64,000 bases of DNA from Ostrea edulis (GCF_947568905.1 NC_079171.1:49476001-49540000), one strand, 5' to 3'. Numbered from the stretch's first letter, positions 1 through 64,000 are shown. Notes: generated from the sequence alone by a model not told the origin. Program-made: numbers and translations.

Positions 1-378
1 TTTTTTTTTATTGTACTGTACAATACTGTTATGTATCAATAAACAATTGTTAGTCATGATTTTATTTCTACTTGTTTTGATAAGGCTAAAAATATATATG
101 TTGGTTTCCACTTTCCTGTCCAACCCTAAAAATTTCTGCCGACCCTAACATCGGATTATCCATGACAGTGCATTGGGACGCACTACATACCTGAACTTTT
201 AAAAACCCTAATTTACCTTACCAACATATAACAGCTAAACCCCATTAAAAGACCCAAAAGAAAAGAACTTCAGTTGCTATTTCAAATGTAGTTTGTTATC
301 ATAATTATGTCCTTTCGGTGTAATTTATTATTCCTAAGGGTTGTTTAAAATTGTTTTATACGTTATTAGGGTATTCCC

Positions 379-1212
379 ATGTTGGAATTCCCATGGGCAC
401 GAATTGTGCTCCTTTGTTAGCTGACCTGTTTTTATATTCATATGAAGCAGAATTTATTCAAAAACTTCTACGTGAGAAGAAAAAATATCTCGTTGTGACC
501 TTCAATTCGACTTTTAGATATATCGATGACGTTTTGTCTATTAACAATGATAGCTTTCATTCATATGTCGATTTGATATATCCCTGTGAGCTCGAAATAA
601 AGGACACCACAGAGTCGTCCACTTCTGCTTCATACTTAGCTATTTTATTGAAAGTAGACATTAACGGCACACTAACAACTCAACTGTATGACAAACGGGA
701 TGATTTCAGCTTCTCCATCGTCAACTTCCCACATTTATGTAGCAATATTCCATGATCACCTGTATATGGTGTTTATATATCTCAACTGATTCGATATGCA
801 AGAGCTTGTTCTGGGTATAGTCAGTTTTTAAATCGAGGTAAGCTAATGACAAACAAGTTGATGGTACAGGGATTTCAACAGTCTCGATTGAAGTCAGCAT
901 TTCGCAAAATCTATGGTCGTTATAACGATCTAGTTCGTCAATACAATCTCGCATTGGGTCAAATGCTGTCCGACGTGTTTGATACCGATTGTTAAGCCGT
1001 TCTTGGCACACTGATTTGACTGCGGATAACTCCGTTTACCTGATCAGGATATGGGGCTCACGGCGGGTGTGACCGGTCAATAGGGGATGCTTACTCCTCC
1101 AACGCACCTGATCCCACCTCTGGTGTGTCCAGGGGTCCGTGTTTGCCCAACTATCTATTTTGTATTGCTTGTAGGAGTTATGAGATTGATCACTGTTCGT
1201 TATCTTCACCTT
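379..1212 (+). mobile_element. Penelope-like element, 5'-truncated (RT C-terminal half plus 3' UTR)
   Basis: GIPMG...RYIDD...LYDKRDDF..VNFP...SNIP..YGVYISQLIRYARAC are PLE RT palm/thumb motifs. One premature TGA at 753-755; the natural stop is at 993-995; the 3' end is ...CGTTATCTTCACCTT. Confidence 0.9.
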
Positions 1213-3551
1213 GCATTGGACAATATATTTATGAAAATTGCTGCTAAAAATTTAAACATAAAGATCCAGTTTAATAACTGTAAAACAAACGCTATCAAAA
1301 CAGAAACATACCTTTCTTTTTCAAAGAGGTATAGTGCATTTGCTGACGATACGGCCGACTCAGAAATCTAAATGGAAAACACCGGTTTCCAATAATAGAC
1401 TGGTGTGTTATATCTAAATATAAGGCCAACGTTTTTTATGGTTTTTGATGTTTCGTTAACCAAGATAAATAACTGCCGCAGTTTAGCATTACTGACATTT
1501 AAATGAGTCGTTCTTTACTTAATAAACCATTTCCCTATTTGGAATGATGAACAATACAATATTTTCATAGACCTGTGCATTCATATTACACAACAACCCT
1601 TTAACATATGGCATTACTTAACTCACTGTTCTGACATGACTGCAGCGCCTTTAATAGATGGCATTAGTTCATTTGCCTTTGGTTGATAATTCGAGTGTTT
1701 ATCTTTGCCTAAATATCATATGACAGTTGCTACACGAGGTTTTTTTTTTTTTTTTTTTTTGAGAAGTCAAACTGTATAACAGTTCTTTTCCTCTCTTGAC
1801 TTATTTTTACTTATTACATACTGTACATTTGTGTCCTTTTCTTGTAGTATTTGTTTAGCTTTTCGTCAACCACATTACGGTTTGAAATTCCTGTGCACAC
1901 AGGAACATGTTAGTGTAAACAAGCGGAACTACAATAATCTCGGAATAAATTCCCTTTCTTTAAGTCGTAACTTGCAAATATTAGAAGTTATAATGAAAAT
2001 GACTAATATTTGTTATAATATATGTATCACATTTAACCCCCCCCCCCCTTCAAGAAAACGACCCCAAAAAAATGAAAAGCAAAAAAAAAAAAAATAGATT
2101 GGAAAAATATTGGACTTGAACTCGGGGAATGTATGGTTTAAGTGTAAGATTACCGAGCACCTAAACCACTAGGCCACCCAAGATTGTAAGTTTAAAGGTT
2201 TAACTTTTGACAGGCTGCTAAATCTCAAGGTAAATTTTGAGAACGATTTTTTTCATATTTTATCCATTTTCAACAAGAGGGCCACCTTAAACCAAATTTC
2301 CTTAGACGGACTTATATACAGTCATAATCAGGTAAAACAACTTCAGTGTTTTATTCCTGGTTTAAGGTGGCCCTTTGCAACAGTTTGCAATTTTTTATGC
2401 CCATTACGTTACATCTACTATATAATCTATATAATCACGGTGATGTTTATGCTTGTCAAATAAATATACTATCAACATATCGATATCTTTATTAAGTAAT
2501 TTGGGTAAACACAAGTATAAAATGACATTGTATAGCAGAATATTTGTAAAAAAAAAATGATATTCAAGAAAAAGGTATTTATGTAGGCGAAATTGCATAC
2601 CAAGTGCGCTATACCTCTTTGCAGATACTTGCACTCTGACACTTCTTGTATGAGGGCCTGTTGTCTGGCATGATGTGGTTTCTTTTTTCCTTCATGCTGA
2701 TTCTGATAAAAGAAAATATATTTCATGAGACGAGTGATAAGGCAGATGAATGACAATGTCTAATTGTCAACACACGCAAATAAACCTAAATAAATACACC
2801 TAAACACAAACACCCTTGTTTTGTCTGTGTTGTGTATTCATGGTGTCGAGATTGTAAGATCCCAAACCCGATCATAAATGCACACAATACATAATCGAGT
2901 AATGGTACCAAATGTACATGAACTGATATGGGAAATATCAAGTTAGTAAATAGTAGTGTTCTTCATTAAATCATATATAGATCAACACATACTCATTTTA
3001 AAATACTGACTTTAACCCCTCTCCCCATCCCTTTAGTTATTACTTACACATGTAGCTGGATCTGGACCAGATGGACCCAGAGTGTCTGCGGCTACCATCA
3101 TACAACCTGTATCCATGCCCTTATTTTCTTTTCCTCAGAGGCTTGATCAGGACCAAGTAATTCAGCTACAACCTAAAATATACAATACAAATGTTAGGAA
3201 TCAATTGCAAATACAATACCATTAATTTGCCAGAGGAATATTACATGTATATATACTGAACATTTGCCAGAATGTACTTCCTATTCCTAATTTTCCCACG
3301 ATGTGTTGCAAGTCTAACTCTAATTATGGTTTTCAATTGTAATCATAATGTATATTCTGTTTTAATGCTATATAGCAAAACGGATGCTCCCGGTTTCTAT
3401 CGGCCTGTATTTCAAGATTAATCATGGTAAAAATTTTCTTGTAATGATATATTTGATAGTTTGAAAATTGTATCAGTAAAGACAAACCCTGTTTCTTTCC
3501 CGTTTGGCTACAACTGAGCGCTCTGGAGTTGGGGACGACAAGAATGCCTCG

Positions 3552-4106
3552 TTAAGGTTGTCCCGTTTTCTTTTGGGGTAGATGGACGGTACACAAACGT
3601 CTCTCGACCGTCATACCAAACTCCCTTATCAAGGAATACTGGGGTTCAAAGCAATCGGGGTTGAAATGTGCGGAACAAATCACGGTGTAATTGCACGAAC
3701 CACTCCATTCAGTACGTGTAAGTTTTACGAAACGAGTCCACGCAGCACGATGTCGCTCTTCTTTCGGGAAAACGTGCACGGAAACACTATCTGATTGTAT
3801 ATTGTTACAGCATGCAACAACACACATACGTCCAGCTACTTTAGCAGTCATTTCTTCCACGATTACCTCGACGATATAAACAAACTCAGAATTGCGTCAA
3901 ACATTTGTTGTGACGTCACGTCCGGAATACCAGCAACAGCCTCGTTATAGATGTCGTAAAGGTGTGCATTCGAGCGAAGATCACTTTTTGATCTATATCT
4001 CGCTTACTAAACAGAAAATCAACGTAATTTTTCGACATATCGTTTTTATTTATTAAACTGCGTCAAAAAAACATACACTTATATTTTGACTTCATAGACA
4101 CTTTAA
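3552..4106 (-). mobile_element. THAP-domain transposon 5' fragment (Kolobok- or P-like)
   Basis: ORF 3552-3860 encodes a THAP zinc finger (CVVACC..HVFPK..W..F...ICSAHF.PDCF); a TTAA|AG-type terminus lies at ~4106. Confidence 0.7.
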
Positions 4107-4112
4107 GGTATT

Positions 4113-4477
4113 TTATGTCCACTAGATCGAAGATCGGGGGCATATTGTTTTCGTCCTGTCTGTCATTTTGTAATTATGTCTGAAATTTTAATCTCGCTAA
4201 TAACTTTTGAACAATGAATGGTACAGCTTTGATATCCTTGTGACAATACCTTTCCGTGGGTACTGAACCTTTTGACCTTGGCATTTGACCTACTTTTAAA
4301 CAGTTTGACATTGGCCATAGCTTCTAGATGGTAAATATCAGAGCTTTCATATTTCACTTGAGCATTTCTTGTGACAATATTTTTCTACTGGTACCGAAAT
4401 ATTTGTCCTTGTGACCTTGACCCTCTTTGAAATTGGCCATTATCGGGGACATTTGTGTTTCACAAACACATCTTGTT
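4113..4477 (+). mobile_element. Helentron/HINE-like non-autonomous element
   Basis: Termini gatcgggggcatattgttttcgtcctgtctgtc ... cggggacatttgtgtttcacaaacacatcttgtt and gtgaccttgacc repeats resemble bivalve pearl/CvA-like elements (family call from recall). Confidence 0.6.
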
Positions 4478-6169
4478 CAAGTTTTCATATTAACCAAATA
4501 TATTTAGCTGCATCGAATTCAGTCCTTACAGATACATGATTTTTGCTGTAATATTGATTTATCTAAGTCAAATTGTCTTTCCGTTTCTCTCTCTGCTTTT
4601 TTGTTGCTTTCTTTCCATAACTTTCTTCTTTAGCTTTCCTTTCCTGCTCTTTCATTTTCTAATTTTATTTTTTGTCTCAAATTGAAATATTCCTTGATAA
4701 TCCGGGTTAAAATAAGTCTTTGATTCCCCTTGCTTGTTGTAAGAGGTGTCTTAATGGGGGCGGTCTTTCAGATGAGACTGCAAAGACCGAGGTCCCTTGT
4801 CACAGCAGGTGTGGTACAATAAAGATCCACTCCTCCTCAAAGGCTATAAGCGACAAGTATATACATTACTTTTGCAACACTTTACGGGCAAAAGCAACGT
4901 TTCCATATGAGTTCAATGTCCACGAGAATGACAGATCTTTACCGACAATTGTGATGTTTCAATATGATTGAACATTTTCGAACGTTAAGTAATGTACACA
5001 TGTACAACCAACCAATTATCCAAATTGAAAATTTTATTTTCTGTGTTCTGTATTTCTTTCTGTATTTCTTTCCGCTTGTTTTATATTTTCCATCCCTCCG
5101 CTCGTTCATTTTCGATTTTGTACTGAAATTTTCCTAATTCTAATTCGAACGATTATTCTACATTTTAGCTGGTTCGGTTATTTGTTTAGAAAGATTGTAT
5201 TCATAAAAAAAATCTGTTTTTAATGTGTGACTGTAACCTTACCTCAAATATCCTGTGTTTTTTCATAGAAGGTATAAAGAGACTTATTGACTTGGAGGGG
5301 GGGGGGCAAATGTTGATGTTAAACAATAAAAATATAACTCGTTTAATGATGACATATATTTTTTGACCTTCTCAATGCATGGGTAAGGGCCATGATTTAG
5401 CCTTAACTTTGTGTTATATAAACAAAGACTCGAGTCTCGTTATGATTACAATCAAACAAGTGAGATAAAAATTGTGTCATTCAAAGCTTCTTACGTTTGC
5501 ACAATCACACAATGAATATTTGAAATGTGATAGATATGATGAACTTACATCGATATTCATTTCTTTTGAAAGCTTAATAAACAATAACATATACCAATCT
5601 TTGTTTACAAAATTATTTTAATAATGAGCCTTTATGATAATTTATAATCCTTTTTATTGACAGCTTTTAAACACACTGAGCAGTAGATTTTGATCAATAA
5701 AAGTGAAAAACACGTTTTAGGACAATCATGCACCAGTCCCTTTAATATCGAATCAGAAGTGTAAACTTAATGCAATTGATAATCCTTTTCAAAGCATCAA
5801 ACACCTTTATATTCGGTGAGGCAAGAACATTTGCGACCGAAACACATGATGATTTCATTTTATCCCGGATGAGTTCCAGTTCGCTTATGGGTCATGGTAA
5901 CTCTTTCAAAGACCTAGAAAGAAAATTAAAAAAAAAAAACAATTTCTTTCCTGTAGTAAATCGGCCATCATTTAACATGGGTTATCCTCTCATTATCTCT
6001 GGATATCCCATGTCTCTGTCTGTCCTGGTTCTAACGGTAACGTTATATAAGTGTTTAATGATCATGGTGAACATTATTGGAGCTACTTGACCTTAATAAT
6101 AGTTGGTATGTCCGTTCATTCTTTCATCGTTTCCGAAAATCCCGGTCCCTATCAGAGCAGTTGCAAACA

Positions 6170-6475
6170 CAGAATGCAGAACAGATAAAATACATCTCCG
6201 TCGCTCTCTAGTCCGGTCTACATTAAACTACGACTGTATATTATATGGGGTGGCAAGAACATCCTATATCTAAGCTATCGATGCAATCCACCAACAAGGA
6301 CTTTGATTATGCACAGGAGCTATTCGAACATCTTTTGTAGATAGTTTGTATGTTGAGGCAAACAAACTCCTTCTCGATCTACGTCGAATAAAATTTATCG
6401 TACAATACATAGTTAAATTGAAAGGTAATACTTACAATCCTGCATTTGACTGCGTATTTCATCTACAGTTTTAAG
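6170..6475 (+). mobile_element. Decayed I/Nimb-clade LINE RT C-terminal fragment
   Basis: Degenerate RSLVRS.L.Y.CI.YG.AR.SY...DAIH.QGL.LCTGA.RTS.V.SLYVEAN...L.LRR.K...QYIVKL motif. Confidence 0.75.
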
Positions 6476-7268
6476 ATTTTATGATGTTGCAGTATTCATC
6501 AACGGCGTTTTCTCGAATGAGGAAAAAGCTATTCAACTTGCCTTTGAATTGTGAAAATTTCTAATAACAACCACCAATAGACACACAAAAGATCATTTTT
6601 TGGAGCAGTCAGGGAAACTCTAGAATTATCTACCAAATACATTAGTTTACTGTGAAATCATCATTGCACATGTTCATGGATTTCGTGGGTCACCCTTACA
6701 CACGAATTTACGTGTCCTCGATCATTTCTTTAAACCAAGCAGAGTTATCTTTCCTAGTTACATCGTATAGCTTACCCATGAAGCTACATTCCCACGAACC
6801 AGTAAAATTTTGCTTAACTACCAAAACTGGCCCCCGCGAATGAAAACTATTCCACAGTAGTTAACCGCCGAAATAGCATAAAGGCTTAAACAATGAATCA
6901 ACATATCGACCAATGAAATTCAATGGTTTCTATCAAAACATGGATGAATTTCTTCTGCGATTGAATGCAATGGTATTTACATTTAGATGAAAAATTATTA
7001 CATTACTTTTTACCTGTGTAGAGCATCGTACGAAGCATGCAATGCTGCTGCACATAAATATGAATATTTCTTTTAGTTTTAAATTGTCATTGTCATTATG
7101 AAATACAGTTTGGATTATGTCAAGTTGTGAGGGCTTTGTTATTCCATTTATAAGGTTTTTAACAATCAGTCGATTTTAGAACTATTCAAGGGCTTAATCT
7201 ACTTTGTGGCAATTTTCTCACTAACATATATAATCAGAATATTTTGTGCAAGATATATGTTTTATTAG

Positions 7269-7380
7269 TCCAGAACTGCTGAGAAAGAAAGCAAGCCTGT
7301 TGTTTGGGATACGCTTTGACGACAACAACTACAACAAATTGACGATGTATCTAGAGACGATCAAAACAAAAGAAGATTTG
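7269..7380 (+). CDS. TRPM exon (MHR region: PELLRKKASLLFGIRF...TKEDL)
   Basis: tag|T CCA ... TTG|gtttgt; phase 2 to 0; joins the IGVFDV exon. Confidence 0.7.
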
Positions 7381-10300
7381 GTTTGTTGGTTTTTTTCCCA
7401 GGTTTTTTTTAATATCAAAAGAAATGCATAATGCATGCTATCATACGATTACATAGGTACCACTGAATAACATTAAAAAGCATTCGATTTATTTTGTGGA
7501 GTTGACCAATGCAAATTAACTTTGATCTCCCCTTATGCCGTACAGGACACACACACTATATCAAATGTTATCTAATTGAGGTAAGCTACTGACAAACAAG
7601 TTAATGGTACAGGAGTTTAAACATTCTTGATTAAAGTCGGCATTTCGCAAATTCTATGGTCGTTATAACGATCTAGTTTGTCATTACAACATATAATTGG
7701 GCCAAACGCTGTCTGACGTGTTTTATAACGATTGTTAGACCGGTCTTGGAACACTGATTTGACTACGGATAACTCTGTTTACCTGATCAAGATATAGGGA
7801 TCACGACGGGTGTGACCGGTCGACAGGTGATATTTACTCCACCTAGGCACCTGACTTCACCTCTGGTGTATCCAGGGGTCAGTGTTTGCCCAACTATCTA
7901 TTTTGTATTGCTTAAGGGAGTTATGAAATTGAGCACTGTTCGTTATCTTCACCTTTCATTGGAGAAACATTTAACCATTGTACATGTAAATACCCGAATA
8001 TTGAATATTGTTATATTTAACAAGAGTTAAATGTACGTATATGAGATATGCCCACATTGTGATGCAAAATAATATTGAAATATCATGTCTGTAGATTGGT
8101 GTTTTTGATGTGGATACTGACGATCCATTTATGCTGTCAAACATTGTTGGTGAAGCTATTGTCAGTTGCTGGGCCATGAAGAAAATATTGACGGAAAAAT
8201 GTAGATCAACCATCTTAATTTTTGTTTTCTTCTGGATATAAATGTTTTAAATATCTAATATTTTTTGTATGAAAACGTTTGGCTCAGAGCTGAGATTTTT
8301 TAAACACTCAGGAAGTATTTCGAAAGCATTTGATAATGTACATTCTAATTAGAAATGGACACATTAATGGAACTTTTATCGAACTATGTACACATGGTGA
8401 AAAAGAAATAACATGCGTATTTCCAATCACCAATTATTACGGTTAGATACTATAAACTTATTTGTATGCATACGATTTTATATACGAATTCAGATAATGG
8501 AAGCTCATCAAAAGAAAACCAACCTGAGGCAACTTTAGATTATGAAACCTCTCGAAATGGGGATCGACCCAAGAGAGCATTTCCAGATTCTAACGTGAAT
8601 GGTCTTGCAATTACTGGTTCCTCATTGGCCTGTAAAGTATTAAAGAGAAATTCGGTGACACCCGAAAAAATTGCACCAGATCAGCTGTTGGAGGTCTACA
8701 AGGAGTCTAGAGCTTATGTACTGAACCCCAAGTACGCTTCTCCTACGGCACTTCCGCTTTACTTTTACTTTAGATATCAGGTTCTTCAGGAATCGGGATT
8801 ACTAAAGGATAGAGGCCACGTAAGTAAATGAAACTATTGTCTTTTTATCTACATTATTAATTTCGCGTTTGGAAATATCGATGGCTACTTATATTAAGAC
8901 AAGTTGAATACACAATTTACGTACAATTTTGGAGATAAGTATACTTTTTATATCGTTGTAGATTCTGCTTTTTGAAGCACTGAGAGCTAACCGTTGTGAC
9001 TATGTAAGAGTTTTATTGGATCATGGAGTGAAGTTTCAACTTTCTAACTTACAAGAGTTATACAAGCAGGTAACTTGGAAACTATCTCCATACACAAATG
9101 GCAGCCGTCAGATTCTCTTACTTGTCAATGTCCTGGTTGTGGGTCAGTAACGGGTATTTATAAAGCAAGACATTGACTGTGAGACAGTAGAAACGACCAT
9201 GTAGTTTAAACCGTTTTCAAAATTTCCTACGCAATTAAGAAGCGATATTTCTTATATTGAATGCATTCTCAAAAAAAGAATATGTAACGTTAAATATACT
9301 GTACATATATTCATCAAATCGGCACAATAATCTGATTTTGAAAGAACCTGAATCACAAACTCCAAAATATGGCCCTTAAAGGTCATAGGAGATGGTTTTT
9401 AACAATACCTTTTCTCTCCATAATTACCAACTTTGTTTCATAGACTCCTCATAAAAATACCTTTTTAAAATTAATAACAATATTAACTCGAATAAATTGA
9501 GGTGCAAAGGTAGTCGGAATAGAAAATCGTTACCCGATTATCGTTCCTGATTTCCTGAATTTGTGACGTCATAAGAGACCACACTCAGATTTGCGAATCA
9601 AAACAAAAGCACATTCATAAACGATTTATTCGCAACTGGAGGAGTTTTTGAATGGGGAACCATAGTTTGTTATGCAAGGATATCACTTTAAACTCATAAG
9701 TAATGCAAATGCCAGCCACATCGACGATTTTTCATCGGGGGACGAACAAGAAGATCAATCACTTGAGGTCCTATTTATTCCGAATCGGTTGACTTGAAAT
9801 AATACTGACTGGTTAATGATAAATGTATGATAATTTCATAGTACATTCTCTGATGACAATAAGAGAAATGTGGATAGCTATTACTTGCACTATTTATAAC
9901 ACCTTGCAGACACGGTGACGCAGCATCGGGGTTTTTTTCCAAGGGGGGTGTGTGTGTCAAATTGAAGGTTGACTGACAAGAAAGGTGGGTATTCTCTCAT
10001 CCCCCTTTGGTTTTATGTGACAAAGTCCCACCCTGACTCGGATGTATTGCATAGCCAGATCGGAATTTCCTTTGCACACATCGTGCGTGAGTGCCGTATT
10101 TTGAATTTATTTTCATGGGATTTTTACAAGTATCGTGAGCTATTTTAGTTTAACAGGTGAATATGATAATAAATATAAATGGCTTTAACATTCTTTTACA
10201 ATAAAATTTGCGACATTAGGGCCTATATGAAGAATAATTTACCATCACATTAGCCGCTATAAGGGCTCTCTCTTGCGTATAATGGTTGGAACTGGAAGCC

Positions 10301-13300
10301 AGGGGAAGAACGAATTCTTCGTCTGGACCAGTTATTGAAGGAACTGTCGAACAATCCGAATGCCATGACTGTTTTCGTTGGCCATGCGTTTTGGACGAGT
10401 CACACAGACAACTTTAGGTAGCCAAAGAATTCTGGTGTGCGGTCCAGAAAAAATAATTCAAACAGAATAAAACTTTCTAATTTAAACAGTTTTGGAATAT
10501 GTTGAGTCATCGTGGGGTGTGCGACGATGATCAGTTCATAAGCTGCCAGAAAATTTGCACAGTACGCAGGAACTCCCGTAGGAAACTATGTTTGGCAGTC
10601 ATACATCGTCGGATATCCAGTAGGCAGTCAAATGGATACAAGAAAACTTAGAAAAAAGAATAATCTTCCTAATTTATCAATAGCTAACGTCCTCATTTAT
10701 ACAAAATAAATTTATCGAGCTTTAAGTTTTACATGTCGATTCATTAAATTTAATTATCAACGTTTCGATTAACCTGCGCAAGAAAAATGACTCCCATGGA
10801 TTTTTCAATCTTACAAAAACGTACAGGTAATGCAGGTAACACAGATAACACCCCGTGTATTTGGGGTGGTATATACAAGCTAGTAGAGTTCCCTCGGGCT
10901 TGGGGCTTCACACCTGCCTAAAATTAGTCCCTCCCTGCACTTAACTTACCTGAGGAAAACCGACAGGTTGTACAAAATCCTCAGCCTTTAATTATTTTTT
11001 TTTTGTTTTAAATTTTGACCCCAATAAGGAAACCAACGTGCATATTAGTGCTTCATTTGAAGAAAATCACCCCCCAACTCTTGCATGCACGTTAAAATTG
11101 GTTTATTTCACCTGATATAAAAACTTGTAATTTAAATATCGCTCCACCATTTGCTTTGAACATTCTTTTTTAAACAGAAAAATGGCGGGGTCTGATAATC
11201 CAACTTTCAACATATGAAGTTAGTAAACCCATATTCAGTTTATTTATTTATATATTCAGAGAAAAAGATTCTGATCAGAAGAGCTTCATATGACTATTTC
11301 ATAGTTAAATTCATTTCTAAACAAATCAGATCGTGTTTAATGTAAAACATATACGGTACCAATTTTGATGCACCAGATGCGCATTTCGACAAATAATGTC
11401 TCTTCAGTGATGCTCAACCGAAATGTTTGAAATCCGAAATAACTATGAAGTTTTAAATCTAAATATAGCCAAAAACAGCGTGCCAAAAAAGTGGAGCCAA
11501 ATTCGTCCAAGGATAAGAGCTATGTATGAGGGAGATAATCCTTAATTTTGAAATGATTTTCTAAATTTTATAACAGCAATTAAATATACATCCGTATTTT
11601 CAAGCTAATAACGAAGTACTTAGCTACTGGGCTGTAGAGACCCTCAGGGACTAACAGTCCACCAGCAGAGGCCTCGACCCAGGGGTCATAATGTAATTCT
11701 TATACGGTACCAATTTTGATGCACCAGATGCGCATTTCGACAAATAATGTCTCTTCAGTGATGCTCAACCGAAATGTTTGAAATCCGAAACAACTATGAA
11801 CGTTTCACTTATTTTGACAAAAGGACCAATTTTGGTACTTTGTGGCTCCAGTTCTTTGCGGGGTTCTATTTCACTTTTTTATAAGATTCGATTTTTGTTT
11901 TCCATTTTATATCTAGACTGTGTCTTGTAAAGGTTGTAAGACAAACGATGACTGTCTCCACATGCAGTGGATATTAAAGGTAATCAAAGCTTAATTTGAT
12001 ATAGATAACACCGGTGATAATCAACATATATATATATATTTCGATTGCTAGTGAAAGTCTTTGAATGATTCGTTTCTTATTTTAGGAGATATTTGCCCAT
12101 TTTTAGACAAATTATTCGAGAAAGAAAACCCACCAATATTTGGTGATTTTTTATCATATATTAACTGTGTGTCGATGTTGCATGTCCGTATGTCAAAAAA
12201 TGAAATATCTTATTCAGCATATTTTTTTTCGTCCCTTAAAAATCTCATTATGTAAGATGTATTTCGTACATATTTTACAGCAAATCCAAGAGAAATACAC
12301 CAAACAATTATGTCTGCAAGACAAATCCACGACGCATGAAGTCCTAGAGGCAGCAGAAGGTTTATGTCAAAGAATCTTGAGATATAAAGGTATTAACTGG
12401 AAAATTGTAATAATAGAAACTAACATATACTTCTTTCAGTTTTCCAATCACCAGAATGTCACTTTTATTTTCAAAGTACCTTTTTGTCTCATAAATTATG
12501 TTTCCTCGAATAAAATGAGTTGTACGATTTCAAGTATTGATAAGCTGATATAACGCTTTAAGATCAAGTCTATGTAAAAATCAAAAAAATCAGATAGGGT
12601 CTAGCCACTCGATGTCACAGATTTCTTTGATTTTCACAGTATTAACTTTACTTGCACCATCTTACATAATTTCAACCCCACCACCAAATGTCTACCATCC
12701 GTTGCCATGGAAACCGCCAGCAGTCTATGAGGGCTAATTGAACTGCATTTAGATAATTGAACAATTTAGATAATTTGGAAAATACATACAGCATAATCAA
12801 CTGTCATCAAAGTATGTCCATATCAAAGACTCTTAATATATATAAAAATAGTAATGGTGAAACGTAGTGCAATTGATCTGTAGTAGCATGAAAACTGTAG
12901 ATTTTGGCATTTTGTCAAAAAGGGATTTTTTGTTGGATTTCGTTGATGAATTTAGGTAATTTGGAAAATACATACAGCATAATCAACTGTCATCAAAAGA
13001 TGTCCATATCAAAGACTCTTAATATATATAAAAAATATTAATGGTGAAACGTAGTGCAATAAACCTATTGTAGCACGAAAACTGTAGATTTGGGCATTTT
13101 GTCAAAAAGGGATTATTTGTTGGATTTTGTTGATGAATTTAGATAATTTGGAAAATACATACAACATAATCAACTGTCATCAAAGGATGTCCATAACAAA
13201 GACTCTTAATATATATAAAAAGATTAATGGTGCAATTGATCTGTAGTAGCATGAACACTGTATATTTGGGCATTTTGCCAAACATTCATACTAATGACAA

Positions 13301-16300
13301 ATTATACAACCTACATATTTTCAGTCAAAATAAACAATATGAGCCATTGATATTTCAAAAATAGACATGGAGATGTTTAACATATTAATACAAATTAGTT
13401 ACTAGAGTGATTAAAAAAAAACACCATGTAAACATAAACTGTAATCCAGTAGGACCCCCTACCCGAACACCAAGTAGATTTTGCAATAATTTCCATAAAC
13501 GAGCTATATTACATGTACTGTATTGCCATGTAAACTATTATCAATAACTATTAAAAAAGTATTCTCAAGATATTGGGCAGATATCAATAAATTGTTCATT
13601 GTACTACCTTGTATTTGCTGACCTTTAACCTGGAAATCATTAGGGTCATCTACTATTCATAACCAGCCAACATGTGAAATATCATAATTGAACAACAAGC
13701 TCAATATATTGGGGGACACCATCGCATAGAGTACTAGCTGCATTGCACCTAGCCATTTTTAATTGATTGATTTATTGATGTTTTCCACCACACTCAACAA
13801 TTTTTCAGTTATCTGGTGGCGCCCAGTGTTTATTGGTGGAAGAGAGAACCCATATACAATGTACCTGGGGAGAGACCACCGACCTTCCGAATGTAAACTG
13901 GGAAACTTTCTCACTTACCGGCGCAAGTGGGATTCGAACCCGCGCCGACAGAGGCCATGTGATTTTGAGCCCTATGCTCCAACCACTCGGCCAGGGAGGC
14001 CCCTGTCATTTTTAATCTTTTGACCTGAAAATCAATGGGGGTCATATACTACCAGTGACCAACCCCTGTATGAAATATCACTATCAATCAAAGGGTTCTG
14101 AAGAAACTGGTCAGACATCAATTGTACAGAATATTGTATTGCACCTGGTGACCTTTGGACCAGAAAATCAATAGGTGTCATTTTCTACTGCAGAAACTCC
14201 ATGAAACTTTAAAATGTATTGAAGTTTGTTCAGTGTTATTGTAATCTATGTTGACATACCAGTAATTAGAAAACTTATAATATTAACACAGAACAACTCA
14301 TTTTTGCAAAGTTGTTTATTCAACAAACACGGATCACAATGTTATTCAAACAACACAATCATCTTTTTTTTTAAATCATTATAATAGTGATTTTCCTTCC
14401 ACTGTTCAGTAATAAATCCTTATTTAGTAGGCTAACTTAAGAAACTTACAGGTTAATTTTGCAATGTTTTAGTTACATTAGTCTTCTGACACCAAAACTT
14501 GATCTTAACCAAGTTATAAGGTGTGTCCTTAGAAGAATAGACTACCAATTTACTGAATCAGGATGGACTTGTGTCGTGAGGTGTGTTCATTGACTGTAAA
14601 ACTCGCAGGGTTTTTTTCCATTCTCAAGAGCTCTCCTTTATCTTCTATATCATATAAGTGTCATGGAATGCATCTTCTGCTCTTCAAGTTCTAAAAAATA
14701 AAAAATGTGTTGAACAAATATTGAAAAGTTCATCTTATTTTTCACATTTTCATACAGTACACACCTAATTCAATTTGATTAAACTAAATTTACATGTACA
14801 AGATCATTCATGATGCTAGAATAGTAAGTTTACCACTTAACTAATTACTTAATTGGTAGATTATCATCCCCGCCCGCCCCTCAAAAATCATCTGTGAAAT
14901 AAGCATAGCTTTATATATCTGGCATTAAATTATGCACTTCTGTTGACAAAAACTCGTTTCTCATTAATATATTTCTCGGAAAATAAAAATTAAACAATAA
15001 AATCCTCCACCTGTCCCATACTTTTTGGTGACCCTGGATGATAATCTTACTAATTAAGTTGAATTGGCCTAAAGGATGGTATGTTTTGATACAGTTTGTA
15101 TACATGTGTTTATGCTGTATTGAAGAACTATTAATAGTGTTAATACTCATAAATTAACAAGAGGTCCACAGACCTTATTGGTTACCTGAGTATTAATCAA
15201 ATTTCAAAAAAATTCAAAGTATCACTATAGCTCTAAGGGCTATGAAATCCATATTATTCACTATATGACTCTTTTGGACACACAGAGTCGTCCACTTCTG
15301 CTTCATACTTAGATATTTTATTGAAAGTAGACATTAACTGAAAACTGACAACTCAACTGTATGACAAACGAGATGATTTCAGCTTCTCCATCGTCAATTT
15401 CCCACATTTATGTAGCAATATTCCATTATCGCCTGCATATGGTGTTTATATATTTCAACTGATTCGATATGCAAGAGCTTGTTCTGGGTATAGTCAGTTT
15501 TTAAATCGAGGTAAGCTACTGACAAACAAGTTGATGGTACAGGGATTTCAACAGTATCGATTGAAGTCAGCATTTCGCAAATTATATGGTCGTTATAACG
15601 ATCTAGTTCGTCAATACAACCTCGCATTGGGTCAAATGCTGTCGGACGTGTTTCATACCGATTGTTAAGCCGTTCTTGGCACACTGATTTGACTGCGGAT
15701 AACTCCGTTTACCTGATCAGGATATGGGGCTCATGGCGGGTGTGACCGGTCAACAGGGGATGCTTACTCCTCCTACGCACCTGATCCCACCTCTGGTGTG
15801 TCCAGGGGTCCGTGTTTGCCCAACTATCTATTTTGTATTGCTTGTAGGAGTTATGAGATTGATCACTGTTCGTTATCTTCACTTTGCATTCACAACCCTG
15901 TGTTTTCGAAATTCGCAATTTTGGTACCCCTTTCTGCTTTTCCTTCATAAACATTCTGCTTTATTTAATGTAGTTCCACCCTCCTGTGACGTACGTTATA
16001 AGATTTTGCGAAGTCAGTGATTTATTAAGATTTATGCATAACATGAACATAAATTGTGTTCGAGTCTTTTTCAATAGTTATTGTAAAAAATCTTGTATAA
16101 CCATAAAATATTTCAAACGTATATGAATAATCAATGAGCTACATTTTTCACAATGCTATTTGAGTTATTTCCCCCTGATTACAGGGAGCGCGCAGCACAT
16201 TGCTGTCCTCATTTGATGGTGTCAAGTAAGGACTAAATAGAAAATTTGCAATTTCTGATTGCAATCAATTGCCAGTTAAGGAATTTTTCTAAGAATTAAG

Positions 16301-18078
16301 TGTAATGACTTGAAAACAGTATAACTGAATAAAATGTCTTAGTCACTGATTACATGTATGTGGCCCTTATGTGTTTTTCTTGCAAGCAATGTATGGTCAT
16401 GATGTAACAAAGTGTGTAAATATTAACTAGTCCTCAATTTCTTTAGATCAGAATCATGATGTCCTCAGTATATCAGCAATTCTTCATTATTAATTTCTAT
16501 CAATATTTTCGACAACCAAACACAACAAAACATGCAAGAAGATATGCCTAAAACACATGTACAACCAACGCATACATGTACATTATCAATTTATCGTTTC
16601 ACAATGAACAACACTACTTGTTGCTAAATGTACACCAGATGCCAATAAACAAAGCATGTTAATTATCTTGAATTGGCATCTCTAGTGTAAATTTTAACAA
16701 ACATTTACTTGTTAAGAATTTTCAGGCATTATTAGGAAGTCCCCCCTCCTTATCACATGTATGCTTTCATTGTGTTCTTAATTCTAAGTGTCGGTTGTTT
16801 TAAAAACAGACTACTACTGAAATCCTCAGTATTAATTGCATAATTTGGACACAAATAAATGTCAAATACACTTATACCCCCCCTCCCCAACTCTACAACT
16901 TGACGAAGTGTATCTCTTAAAAAGTTTTCTCCATAAAATTGAAGAAATCAAACCCTGGTTCTAAAACAAAATTCTCAATTTTGGTATAGAGCATTTTTAA
17001 AAGTACCGTCAATCCAGAGTCCTTAGATTTACAATCTATATTCCCCTTGTCCCAAAGATGCTTAAAGGAAATTTGAAAAGAACTGGAAGGGTGGTTATCA
17101 AGAAAAAAATATTAATGTTCAATTAACGTTATGGTGACTGACACAGACAAATAGCAATATGTAGGTCATTTGAGTGATTCTCAACGTTGACCTAATTAGA
17201 ATTAATCATTTTTACAAATGATACTGAGCTCATACACATGTGTACATATATGTGTGCGTCATTGGCAACACAACAACTAGTCTTTTTTAGTATGCTAAGT
17301 GAAGCATATTTTTTAGGAAGTTGTGATGAAAACGTTTCAAGTCATCATGTCGCATAAAAAATGGTTGGTCTCATATGATTATTCTAGAGCATTCAGTTTT
17401 CATACAGGCTCTAACCAAGAAACTAAACCCAATGTACCACATTTCCCACATCTATTAATTTGTTTTAGGATATCTAACACTGGGATTCAATTTTGAATTT
17501 CAAATTATGCACTCAATGTGTATGTATTAATGCTGAATATTTACCTCCTCAAAGTCAGCAACTTGGTCAACTCCATCTTTAAATGATTTGCACAGTATAA
17601 TGCTCATACAGCTGAAACACAGAAAAGCCCACATTAATTACATAAAATAGTGGCCATGTACTTGGCCAAAATATGTGATTATTGAATGAAAAAGTAAGAA
17701 TTCAAAAGTATTTGAATATTTACAATTTACATTTGATATTTTTTAATTTACTTCAGTTGACATGACCTACATGTATTAAAATTTGAGGGCCCAGTTACAG
17801 AACCCAATTCAAAACCATCAATTTCCCCCTACTTTCATCATTTAATTTTTCCAAATCAAATGTCCTAAAGTTCATAATTACAGAGATGAGAGAACTTTAA
17901 ATCATAATACTATTTCTGTGATTTCTTCTGTAGATTAGAACCATCACATATTAGTAGGGGTTACCACAGGTAAACAAACTTGAAGGTAGCCTGGCTCACC
18001 AATATATATGATTTTAACATTCTTTATCTAGAATGCACACAGGACATTCACATGTTTGTTTTTTATTGTAAAATTGAC

Positions 18079-18137
<59 letters not shown>

Positions 18138-21100
18138 TCATCACATAGGATTACATGTATTATCATAAATTAAGCCTAGTCCTTCTGAAAATGTCCACAT
18201 GAAACATGATTTTATAAGTACCGGGGTATTCCCCAATTTTACAGATCCTGAACTCCGTGTAACTGTGATAGGAAACTCCCTGAGTGAATGTTAGGTAGGG
18301 GACATACTTAACTAGTATTCTAATTTGTACACCCGTGCAGTAAATGACAGGACTACTTACAATGTTCAGTCTACATGTATACCACTATAACTGACTAACC
18401 TGGCGGGCAATATAAAATAAATTGGGGTTCTCATATGTTTACTAGAAGCCAATTTTTCTGATACATTTTATAGCATTTCGCAAGTTATATGGTCGTTATA
18501 ACGATCTAGTTCGTCAGTATAACCTCACATTGGGTCAAATGCTGTCTGACGTGTTTCATACCGATTGTTAAGCCGTTCTTGGCACACTGATTTTGACTGC
18601 GGATAGCACCGTTTACCTGATCGGGATATAGGGCTCACGGCGGATGTGACCGGTTAACATGGGATGCTTACTCCTCCTAGGCATCTGATCCCACCTCTGG
18701 TGTGACCAGGGGTCCGTGTTTGCCCAACTATCTATTTTGTATTGCTTGTAGGAGTTATGAGATTGATCACTGTTCGTTATCTTCACCTTGCATGCAATAA
18801 AGCGTCAAATTCCACAACATTTACTTTTTCTACGAATACGTAGACGAGTGGATGCTAGAGTCCTGTGACTATGGCAAAGATCAAACGGATTTGTATTCTA
18901 CCAAATAAACAGGAATCCTTTAGCACAATTGAAGATAAAGATCGTGGTAGTGAATTAAGTGAACAAAGAGCATCTAATTTTGATAAACTTCTGAAGAACA
19001 AATTGAATAAAAAATGCAATTTCCACCTCCTGCCATACTGAAAACAAATGAAGGCTGTTCATATTTTCAATACAAGAGAGTGTTACAAAGGGCAATAACT
19101 CTTTCTGGTGTATTTTGGTTTGTGCACCAGAGGAAAGTACTGGTTTATGTGTTTATCTTTGGTTTCTCCACAAATGTGTTTCTGTACTTTTTTAAAGTCA
19201 GATTCAATACATTTTACTAGCATGTGAGTTTACACCAAATGGCTGGGCAAATATATTTTATTCCTCTCTAAAAATTACATATATCAAACCCTTATGTATC
19301 ATAAAAATAATTATTTCTATTGTTTTCAAGGATTAAATAAATACAAAAAAAATTCTAAAAACTGAAACCTAGCTCAAAATAATTTTTACCATTGTTATTT
19401 TTATAAACAATAGCGATTAATTTTTAATTATTCAAAATATAACATATATGTACATATCTTGTCCAGTTGTTGTTAAAGGATCGGTTTCCATGGCAACCGT
19501 TGCTAAGTCAAACCTTTGCATGTCATTTTTGTTTATCTATCATAATATTGTTACACACAAAGTTTCATCAAAATCTGTGACATACCGTGGCCACTGAATT
19601 TTGATAGTTACATAGAATCAGTCTTAAATCGAAATGGTGGAACTGAAATAAAAATACAAGATCTGATACACATAGAATATATAGTGGTATGTGAAGGTAA
19701 TACACAATAATGTGACCAACAAATAATGCATTATGATGGGATTACATGGCACACCGGGAAAAAATAGAGATCCAATCCAAATCGGTGCTAAAGGAAACCA
19801 AACTAGTGGAGATGGAAGGTCCACAGTAGCAATGAATAAGGTAACATGACGATGAAAAAAAGAAAGGGGATGTTTAGTTTGAATATGGTGTACAGACAGA
19901 GATCAATCTCCTAAATCATACAAGATAATATTATGATGATGACCTACCGATTATACGATTATAAAGACTCCTAAACAAACTACTAGATGTATAAAAGTAT
20001 GATCTGTGTACTATTGTTTCCCCACAGTAACAATTCCCGTACACGAAATTCATTCTATTTAATTTAATTTCATTTGACAATTTTAGATAAAAAAAAACCT
20101 ACATTTTGAAAATTTTAAACATTCCTCTTCCTTTAAAAAACATGGCGTCATTTAACATGGATCCTAGTTTATCCTTTCATTATTTCTGATGATTCCATTT
20201 CTCTATCAGTCCCAGTTCTAATGCTAAAGAAGTTTTAATGGTCAAAGATCACGTTCATACATGTATTAGGCAATTGACCTTGACACTAGTTTTAGGTCCG
20301 TTCAATGTTTCTGAAGATCCCGGTCCCTATCATACTTGGTTCTGAAGTTATATCTCGTTTTATGTTTTAGTCACAGGTGTCGCTTGATTTTAATGCTAGT
20401 TTGTAGATCACAACACTGTATCATAATGTTAAAGATTTCATATGTTTATCGGTCTTAATTCTAATGAAATATGAGGTTTTTAAAGGTAAATACCAAAGCT
20501 CAAAGTCACAGAAAAAACCAGTTTGTAGGTCATAGCATCCTTTTTATCATTTCACAAGATTTTTGCATCTTTATTTGCTTTAGTTTTAAAGTACAGTCCC
20601 CAAAGCGTACTACTACACCAGTGGAACGGTGAATGAACGGTTTGGGAACGAGCGGTTTTGCTTGGATAACGAACGCTGAACGGTTTGACGGAACGGTTCT
20701 GATCGATAACGGTTATTATCGAGAATGGGACTTTTTTTTTATTTGACAATATTTTATTATCACACAACAACAATATTAAAGAATGTACATGTACGTACAA
20801 TAATGCTGCAATTAGGGGGTTACGGCTCACGTAGAATACAGTCCATTCACAACCCCCATGACAGTACTACAGGAGGACAGGGTTCCTCTCTGTAGCTGAA
20901 AGAAAAAACATTATAAGCATACTGACAATTCATAAAACAGTTTCACATTTAATCTAATTTCTGATAAATTTCAAAGTAATATAAAAGATTGTTTTTTACA
21001 TACATTTCAATCTCCATATCTGTTGCTGGTCTCTGTTCAAATATTAATTTCATTTTTATTTTGTACATGATGAAAGCAATATTAGATAATAAAAGATTGA

Positions 21101-24100
21101 GACGCTGTGTGTTTGGGTTTTCGACGAAAACAAAACCAAATAATAATGTTTCCACTGAATGTTTAAATGGCATATATTTCGTGCGACCTCCCATAATTGT
21201 TTAACATTGTTGCAATCGAATATTACGTGTTTTATATCTTCCGTCAATTTACAGTTATTGCATAAATTTGAAACGTTTTTATTCCAGATGCTCACAGACT
21301 TATATTGTCCAATAAATTATGTAGCAGTTTGAAACTGAATTCAGCTAGCTGTTTGTCTCTGCATTTTATCATTTTTGATGTATATATTGATTTTCTGTGT
21401 TCTTTGAAGTCATTAAAAAGCTTCGTTAAAGTTTTCTCAAAATAGGGTTTAATGAAGTTTTTAGAAATGAAAATCTTATCTTATATAACATTTTACAATT
21501 AAGTTGATCTAAAGATACGTTTTCATTGTTGCTTAATAAGAATTTGTCATTATTTCATAAACTTGTTTTTATTTGTTTTTACCCTCTCTTCTACTTACTT
21601 TAATGTTCGTTTAAGTAGATTATATTCACAAATCCAGTTAGATTCGTTTTGTATTACATCAGAGAAATATTCTATGTCATGAAAAGTTTCCTCTTGGTTA
21701 GATAAATCCTTTACGTACAGAATCCCACCTTTGCCCAAGGCCAAAAACAATTATGTAATTACTTGGTTCTCAGGCTAGTTTTGTCAAAAATAAAGGAAGG
21801 AGGGAGGCGTTTTTTTCCTTTTTACCTCATAAAAAATATACGAGGACTTTTATTTTATTTCAAATTTCTATTTCTTTAATCCATTGCACAATACACATTG
21901 AAAGAAATGAAGAACATTATTTCCTTCTCTTCTTTTTTTTCTCTCTTGCTATTTCTAGATTCTTTCTTTTTGTGTGGCAACTAGTGATTAGCCCTTCAGC
22001 TTTCACAAGTGGGATAAGCCCCTTCAATTTATTCAACTGTGTTATATGCACAGTAAAATCATATTGGACGGAACATTTACGATATCTACCAGTTTCATCA
22101 GATTGTGTCAAGACCCTGGTCATCAGATAATGCGTTATCATTTCTGTTACATTTCTATGTTTATACAAAATGGAATTGACAGATGAAAACAACAATATTG
22201 TTTTTTTATTCAAGTGTGCATAATTGCTGTAAGTCTATGTCACCTTTGTGTTTAAGGCGTAAATCACGTATCAAAACATGTCATTCAGATTTCAGCGTTT
22301 CTACTTTCGTTTTGATACTGTACTCAATTTCGCCGAATTTGTTCAGTTTATTCCTGCACATACCGCCCTTTATCGTAATTTGGGCGAGGTACATTATCGA
22401 TTATCTCTAGAAGCGGATCGTAAACAATAAAATGTTCTCTTAAAATCAACCGTCTTTGTTTTTTTGTTTGTTTTTTTTAGACAAAATGTTGTGGCAAAGG
22501 CGACAACACGCCATTACTCAAACCAAACTGCATTATGTATGGCGCGATTTGATTGCACGTGTCTGTATCCTCCAGACGTTTGTCAAACATTTTACTGACG
22601 GTAGTCTCTAAAATGCGGTCGGGGTTTCCGGATTTTTCTTAGTACCTTACGAGCGCATGAGATAAATTTTATTTTATTCATTTAATGATAAAAATGGGTA
22701 ATGCGCGTTGTTAAAAGAAATGCAGGCGGACCTGAGAACCAAGTAATTAATTTTCTTCGGCTCAGTGAGTGTAAAATAAAGAATGTTTTTTATTTGGAAA
22801 TTTTCATTTAGCCAGATAGGTTATGATAGAGCCTTGTCTGCTGATGCATATATTTTCCCTGTAAGTTTGCATTCACTAAACGCATACAAAACTTCACAGT
22901 AAAAAGTAGGTAAATTTTAAACGCATTTTAAGATCACATATATTTGTATTGTTAGTTTTCAAGAGATATATTAAATATATTGATTTTTTACCTATACATG
23001 ATTCGAAAAACGATTTCATTGTCGAATTATTTTTGGATAAGCGTTTTATCTATATAGCTTTTAACGATATGAATTTATTTTCCACATCGACAAATTTCGC
23101 AAATTTTATGGCTGTTATAGCGATCTATTTTGACAATACAGCCTATTATTTGGGTCAAATGCTGTTTGGCGTGTTTCGTACCTATTGTTAGGCCGTTCTT
23201 GGCGCACTGATTTTGACTACAGATAACTTCATTTACCTGATCAAGATATAGGTGAATTTCACAACCCCAGGGTTTTGACTGTAGGATGGGTTCAAATTAG
23301 TCATATCTTTTAGTGTTTTAATGTTAATACACCTATTACATTATTTAAAGCCTTACATCAGTGTATTTACTTTTGAGGACATTGAAATTTTAAGAATATG
23401 TCTTCTTTTATAGAGATTTGAATATTATTATTTAGCTTAGATATTCAGAAAAATAAATTTTGCATATTTTATAGCACTTGGGTCTAGTGATTCTTTGGAT
23501 CTCTTGGTTTCAATTGTGCTTACTATTGATTTAAGGCAAGAAAGACAAGGAAAACAGATCAAAATATGAAGACATTTTCCATCTCTTGCTTTGGGCGATA
23601 TTTGCCAACAGAAAAGAGATAGCCGAGATTTGCTGGCTTCGAAGCGAAAATCATCTATGTGAGTATTTGATGTATATAGAATTATTATCTTCCCAGTGGA
23701 TGTTTTATATATATTATAATCCAAATAAACTTTTATTGATTTAGTGACCGGTTTAGTATCTTCAGCCGTGTTACGGAAGTTAGCTAATAAGGCAAATAAT
23801 GTGAAAGAACAAATCCTATCAAGCGAGTTGGAGGAACATTCAAAGTTAGTATTTTATTTTAACGACTGGAAACTAGAGTACTGTTTTATATACACATATT
23901 TATACACAGAAAAATTATTTAATGTAATTATCCAACCTCCATGTACATAAAAAGCAAATAAAACATGCTTGGTATTATCATTTTATATTGTACAATGGTT
24001 GGAACACAGTTATACGTACAAGGGGTGACTTGAAAAAATACTTGTCAAAGCAAATCGTAAAAATATACCAATGAAAGTTGATGAAATAAAAGTTTTTTCT

Positions 24101-24238
24101 TCTCAATGCTACGGCTCAGAATGGAAATCCTGAAATGAGTAAACCCTTGATATTATTATTCTGCATTTTTACTCTTTATGAGTAGATATCGTATGATAGG
24201 AAAGTGAAAAATACTCCCTCACTATCCATCAAAGCTTT

Positions 24239-24311
<73 letters not shown>

Positions 24312-25672
24312 GGTGTTAAGAAAATTCGTTCCGTTTGTAAATTTTAAAAATTAAATAGAAAAACTAAATATTTTTGTTTCAAATTTTTACTGGGAACACT
24401 TTAGAATTTTGTTTCCATTATATCGATAGTTATCCTTCCCTATGTGCACTCTCTCGTGTTACTATGGAGTGATGTAAACATAATGTCTATTACGTCATGA
24501 AATAAATATGCCGAGTTCGTTGAAAAAGCAGACGTCCTGTACAAGTGTCGATACAATTAATGAACGAGCTCAAGCTTTGGCTTTATTAGATGCAGGATTA
24601 AGTGTGAAGGATGTGGCTAAGCAACTATGTAAAAGTGAGCGATGGGTAACAAAGTGGAGACGAAGGTGAGAGCAAAATAAACAAGTAACCGATCAACCGA
24701 GATCCGGTCGGCCATCGAAAATAGTGGGGGTAGTAAAGAAAAAAGTGGAGAACATAAAATACAAAAGAGGAAAATCAGCAAGAAACTTAAGAACTCAGGC
24801 TTTAATGTAAGTCACGTAACTGTTTATAATTATTTGCGAAAAGTTAAAAAATGGAAGGCATTTAAAAGATCGAGAAATCAACTACTGACAAAAAAACAGA
24901 GGCAAAAGAGATTGAAATTTGCTCGTGATCACAAGCATTTGACGGCTGAAGACTGGGAGAACTACATCTTTAGTGATGAATCTACAAAATATTTGTTTCA
25001 TGTTCCGAACCGACAGGACGATATTGTATGGGGGTCCCAGTCAGATGAGGTTCCAGACGTAAGCTGTGTCAAGTCAAGAGCTAAAGTCATAATACGGGGT
25101 GCGATGGGAGTTCAGGGTTTGTCCAAATTTCACATTGTTCCAGCCGGCAAAACTATTAATGCTGACTATTATGTGAAGAAAATTCTTCAAAAAGAACTAA
25201 AACCTGGTCTGAATCGACAGAAAAATAGTGGTAGGATTGACGAACGAAAGTTGGTTCAATATCCAGGACACGCTACGTTTGTTCAAGATGGAGCGACACC
25301 TCACACTGCCCTCCTAACACAAAATTGGTGTGAAAATAATTTACCAAACTTTATTTCGAAAGAAGAATGGCCAGGCAATTCCCCAGACCTAAATTGTATA
25401 GAAAATCTTTGGAGTATTCTGAACAGCGAGGCCTACAAAGATCCGCGCCCAACAACAATGAGCCAATTACGCCGCCGACTTCAACGTACATGGAGGGAGA
25501 TACCTCAGAAACATTTGATTTCTTTAATTCATTCAATGCCAAACAGAATTAAAAATGTATTGAAAAACAAAGGTGGACTGTCTGGTTATTAAAAACATAA
25601 AAACTTGTATATGAGTCGTTTATAAATAAGTTTAGGCATGATGTGAATCATGGAACGAACTTTCTTAACACC

Positions 25673-25726
<54 letters not shown>

Positions 25727-28700
25727 TGAGCTTGGACACCATCAATATGCATCGAAATCATGATTCAATCGTATCAACTGTACTCAATTTATGTTGATAG
25801 ATTATTTGAACAACGCTGTCTTGCAATCATGGACCGCATGTACGAAGAGAACACAAAACACACCATCGATCTGATGGACGACGAGGCTGTGGTCTGGGGA
25901 ATAGAATCCAGTCCTTTGACCTTTGCATATGAAAACTTCATGTATGACGTAGTGGCGCACACGTGTTCTCAGAAGAATATGAATAAACAGTGGTACAACA
26001 ATCAAGCCCCGGACCTAGTGCCATTCTTAAAAGTAAAAAATCTAAGTGAAGTGTTCCATACTTTTGAAATTCGCAAATTATTGTCATCAACATAATTTCA
26101 CCACAATCATTATTATATTTTAGTCCGTGTTCAGCAAACCTAACAAGTTCTTTACAGCACCACTGACGAAATACGTTTACAACTATGTACGTAGCATACC
26201 ATGATTATTGCAGATTTATTCTTTTTACTGCATACACAAAAAGTGAAATCGATTCAATTACTGATTAGTTTAATCTCATCTGACATTACCTTATTTTTTA
26301 TCTTCAGGACCGTACTGTTGAAATGAATTGTATGCTTACTTTATGTTCTCTTCTCCCAGATGATGTTCTTTTCTATGTTGGTGATGTACAGCGCCTTTGT
26401 ACTTACCAGCATAAGTACTGAGTATTACGTCCAGGACATCGCCAGGGTCTTTGAATACTATGTGTATTTTTGGGGTGTGGGCGATTTTATTGAGGAACTT
26501 ATCAGTTGTTTTGTAAGCATAATTTTACAATAAAAATGCACCTTACAAAATATAAATAAGTAAAACTATAATTTTATAATGATACGCGCACTCTGGAAAT
26601 GTCTAATTTTGTGACGTACGGTTTCTGTGGGTTGTCGATGAGAAAACAAAGGTAACAAAACAATGATCAATCTCATTAGAGACATAAATAATACAAAATT
26701 GAAAGTAGGACAAACACATATTCATAGACATACTAGAAGTGGAATCAAGTGTGGAGAAGTGAGCATGAAGGGCGAATATAACGAGCAGTGATAAATCTCA
26801 TAACTCCTATAAGCAAAACAAAACAGAGCTGGGCAAACACGGACCCTTGGACACACCAGAGGTGGATCAGGTGCCTAGGAGGAGTAAGCATCCCCTGTTG
26901 ACCAGCCACACACCCCGTGAGCTATATATCTTGATCACGTACACAAAGTTATCGTGTTTGCCCAACAATCTATGTTGTATTCCTTATAGGAGTTATAAGA
27001 TTGATCACTGTTCGTTATCTTCACCTTGCATAAATCAATGTGTCAAGAACGACCTAACGATCGGCATGAAACACGCAAGAAAGTATTTGACCCAATGATA
27101 GGTTGTATTAGTAAACTAGATCGTTATATTTATATCGTTGATTTTAAGCGAGATTATTGGAACCCCTGCACCAGGATCCTTTATAAACGACCCAAAATTA
27201 CCTTGGGTTGTATAACTTTATGAGATAAACATAGTAATCCATAATCAAATCTTCATTCAAATAACGGCCTAAGCATTGTCAATAAATGCGACATGCAGTA
27301 TGTGGCCCAACGACATGTTATATTGGTGAATGAAATTATTCGAACACCCACATACATTTCGCAAAATTCAGGCTTGCAACGTAAAATTTATATATTTGCC
27401 TGCCTTGATAAAAAAAACCTGACCAGCCTCACGGTGGATGTGAGCGGTCAACAAGGGGTGCTTACTCCTCTTAGGCACCTGATCACACTTCTGGTGTATC
27501 CAGGCGTCCGTTCTGCCAAACTATCGCTTTTGTAGTGCTTACTTTTCCATTAGCATCTACATATGATGGTATCTCACTATCGCGATAGCGCAGTGGGACG
27601 TGGTGGATTCAAGCTCCACTTGCATCATGACCGCGCTACACGGGTAGTATGAGATTCTATCATTGGGTCAAATGATGTATGACTTGTTTCATACCGATTA
27701 TTAAGCCGTTCTTGGCACACTGGTTTTGATTACGGATAGCTCCGTTTACCTGATCAAGATATAGGGCTCACGGCAGGTGTGACCGGTCGACAGGGGATGC
27801 TCACTCGTCTTAGTCACCTGATCCCATCTCTGGTGTATCCATGAGTTCGTGTCTGCCAAACTATCTATTTTATATTGCTTATAGGATTTATCAGATTGAT
27901 CGCTGTTCGTTATCTTCACCTTTCATGCAGAATATCTTGTTGCGTTTGGAATCGGTTGAAAAATATAAACAGCATGTGCAGGTTACAATGGAATATTGTT
28001 ACAAAACCATGGGGAGTTTACAACGGAGAAGCTGAAGTCATTTAGTTTTTCTTTACGATGATTTTTGTTTACTTTTCCACTAGCATCTACATGTGATGGT
28101 ATCTCACTATCTCGAGTTATAAAATTGATCACTGTTCTTTATCTTCACTTTTCATTGTTATGATATTGATCACTATTCGTTATCTTCGCCTTTGTTCGTT
28201 TGTCAAACTCTAGGATTTACAAGTGAGTTTCCGATATCAAAATAAATGCGGGTGTCGTGTGTCATTAAGCGTCAAACATAGGTCAAACTTTGTGGTACTT
28301 CAGGTACAGCAGGTGGTTTGCAATGTAAATGAAATCCCAGGGGTCCGTGTATGCTCAGCTCTCTGTTTTGTATTGCTTATAGAACTTGCGAGATTGATCA
28401 GTGTTCGTTATCGTTACCTTTCATTTCACATATCACTTTCACGTCTATATAAGACGTCTATATGAGAAGCACAAATCTTTTGTTGTGGCCTTCAATTTGG
28501 CATTTAGATATAACGAGGATGTTTTATATGCAGGTGAAGATAACGAACAGTGATCAATCTCATAACTCCTACAAGCAATACAAAATATCATGAACTATAC
28601 TTTTTATTCGTATGTTGATTCTATATATCCCAGTGAACTCCGAACAACAAACATCATATAGTCTTCCACATCTGCTTCATTTCAAAGTAGTTTTTATTGA

Positions 28701-31700
28701 ATATGAATGTCAACGGCAAACTAACAACTAAAATATGAGAAAAAACTTACTTCAGATTCTCCATCGTCAACTTCCCATTTCTATGTATAAATATCCCATT
28801 AACACATGTATTTGGTGTTTATATGATGTCTATGTCTCTTAACTGATTATATATGTTAGAGAACGTTCTGTGTATTATCGATATCTAGATAGAGATAAGC
28901 TTCTGATAAACAAATTAATTTCACAATGCCTCGTTTGAAATCAGCATGATTGATACAATGATCATATACAACATGTGGTGTCGAATTATGTCTTAGATGT
29001 TCTATGCTAGGTTACCAGATCAGGGTAGAGAACTTGTGATGAATGTGATCGGTCAACAGTGCATGCGTATACCTCCTAGGGACATAATACAATATCTGTT
29101 ATGTCCAGGTATCTGTGTTAGTCACACTCTTAATTTGTATTCCGTATTAGAAATGTTTCCATTTCAAACTATAGCAATATCGGATTTCTGATTTAAGGTT
29201 TCATCGTAAAGCCCACATATAGCTGATTATTTCATATTCCTGGGCAAAATTACAGATATGCCTAAGATATGGTAATCGACTTCAATTCGATCACAGGAAA
29301 TCGGGGCACATTTGCACATATAAAAGATCACAAAATAAGAAATGGAATATAAAATAGAATATTTGTTTTCTAAAACTGACAAAAAATGCTTAAATATCAT
29401 CTAGGGATGCCTAGAAGCAAAGGGTCGTTCACATCGCAGTTATTACTCCCGGATGAAGAGATACCTGTATGACTTCTGGAATGTTGTGGATCTTTTGTCG
29501 TATGCAATACTGATTGCTGCGTTGTTCGTGCGTCACATGTACCCCTCTGATACTTTTACCATCGCCAGGAGAATGTTTTCCTTATCCCTGCTTGTCATGT
29601 ATCTGAGGTTTCTGGAAGTATTTCTCATCCACAGACGGCTGGGACCTACCCTAATTATGATCAAGGAAATGGTACGTCATTTTGTTTTTAAAATATGATA
29701 TGATACACAGCAATAGTATGTATTAAAATCTTTATAAAAGCTGTAGTGAAATAAAATTCTATGGAATTATGTCTCCACTCTTTCAAGGGAGACATACTTT
29801 CCGTCCGTCCGTCCGTCTGTCTGTCATACAATATTGTGAACGCTTCCCTTCTTATATGGTTTAGTGGATAGACTTGGAACTTTGTACAATACTTCATTGC
29901 CATTTGTAGATGCACACATTGTTAAGACAGGATAATCCAAACCGTTATAGTGGATGTAAGAAGATGGAGGATGTAAAATAGCTTCTGATTACTTCTCCTC
30001 TATGGCTTATCTGATAAACTTGAAAGTTTGTACAATGCTTCATTGCCATATGTGGGTGTGTACATATTGATGAGACATGTGGATCCAATTGTTTTCGTAA
30101 AGGTTATCATGGATCTTAGAGAGGTGAAGGATGTTAAATTCGTCTGTGGACACTTCTCTTATATGGCTTATCGGATAAATTTGAAACTATTTGCAATGCT
30201 TCATTGCCATTTGTAGATCTGCATATTGTCGGGACAGAGAGATCAAACTGTTTTCCTCAAAGTTATCGTGAATCTTAGAGAGGTGGAGGATGTTGAAATA
30301 GCTTGTGAACACTTCTCCCATATTGTTTATTGGATATATTTGAAACTGTACAATGCTACATTGTCATTTGCAGATGTGCATTTTGCAGGGAGAGGAGGAT
30401 CCAACAATCGTTGTCCTGAATGTTGTAGTGAATTTGGGGGGTGAAGGGTGTAAAATAGTTTGTGAACACTTTCTCCCAAGTGACTTATCGGAGTTTATAA
30501 TGTCTTTGTTGTTGCTCATGCTTTCTCCTTCATACCCTACAGTACATTAAGGGAGAAGGTTTTCATTTGGAGCACTTCCAATTTGGGGAGCTGGGTAGAC
30601 AATTGTTTTTTCATAAAAACAGTTTCTAGTTACCATAAGTGTTGCGGTTCGCTATCACATCTGTCAATATCGCATCACAAGACTCTACTAAATCGCTTTG
30701 TAAACTTTAACACGTACATGTCAGCTACGTTAATCAATTAATGTTCCAGAATTTAAAGATAAAATTATTTTACCGCTTGTAAAGGAATCCCTAAATTTTA
30801 ATGTTTACTAAAATAATGTCCCCGATTTTTTTTTTTACCTTAGCTCTATTAATCGTTCTAAATTTTGAATTCCGTTCCGCATTTAGTAACATTTTGTTAT
30901 ATACCATAAAACATACCTTAGAGTTTGCTTCAAATCGTTGATGATAAGCTTGAAACCTCTAGAAGTAATATTTGGGATTGAACAAACATAATGCTCTTTT
31001 CTTAGAAAAACAAAATTGTTGGATACATGGCCTATTCACATTCATGTTTGTTTTGTATTAAAATATTGTAGTTGAAGGATTTATTTGGTTTCCTGTTCGT
31101 GGCAGTCTTTATTGTGATAGGAGTTGGGATTTACTTCCACGCGAACCTCTGGCCGGATCATCAGGACATGTGGGATGCTGACTGGACGCAGTGGAGAATT
31201 TGGAAAATCATCTATTTCCCTTACTTTCAACTTTATGGGGAACTATTCAATAATTTTTTGGAAGGTAACTATGTTATTGTTCAATGCGAACTTGATTAAT
31301 ACAGTATAGTCATAATTGATAAGTTGTTCAATTCACGAGATTTTGTTCTTGGTTTTCAAGAAACAATTTAGAGCATAATTATGAAATAACATTTCGATAC
31401 GATAACCGAATGTCTGTGGAGCTTTGCTATCGTAGTTGTTGAAGACTACTTTTGAATGTCATGTGTGTGGGATCTAGTGTAGTGGTTTATTTCATCCAAA
31501 AAAAAAATCCTCGGGTTTATCCGTACGATGAAAGGTGGAGATAACGAACAGTGATCGATCTCAAGACTCCTATAGGCAATAAAAATTAGATAACAGGTGC
31601 CTAGGAGGAGTATGCATCCACTGTCGACCGGTCACAACCGTCGTGAGCCCTACATCCTGATAAGGTAAACAGAGTTATTCGTAGTCAAAATCAGTGTGCC

Positions 31701-34700
31701 AAGAACGGCCTAACAATCGGTATGAAACACGTCAGCCAGCATTTAACACAAATTTGTGTCGACAAACTTGCAATTGATATAATTGGCAAAATGCTGACGT
31801 CAATCAAGACTGTTGAAACCACTGTACCATCAATGAAATCAATAAATCATATGTGATTAAGCATCTAAATTTTTACATCAATGAACTGTCATGGAAGACA
31901 TATAATCGATGTTATCTTTGTCTTTAATTTCAACATTTCAAAATAATAACTATCTTGCAAAATGATGTTATCTTATTTTTTTTTTACAATTCTAGGCAAA
32001 GAACTATCAGACTGTTCTCACAATACTTCGGTGTTGCAGTCCGACTCTTCCATTGAACGTTGTCCTCAAGAAGACTGGACAGTGTTGGGCGTGTCAGCAT
32101 TGTACATGTTATTCTCTAATCTTCTCTTGGTCAACCTCGTTATTGCCATGTTCAGGTATAATCGTATTATATGCGCCATCTTTATGAGCCAATTGTTTTA
32201 CTATTCATTTGAAGTTTTGGACATACATTATAGACAATGCTAAGCATTACCGTTAGGGTGACATTTTAGTGAGATGGGAAGTGTTTGCCTATTGCAAGTA
32301 CGTTCATAATTTCCTAGATATTTGAATTTTTTCTTATCATATCAAGCACATTTGTCAAACATAAATTGTCAAAGCATGTTTGATAGTCAAGTGCTAAGGG
32401 CGCTCGTTTTGGAACCGGGTGGCTCGTGTTTGATTCTTAATTCCGGTGCCTAGAACTTTCAATACAAGTGGATGTCATTTCATCTTCAAGATTAAGATCA
32501 AAAGTCATGGGTCTTGTGGATGCGACTGTAAAGACAAACGTGGGTAAGATCATGTACCCCCACTGCAACGGTTTTGGGGTATATGCAGAGATTAACATTT
32601 CTGACACTTCACTAAAAGGTGAGGTCTTTACAAGGGAGCAAAGTTTACAAATGGGACTTAGAACAATATGAAAGAAACAACTATCGACGATATGTTTAAT
32701 CTATATATCCTATTACCCTGATATATATGATTTCATTTTTTATTCCAGCTATACATTTGAAAGGGTTCAAGAAAATTCCGAAAAATTGTGGAGATTTGAG
32801 AGGTATACCGTCATCAATGATTATGAATGGAGGATTCCTTCTCCTATCAACCTTGTATTCCTTCCGTATCGTTTTTGTTGCTGCCCAGGTCGGGAGGGAT
32901 GCTGCCTTGACAAGTGTACAAGTAAGATCTAAATTCAAAATAAAAACGTTATCTACATCTACAAATTAGCAAAATTTCGAAACGAATGACGTGGTACACT
33001 TTTACGTTCGATGTAAATTAGATTTATTGTAACTTCCTAATCCAAATTATATACAACACGACATATATTGAAATCCATATAGTCATTTTCATTCATACTG
33101 TTACCCACTTATGGGCTGAAAGTAGGTCAATCAGTTTTCCATTTTTTATTCCGTTATGGATACAGTCATTGCCCTGAACTGTGATCAGAACCTGCCTCTA
33201 AAGGAAATAGAGATTCAGTTTGCATTTCAAATGAATTAGTACATCATCACCTACTTTAGAACTCAATTATCAAATAGTTTCCTGGACATTTTCTCACTTT
33301 GGATAGAGATATTGCAGTGACATTTTGTCACGACTTCACTTTCAGAGAAATACATAAACAATCCACATGTCAGCTTAATTAGTGTGTTTTGACGTAATTT
33401 AAGATTAAATGTAGGTCAAATACTTTCCTGTACTTTTTCATCAAGGATACAGATATTGCACTGACATATTGCCACAACCACCAAGAAATATACAATCAGT
33501 TCACATGTCCGTAGGATTGTTGCACCATGATCTAAATTAAGTCTTAAAGTATGTCAAACAGTTTTCATAACTCTATAATGTTATGGATATAGGTTTTGTC
33601 CTAAAAATTACTCACGACCAGATATAATGTGAGTTAGGCGATTACTCACGATCAGATATAATGTGAGTTAGGCGATTATTCACGACCAGATATACCCAGA
33701 GTTTTGTGTTGATTTAAGACTGTCAGTCATTCCAATGTCCGAAGGGCGTATGATAGATCGTTTTCAGTACTCGTATTTGTAGAATTCGATTATTCTGCTG
33801 AATTAATACGCGCTATAATTGAACTGATGCTCTCTTCAAATGAATTGATAATATCAACAATTGAGATGATGTGCGCTGTAACTCAACTAAGTAGAGCAAT
33901 AATTCAATCGCTCAATTCAAATGATATGCGAATGATTAAATTATTGCTCTCGTCAATTGAATGAATGATATCATCAAGTCAATTGATGCACTCAAAACTT
34001 CTAACTTCTTTTAGAGAAATCAATTATCCGATGAAAGATATCTTAAATTCAACGTACCTACAACTGAATTAAGTCGACTCGATATATATATACACGTTAG
34101 TTTTCTTTATTCTAAATGACTATACACATGGAGGGACGCGGCACAGTTTAAAGATGACGATATTTCATTTCGATCAAGTCATATTCCTAAAGGTAAATAG
34201 TTTCAAATTTAGGATTTTGATACGGAAGGTAGGGTATTTTGCCTCGGTTAGATACGATTTGGATGTGAATGTGGAAAATGCCCAACATTTGAGTTGAGAT
34301 TATTTACATTGCTATATTTGAGAGGACGTTGTTCCAATCCGTATCACTTTTTATATTTTCGAAGGTGCTGTCCGATGTCCTCCTATTAAAATGAATTATG
34401 GAAAATAAAATGGCTCTTGATTTTTTTTTTGGTCATAAATATAACACAAATAAAACAGAATGTCCATGGTAATATTCTAAAATCGATGTCATAATGCACT
34501 TGGTCCATGGTTGTGCTTTATATTACATTTAAGCATTTTATTACAAAAATGTGGTAATTGTAGCAAAATCTTGCATTTCATGATGTTTGGGGCAGTAAAT
34601 CCCAAATGCACCAGTGCAAAACTCTAAGAACTCTTGCTACCGTCATAAATTATCGCACAAAGACTTTTTATGCAGGAAATAATTTGTTGAAACTTATCTT

Positions 34701-35969
34701 TATTTTGGCCATTTCACAGGACTGATTTTGGCCCTCCTTTGTCCAATCATAATGACAACCCTAGATGCAGATCATTATGTGGTATTCGTTAGTGTACGAA
34801 TTCTAAGAAAATCTCAAAGCTATCCTTTTATAATTAGTCCAGTCAAAATCATCTGTACAGAAGAAAACTTACAGGCAGATATGGTGTTACAATATACATG
34901 TACCCTTCTAGACTTCATTTGTTTGGGAATGGCAAAATATGATACAAATTATTACATACAGATACCTCACTTTTTTTTCTTCCTAACTTCCTTGATGAAA
35001 GGTAATTGAACTTTAAGCAGGTACTATACTTATATCATATTGAACCAAACACATACACATATTACTGTCTTATTTGAAGTCAGCATTTCGTTCAATGTTT
35101 ACATTCTAGGTATGTATGTAGGTATGAATTGGTTAGCCTTGGTATTTATTTTCACAATTGTCATAAAATACGGTGACTGCTATATACAGTGGCTAGTTTG
35201 TAATTAGGACATTTGGATGAGAGACAAATCGTTCCCATGAAATAAAATGTGTTCCTAAATCAGTCACCGTAGATAAAAGAACGAATTTCAAATAGATTAA
35301 ACGTAATAGACTAACCGTAATAATTACATAGTACATGTATTTAACGATATCGTGTTCCCATCAATACGTAGGTTTAAATTTCCTTGTCAGTCGCAGACTA
35401 TGAGAGTCAGTCCTTAGCAAAATTCACAAACATTAGGATATTTATATTTCATTTGCCCTAACATGTAACAACACGGACGGAGCAATCACCCATCTCGCGA
35501 CCCAGCTAATAGGATACATGGATCGTGAAAATTCTGCATGTTAGGTGTTTGTCAGATCAAATCCCAATAGTTTAAAAAATTGTCATAATTTGCAATGAGA
35601 AATGTAACAGAAACAACCCGTTTATTCAATAACTTAATCTAAAGTCAAAACAGTCAAGTTATCGCTATCTATCTTGTATAGAGCGATGCCTAAACATTTA
35701 CTGACCTGTCTGAAATAAGGATTGCTTCATTCAGATAACAAACAATGATCATCTGCAAACACCACTGTCGTATGATTTTATTTCTAACATTACATTTACG
35801 GCTACAGTGGGCTCTCAATTATGAAATGGGGTGGATATATATAATTCTATTCTTTTTTTCCAATATCTTTATAGAGGAATCAGAGGAACGAAACATTAAA
35901 GAAGAAAACAAGGAATTTCGGAGGGACTTTCAAAGGATAACAGCATTCAGAATACGTGATAAACTGTAG
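7269..35969 (+). CDS. TRPM: TRPM-family cation channel, spliced gene (15 exons found; 5' exons not resolved)
   Basis: Exons 7269-7380, 8095-8200, 8494-8819, 8962-9069, 12281-12389, 23536-23658, 23745-23844, 25801-26032, 26124-26186, 26360-26512, 29405-29671, 31072-31264, 31996-32155, 32749-32921 and 35875-35969 all have AG/GT boundaries and compatible phases, giving one open frame of ~772 aa. TRPM motifs occur in the expected order: ALRANRCDYVRVLL, LLLWAIFANRKEIA, AHTCSQKNMNKQW, FFTAP, WNVVD, LGPTLIMIKEM, YFQLYGELF, NLLLVNLVIAMFS, YTFERVQENSEKLWRFERY. Confidence 0.93.
7574..7955 (+). mobile_element. PLE 3' fragment (same family as 379-1212), in a TRPM intron
   Basis: Collinear with ~830-1212 and has the same 3' terminus. 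Confidence 0.9.
8095..8200 (+). CDS. TRPM exon (IGVFDVDTDDPFMLSNIVGEAIVSCW...)
   Basis: gtag|ATT ... AAA T|gtagat; phase 0 to 1; fits both neighbours. Confidence 0.7.
8494..8819 (+). CDS. TRPM exon (low-complexity insert, then ALPLYFYFRYQVLQESGLLKDRGH)
   Basis: Lies within open ORF 8466-8831; cag|AT ... CAC|gtaagt; phase 1 to 0. An alternative acceptor at 8773 is possible. Confidence 0.65.
8962..9069 (+). CDS. TRPM exon (ILLFEALRANRCDYVRVLLDHGV...ELYKQ)
   Basis: Matches the TRPM AL..NR.DFV.LLL..GV motif; gtag|ATT ... CAG|gtaact. Confidence 0.9.
11370..11413 (-). ncRNA. Minimal type I hammerhead ribozyme
   Basis: The - strand reads GCAUCA-CUGAAGA-GACA uuauu UGUC-GAAA-UGCGCA-UC^UGGUGC: stem I, CUGANGA core, stem II, GAAA, palindromic stem III and an AUC cleavage triplet. 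Confidence 0.9.
11721..11764 (-). ncRNA. Minimal type I hammerhead ribozyme (second tandem copy)
   Basis: Same motif as 11370-11413. Confidence 0.9.
12281..12389 (+). CDS. TRPM exon (QIQEKYTKQ...LCQRILRYK)
   Basis: ttacag|CAA ... AAA G|gtatta; phase 0 to 1 bridges the neighbouring exons. Confidence 0.65.
12768..13280. repeat. ~187-bp tandem repeat, about 2.7 copies
   Basis: Units start at 12768, 12954 and 13141. Confidence 0.9.
13763..14003 (-). mobile_element. tRNA-derived SINE
   Basis: The - strand head GGGGCCTCCCTGGCCGAGTGG (A box) ... GGTTCGAATCC (B box); (TCAA)n-like tail; second copy at ~39510-39763. Confidence 0.85.
15276..15885 (+). mobile_element. PLE 3' fragment
   Basis: Collinear with ~600-1212 and has the same 3' terminus. 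Confidence 0.9.
18083..18134. repeat. (AG)n microsatellite
   Basis: Direct inspection. Confidence 0.98.
18472..18789 (+). mobile_element. PLE 3' fragment
   Basis: Collinear with ~896-1212. Confidence 0.9.
20900..22940 (-). mobile_element. Decayed L1/Tx1-type LINE 3' region, interrupted by a TIR element
   Basis: C-terminal zinc knuckle CNNCKLTEDIKHVIFDC; GGILYVKDL...NWICEY (21560-21737); IWLNENF...FYTHW continues beyond 22765. Confidence 0.75.
21738..22762. mobile_element. Non-autonomous TIR element (MITE-like) with a CA duplication
   Basis: Inverted repeats AATTACTTGGTTCTCAGG and CCTGAGAACCAAGTAATT near the ends; removing it restores the L1/Tx1 text CACTGGGCA. Confidence 0.6.
23040..23252 (+). 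mobile_element. Degenerate PLE fragment
   Basis: Matches the RT C-terminus and start of the UTR (gggtcaaatgctg...acctgatcaagatatagg). Confidence 0.7.
23536..23658 (+). CDS. TRPM exon, MHR4 (FHLLLWAIFANRKEIAEICW)
   Basis: Matches the conserved L.LWA...NR.E.A...W motif; donor T|gtgagt. Confidence 0.9.
23745..23844 (+). CDS. TRPM exon (TGLVSSAVLRKLA...LEEHS)
   Basis: ttag|TG ... AA|gttagt; phase 1 to 2. Confidence 0.85.
24309..25675 (+). mobile_element. Tc1/mariner-superfamily DNA transposon, DD37E type, inserted in (TA)n
   Basis: 24-bp TIRs AAGGGTGTTAAGAAA(A/G)TTCGTTCC with (TA)n on both sides. The transposase runs from ATG 24508 (HTH, DQPRSGRP) to 25592 with one stop (24667) and one frameshift. 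The catalytic triad is FSDES / QDGA / SPDLNCIE. Confidence 0.95.
24834..25592 (+). pseudogene. DDE catalytic domain of the Tc1-like transposase
   Basis: Open ORF with D(ES), (Q)D(GA) and (CI)E; 37 residues between the second D and the E (hand count). Confidence 0.9.
25801..26032 (+). CDS. TRPM exon, pre-S1 (SPLTFAYENFMYDVVAHTCSQKNMNKQW)
   Basis: Matches the AH...Q......W pre-S1 motif; gatag|A TTA ... AAA|gtaaaa. Confidence 0.88.
26124..26186 (+). CDS. TRPM micro-exon (SVFSKPNKFFTAPLTKYVYNY)
   Basis: Matches the FF.AP..K motif before S1; tttag|TCC ... TAT|gtacgt. Confidence 0.88.
26360..26512 (+). CDS. TRPM exon, S1-S2
   Basis: Hydrophobic MMFFSMLVMYSAFVL...EYYVYFWGVGDFIEEL; cccag|ATG ... 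TTT|gtaagc. Confidence 0.9.
26630..29150. mobile_element. Cluster of rearranged PLE 3' fragments in both orientations
   Basis: Several partial copies of the PLE UTR, e.g. 26820-26930 (-), 27430-27540 (+), 27660-27922 (+), 28340-28425 (+), 28530-28590 (-), 28600-29150 (+). Confidence 0.75.
29405..29671 (+). CDS. TRPM exon, S3-S4 and S4-S5 linker
   Basis: YLYDFWNVVDLL...RFLEVFLIHRRLGPTLIMIKEM; ctag|GGA ... ATG|gtacgt. Confidence 0.95.
29765..30610 (+). mobile_element. Helentron/HINE-like element with an internal ~159-bp tandem array
   Basis: 5' hairpin TGTCTCC...GGAGACA, (CCGT)n/(CTGT)n microsatellite, and 4-5 diverged units starting near 29844, 29993, 30153, 30312 and 30469. Confidence 0.7.
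31072..31264 (+). CDS. TRPM exon, S5, pore helix and filter
   Basis: LKDLFGFLFVAVFIVIGVGI...YFPYFQLYGELF; gtag|TTG ... GAA G|gtaact. Confidence 0.95.
31533..31745 (-). mobile_element. PLE 3' fragment with internal deletion
   Basis: Reverse complement of the PLE UTR (aaggtggagataacgaacagtgatc...gtcaaaatcagtgtgccaagaacgg). Confidence 0.85.
31996..32155 (+). CDS. TRPM exon, pore loop and S6
   Basis: C...C pore-loop cysteines and YMLFSNLLLVNLVIAMF; ctag|GC ... AG|gtataa. Confidence 0.95.
32749..32921 (+). CDS. TRPM exon, TRP box (YTFERVQENSEKLWRFERY)
   Basis: ccag|C TAT ... ACA A|gtaaga; TRP-helix motif W.F.RY. Not called in the ORF track in this frame. Confidence 0.93.
33608..33694. repeat. 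34-bp minisatellite, 2.5 copies
   Basis: ttactcacgaccagatataatgtgagttaggcga at 33608, 33642 and (partial) 33676. Confidence 0.9.
35875..35969 (+). CDS. Probable terminal TRPM exon (ESEERNIKEENKEFRRDFQRITAFRIRDKL*)
   Basis: Polypyrimidine tract with atag|AG; phase 1 matches; charged helix ends at TAG 35967-35969. Confidence 0.7.
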
Positions 35970-36786
35970 CGAGGAAGTGGATCGTTGTTATGGTTAAAGA
36001 CGTTTGGTTTAACATTTGAATTAGGACATGTATCTTGAGTGTGTACATTTTCATCACATTCACGATACAATATGTGGGTATATTAATTCCATTTATGTAC
36101 ATTATAACACAGTCTTTAATCTCTGTCATACACAAAAAGGTGGAGGTATTAACCTTTTAAAGCTAGTTTGAGTGTTTACATGATAACAGATGACAGCAAA
36201 TATGCACTCCGGTATGACGTAATTCCATGGGTTTTATAAATAGATCACACATGTACTTCGATATAAACACTACCCGGGGGTTTAACATTGATCTTGTTGG
36301 CGGTGATAACAGTCAAATACCCTGTATTTATTAAAAGGTGCTACAAGAATCCTACTGCTTTCAGTAACAAATAGTTATCGAACATTTAAATACACCTCAA
36401 AATTTTACACATACGTTCTAGAATTTTCTTAACAGACAATGCTGGCAGCAATTGTCATGTAGGTTATTTAACTACCATTCATCTAGGGTATAAAATGTCC
36501 CAAAATATGTGGTGTAGTGCTATAGTTTTGCAATTCTATGTCACTGTATGACAGAGGAAATTCTAATTCAAATGAAAAAAAAAATATTTTGAGTAAAAGT
36601 TTTCATGAATGAAATCAACACATCTTTTATGATATCAATTTATTCTCAATGTTTTACATTTATAATCCACAGCATGTATTTCAGATACTTCGATGTTGTC
36701 TATATTTCTATAGCACAGTTAACAGATATTTTACATGTGTTATCGCCACTGGATGTATAGTTATAACGTCATCAGTCATACAAATA

Positions 36787-37700
36787 CGAAGGTCATTCAA
36801 AAAATATCTAGACATGCCACAAACTTTTTTACATCCAAAATTGGTAGACATAATTAGACAATAAATAGTTCTAATTATTTGACAAAATCAGATATGTTAC
36901 GATATGTTTAAAATACTCCAAAAATAAATCCGAAAAATGAGTTCACGGCGCATGGTGGAATTTTGTTATTCACAAAATGCATCATATGATGTTAATTGTC
37001 AAAACTCTCAAAAATGGCACAGTGTACTAAAACAGAAATTGTTTTACCACATCTTGTAGAGAATTATTACATCATTTTATAAGTAAAGTTTTAACGTAAT
37101 ACGTCAAGGTGTTTAATGGAAATCGATTACAGAGAGCAGGTATTTCTCTTTCGTGATGGTGAAAAAATGACGTCACGGGAAATCATGGAGCAGTAAATGG
37201 TCCTAAAATTTTGTGTCGAACTCCGGAAATGTTCAGTAGAAACTGTTAAGATGCTGGTAGAAGACGGATGAAATGACAATATTTAGTCGTACTTTAGTGT
37301 ATAAATGAGATTAACGACTTTCCTGTGGTAGGGACTCTATAATTGTTCGTTATCGCTACACTTCATTCTATGCCAAACGCCCTGGAACAAAACAAAGAAC
37401 TTGTCAAAAGAATACATAACGTTATGGAAAATGATGGCCGCGTCACTGTCGCGGACTTATCAGATATCTCTGATGTTCGCCCCAGCGCCGTCTTCCCTAT
37501 TCTTGCTGAACATTTGGAAATGAGAAGAGTTACAGCCTGCTAGATATCTAGGCGATAAAGCAAGAAAGCGCTACAGGTTGTGTGTGAAATGTAGAGTAGA
37601 ATATTTTGAGAAACTGTAGAACGCGGGGTGCAACGTGGCGAAATTACATACTGGTGTTTTTTAGAGAGATATTGTGTACATAATTATTGAATGACCCTCG
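36787..37700 (+). mobile_element. Internally deleted mariner-like element
   Basis: TA-flanked TIRs CGAAGGTCATTCAA and TTGAATGACCCTCG. Decayed N-terminal transposase at 37184-37560 (EQ..LKFCVEL..., RVTVADLSD...ILAEHLEMRRV). Confidence 0.8.
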
Positions 37701-38069
37701 TACACATTACATGACAACAGTGTAGTACCTCGCACTTCTTCCGATCTTAGTACCTGCATAGCTTATTTCATGTATGAATAAAATTTCTATGAACACAAAA
37801 GTTGGATGTGAATAGATATACAGTGTTATATTGAAGTCAATTATGACATCACATTGTTTTGTGTCAAGATCTAAGGTACCAGCGTAGCGTGTTAACCCCG
37901 TGTTACTGACAAAGCACTATGAGCAAAGCTAAAAATCTAGAGCTCTGAAATGTTATATAATTTCCAATTTATTGAGTGATTTATCCTGTTTTTAATTATC
38001 AACGAATCTTTTTTACTGATATATTTTTAATAGTATTGTTTTTCAACATTTTACTTACTGCTGTACTGT

Positions 38070-38510
38070 CTGGTGTGACGTACAAAATCAACTATATTTA
38101 GAAGAAAAAATCAAGCTGCAAAAGAGGGCAGCAAGAATACTTTTAAATATTCGATATATCAGGACCTCTTCTGGCTTTTTATTTTCGTGTTTGAACCGGA
38201 TGTCAATTGGGTATTGTTCTATGTTTAGAAAGGTTGTCTTTCTGTTCAAGTTTTAAATAATCAAATGCCAAATTACCTAAACGTGTTTAAATATACAAGA
38301 TATGTGAGTTGCCACCATACCAGGTCGAATAGTTATATGTCTAATTTATCATATTTCCCAAGATCTAAAACTGAAAAGTTTAAACGTTCATACAGCTACT
38401 ATTCTGTATTCCTTTGGAACAAACTGTCTCAAAATGTTGGAAACTCTAGTTCGGTTGGCATTTTTAAAGCTATCTATTTGATGGAATATTTTCATAGAAG
38501 TAGCACTTAA
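38070..38510 (+). mobile_element. CR1/L2-type LINE 3' relic
   Basis: QK.AARILL...LF..LN.MSI...NNQMPNYL...TRS...PR.KTE.FKRS.SY....LWNKL motif. Confidence 0.7.
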
Positions 38511-39509
38511 ACATTGTACTTTCCTCTTTTTGTTCCGGTGTGTCAAATGTAGTTGTGATATGGCACTGTGTGCGCGTGTGTCTAATGCTATTTTTTCTAC
38601 TTTCCTTTTATGTCATGTATTCATATTTAGGTAATAATTCTATCATTAAGTAGGTATGTTTTATACTATATTTTTTCTCCTTTTCCTTTTATATCGTATT
38701 CATGTTTAGCTACTAATTTTAGATGTTAATTTTATGTTTGTGTATATGTTTTAATGCAGTACCACAATGGAAATTACCTATATGCTAATGTGTGTAATCC
38801 TGGATAAATAAAGGATATTACATGTATTACTATTGAAAGTTGTGGTAAACTTCTTCCACTTCTTTTCCATTTCTTGAGGTCCAATGTATATGTATAATGA
38901 AACATGCTTTGAAGTTTGAACTCATAACCAAGGATATTGCTTAATAAAAAAAAATACATCTATATCATTTGTATATTTTCTTTTTAAATTTCATTTTAAA
39001 GTTGTTTTTGCAACAACAACAAAAAGGAACAGAAAACCAATTTTAAAAGGAAATAAAACCTACACAGATAACCATATAAACTAATAGATGAATAAAAATC
39101 ACAGTTTATAATAATTAGAATGCAATGCTTTGAATTATATTGTTCAGTAAATCGTTTTGGTTAATAAATAAATCTTAATTAAAGTGTATGGTGAAATTCT
39201 GATTACCACAAAAAACCGTATAAGAAATGCAAACCTGATTACCATACGTCTTATCCTATACCCTTCAATGTTTCGGTTTTTGATACTATGGATTTTACAA
39301 AGTTTGATCCGGTTTTCCTGTCGTCGCGTCGCAAAAAAATACAAAATCACGGTATACATCAATTGGATTGTATTAACCATCTTTATATTTGTACATTTTC
39401 AGCTGTTTTCGACTATATAACACCATTGCAATACGTATTTATCACTGTATAAATCCACTACGGGGTCAACAACGTCCCTTATGTGCGTATGAACATTTGT
39501 TAAAAGTAG

Positions 39510-39763
39510 GTTTGTTTGGTTTTTAGGGGTTTTTTTTTCGCCACACTCAACAATTATTCAGTTATCTGGTAGCATTCAGTTTTTTATTGGTGGAAGATAG
39601 AACCTAGATATAATGCACCTTGGAATACACCACTAACCGTCCGAAAGTAAATTGAGAAACTTTCTCACTTATCAGCGCGAACAGGATTCGAACCCACGCC
39701 GATCATAGGTGAGAGACCGTGTGATTTTGAACGTGATGTTCTAACCACTCTGTCACTGAGGCC
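39510..39763 (-). mobile_element. tRNA-derived SINE (second copy)
   Basis: Collinear with 13763-14003; B box GGTTCGAATCC on the - strand. Confidence 0.8.
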
Positions 39764-40146
39764 GGGTACTACTTTTACTAAGACAATACACATCTAGCAA
39801 TCGCTCTCGCTTACCACAGAAGTATATCAATAGATTAAATCAAGATCACAAAATTTATGTATGATTTTATTTGTATTCCAAGCAGTGGACTTTCATCAAT
39901 AGATTGATAAAGGCATTTCTGTAAAACGAGGTCTTCCTAATGTAGACTCATGTCTAAAAGTTCGTCTGCTACAACTTCACCCTGGTCATCGGTAATGCAG
40001 AATTGTACCTTCTGCTAGACGAAGACATTATACTTTAGAAACAATGTCATTCACACAATTTAGGGCCGATAAGTCGTCAACGTGCATTAAGACCTACGCA
40101 CCGCACTACCTCCGTGCCACAGCAGCAATGAGGTTAGTGATGCCAG

Positions 40147-40979
40147 TATGACAGAGATATTGGTTCAATGTCACTATTTTTATTATATATACAAATTGGC
40201 AATGAGCTATTACAAGGAAAAGAAATAAAACACAATAAATATTGTTTCTTTCCAGAAATATACAACATATCAAATACCCAGTCAACAAAGACATTGTCAT
40301 GAATATTATGGAAAAAAATAAACACAAATACATCAATAACATATCCCAATTGTATGGCAGTGCCACACCCAATTAAACCCGTCTCACCGGAACAAAGAGG
40401 TATTATATTATGAATAATAAAGAAAATTGTATAAACTCATTGTCGAAATTACTAAAGAAATATTCCACTGCTATAACGCATTAGAATTGTTATAACTATA
40501 AATGAACGTTAGCATATTTATGAAATTAATAAAATGCTAAATGTTACTATAGTAGAATTACATGTATTGATACTGATAATATTTATCCAAAATAAAATAT
40601 CAAAACCATTTATAATTTGCTTACCAATATTTAAAATGTGTTACCCCCGAACTCTATTCGAACACCCAGTGAACTGTGTGAAGGGCGGCGTCAGAATGAA
40701 GAGCGTGCACATATAGTGAGTGAGTTATAAATAAGCCGACAAACCGGTTTTAATATTCCAAGTAATCAAACATAATTTATAAATTTCTTAATTACCTGGA
40801 CTATTGTTATAAACACAAAATACTAATATTAAATTGCATCTGAAACTTAAATACATTATTTTGCATATTTTTTAATCTCAAAGAAAATGATTCGCAAGGA
40901 CAGAACTCTATAAATAACTCTCAATCAATTAGGGCGCGCAGTTCGCGATAAAATTCTGCAATACGATTTATGCGTCACA
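40147..40979 (-). repeat. 3' LTR of the Gypsy element
   Basis: Direct repeat of 47321-48149. It starts TGTGAC on the - strand right after the polypurine tract GGGGGAGAAA (40980-40989). Confidence 0.92.
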
Positions 40980-41449
40980 TTTCTCCCCCGCGCAGTTTTG
41001 TTGATGTCCTCATCAACTACACACAAGTAAATCAAATAAAAAAAAATCAAATTCAACTGAAAGATAATCTATGTACAATCATTGTGGTCAATTCAATTTC
41101 GTTTTGTTCGCAAATACTCTGCAAATGTTTGGCTTAAATTAGCACCAAGACTTGCACTAAGTGCAGCCATTGCATGTCCAAACTCTTGAAAATCACTAGA
41201 AAAAGAAGATGCAACACTTGCTGATTGCTTATTTGATATTACAGATTTTGGCAGATTAAATGGGTTAGAGTGTTTCCCGGCGGTGGACCGTTTAGAACGC
41301 CGTAATTCGGGCATGTCATGAGAAACCTGTGGGGTACTTTGTTCAGTATCCTTACCTGAATAATCCCCTTCAGTCGTTTCACTCATCTTATCCATACCAT
41401 CCAGAAATTCACTTGCACTGTGAATAATTTCTCATGTTTTCTGATGTGA

Positions 41450-44400
41450 TTACGAATCTGATTCGGATTCTTCTGCAATATCTTCCTCATCATGAGCAAC
41501 AATTTCTCCTGTATCAAATATTTCCTTCCGGTGCAAAACCTTTGTTTGTCCACAATGGTCAGCTGGTCTTACCTTGTAAACATTTTCTTGTAACCTTTCT
41601 ATGACAACATATGGAAGTGCCTTCCAGACATCTTGAATTTTATTCCGGCCTTGCACATGGTTTTTCAAAAGAACTTTTGCACCTACCTGTATTGCAGAAG
41701 GCGTAGAATTCTTGTCGTGTAACTCGCGTCGTCTTTCAGCACCTTTCTTTGGATTTTGTAATGCTTCAGTAAGTGCTTTGTTGAGTCGCTTCTTGTGTGA
41801 ATCTAGCCATTCGTTGACGCCTGTGGCATTACTGTCATGATTGATGCCCAGTAAATGATCAATTGGTAGTCTTGGTTCTCTACCGAAAAGAAGATAAAAA
41901 GGAGACAACCCAGTAGTTGCATGTGGAGTTGCGTTATATACATATACAATTTCTGGTAAATATGTTGTCCATTTCTTCTTCCTTTCTGTATCCAGTGTCC
42001 TTAACCGATCATGCAATGTACGATTAAATCGTTCACATTGTGAGTTTCCTTCAGATGATAAGGAGTACACCTGGACTTCTTGATGTTGTACAACTTGCAT
42101 AACTCTTTGACCACTTCGCCCTCGAAATTCCTACCTTGGTCACTGTGTAAGCGATTGGGAATTCCAAATTTGTGGAACCAATTGTACACCAAATTTTTAG
42201 CAACTGTTGAAGCCTTCTGATTTTTTGTTGGAATGGCTTGTGTAAATTTCGTGAAAACATCTGTCAAAACCAATACATTTTCGTAACCATCTGACGATTT
42301 TTCTAAAAGTGTGTAATCCATTGCTAGAATTTCTAATGAGTGTTTAGCAATCAAATTCCCCATTGGTGGTCTGATAGTAGGAATAGGTACTTTTGCGATC
42401 ATACATCTCTCACATTTTTCAATCCATCTAATAACATCACCTTGCATTCCTGGCAAATAGCATCTTCTTTTGGTGAAGGCCAATGTTCTCTCTCGACCTT
42501 GATGACCAGAACAATCATGTAAGGACTCCAAAACTTGTTGTTTCAAACAGTCAGGTAGAACAACCTGCAAATACTCTCCATCCAAATCTTTACTGGTCAT
42601 GAACAAGACACCTTCTTTCACCTGCAAAAAATAATATTTCCTTAGAAGTTTCCTTACCTTTTTATTTTCCTTAGAAATTTGTCGAGATGTTGGTTTATGC
42701 CCAGAATCTAACCAATTGAATACTTTAGAGATATTTCGATCATCTCTCTGTAGTTTCTCCAAATCTGGCATACTATACTCTGGAAAAGTTGGTGATAATA
42801 CTGCTGACTCCTCAACATCCTCGTCATTTGTGATGATCTGACAATCTGTGATAATGCCTTGCAGAGACACTGACTTGGAAACATATGATAGAATTTCTTC
42901 CGAGTTACTCTGACAGTGCATTCTGCTTAAACTGTCAGCATTTTGGTTCAATTTGCCTGATCTATACTTTATTGTGAAATTAAATTGAGCCAACTCTGAA
43001 GCCCATCTTAACTCAGTCGCACCCAATTTTGCTGTCTTAAGATAGCTCAGAGGATTATTGTCGGTATAAACGACAAAGTCATTCCCTAAAAGATAATCTC
43101 TGAATTTGTCCGTTATCGCCCATTTCAGTGCTAGTAACTCAAGTTTCATTGAGTTATAATTTGACATGTTTTTCTCACCTGGTTTGAGACTTCTGGAAGC
43201 ATAAGCAATCACTACGCGCTGATCTTGTTGCTGGCTCAAAACTGCTCCAAGTCCGTTTAAGCTGGCATCCATTTCAAGAATGAATGGAGTCTCAAAGTTT
43301 GGAAAACCTAAAACTGTAGTACTTGTAAGACATGTTTTGAGTCTTCCAAAAGCAGTATCGCAGTCGGCATTCCATCTAACACTGGAAGGTACCTGTTTTG
43401 TAACTAGTTTCCTACCTTTGGTTTTCTTCTCTTGTTTTGTCAACACTGCATGTAGAGGCGCTGCTATCTGACTAAACCCCTTAATAAATTTTCTGTAGTA
43501 CCCGGCTAGACCAAGAAAAGACCGCAATTCCTTTTCTGATTTAGGCGCTTTCCAGTCATTAATAACAGCAATTTTCTCTGGGTCGACTTTCACTCCCATT
43601 TCACTTACAACATGACCAAGATATCTAACCTCTTTTTCAAAAAAAGTACACTTAGAAGGCTTGATTTTTAACCCATTATCCCTCAGTCTGTTGAAAATAA
43701 ATTCTAAATGATCTGCAAAAGATTTTGAAAATACGAGAATGTCATCCAAGTAAAGAAGAAGTATTTCAAAATTCTTATCACCTAGACAAGCTTCCATTAA
43801 TCTTTGGAAAGTACTCGGACTATTGCAAAGACCAAATGGCATGCGCACAAATTCATATAAACCAAGAGGTCCAACTCGAAATGCTGTTTTATGACAATCT
43901 CTCTCGTCCATCTTAACTTGATAGAAACCTTGTGCCAAATCCAAAGTTGAAAAGTATTTCGCGCCATGAAGAGCATCTAAAGCCTCTTCAATTATCGGTA
44001 TTGGAAATGCATCTTTGATTGTTTTAAGATTAAGCTGTCTATAATCTACGCAAAGGCGCAAAGAGTTATCTCGCTTCCGCACCAATACCGCCGCAGCACC
44101 GTAAGGACTTGTGCTAGGTCGAATTATACCTTACTGCAATAGTTTCTGAATATGAGACTTCACTTCTTCCATCTGATTTGGAGGAATTCTTCTATGGGGT
44201 AGTTTTACTGGAACATTGTCAGTCGTCAATATTCTGTGCTGTACAGTATCTGAAAATCCTAGATCATCAGTATCCTTACAGAAAATATCCTGATGTTGAC
44301 CAATAACTGATACCTACATGTCTCTTTCATTGTCAGACAAGCATGTACCAATGTTTACGTCTACACCATGGATTTTTACAGAATTCTTTGTGGAAGTTAC

Positions 44401-45231
44401 TTCATCTCTTACATCGGCCTTTTGTTTGCATTCTAGCTGTACTTTTCCTATGCATACTTGTATTTCCTGACTACTCACCTGTATGTCCACTTCACAATCT
44501 TAGTGAGGGGAATACTCAACCTCTGTTCGACATAATATACCTACCCTTGTTTTTGGATTAAGCCATGCATCATCATCACCAATGTTAACTACTCTGAACG
44601 GAATAATACCGTTTTCGACATTTGCATATGTGTCAATTACAATAATATTTCTGTGGAGAGAACCGTGATCTCCATATACTGCTTGTACAAGAGCACTATA
44701 GTTCTTGGAACTTTGGCGTGTAGTACCCATATCAACTTTCATGGTTCTAGATGGGATTTTGACCGGATTTTGACCTGCAACCTTGACAAAACTTAATTTT
44801 TCAGAGTCATCAACTGGAGATACACTCATTTCAAACACAGACAGAGTATTAAGTAAATGATCATTTTTGCCTGTAATCGAAATAAGGTTCTGATCTACTT
44901 GTTCCCTAAGCATATGGAAGAAATTACTTCCCAATACGCCAGGAACACGCATTTTTCTATCTTTACCAAAATTATCAACAGGATCCTTTACAACTAGTAT
45001 TCCAACATTTGGAATGGAATAATGAGCAGTGTCTATATCTACCTCTATGTAAACAATGTATGGAATTGGTAGATGATTGGCGCCAGACACTCTCATCCAT
45101 TTGGTTACATCTATTAATTTTGGCTCTGATTTCAACAAATCTCGGAAGTAAGACTCGTTGATTGTAGAAACTTGTGAACCAATGTCAATTAGACACGATA
45201 TTGGCTTACATTCTATGTTGACTGTTACCAC
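41450..45231 (-). pseudogene. Gypsy pol: protease, RT, RNase H, integrase (stop and frameshifts)
   Basis: LIDIGSQVS (PR); RMPFGL and YLDD (RT); DASLNGLGAVL (RH); H-H-C-C and the D,D-E integrase core split across ORFs 42001-44085 and 41450-42100. Confidence 0.95.
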
Positions 45232-45308
45232 CGGACATTTCCCAATAGCTTTCTCAATGATATGCTGGTCAATTGAGTCATTAAGCCCATCGTCCGCTGG
45301 TTGATTCT

Positions 45309-46399
45309 CTACAACGGACGCTTCTCGTTTAAAGGATTGGTATTTGAACTTTTTGACATACCTTTCCCCTGAAAAGTTTTATCATCTTGTAACTGAGTAC
45401 TACATTCGGGTGCTCTGTGCCCCTTTCCACCGCAACGGTAACATGTTAAATGAAATTGCTTAATTTTAGGAAGCTGTTTTCCTTTGACAGTTTTTGCATC
45501 AGAATCGGATTTACTTTTCACGACCTGATCAGACAATTTTTGCAATTGTTTTTGATTTTCTTCAATTTGTTTCTGTTGTACTTTAGGAATGTTCATAAGA
45601 TCAAGTAATTGACTATCATCTTGTGATGTTAAAACTCTAGATTTGATACTATCTTGTGTGTATATTTCATTCGCAGAGTATTTGCTCAGTGGTTCAGCTC
45701 TATAATCTTCAGACCACTGTAACACTGTCTGTCTAAACTCACCAAATGACATAGACTTCCTTTCAAAAGAAAACCGTCTGATCTCTCTCCGGAGAGACGA
45801 ATCGCGAATGCCTCAATAAAACGTTCTTTCAACAACTCATCGAAATCGGTGACTACATTTTCGTCTTTCGTGATAATCTGTTCAACTAATTTCATAAGTG
45901 CCAAAGAATAATTTTGTAAAGATTCACCATATCTTTGATCGCGTTGATAAAACTGTTGTTGCAGAGCGCCAAGAGTTTCTGTGCTTACAAATACATCTCT
46001 GATTATTTTCAAAATTTTCTCTGACGTATCCCTTTCTACAGTGGGGCGTAATCTTATCTCAAATTTAGCCTGTCCACCCAAATTATCCATTAAAAAATAT
46101 ATTCTAGCATTTTCATCATGAATAATTCGAAGATGTTAATCTGCATCTTGTAACCACTCTGATACATCTGGGTCATTCTCTTTCATTGGTCTTCCATTCA
46201 ACTTTGCAATATGTTTCTCTCTCGCAACATAAACAGTTTTATTTCCTTTCATTCGACTCTCAACACTCGTTCCCTTTTTTTCGTTTATATTTCTTTCTGT
46301 TAACAATTGTTCTTGAAGTCTGAACAGTTCGTGCTCTAAATGTCCTGATTTTTGTCTTTCATTGTGAAGCTACTCCTTAATTTCTTTCTTTGTAGTCAT
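45309..46399 (-). pseudogene. Gypsy gag (PNMA-like, CCHC zinc knuckle), frameshifted
   Basis: ORFs 45686-46090 (FYQRDQRYGESLQNY) and 45309-45752 (CYRCGGKGHRAPEC). Confidence 0.85.
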
Positions 46400-47299
46400 A
46401 ATTCACACTCTACTAAGTTCACATTAATGATAAAGTATCTGTATCTGCTACACAGAGTCTGTATACCTGTACATTAATGGCGAATTACAAAAATGTTAGT
46501 TTGTATCACCTCTCTTTGGCGTTGCTTTTTTTCACGAGTTGTATCAAGTTTCTGAGGTATCTTTCTATCTGCCGTCCTCTTCAGTTTTCTAACTGCAGAG
46601 CTTCCATATTGAACTTTCCTCTATGTTTGAAAGAACAAGGTACGATTGTATACATAAAAAGGCCCAAAAATGTTCTCTCTATAAAATGTGTCTGGAATTA
46701 ACCTTAATCAGCGTTTTAAGAAAGTAAAATATATGCCAGGTATACTATATCAACAAAATCAGAATGATATTCCTAATTGGATAGCATATGACATCATGAT
46801 TAAGACATTTCCCGCCTTTTTTTTTCAAAATAAGCTTGAAAACTATCAAATGTCATACAGATTATTGCTCAGGAAAAGATGTGCGCATTTGTCGAGCAAA
46901 ATGAAAATGATATATATTGTGTATTATTTTAAGATGAAAAACATACTTGAACATGAATTTGCTCGACGCATGCGCTGTATGTTTTCTGAGAAGAAAACCA
47001 CCTAAATTTGTGGATATTTTCATTGAAAATGGCATTTTTGCAATTTTATGCCAACTTCTTGCTCTCATCATATGACACACATCATTTTACTGATCAAACT
47101 GAGCGGAATTTGGGTTTGCTAATCCATTCCTTATTTGAATGCCAGAGTTTAAGCTCCAAGTAAAATCATCGATATTTTGGGCCAAATGACTTTAGAAACT
47201 GTACCTACTTCTTTGGTAGGCACACCTAAATATCATAGTTCACTGCCAATGACAACTTATACCGAAAATATCCTGATTAAGCATAGCCCATCTGATTTC

Positions 47300-47317
47300 G
47301 AAATGTCCACGACGCCA
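47300..47317 (-). promoter_or_regulatory. Primer-binding site (TGGCGTCGTGGACATTTC)
   Basis: Starts with TGG 3 nt after the 5' LTR; its complement ends in CCA like a tRNA 3' end. The tRNA is not identified. Confidence 0.7.
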
Positions 47318-47320
47318 CTT

Positions 47321-48149
47321 TATGACAAAGATTTTGGTTCAATGTCACTATTTTTATTATATATACAAATTGGCAATGAGCTATTACAAGGAAAAGAAAT
47401 AAAACACAATAAATATTGTTTCTTTCCAAAAATATACAACATATCAAATACTCAGTCAACAAAGACATTGTCATGAATATTATGGAAAAAATAAACACAA
47501 ATACATCAATAACATACCCCAATTGTATGGCAGTGCCACACCCAATTAAACCCGTCTCACCGGAACAAAGAGGTATTCTATTGTGAATAATAAAGAAAAT
47601 TGTATAAACTCATTGTCGAAATTATTAAAGAAATGTTCCACTGCTTTAACGCATTAGAATTGTTATAACTATAAATGAACGTTAGCATATTTATGAAATT
47701 AATAAAATGCTAAATGTTACTATAGTAGAATTACATCTATTGATACTGATAATATTTATCCAAAATAAAATATCAAAACATTTTATAATTTGCTTACCAA
47801 TATTAAAAATGTATTACCCCGAACTCTATTCGAACACCCAGTGAACTGTGTGAAGGGCGGTGCCAGAATGAAGAGCGTGCACATATAGTAAGTGAGTTAT
47901 AAATAAGCCGACAAACCCGTTTTAATATTCCAAGTAATCAAACATAATTTATAAATTTCTTAATTACCTGGACTATTGTTATAAACACAAAATACTAATA
48001 TTAAATTGTATCTGAAACTTAAATACATTATTTTGCATATTTTTTAATCTCAAAGAAAATGATTCGCAAGGACAGAACTCTATAAATAACTCAATCAATT
48101 ACGGCGCGCAGTTCGCGATAAAAATCCGCAATACGATTTATGAGTCACA
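47321..48149 (-). repeat. 5' LTR of the Gypsy element
   Basis: Direct repeat of 40147-40979, followed on the - strand by the PBS. Confidence 0.92.
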
Positions 48150-48757
48150 TTTAAAAAAGACAAATATATTCCATTTAAATACACAGGAGTATCGGGGGTT
48201 TTAATCAAAGGTCATCGTAAAGGTTTTGTTAAATGAAAAATCATCATATATGACAGTCCCTGCATCGGCATTGCCATTCAGTAATTTAATGTCAGAACCA
48301 CACTCTGCGAAAAATAAAGATTTTGATAACATTTATATTTCGCATTCTTTGTCTTGCTAAGTAACACTAATTAGAATACTTCCAACACCTTAAAGGTTTG
48401 TGTATCAATATCAACCCCAAATAAAAACGCTCTAACGCTTTGAAAACTAATTAAAAAAATAAATTACAATATTCATTTGCACCAATTCCACTTTTTTACT
48501 TAAAAAAAATAGTTATTCATTTTTTTTATCAGCGTATATTCTTTGTGATTCTTTGGAAGAAAAGGACGACGTTCGATTCTGTTGCAAGTAAGATTAAATC
48601 ACGTTATAAAATGAAATATTGTGGTTATTTATTTGTGGGTGCGATGAACTAGGTGTTTATATCTTTTGTACCTTGTCAAAATGAAAATATCGTCGTAAGT
48701 ATTGTTGCAAACCGTCTCTGTAATGGAATATTTACGTGCGCAATTAGTGTTATCCAT

Positions 48758-48920
48758 TTCGCTCAGTGGTAGAACGTTCGCTTTGTGATCTGAAAACCAC
48801 ATATTCGGGCCCTGCTCATATCATGGCCTCGTCAAACCTCAGGCGTAAAACATATATCGTGATTTGTCCTACAGCCCTCGACATTTAGAGTGCTCGCGGA
48901 TATGACCTTAAAAACAATGA
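48758..48920 (+). mobile_element. tRNA-derived SINE, second family (decayed)
   Basis: Head cgctcagtggtagaacgttcgct, then catggcctcgtcaaacct; homologs at 60599-60760 and 54965-55145. Confidence 0.7.
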
Positions 48921-49189
48921 CGTATCGATAGGAGTGAATAATCCGAGACTCGACATAAATAAAATTGAAAACGGGACAGACACGGGCCCAGGAAGCTTCA
49001 ATTGTTAGATTTTATGAGATAGGCAATATTTTAAAGAGTGTATATTTCACTTTGGTATATTTCAAGTAATTCCGTTGAATTTTCAGTTCATAGATATATA
49101 CTGTTCATAAAATCTGGATAATGGATAGATAATTTGAAACCTTTGTCCATAAATTAAATACAAGACAAAAAGAGATGCAAGCATTGATA

Positions 49190-49221
<32 letters not shown>

Positions 49222-49260
49222 AATCTATCTATGTATGTATGTATGTATGTATATGTATAT
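49190..49260. repeat. Compound (ATCT)n(ATGT)n microsatellite
   Basis: Direct inspection. Confidence 0.95.
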
Positions 49261-49423
49261 ACAATGCATAGTCTGTATACGTTGAGGAATTTTCATTTAT
49301 GAATGGGTGAATTTCAGACTTTGGCTTTATTTTTTGACACCAGGACACGACGCAAAAACCTAAAAAGGTTGATGCGCACTGTCTTGTCTGTAAATGTTTT
49401 TAATTCTAATTGCTAACAAATTA

Positions 49424-49426
<3 letters not shown>

Positions 49427-49478
<52 letters not shown>
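49427..49478. repeat. (AT)n microsatellite
   Basis: Direct inspection. Confidence 0.98.
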
Positions 49479-49482
<4 letters not shown>

Positions 49483-49640
49483 AAAAACAAATAAAAATAA
49501 CATTTGTCAACTGATGTAGCATTTAAAACATGTTTGGTTTGTTGTATTAATGGTAATTATTTTTTTTATAGAGAGCAGGGCATTTTTAGATATAGGATGG
49601 GCGAGTTCAGCTTTGACGCGATACCTTTGAACAATATACA

Positions 49641-49782
49641 ATTATGGACTGTCTAGGAAGGAGAGATCAGAAATTGTCAGGTTTTAGTAGGGTTATCACC
49701 CGAGGGCGGCTATGCGCCCGAGGGTGATAACCCTACTCAGACCTGATAATTTGTTATGTCTCCCTGCTAAACAGTCCATAAT
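49641..49782. repeat. ~140-bp imperfect palindrome
   Basis: Arms attatggactgt...agtagggttatcaccc and gggtgataaccctact...acagtccataat. Confidence 0.9.
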
Positions 49783-50499
49783 AGTTTTATTATCCTGAAG
49801 AATCTGAACGTTAAAAAAACTATCACACATTTGTTGAATTGCACCATGTATCTTTTTTATTTGAAACGTCAACAGATTCGTAATAACTTTCTCTGCAGAA
49901 AATTCTGATAATTTTTCAATAGTTTTCGAGGGGTGAACTCTCAACTACATACATTATTTTGTTTTACACTCAATTTCATACATTTATTAGATATATATAT
50001 GTTAACGAAAGCAAAACATTGAGGTTTCAGGAAGTGAATGAGAGAAATCTTTCAATTGTGACGTCACAGTAGAATGATGTAAAAAAAACTTAACGTCAAA
50101 CGTAAACATTTCGTAACGTATTTCAAGACAAAAACGTAAACATCAAGTGAAATGCAAAATTGCATTAGAATGGAAATATTTCCCCTCTTGATTGTTATTT
50201 GTGACCGTTAATGTTGACGCTGAAGTTTACAATTAACGATCCCGAATATTTTCAATTATTTTTAATAGAGCTTTCTCGCTTGTGCTATTGGAAGTTATCT
50301 TCTAAAGGGAGACAACACAGTTGTCACCGTGCGCATGAGGGAGACATCACGAATTGGCTCCCTCCACGTAACCAGCCCTCGACCAATGAAAGTGATTGTA
50401 TTATTCTGAAGGATAATAATATCTGTTGTCGATTTGCGGTGTCCATTGTTTCCTGTCTCATTGAATTACCTGACCTTGGATAACTATAAAGTTATTTTG

Positions 50500-50950
50500 C
50501 GGGTATTTTGGCGCCCCCAGTTCCCAAATCGGTGCCTATACCCACCCTTTTGCGGTCACATCCTATTAGGGGGGTAATGGTTGTCCTAAAATACCCTATG
50601 GTCATCTGGGTGGCACAATTCCTAGTTTAGGTGCTAGGCGCCGTACATAGACCCCTATTGCATATATTCAAATAGGTAAAATAAGTTATATTTGGCGCCT
50701 CCGTGCCCCAAATCGGTGCCTATACCGATCCTTTTGAGATCAGATCCTATTAGGGGGGGGGGGGGGGCAATGCCCTAAAATGCACTGTGGTCACCTAAGT
50801 GGTATAGGTCTTAGTTTAGGCGCTAGGCGCCGTACCTAGACCACTATCGCATATAGTCAAATAGTGAAAATTAGGGTGTATTTGGCGCCCCCATGCTCCA
50901 AATCAGTGCCTATACTTACCCTTTTGAGGTCAGATTCTATTAGAGGGGTC
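50500..50950. repeat. ~185-190-bp tandem repeat, about 2.4 copies
   Basis: tttggcgcc...ccaaatcggtgcctatac recurs near 50507, 50691 and 50881. Confidence 0.88.
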
Positions 50951-53158
50951 ATACTTTTTGGTTACCCTGGATGCTAATCTACTAATCAAATTGAATTGGC
51001 CTGAGGACCAGTGCAAGTTGAAATAGGCTTCCAGCCAACAAATTCAACAGCAATTTGCCTTGAAAATTAGCAAGAAAGGTACACTATTTTCTAAGACAGA
51101 ATTTTTCATTTTAACACCAGAAATTCGTACATAAAATTCTTAGTATATTGAATAATTGTCTTTTTTTTCAATCGTTGAATATATAAAACATATTTAACAA
51201 GCACGTCATTTACATTTATTATGTCAAATTCCTTTGACCTCACAACTTTACAGTTTACAGAGAAAAGAACGTCTGCAAAATGTTGGACTTGGATATAATC
51301 AATAATGTATTTGTGAGCCCAGAGCAATGAATATATTGTGCAACATACTTAATTGTGAATATAATGTAAAACAAGTGCATGATTCACAACTCCTTTAAAG
51401 AATATGAAATAAAGAGTTGGACAAACACGGATGCCTGGCCATGCCAGTGGCGGGATCAGATGCCTAGGAAGATGAGGGGGTGGGATATGGGTAGTGCTTC
51501 ATCTCCTCTAGATCCTTTACTTTTATTATTTTAAAAATTGACACCAGGATTCTAGTGAAATGTTTATTTGGCTTTTTTTCCAAGCCATCTGGGGAGGGGG
51601 TGGGATCGGGTGTATTTGAATATGGAATTTTGGTAACAAATTTCCTGTTTCAAAGTAGGAGAGACAGCATAGAACACGGTTTCAATTATAGCCCCCCCCC
51701 CCCCCCCCCCCCCCCCCGACCTCCTCCTCTCCCTGATCTGCAAATGAAAATTAGATGGGGTAAAATACATGTACTATGTAAGATTTAAAGTATACACTCA
51801 TTATTTGATGAGAGCGACTACAGGATGATAAAGTAAGTTTCGATGTTGCCCATTCCACATTTCATCCGCTTTATGACATAGGCTTTTTGACAACTATCGA
51901 CCGATCTAATTTCAAATTCAAACATCTAACAACAATGGATTTTGATTCAAATAAGCATTTAAACTTACATACGCTTCAATTGTTTTCGCAAAACAAAAGG
52001 CACGAACGTTTCCATTGGGGCCATTTTCTCTGATGAGTAAATCGATCGGTAATTAAATTCCGCCATGCATATGCAGAAATGAGTGCTAAATGATTCGTAG
52101 ATTCTTTTGTATTTCTCTATTTATTATGATACTTGAGGTTACATGTAACATAGATGAACCAATGAATTGCATTAAATAATTCACAAGACGCAGACAGTAT
52201 TGTCTACATGTACAGGTAGATGTATACATGTGAGCGGTACCACATGTACCTAAATGCCGACAAATTGTTTAGTCCTGGGGTAAAGATATTTTTTCAATTA
52301 TTTATATTATTTACATTATCTCAGGATATAATACAAAAAATTTATTGGTACTCTCGCATGATAAAAAATCTGCAGGTTTTTTTTAGCCCTATGTTTGTTG
52401 TCGTTCAATATTTGGCTAAACTTTTTAAAAAAGTGGTGATACTCCGTCTTCCATCTCTATTTTGAATAGAATACACAGGTCTAGAAATGTATAATAACAT
52501 TTCTTCCGACCAGAATCCATATATGCGGTACCGTGACATTTGTGAAACTCTGTCAGCTGTCAACGTAAACATGGCGTCGAAAATCACGCGCTTATGTCGT
52601 TACCTCATGTTTGATAAAAACACGTCCTAACGGCATTCATACAATTTTATTTAATCAAAATAAGACCCCAACCATTATAATTTATGGTTGTGTATTTTTA
52701 AAATATGACTTTAGTCAAAGTTACAACCAAAGTATCTCACGACAATCAATACATAAGTACGTTAGTTCGAGTTGCGGAGTGACTTTAAAAAATCACAATT
52801 TAATCTAAACAATATCCTTGTACCAATGGACTTCGAAGTCTAGGTTTCGCTACTTTTAAGGAATTGATAATGACTCCGACATTGAAGCAAAGTGAAAAAG
52901 TCTTAAATACACATTTTATGCTAATTTACATTAATTATACCCACACTCTTTACTGGTATCTAGGATAAAATCAGAAGGAAACATCCATTTTCGTATCTTC
53001 TATCTACACAGAATGTTGATAAATTATGTAAAGTACCGATCTCCAATGTAACCTTTGCTAGTCCTTGAACCTCCTTAGTTTCATACGAAACTTCCTATCA
53101 ATAGCTTTAAATGTGATTCATTCAAAACAGCATTTTCTGAAAATCGTTGAAATCGCTT

Positions 53159-53557
53159 ATGCACATCTGGTGCATCAAAATTGGTACCCTATAAGTTTTA
53201 CATTATGACCCCTGGATCGAGGCCTCTGCTGGTTGACTGTTAGTCCCCGAGGGTCTCTAGAGCCCAGTAGCTAAGTACTTTGTTACTAGCTTAAGAATAC
53301 GGATGTATATTTAATTGCTGTTATAAAATTTAGAAATTCATTTCAAAATTAAGGATTATCTCCCTCATGCATAGCTCTTATCCTTGGACGAATTTGGCTC
53401 CACTTTTTGGTACGCTGGTTTTGGCTATATCTAGATCAAAAACCTCATAGTTATTTCGGATTTCAAACATTTCGGTTGAGCATCACTGAAGAGACATTAT
53501 TTGTCGAAATGCGCATCTGGTGCATCAAAATTGGTACCGTATAAGTTTTACATTATG
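53159..53557 (+). mobile_element. Second retrozyme-like locus (one full monomer, 350 nt between cleavage sites)
   Basis: Reverse-complement homolog of 11339-11800. Only the 3' remnant of the first hammerhead is present (ATGCACATC^TGGTGC at 53159-53173); a full hammerhead follows at 53480-53523. Confidence 0.85.
53480..53523 (+). ncRNA. Minimal type I hammerhead ribozyme
   Basis: gcatca ctgaaga gaca ttatt tgtc gaaa tgcgca tc^tggtgc; predicted cleavage after C53517. Confidence 0.9.
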
Positions 53558-54964
53558 CCATGTAGCATATGCACGGATGGTGTAAGCATCAATACATTTA
53601 CGATTTAATTGATTTAGTAAATTAAAATACTCAACTCATGGAGATTCAAATCGTGTAAAACAAAAAAGTAATTTAAACCTTAAAGCCAAATACAGTGCCC
53701 AAGATAAAGTGTGTTGTCCTGACAAACTATTCCCCCCACAACGGCATGTCTCAATTCACTCCGGAGGTATAAAATTGCCTGTTCTGACAGAAGAACGTTG
53801 CGGACAGGTAATATGGTACATTCCGAGTTTTGAATTACTTCGGATTTCCTTAAAAAGATATTTACTTTCGTATATATCCAATATCTGTATACATTGTAGT
53901 AGGAATATAAACACAGTAATTTTAATAATCAAAAATGTTTTCAGTGATGATTCTGATCCAAAATATTGTTTTGCTTGATAGCTATAAAAGTTACCATAGT
54001 ATATGAAATAGTGTTGCCTTGTTTGACTGTCATATAATATAAACTAATACCATCGACTAGTTGTATTCGGCGTGCCCACGCGTCATTCATGGTCATTGTT
54101 TTCCTATATAATTTGTTGGAGTTAATAAACACTCAAAGGAGGTTGATTGTCTTCACTTTTTTTCGATTGATCGCCTGTTTTTACGGAAATACCTCACGCA
54201 CATATGGAGCCCAATCAAACGTACGAGGAATGTTTCATCACTAAGCTATCGATACGCAATGTATATTTGCCCTAAAGTGTTTATATTCTTATGAGAAACC
54301 ACCGATTTAGGTGTGTGGATACAAGAAACAATGGTTTCCACTTTTATGATAAATAATTATTTGCTAAATATTGTTATACACATATAATTCATACTCAAAT
54401 TGTTAACAGAATTCTTTCGTCGGTATAATTACCTTAACTCTCGCCTGAGCCCAATTGAAATTTGACAGTAGCCCCCACCTTCGCTCCTTCAAAACTAATT
54501 CTTAAAACCTTATATCAAACTGAAACTGTGCATATACTCGACCCTAGCTGGTACGTATACATACATGTATGTACATATATTTTTTATGATACATTAAAGA
54601 TTATCAAACAATATTATTGTGTCTCTGATATGTATTGGTATGACTATCTCATTATCGGTGATTATCTTTATTCTTGCAAGTACAATCGTTGAAGTATCAA
54701 TTATGCATAACATAGACATTTTCAGAGTATATTTTTTGTATATTTACAATAAATGAGTCAGCTAAAAATGTGTAAATCCCAGAGGAGAAAGGTTCTGGAA
54801 AGGGGGGTGCATACCCAAAATTATCCCTATTTTGACACTACCGCGTGCGACTTCTGATAAAATATCGAGCCCGAGTACGTGATACATTTTCTTCAGAAAA
54901 ATTGTGACGCGCGGACGCGCCAAATACAACTAGTAATATCTTCGTTCTAGTAGCGATCACGATA

Positions 54965-55145
54965 ACTTATAGTAGATCGTTCGCTTCGTAACCGCGTCAG
55001 TTCGATCCCCGCCCGTGCCATGCCCGCGTCAGTTGAACCCAAGACATAAACATAAGTAATGATTACTCCTTTGCTAAACGCTCACCATTCTCCAGTTTTT
55101 CGAATCCGGCTTTAAGATATCCCAGTGTCGCGACAGGCGTTGTTA
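54965..55145 (+). mobile_element. tRNA-derived SINE fragment
   Basis: gtagatcgttcgcttcgtaacc...gttcgatccccgcc (B box); related to the 48758 copy. Confidence 0.65.
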
Positions 55146-55962
55146 ATTGATTGATTGTTGTTTTACACCGTTTTGGCAATATTGCAGCCATTTTACGACA
55201 GACGTTGGCACGTTAACCATTGCTTTATTTTTATAAATGCACAGTCATATATTACGGAAAGGAAGTTGGCAAATACAAAATACTACATAAACAACATACA
55301 CAGGAATATTTTATACTACAGAACTATCATGCTATGTACAAAGTGGAGAACACATGAACCATCACATCTAAGCGCTAAGCATAGGTTTAAACTTGTAACA
55401 CTGGTAATGCATTTCATTTTACCAAAGCAACTGTACTGAGGGAACCAATGAGATTGCTTTGAGGTCACGTGGTCATCAGTGCTTTGAGGTCCTTTTGTTG
55501 ACCAAGACACACATCTTCATCTCTGTGGAATTTTTTACTTTTTACCATTATTGTGTGACATTTTATGTCAAGAAGTTATTTAAAAACACCAGGATATATT
55601 GTGGAACAACTTTACTCTTGACACTTTTCTACAAATCGGCATATAGTCTGTTTATACAGAATGCCTTTCTCCGCAAGGCGGGATGATGCTGCGCCCAATT
55701 CTGGGTCTAGCTCTTCGAAATTGCCCAATTCTGGGTTAGAAAACACTGAGCCCAATTTTGGGACACAGCCGCAGTTGAAAACCAATTCTGGATCTGCGGA
55801 TACGCAAATAACAGAAATACAGAATTCGAAGACAAATGTCCGAGCATTGACGATTACGTAACAAAATCTGTAACACGATCTTCCACGCAGACACATCTGC
55901 AGTCGGGCTCAACATTCGCAGCGAGGACTTCCGGTCAAAATAAAAACAACTCTTCGGGAGAA

Positions 55963-56990
55963 ATGTCCTCAACAATGGAGACGTTTCTGATGAAAGAGAC
56001 AGAACTTATGCACCAAATGATGCTACACATGAATTATTTACCCAAAACAAACAAGCCAGCTGAAACTATAACCCGCCCAGTCGAAGACGACGAGGATCCC
56101 TCCCATACATTTTCTGAAGTTTCACGAGGAAATTCGGACGAAGAACAAGACGAAGATTGGACGAACGAGCTAGAGAAAATAACCAGCCCAATTGCTGATG
56201 ATATAATTGAAGAAAAGGATTCGGAAGATGTTCTTTCGTCAATGGAATTATTCTTCAAACAAGAAGAAAAATGTTCAGAGAAAATAGAAGATAGACTCGC
56301 AAAAATCGTCAACGAAAGTATGCGGACGTGCATCACAGAAACAAAAAAGAAAGAGTTATTGACTAAACATCTAAAACCAGAGAACTGCGAGAATATAACA
56401 GTTCCAAGAATAAACAAGAGCATTTGGTCAAGCTTATCCAGAGAAGCAAGGGACCAGGATTTGAAATTACAACACATTCAAAGCACCGTGTGCAAAACAT
56501 TCTATCCATTGACCCAATTAATGGACAAACTTTTAAAGGCACAAACCGGAAAACAAGGCCTTTCACAAACAGATGCAAATGACTGTTTTGCTCTGTGCAA
56601 TGACACATTTAAACTCTTGCAATTGGGGTTTTCAGAAATGTCAAAAAAGAAGAAGAATGGCTCTTCGACCAGAATTGTCTTTTGAATACAAGGCACTATG
56701 TTCATCTGAAATCCCTGTCACAGAATACTTGTTTGGAGATTATCTAAAAATCAAAGAAATCACAGATACAAAAAGAGTAAGCAGATAGATGACATAAAAA
56801 CACACCCAGTCACAGCGATACTCACCAATTCATTCAAACATCAGGAATCGCTACTCTCAGAACAGAGCAACTACAACAAGTCCCCATCATATGGACGATA
56901 TCCCTTGCACAACAACAGAAACAATAACAACAAGAACTCTTTTTTAGAAAAGCGCCTGCCTCCAAAGTTCAAGAGGAACAAACAGGACTA
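55963..56990 (+). pseudogene. DIRS ORF1 (gag-like), frameshifted
   Basis: ORF 55963-56685 (PENCENITVPRINKSIW...DLKLQHIQ) continues in a shifted frame (LCSSEIPVTEYLFGD). Confidence 0.8.
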
Positions 56991-57029
56991 GAAACGCAGC
57001 GGGACTCATTTGTAAGTAACTCACACAAT

Positions 57030-58992
57030 GAAGTCATGACAATGAAAAATACCCCGGAAAACTTGGTGGGGGGATATCTATGTATAAACACAACTGGTCA
57101 AGAATTACATCAGATTCATGGCTCTTACAACAAATCAATGGTTACAAAATTTAATTGTCCTATAAACCTTTTCAAAAATATGTTCCAAGAAACATAAACT
57201 TCACAACAGCTGAAAAAGTTGGTCTTGACACAGAACTATCAAAATTCCTTGACAAAAAGATAATACAGGAAATCACTACATATTGCACAGATCAATATAT
57301 ATCAACAATCTTCCCTCGAGAGAAAAAAAGATGGGTCACATAGACCAATTCTAAACTTGAAACAATTTAACGAAGATGTAGAACACATACACTTCAAAAT
57401 GGACACCTTGAAGTCAGCTATACATCTTATGAAACAAGATTGCTGGTTTGCCTCAATTGATCTGAAGGATGCATTTTACTCAGTGCCTGTTGCTTTCGAA
57501 GATAGGAAATACCTACGCTTCTTTTGGAATGACAAACTTTTTAAATTTACTTGTTTACCGATGGGTCCTACCACTTCCCCACGTGTATTTACAAAAATAA
57601 TGAAACCATCCTTTCATATTTACGCAAAATAGCGCACTCTATTTTGTCTTACATTGATGACAGTCTTTTACAAGGGGATACCTATGAAGCTTGTATTAAA
57701 AATATAACAGACATAGTGCAAGGTGAAGATAACGAACAGTGATCAATCTCATAACTCCTGCAAGCAATACAAAATAGATAGTTGGGCAAACACAGACCCC
57801 TGGGCACACCAAAGGTGGGATCAGGTGCCTAGGAGGAGTAAGCATCCCCTGTAATGGATAATTTGGGACTGACAATTCATCCAGAAAAATCCGTGTTCCT
57901 ACCTACTAGGAAAATTGAATTCTTGGGTTTTTTACTAGATTCAGAGAAAATGACTGTTTCAATTACACATGAAAAAGCTGACAAAATAGTGACCTTGTGT
58001 AACAAACTTCTTTCCAAATGTGAAATATCAATTCGCGAGTTTCCTCAAGTTATAGCAAAACTAGTGGCCTCGCAACCTGGTGTTCAATTTGCGCCTTTAT
58101 TTTTTAAAGATTTGGAGCATGAAAAAGAAGAGGCCCTTAGAATTGCAAAGGGCAATTATGATTCAAAAATAACCTTATCAAAGACAGCATCTGATTTTCT
58201 TCTATGGTGGATCGACAATCTTCACATCAGTTACAATCCTATCAAACAACCTGAACCAGACATGATTTTAGAAAGTGATAGTTCAGGATCAGGATGGGGG
58301 GATCAAAAGGTGATCAAAAGAATCGAGCAGGGGGACATTGGTCCTATGTTGAAAAACAAAATCATATCAACTATCTTGAACTTATGGCAGATTTTTTGAA
58401 CTTGAAGTGTTTTTGTTCGACTAAGGGAAATTGTCATATTAAACTGTGCATGGACAATTCAGTAGCGGTTGCATATTTATAAAATATGGGTGGCAAAATA
58501 TCAACTCTTCATGCATTAGCACGTGCGATCTGGCTTTGGTGTAAGCAAAGAAATATTTGGCTAACAGCTTGTCACCTTCCTGGAAGGGAAAACATTGAAG
58601 CTGACAAATTTTCAAGAAACTTATCTAAAGATATGGAGTGGATGTTAGACAATAATATATTTCAGAAAATATGTACATACTTCGGAACGCCTAACATTGA
58701 CCTATTCGCATCTAGAATAAATTCACAGTTAGCGGATTATGTCTCATATTTACCTGACCCTTCAGCCAAAGCTGTTGATGCATTCAGTTTTGTATGGAAA
58801 TATGATAAACTATATTACATGTTTCCTCCCTTCAGCATCCCGGGACAAACACTTAAAAAAATGGAAACGGACAGAGCCAGGGCAATATTGGTGGTACCAC
58901 TGTGGACAACAACACTGGTTTACAAAGCTACTTCAACTACTGACGCCCCCCCCCCCCCCCACTTCTCCTTCCCAGGACAAATCAACTGCTGA
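57030..58992 (+). pseudogene. DIRS RT, RNase H and Dam-like methyltransferase, disrupted
   Basis: RPILNLK..HFKMDT, ASIDLKDAFYSVP, SYIDD, SDSSGSGWG, HINYLEL, DNSVAVAY, IDLFASR...DAF...YMFPPF. Confidence 0.9.
57721..57852 (-). mobile_element. PLE 3' tip (~130 bp) inserted into the DIRS RT gene
   Basis: Reverse complement of the last ~130 nt of the PLE; it interrupts the RT frame between ...ITDIV and MDNLGLTIHPEKS. Confidence 0.9.
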
Positions 58993-59039
58993 AACTGCCA
59001 ATGTCACCAACAGAAAAACACCCTCTACCAAAAATGAGG

Positions 59040-60046
59040 CTTATTGCATGCAGAGTATCCGGGATGCCCTCCGACTGCGCCAAATACCGGAAAACATTGC
59101 AGAAGTGCTATTATCATCTTGGCGAGGATCAACGCAACAACAATATTGGACATATTTCCGGAAGTGGCTGCAGTTTTGTGAGAGACAATCATATAATCCA
59201 TATCAAGCATCTATAACACAAATTCTTGAATTTTTGTTGGAATTATATAATAGAGGATTAGGTTACAGTAGTATAAATACTGCAAAATCATGTATTTCTT
59301 CTATATGTGGAATTGTTAATACTGATCATGTTAATGGTAGTTTAGGAAACCATGTCTTGCTCCGAAGATTTATGAGAGGCATTTTCAATAAAAGACCATC
59401 ATTGCCAAAATGTAGTAATACGTGGGATGTATCTATTGTATTAGAATATTTGAAAACTCTTGTACCTGTACATATAATTACTCTCAAATTTCTTACTTTG
59501 AAACTTGTTACTTTATTAGCTTTACTAACAGGTCAAAGATGTCAATCATTACATTTGATTGATATAAGAAACATTATTGTGAAGGATTATTGTGTTAGAA
59601 TTCATTTCGGAGATCTGCTGAAGCAGTCAAAACCTGGACACCACATATCACCTATTGAACTTGCATGTTATAAGGATGACGAATCTTTATGTGTAGTTAG
59701 AACTTTGATTGAGTACTTAAATCGCACAAAAACATTGCGAAGGAATGGATCGCAATTATTCATCAGTACTATGTCTCCCTACCAAGAAGTTTCAAAGCAG
59801 ACTATTAGTAATTGGATTAAAACGGTTCTTCAAAAATCTGGTGTGGACACACGAACATTTACAGCTCACAGTACAAGATCAGCATCAGTGAGTGCAGCAA
59901 AGTCTGGAAAAGTTCCAATCCAAATGATCCTTAAAACTGCCGGATGGAAATCAGAATGTACAATTAGAAAATTCTATAACAAACCATGTGATAAAGACAA
60001 TATCAATATGGGTAATGTTATTATTAAAAAATGTTCAAAGTCCTAA
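59040..60046 (+). CDS. DIRS tyrosine recombinase (open frame)
   Basis: Open frame 58739-60046 with TGQRCQSL (R), HSTRSAS (HxxR), AGW and FY (catalytic Tyr). Confidence 0.9.
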
Positions 60047-60201
60047 GTAGGAATGCAATTTTGTGACAAACAGTACATGCTCATGTAAATATAGACTAGT
60101 ATCATATTTTAATTATTTCTTTGAGTTCCATCAGTTTGAATAAATATGAATTTCAAATCTTATTTATATTTTGGGAAAATCATTTGAAGCATTGTCTCTA
60201 A

Positions 60202-60323
60202 AATCTCATTGGTTCCCTCAGTACGGTTGATTTGGTAAAATTGTAAATTTAAATGAATATTACATGTAAGATGAAATTTGATTGTAATTTTACCAAATCA
60301 ACTTAGTACTGAGGGATCAAATG
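60202..60323 (+). repeat. DIRS internal complementary region (ICR)
   Basis: The 5' part is complementary to the left terminus (55417-55454); the remainder is complementary to the right terminus (to 60549). Confidence 0.9.
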
Positions 60324-60900
60324 CCAATCCCTTTATAAAGTAATTACCCACCCTTTTCTATTTGTACCTTATACCAAAACAGTATAAAATAATGGGCTTT
60401 ATTCTGATCAATACTTCAAATGAAATATCTGAAGGCTGATGACCACGTGACCTCAAAGCAATCTCATTGGATCCCTTAGTACTAAGTTGATTTGGTAAAA
60501 TTACAATCAAATTTCATCTTACATGTAATATTCATTTAATTTTACAATTATGCGCGAACATATTTCGACAGGATGTAAAACATATTAGTGCTATCCCTTT
60601 CGCTCAGTGGTAGAGCGTTCGCTTTATGATCTGAAAATCACGTGTTTGAGCCCTGCTCATAACATGGCCTCGTCAAACCTAACACGTAAAACATAGATCG
60701 TGATTTGTCCTACAACCCTCGGTATTTAGAGTGCTTTCGGGTATGACCTTAAACATAATGACGTGTCAATATTAGTGAATAATCTGAGACTGGACATAAA
60801 TAAGATTGAAAATGGGACAGACACGGGCCTAGGAAACTTCAATTGTTAGATTTTATGAGAGAGACACTATTTTAAAGAGTATATATTTCACTTTGGTAAA

Positions 60901-63900
60901 CACAGGCAAATGTGCCTCACGTGAATTTCACATGAATTTCACGTCAAAATTTCTATGTGAAATTCACGTTAAAAGAGCATCAAATGTGAATTCACACGGA
61001 AAAAAAAAATCACGTGAAAGTCACATAAAATTCACGTGAATTTCACGTGAAATCTTTAACATGAATTTCACATAAAATTCACGTGCATTTCACATAAACT
61101 TGATAACGTTAAATCATACATGGATATTTTGATACTCTGAATCTCGGGTTCAGATGAACACAAAAAGGTGTACAAATCTGCTGATAATTTAATTGATTGA
61201 ATTTGTTTTACATGGTTGTCTTCATTGTCTTTTTTTTTCTTTCTTTTAATCTCTGAAAAAGAAATATTTATGTATTAGAAGGACTGTTCAATATACAAAA
61301 GGAGTCATATTACGCCTTATGTACACATACTGTACTATGAATGTAATTGCATGTAGATGTAGCAGAAACGAAGGGAAAAAAGTTGCAAAATTATCAATAA
61401 TTTGTGTTTGAAAGAAACATAACCTTTTATATATCATCATACAGAATAGAATAGAATTATTATACAAGATACAGAAGGAAGTCATGGAATATGTTCTCAA
61501 ATTGCCATGTTCTAATCCAGAGGCGATTTGAAAATGACTTTGCATTCCTCATTATCTAGATTAAATCTATATAAATGCATTGCTTAAAATGAAACGATTG
61601 ACATTGATAGAGCGTTCAAGCTTACATTCTTCTCATTTAAAACTATTGTTAAAGGGGAACAACCAATAAATATACATTTTATTGGCATTACGATATATAA
61701 CAATCGATGGACATTGTTACACATCACACCCCCCCTCCCCTTCAACGTGCCTGATTTCGATGATGCCTCTATGAAGGTAATATAGAACGTTACTTAGAAC
61801 CCCTATTCAATATCTAAGTCGATTAAATTATAAAAATTATGTTCTGAATTACGATTACCATGTTCTCTGATGAATAAGGAAAGATTAACAAACCGTGTAG
61901 AGTTATGCGATTCTACGACACGTCCCCGAAGTGACTTCCGTATTTTCACTGTTGTACCTATTCGTTGACGTACCCCGTCTAAAGTAATTCTCATCAGTCT
62001 GGAATAAGCGGTTGCATTAGGAACTTTAGATCACATAAACTCCTTTTTCCTGATCAGGATATGGAGCTCACGGCGGGTGTGACCGGTCAACAGGGGATGC
62101 TTACTCCTCCTAGGCACCTGATCCCACCTCTGGTGTGTCCAGGGGTCCGTGTTTGCCCACCTATCTATTTTGTATTGCTTGTAGGAGTTGTGAGATTGAT
62201 CACTGTTCGTTATCTTCACCTTGTATGAATGTAATAAGCCTAATGGCTTGAATTTACATTGAACATTTATAAATTACAATGCTCAATCTCATCTTACCTG
62301 TAGAGTTTATATGTACTTTCACATTCGCTGTCTTGCATACGTCAGACGCGTCAGACGACTTACTCGAGTGTGACGTCACAGTCTTGTAAATATTACCGGA
62401 ATCTGACTGTAGTGTAAAGCTTTATAGATATTTTTTAAAAGTTATCTAAATATACATGGACAGTAATGTTAAAGATTGTTTATGTTTTTCGATTTCTTCC
62501 GAGTGCTAGAAATCTGTGTTTTCATTTTGATTGACGATCTACAAATTCGGGATAGTGAATACGGCTGATAGAAATTTTTTCATTTCTACATGCGTGTATC
62601 AGCAATTTCCAGTAGGTCTAACTTTATGCATACACCAGCTTCCAAGGTATCACACCGGTAATTATTCTCGATGTATCTAATAAGGAGGGGGGGGGGGGGG
62701 GGGGTACTTAAAATTGATGCCAAACAACCGACAGCGGAAAACAATGTCATGGCATTTTTCCCCACCTGCACAATACTACCCACAAATCACATGTATGTAA
62801 ACAGCCCAAGTGCTCCCCAACAAGTAGCCTGTTACTAACATCATAAAGCAGATAAAAAATTTAACTCATCTTCAGTAGTTTTACAAAACTGACAAAAACA
62901 ACAATCTTTTGGAATGCATGGTTTTGAATATTCACCAGTTTCAATTTCTAAAGGGTGGGCAAATATTCTTGGCTATTTAAAACGTACTACTCTCACAAAT
63001 GGAAATTTCAAATGGTCTTATTAGTTTTAATTCATAGTTCTTTCTGATTTTACTGTAAAATAGTAATTTTCCATGTTTAGAAAATTTCGTGGTTTTGAAG
63101 TTGCATATTCTAACTTTATCAATATAGTGATTCTTCAAGTAGTTGGAAAATATGCTTTCATAAATATCTATGATGATGGGAAATTTAATTTATATTTTAA
63201 TTCTTAAGAGAAAAAATAATGGGAAATGAGAGAAATCAGGTGTGGAGAGTACATGTAATCATACTGCATACAGAACTATAATGCAAGTTAATAATTTCGC
63301 AAACAAACGAGGAGAGGGAGGCATGAGCAGGATCTACTTTATTGGTCGTTTGCCTACATTTTATAAATGTACTCCAACTTTTGAATTGCCTAATCTCCAT
63401 ATCGTTTTATATTTTACCTTAATTTTATATATTTCTTCGCTTGAATATATTAAGAAGTGTGTATATTTCACTTTAATCGCTTTTCTTGTGAAATTTTTAA
63501 CGTGAATAGCTTTTCACGTGAAATTCGTGTGAAATTGTTCGTGTGAATTTCACAAGAAGAAATTTCACGTGAAATTCGTGTGAATATTTTCACGTGAATC
63601 AACGTTCGCATTATTTCCTTGCGAAAATCAAATCACATTAAAATTTTCGCAAGGAACTAATGTGAAAAGTGATATAATGCTTTTTACGTGAATTCATGTG
63701 AAAAATTTAACGTGAATTTCATGTGAATTGCTGTTCATGTGAAATTTATGGGAATATTTTAACGTGAATTTCACGTGAAAAGCGATTCACGTGAAATTCA
63801 TGTGGCCATATTAACGTGAATTTCACGTGAATAACTTTTCACGTGAAATTCACATGAAATTTACGTGAATTTCAGGTGAACAGCATTTCACGTGAACTTC

Positions 63901-63922
63901 ACGTGAGGCACATTTGCCTGTG
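60901..63922. mobile_element. Non-autonomous CACTA/EnSpm-like DNA transposon
   Basis: TIRs CACAGGCAAATGTGCCTCACGTGAA at both ends; subterminal TTCACGTGAA arrays; 2-bp TA target (left copy reads AA) inferred from the uninterrupted paralog at ~49055; no transposase. Confidence 0.75.
62046..62222 (+). mobile_element. PLE 3' fragment nested in the CACTA-like element
   Basis: cctgatcaggat...cgttatcttcacctt matches the PLE UTR. Confidence 0.9.
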
Positions 63923-64000
63923 TATTTCAAGTAATTCCGTTGAATTTGCAGTTAAGTATGGTTCCACGTAAAAATCAGGCAAAATCGCATTTTCGTGATA

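What the first reader, a model, noticed from the sequence alone, without database searches (positions are those of the whole stretch)
11339..11800. Tandem hammerhead ribozymes defining a 351-nt retrozyme-like unit inside a TRPM intron
Seen: two identical minimal type I hammerheads on the - strand, 351 nt apart (cleavage sites at 11727 and 11376), each GCAUCA-CUGAAGA-GACA/UGUC-GAAA-UGCGCA-UC^UGGUGC. Stem III (AUGCGCAU) is self-complementary with too short a loop to fold alone. Established: PLE-associated minimal hammerheads with palindromic stem III cleave as dimers, and tandem-hammerhead non-LTR retrozymes in metazoans, including bivalves, yield small circular RNAs. Inference: a transcript across this locus could fold as a double hammerhead and release a 351-nt monomer or circRNA. 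It is antisense to the TRPM pre-mRNA, so it should not cut the host transcript.
Basis: partly seen in the sequence, partly recalled or inferred. Interest (0 to 1): 0.75.

Follow-up and report, generated by a model that had tools for sequence, protein, structure and literature searches.

The report
Hammerhead retrozyme copy in TRPM intron
This is one ordinary 468-base copy of a very abundant non-coding mobile repeat of a bivalve-like genome. It carries two self-cutting hammerhead RNA motifs, and elements of this kind (animal "retrozymes") were already described in mussels, corals and salamanders.

Summary
Two identical 44-nt type I hammerhead motifs lie on the - strand, with cleavage C at 11727 and 11376, 351 nt apart. 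Rfam Hammerhead_1 matches over its full length at 31.2 bits, just under its 34-bit cut-off.

The pair belongs to one 468-bp insertion (11338-11805). This is a 351-nt unit with 78 nt of the preceding unit and 38 nt of the next.

The family has 10,357 exact ribozyme cores in this 895-Mb genome. In 30 sampled copies the 3' end is fixed 36-44 nt past the cut site and the 5' end varies. Copies hold 1.1 to more than 4 units, and long target duplications are occasional. This is the signature of target-primed reverse transcription on a multimeric or circular RNA, as in Penelope-like elements (PLEs), which abound here.

The predicted lowest-energy fold of the 468-nt transcript is the double hammerhead, but it does not dominate the ensemble.

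The element lies antisense in an intron of a TRPM channel gene.

Not shown: cleavage, circular RNA, or transcription of this locus. Only family contigs in RNA libraries were seen.

It is a new member of a known kind (metazoan non-LTR retrozymes, 2020). This scan already holds 132 notes on the family on other DNA of this genome.

The parts
11338..11805 (-). Whole retrozyme insertion, 468 bp: unit positions 274-351, then 1-351, then 1-38.
   Evidence: BLAST of the unit against locus L001, which is the window copy; direct repeat D1; family hits begin and end at these coordinates.
11721..11764 (-). Upstream hammerhead (type I). C17 is at 11727, with the predicted cut between 11727 and 11726.
   Evidence: Sequence; pattern match; identical to the copy scored by Rfam RF00163 at 31.2 bits.
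11370..11413 (-). Downstream hammerhead (type I). C17 is at 11376, with the predicted cut between 11376 and 11375.
   Evidence: Rfam RF00163, model 1-45 of 45, 31.2 bits, E 1.1e-6 on a 76-nt stretch; pattern match.
11376..11726 (-). The 351-nt monomer that double cleavage would release. It is non-coding (no open stretch above 56 codons in a trimer) and has 37.6% GC.
11338..11375 (-). 3' tail of 38 nt past the downstream cut. It ends at the 3' boundary shared by the family (...UUUUACAU[UA]).
   Evidence: All 30 sampled copies end at unit position 36-44.
11727..11805 (-). 5' partial unit (positions 274-351) that supplies the upstream hammerhead. The 5' end is a truncation point that differs from copy to copy.
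   Evidence: 5' ends range from unit position 1 to 331 among 30 loci.
53168..53557 (+). Second copy of the family in the window (unit 1-351 plus 1-40, 94.3% identical). It has one intact hammerhead at 53480-53523. Its 5' end lies at, or about 9 nt before, the cut site, so there is no upstream ribozyme.
8962..9085 (+). Upstream TRPM exon (approximate limits). It places the element inside an intron.
   Evidence: This ORF has paralogous matches between the LSDAT exon and the transmembrane exon in every TRPM paralogue of the contig-8 cluster and in three on contig 5.
29405..29695 (+). Downstream TRPM exon covering transmembrane S3-S4.
   Evidence: PDB search: best match is the Nematostella TRPM2-like channel 6co7, residues 907-984, E 8.5e-11, and the listed matches are TRPM channels. 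Pfam Ion_trans, E 4.9e-4.
9376..11340 (.). Unrelated repeat of about 1.96 kb that ends exactly where the retrozyme's 3' end lies. This probably explains why no target duplication is visible for this copy.
   Evidence: Copies elsewhere are 88-94% identical and stop at window 11340.

Best explanation
The locus is one insertion of a young, very abundant family of non-autonomous, non-coding retroelements of the metazoan non-LTR retrozyme class. Shown here: each 351-nt unit carries one canonical metazoan type I hammerhead whose helix III is a palindrome. That helix cannot close within one motif, but it pairs with the same stretch of a second motif. Genomic copies are head-to-tail runs of 1.1 to more than 4 units. 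Their 3' end is fixed 36-44 nt past a cut site and their 5' end is variable. Inferred: multimeric transcripts fold into double hammerheads and cut themselves into 351-nt monomers. These monomers are probably ligated into circles by a host RNA ligase, as shown for mussel, coral and axolotl retrozymes. A Penelope-like reverse transcriptase/endonuclease then starts cDNA synthesis at an internal site about 36 nt downstream of the cut. Its template has an intact ribozyme junction, so it is a circle or an uncut multimer. Synthesis runs round or along the template for a variable distance, which leaves 5'-truncated tandem copies. This particular copy sits antisense in a TRPM intron. It has both ribozymes intact, but nothing shows that it is transcribed.
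For: Motif and spacing. Rfam Hammerhead_1 matches full length at 31.2 bits. Family size: 10,357 exact cores, reversed control 0; 40 scored full-length units are 96-100% identical to the window unit. Architecture in 30 loci: fixed 3' end at unit 36-44, 5' ends anywhere from 1 to 331, and 1.1 to more than 4 units. Long target duplications occur in 2 of 30 loci (about 30 bp in L004, 11 bp or more in L009), against 0.9% of mismatched flank pairs. Folding: one motif -7.8 kcal/mol; two motifs -27.3 kcal/mol as a double hammerhead with an 8-bp intermolecular helix III. The unconstrained MFE of the 468-nt transcript, -100.1 kcal/mol, equals the fold forced into the double hammerhead. The unit is non-coding with 37.6% GC. 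[quoted passage not shown] Copies of that PLE end 49 or 97 nt past a hammerhead-like cut site. This is the same layout and the two-start 'tail' signature reported for PLEs (PMC11167929). Family contigs of 283 and 321 nt stand in RNA libraries while the locus flanks have no depth. The class is described in PMC7229834 and linked to PLEs in bioRxiv 10.64898/2026.07.22.740005.
Against: No cleavage, unit-length RNA or circle was shown. Only assembled contigs were available, and DNA carry-over of a 10,000-copy repeat could explain them. The Rfam score is 2.8 bits below the gathering score. The double hammerhead is the MFE, but its ensemble frequency is about 0, the centroid shows inactive local hairpins, and the z-score against shuffles is +0.74. 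The circular monomer is no more stable than shuffles, z +0.4. The family is too young for compensatory changes, so there is no covariation support. Most copies (28 of 30), this one included, show no clear target duplication. No PLE with this exact ribozyme and tail was found. The one active PLE examined inserts into (TA)n, unlike the retrozyme.
Confidence: 0.85

Rival explanations
1. This copy is an inert fossil. The family makes RNA from other loci, and this intronic antisense insertion is never transcribed on the - strand, so its two ribozymes never act here.
For: RNA-library contigs cover only family sequence and give no depth on the unique flanks of this locus. No promoter evidence was obtained. 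The copy differs from the majority of sampled copies at 8 of 351 positions, and its two 117-nt repeats differ by 5%, so it is not brand new.
Against: Both hammerheads are intact and identical. Contigs cannot show absence of transcription. An internal promoter cannot be excluded: a B-box-like 11-mer sits at unit position 47, but it is a weak match.
Confidence: 0.5
2. The repeat is a 5'-truncated end (pseudo-LTR) of an autonomous Penelope-like element and not a separate non-autonomous element.
For: PLEs in this genome carry hammerhead-like motifs near their ends and form partial tandems. PLE pseudo-LTRs and retrozymes are related in Xenopus.
Against: In all 30 loci, sequence 5' of a unit is another unit or unrelated flank, never a coding body. 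The unit has no significant similarity to 35 PLE loci apart from inserted retrozyme copies. It has no ORF above 56 codons.
Confidence: 0.05
3. It is satellite-like DNA spread by unequal crossing-over or segmental duplication, and the hammerhead is a passenger.
For: Head-to-tail units occur. Units within an array are only slightly more alike (97.5%) than units of different arrays (96.8%).
Against: Thousands of short dispersed copies lie on all large contigs in both orientations. The 3' end is fixed to the nucleotide range 36-44 while the 5' end varies. Target duplications occur. None of these is expected from DNA-level tandem amplification.
Confidence: 0.03

Closest known systems
Metazoan non-LTR retrozymes, especially that of the mussel Mytilus galloprovincialis (Cervera & de la Pena 2020, PMC7229834)
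   Same: Short tandem units (mussel 350-390 bp, here 351 bp), each with one type I hammerhead. Thousands of copies (about 5,000 ribozymes in mussel, 10,357 exact cores here). Low GC, no LTR, non-coding, target duplications only in some copies, and coexistence with PLEs.
   Different: The mussel element was shown by northern blot and cloning to give abundant circular RNA and to self-cleave in vitro (kobs about 0.1 per min). Nothing of the kind was shown here.
Newt satellite 2 / axolotl retrozymes and the double hammerhead of Forster et al. 1988 (as cited in PMC4209133 and PMC7229834)
   Same: Type I hammerhead with an unstable, palindromic helix III that is expected to cut only when two motifs pair. 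Tandem units.
   Different: The host is an amphibian, with different unit sizes and up to 120,000 copies. Dimer dependence was measured there and is only predicted here.
Hammerheads of Penelope-like elements (min-HHR; Cervera & de la Pena 2014, PMC4209133)
   Same: Palindromic helix III region, predicted dimeric action, and a position near the 3' end of a retroelement that forms partial tandems. The 3' end lies a few tens of nt past the cut site (retrozyme 36-44 nt; local PLE 49 or 97 nt).
   Different: The min-HHR has a long helix II (7-8 bp), a short helix I (4-5 bp), a bulged base before helix II and no helix III. The motif here has helix I 6 bp, helix II 4 bp, no bulge, and a 2-bp helix III with a 4-nt loop. 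The element has no RT/EN ORF.
Plant LTR retrozymes (Cervera et al. 2016, PMC4918200)
   Same: Non-autonomous retroelement whose hammerheads delimit an RNA that circularises.
   Different: The plant elements have type III hammerheads inside real LTRs, a primer-binding site, a polypurine tract and 4-bp duplications. They are 600-1000 nt long and are mobilised by Gypsy elements. No LTR organisation is seen here.
Rfam RF00163 Hammerhead_1
   Same: Full-length alignment with every core position conserved. The model's own consensus has a zero-loop palindromic helix III.
   Different: The score of 31.2 bits is below the 34-bit gathering score, so standard annotation misses it.

Membership tests
Hammerhead ribozyme, type I (Rfam RF00163) | Conserved core: C3 U4 G5 A6 N7 G8 A9, G12 A13 A14, the A15.1-U16.1 pair, and H17 before the cut | tested here: met
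   CUGAAGA, GAAA, A...U and C17 are all present in both copies.
Hammerhead ribozyme, type I (Rfam RF00163) | Helices I and II present, open end at helix I, G10.1-C11.1 pair | tested here: met
   Helix I is 6 bp (GCAUCA/UGGUGC). Helix II is 4 bp (GACA/UGUC) starting with G-C. The topology is type I.
Hammerhead ribozyme, type I (Rfam RF00163) | Covariance-model score at or above the curated gathering score | tested here: not met
   31.2 bits against 34. No hit in the standard scans.
Hammerhead ribozyme, type I (Rfam RF00163) | Site-specific self-cleavage | not testable with these tools
   This needs in vitro transcription. Only contigs were available, and they cannot show RNA ends.
Metazoan non-LTR retrozyme | Short tandem units (about 170-400 nt), each with a type I hammerhead, dispersed in many copies | tested here: met
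   351-nt unit, 1.1 to more than 4 units per insertion, 10,357 cores.
Metazoan non-LTR retrozyme | Non-coding, no LTRs, low GC (<50%) | tested here: met
   Longest open stretch is 56 codons; GC is 37.6%. The terminal repeat is just the next partial unit. A primer-binding site and polypurine tract were not searched for explicitly.
Metazoan non-LTR retrozyme | Target-site duplications, when present, longer than 4 bp | tested here: met
   About 30 bp in L004 and 11 bp or more in L009, so 2 of 30 loci against 0.9% of controls. None is visible for the window copy.
Metazoan non-LTR retrozyme | Expressed as linear and circular unit-length RNA | tested here: inconclusive
   Family contigs of 283 and 321 nt stand in two RNA-library studies, with no depth on the flanks. 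There were no raw reads, no ends and no circle-specific joint, and DNA carry-over is possible.
Metazoan non-LTR retrozyme | Coexistence with autonomous Penelope-like elements | tested here: met
   1,102 GIY-YIG candidates; intact 787-aa RT plus GIY-YIG ORF in tandem arrays.
PLE 'min-HHR' (PMC4209133) | Helix II of 7-8 bp, helix I of 4-5 bp, unpaired base between positions 9 and 10.1, no helix III | tested here: not met
   Helix II is 4 bp, helix I is 6 bp, there is no bulge, and a 2-bp helix III carries a GCGC loop.
Autonomous Penelope-like element | ORF with reverse transcriptase and GIY-YIG endonuclease | tested here: not met
   No ORF above 56 codons in the unit. No similarity to 35 PLE loci.

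The most novel reading that the evidence does not exclude
The copy architecture may be a genomic record of the transposition intermediate. Every sampled insertion carries an uncut or re-ligated ribozyme junction at its 3'-most hammerhead, and cDNA synthesis starts about 36 nt past the cut. The template therefore cannot be the cleaved linear monomer. It must be a circle or an uncut multimer, copied by a Penelope-type enzyme that initiates internally, the same layout as the local PLE with its two 3' ends 49 and 97 nt past its own cut site. A genome-wide map of 5' ends could then tell which template is used. Ends piled at the cut site would point to partly processed linear RNA, and uniform ends to rolling-circle copying of circles. 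That would give the first sequence-level evidence for how animal retrozymes are mobilised.
Probability: 0.45. Interest if true: 0.45.

Novelty: new member of a known kind. Interest (0 to 1): 0.2.

Why it matters
For this locus, little. It is one of thousands of copies of a repeat class published in 2020, and this scan has already flagged the family 132 times in this genome. At family level it has modest value. It is a clean, young, roughly 10,000-ribozyme retrozyme family in a 10-chromosome bivalve-like genome, and its fixed 3' end and variable 5' end give a readable record of Penelope-type integration. That could help settle whether circles or uncut multimers are the templates. Standard annotation (Rfam at gathering score) misses the ribozyme, so such families are under-counted in genome annotations.

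Tried and rejected
**Standard Rfam scans.** The scan at gathering score on the whole window and at E<=10 on 1.5 kb found no hammerhead. This was a filter and threshold effect, not absence.

**tRNA origin.** ARAGORN found no tRNA-like gene in the element. A SINE-like tRNA origin is therefore not supported. Only a weak B-box-like 11-mer was seen.

**Search for the mobilising PLE.**
- The unit shows no significant similarity to 35 PLE loci beyond inserted retrozyme copies.
- Recurrent 15-17-nt matches are chance matches repeated by PLE copy number.
- The active 787-aa PLE inserts into (TA)n, unlike the retrozyme.
- No partner was identified.

**Circular RNA evidence.** Only Logan contigs were served. 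They gave no begin/end table and no circle-specific joint. The 'goes back' and 'skips' joints occur only in run X19, of unknown kind, where the unique flanks of the locus also have depth, so they look like variant genomic copies.

**Rolling-circle test.** Units within an array are 97.5% identical, against 96.8% between arrays. The difference is too small to discriminate.

**Covariation.** Helix II variants among 100 listed cores are single changes or wobble pairs, with no compensatory pairs.

**TRPM paralogue regions.** Intron placement was therefore shown from coordinates of paralogous exon matches instead.

**Upstream exon in the PDB.** The search with the upstream exon hit only ankyrin-like designed proteins, not TRPM. 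That exon rests on the paralogy test.

**Spliced TRPM model.** Exons were searched one by one by reference.

**Homology to the mussel retrozyme.** The paper's held supplement has no matching sequence text.

Full report
**1. The observation**

Reading the - strand of 11200-11950 shows the same 44-nt string twice, at 11764-11721 and 11413-11370. Its parts are:
- helix I 5' strand GCAUCA;
- core CUGAAGA;
- helix II GACA/UGUC with loop UUAUU;
- GAAA;
- the palindrome AUGCGCAU, whose last U is position 16.1;
- C17;
- helix I 3' strand UGGUGC.

A pattern for the core has 3 matches in the window and none in 100 shuffles. The third match is on the + strand at 53486-53517. A 117-nt direct repeat, 95% identical, frames the pair.

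Rfam found nothing at gathering score or at E<=10 on 1.5 kb. On a 76-nt stretch, Hammerhead_1 (RF00163) aligns over its whole length (model 1-45) at 31.2 bits, against a gathering score of 34, with E 1.1e-6. Every core position is conserved. Notably, the model's own consensus has a zero-loop palindromic helix III. The earlier blanks were therefore threshold and filter effects.

**2. What it belongs to**

The 351-nt unit is a repeat family.
- The own-genome search gave 1,285 first-look candidates. All 40 scored full-length matches are 96-100% identical.
- The core pattern occurs 10,357 times (5,207 forward, 5,150 reverse), and the reversed control occurs 0 times.
- The genome has 895 Mb in 52 contigs. 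Ten are large, to judge from the contig numbers hit. The RNA runs that hold the family are labelled mollusc or marine metagenome.
- I infer a bivalve with ten chromosome pairs, oyster-like. The organism names are coded, so this was not verified.

I aligned the unit to 30 fetched loci.
- The 3' end is fixed. It falls at unit position 36 (12 loci), 37 (6), 38 (6) or 39-44 (6), always ...UUUUACAU[UA].
- The 5' end is variable. It falls anywhere between positions 1 and 331.
- Insertions hold from 1.1 to more than 4 units.
- Sequence 5' of a unit is always another unit or unrelated flank, never a coding body.

The window copy is 274-351 + 1-351 + 1-38, which is window 11338-11805.

Long target duplications are present in 2 of 30 loci (about 30 bp in L004, 11 bp or more in L009), against 0.9% of mismatched flank pairs. 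Most copies show none.

The unit has no open stretch above 56 codons in any frame of a trimer and is 37.6% GC. ARAGORN finds no tRNA-like part.

**3. How it most likely works**

*Shown in silico.*
- One motif folds weakly, at -7.8 kcal/mol and without helix III.
- Two motifs co-fold at -27.3 kcal/mol into the classical double hammerhead. Helix II forms within each strand. An 8-bp helix III forms between the two palindromes. Each enzyme half pairs with the other's substrate strand.
- The unconstrained minimum-energy fold of the 468-nt locus transcript (-100.1 kcal/mol) is identical to the fold forced to contain the double hammerhead.

*Against over-reading this.*
- The MFE has an ensemble frequency of about 0.
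- The centroid shows local inactive hairpins in which the palindrome pairs with the helix I 3' strand.
- The z-score against shuffles is +0.74.
- The circular monomer is no more stable than shuffles, with z +0.4.

*Inferred from established work.* In mussel, coral and axolotl such repeats are transcribed as multimers. These self-cleave and accumulate mostly as circles, probably closed by a tRNA ligase (PMC7229834). Helix III-poor type I motifs act as dimers, so circles with a single motif are spared (PMC4209133).

*Inferred from the copy architecture.* Each insertion ends 36-44 nt past a cut site and contains that junction intact. The reverse-transcription template therefore had an uncut or re-ligated junction, meaning a circle or an uncut multimer. 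Synthesis started at an internal site. The variable 5' ends and unit numbers fit synthesis of variable length round or along such a template.

**4. The Penelope link**

The genome has 1,102 GIY-YIG candidates, many in long open frames.

One young family forms 3,717-bp head-to-tail arrays. [quoted passage not shown]

Between its units lies a hammerhead-like motif: helix I of 5 bp, CUGAGGA, a weak helix II, and GAAA followed by the palindrome AGCGCU.

Copies of this PLE end either 49 or 97 nt past that cut site and sit in (TA)n. Two alternative 3' ends a few tens of nt apart are the 'tail' signature that Frangieh et al. traced to two internal RT start sites (PMC11167929).

The retrozyme shows the same layout: a terminal ribozyme followed by a short tail. 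However, it does not insert into (TA)n, so this PLE family is probably not its mobiliser. No PLE with the AUGCGCAU motif was found in the 35 PLE loci examined.

A 2026 preprint reports that vertebrate retrozymes are related to PLE pseudo-LTRs.

**5. Weak signs of constraint and age**

In 58 sampled units, per-site variability is 0.8% in the 50-nt hammerhead and 1.8% elsewhere. The sample was chosen by similarity to the window copy, so this is only suggestive. I used a majority profile solely for this count and do not reproduce it here.

The window unit differs from the majority at 8 positions, none in the ribozyme.

Units within an array are 97.5% identical and units of different arrays 96.8%. 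This fits a recent burst followed by decay, but does not discriminate between templates.

**6. RNA evidence**

Only assembled contigs were served.
- A mollusc RNA-seq run of 3 million letters holds family contigs of 87 nt (no mismatch, spanning the 11376 cut site) and 283 nt.
- A marine metatranscriptome holds a 321-nt contig.
- In both, the flanks of the locus have no depth.

Contigs cannot show ends, strand or circles, and DNA carry-over of so abundant a repeat is possible. Expression of the family is therefore plausible but not shown, and expression of this locus is not shown at all.

**7. Gene context**

The ORF at 29405-29695 (+) matches TRPM channels in the PDB. The best match is 6co7 residues 907-984, the S3-S4 segment, at E 8.5e-11. 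It has about 16 paralogous matches on contig 8 between 49.0 and 50.2 Mb.

The ORF at 8962-9147 (+) matches, over its first roughly 40 residues, a site lying between the LSDAT exon and the transmembrane exon in six + strand paralogues on contig 8 and three on contig 5. It is therefore a conserved exon of the family, although the PDB search gave only ankyrin-like hits for it.

The ORF at 23535-23741 weakly matches TRPM2 residues 621-654, and all 11 hits are TRPM.

The element at 11338-11805 therefore lies in an intron of roughly 14 kb and on the opposite strand. It abuts another repeat (9376-11340) whose copies elsewhere stop at exactly that point.

Exons were searched one by one.

**8. Comparison and verdict**

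By the published definitions the motif is the canonical metazoan type I hammerhead, not the PLE min-HHR.

The element meets the sequence-level features of metazoan non-LTR retrozymes. The expression and circle features are untested.

It is a new member of a known kind. This scan already holds 132 notes on the same family elsewhere in this genome, several with the same verdict. Interest is low for the locus. The only point with some wider value is the fixed 3' end past an intact junction, read as a record of the transposition template.

Noticed in passing
window 53168-53557 (+): A second copy of the same family (94.3% identical) whose 5' end lies at, or about 9 nt before, the hammerhead cut site. 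It has only one ribozyme. L009 also starts exactly at unit position 1, and L017 and L021 start at positions 12 and 11. 5' ends may be enriched near the cut site, which would point to partly processed linear templates.
   Followed up: partly
genome contig 8, about 49.0-50.2 Mb (the window is 49476001-49540000): A tandem cluster of about 16 TRPM-like channel paralogues. The transmembrane exon is 70-93% identical between them at protein level, and at least one carries in-frame stops. Further copies lie on contigs 5 and 7. This is a lineage-specific TRPM expansion.
   Followed up: partly
L061 (genome contig 1, 110501001-110511000), L062-L064: A young canonical EN+ Penelope-like element with ORF1 of 406 aa (no Pfam hit) and ORF2 of 787 aa (RVT_1 plus C-terminal GIY-YIG). 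It forms 3,717-bp head-to-tail arrays and head-to-head pairs and inserts into (TA)n. It has two alternative 3' ends, 49 and 97 nt past a hammerhead-like cut site whose helix II is very weak.
   Followed up: partly
window 9376-11340: A repeat of about 1.96 kb with 88-94% identical copies on many contigs and no long ORF. It ends exactly at the retrozyme's 3' end. Which of the two inserted first is unknown.
   Followed up: no
window 380-1217 and 324-752 (+): A very young repeat (at least 25 copies at 97-98% identity) with a weak reverse-transcriptase match (RVT_1, E 0.005). Related pieces lie near 15.3-16.0 kb.
   Followed up: no
window 24681-25589 (+): A 303-aa open frame with Tc3-type HTH and DDE_3 transposase domains (a Tc1/mariner-like element) inside the TRPM gene region.
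   Followed up: no
window 41453-46135 (-): Long open frames of 709, 292, 226, 167 and 149 aa that look like the pol and gag region of an LTR-type retrotransposon, downstream of the TRPM exons. Not scanned against Pfam.
   Followed up: no
unit position 47-57 (window about 11670-11680, - strand): A B-box-like 11-mer, GGGTCGAGGCC, one mismatch from GGTTCGANNCC. No A box and no tRNA-like fold were found. The chance expectation is about 0.07 per unit, so this is a weak lead for an internal Pol III promoter.
   Followed up: partly
genome contig 1, 3344563-3346076 and 471731-471936 (from the pattern list): Hammerhead cores of the same type spaced 834, 648 and 174 nt apart instead of 351. These may be variant or rearranged units.
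   Followed up: no
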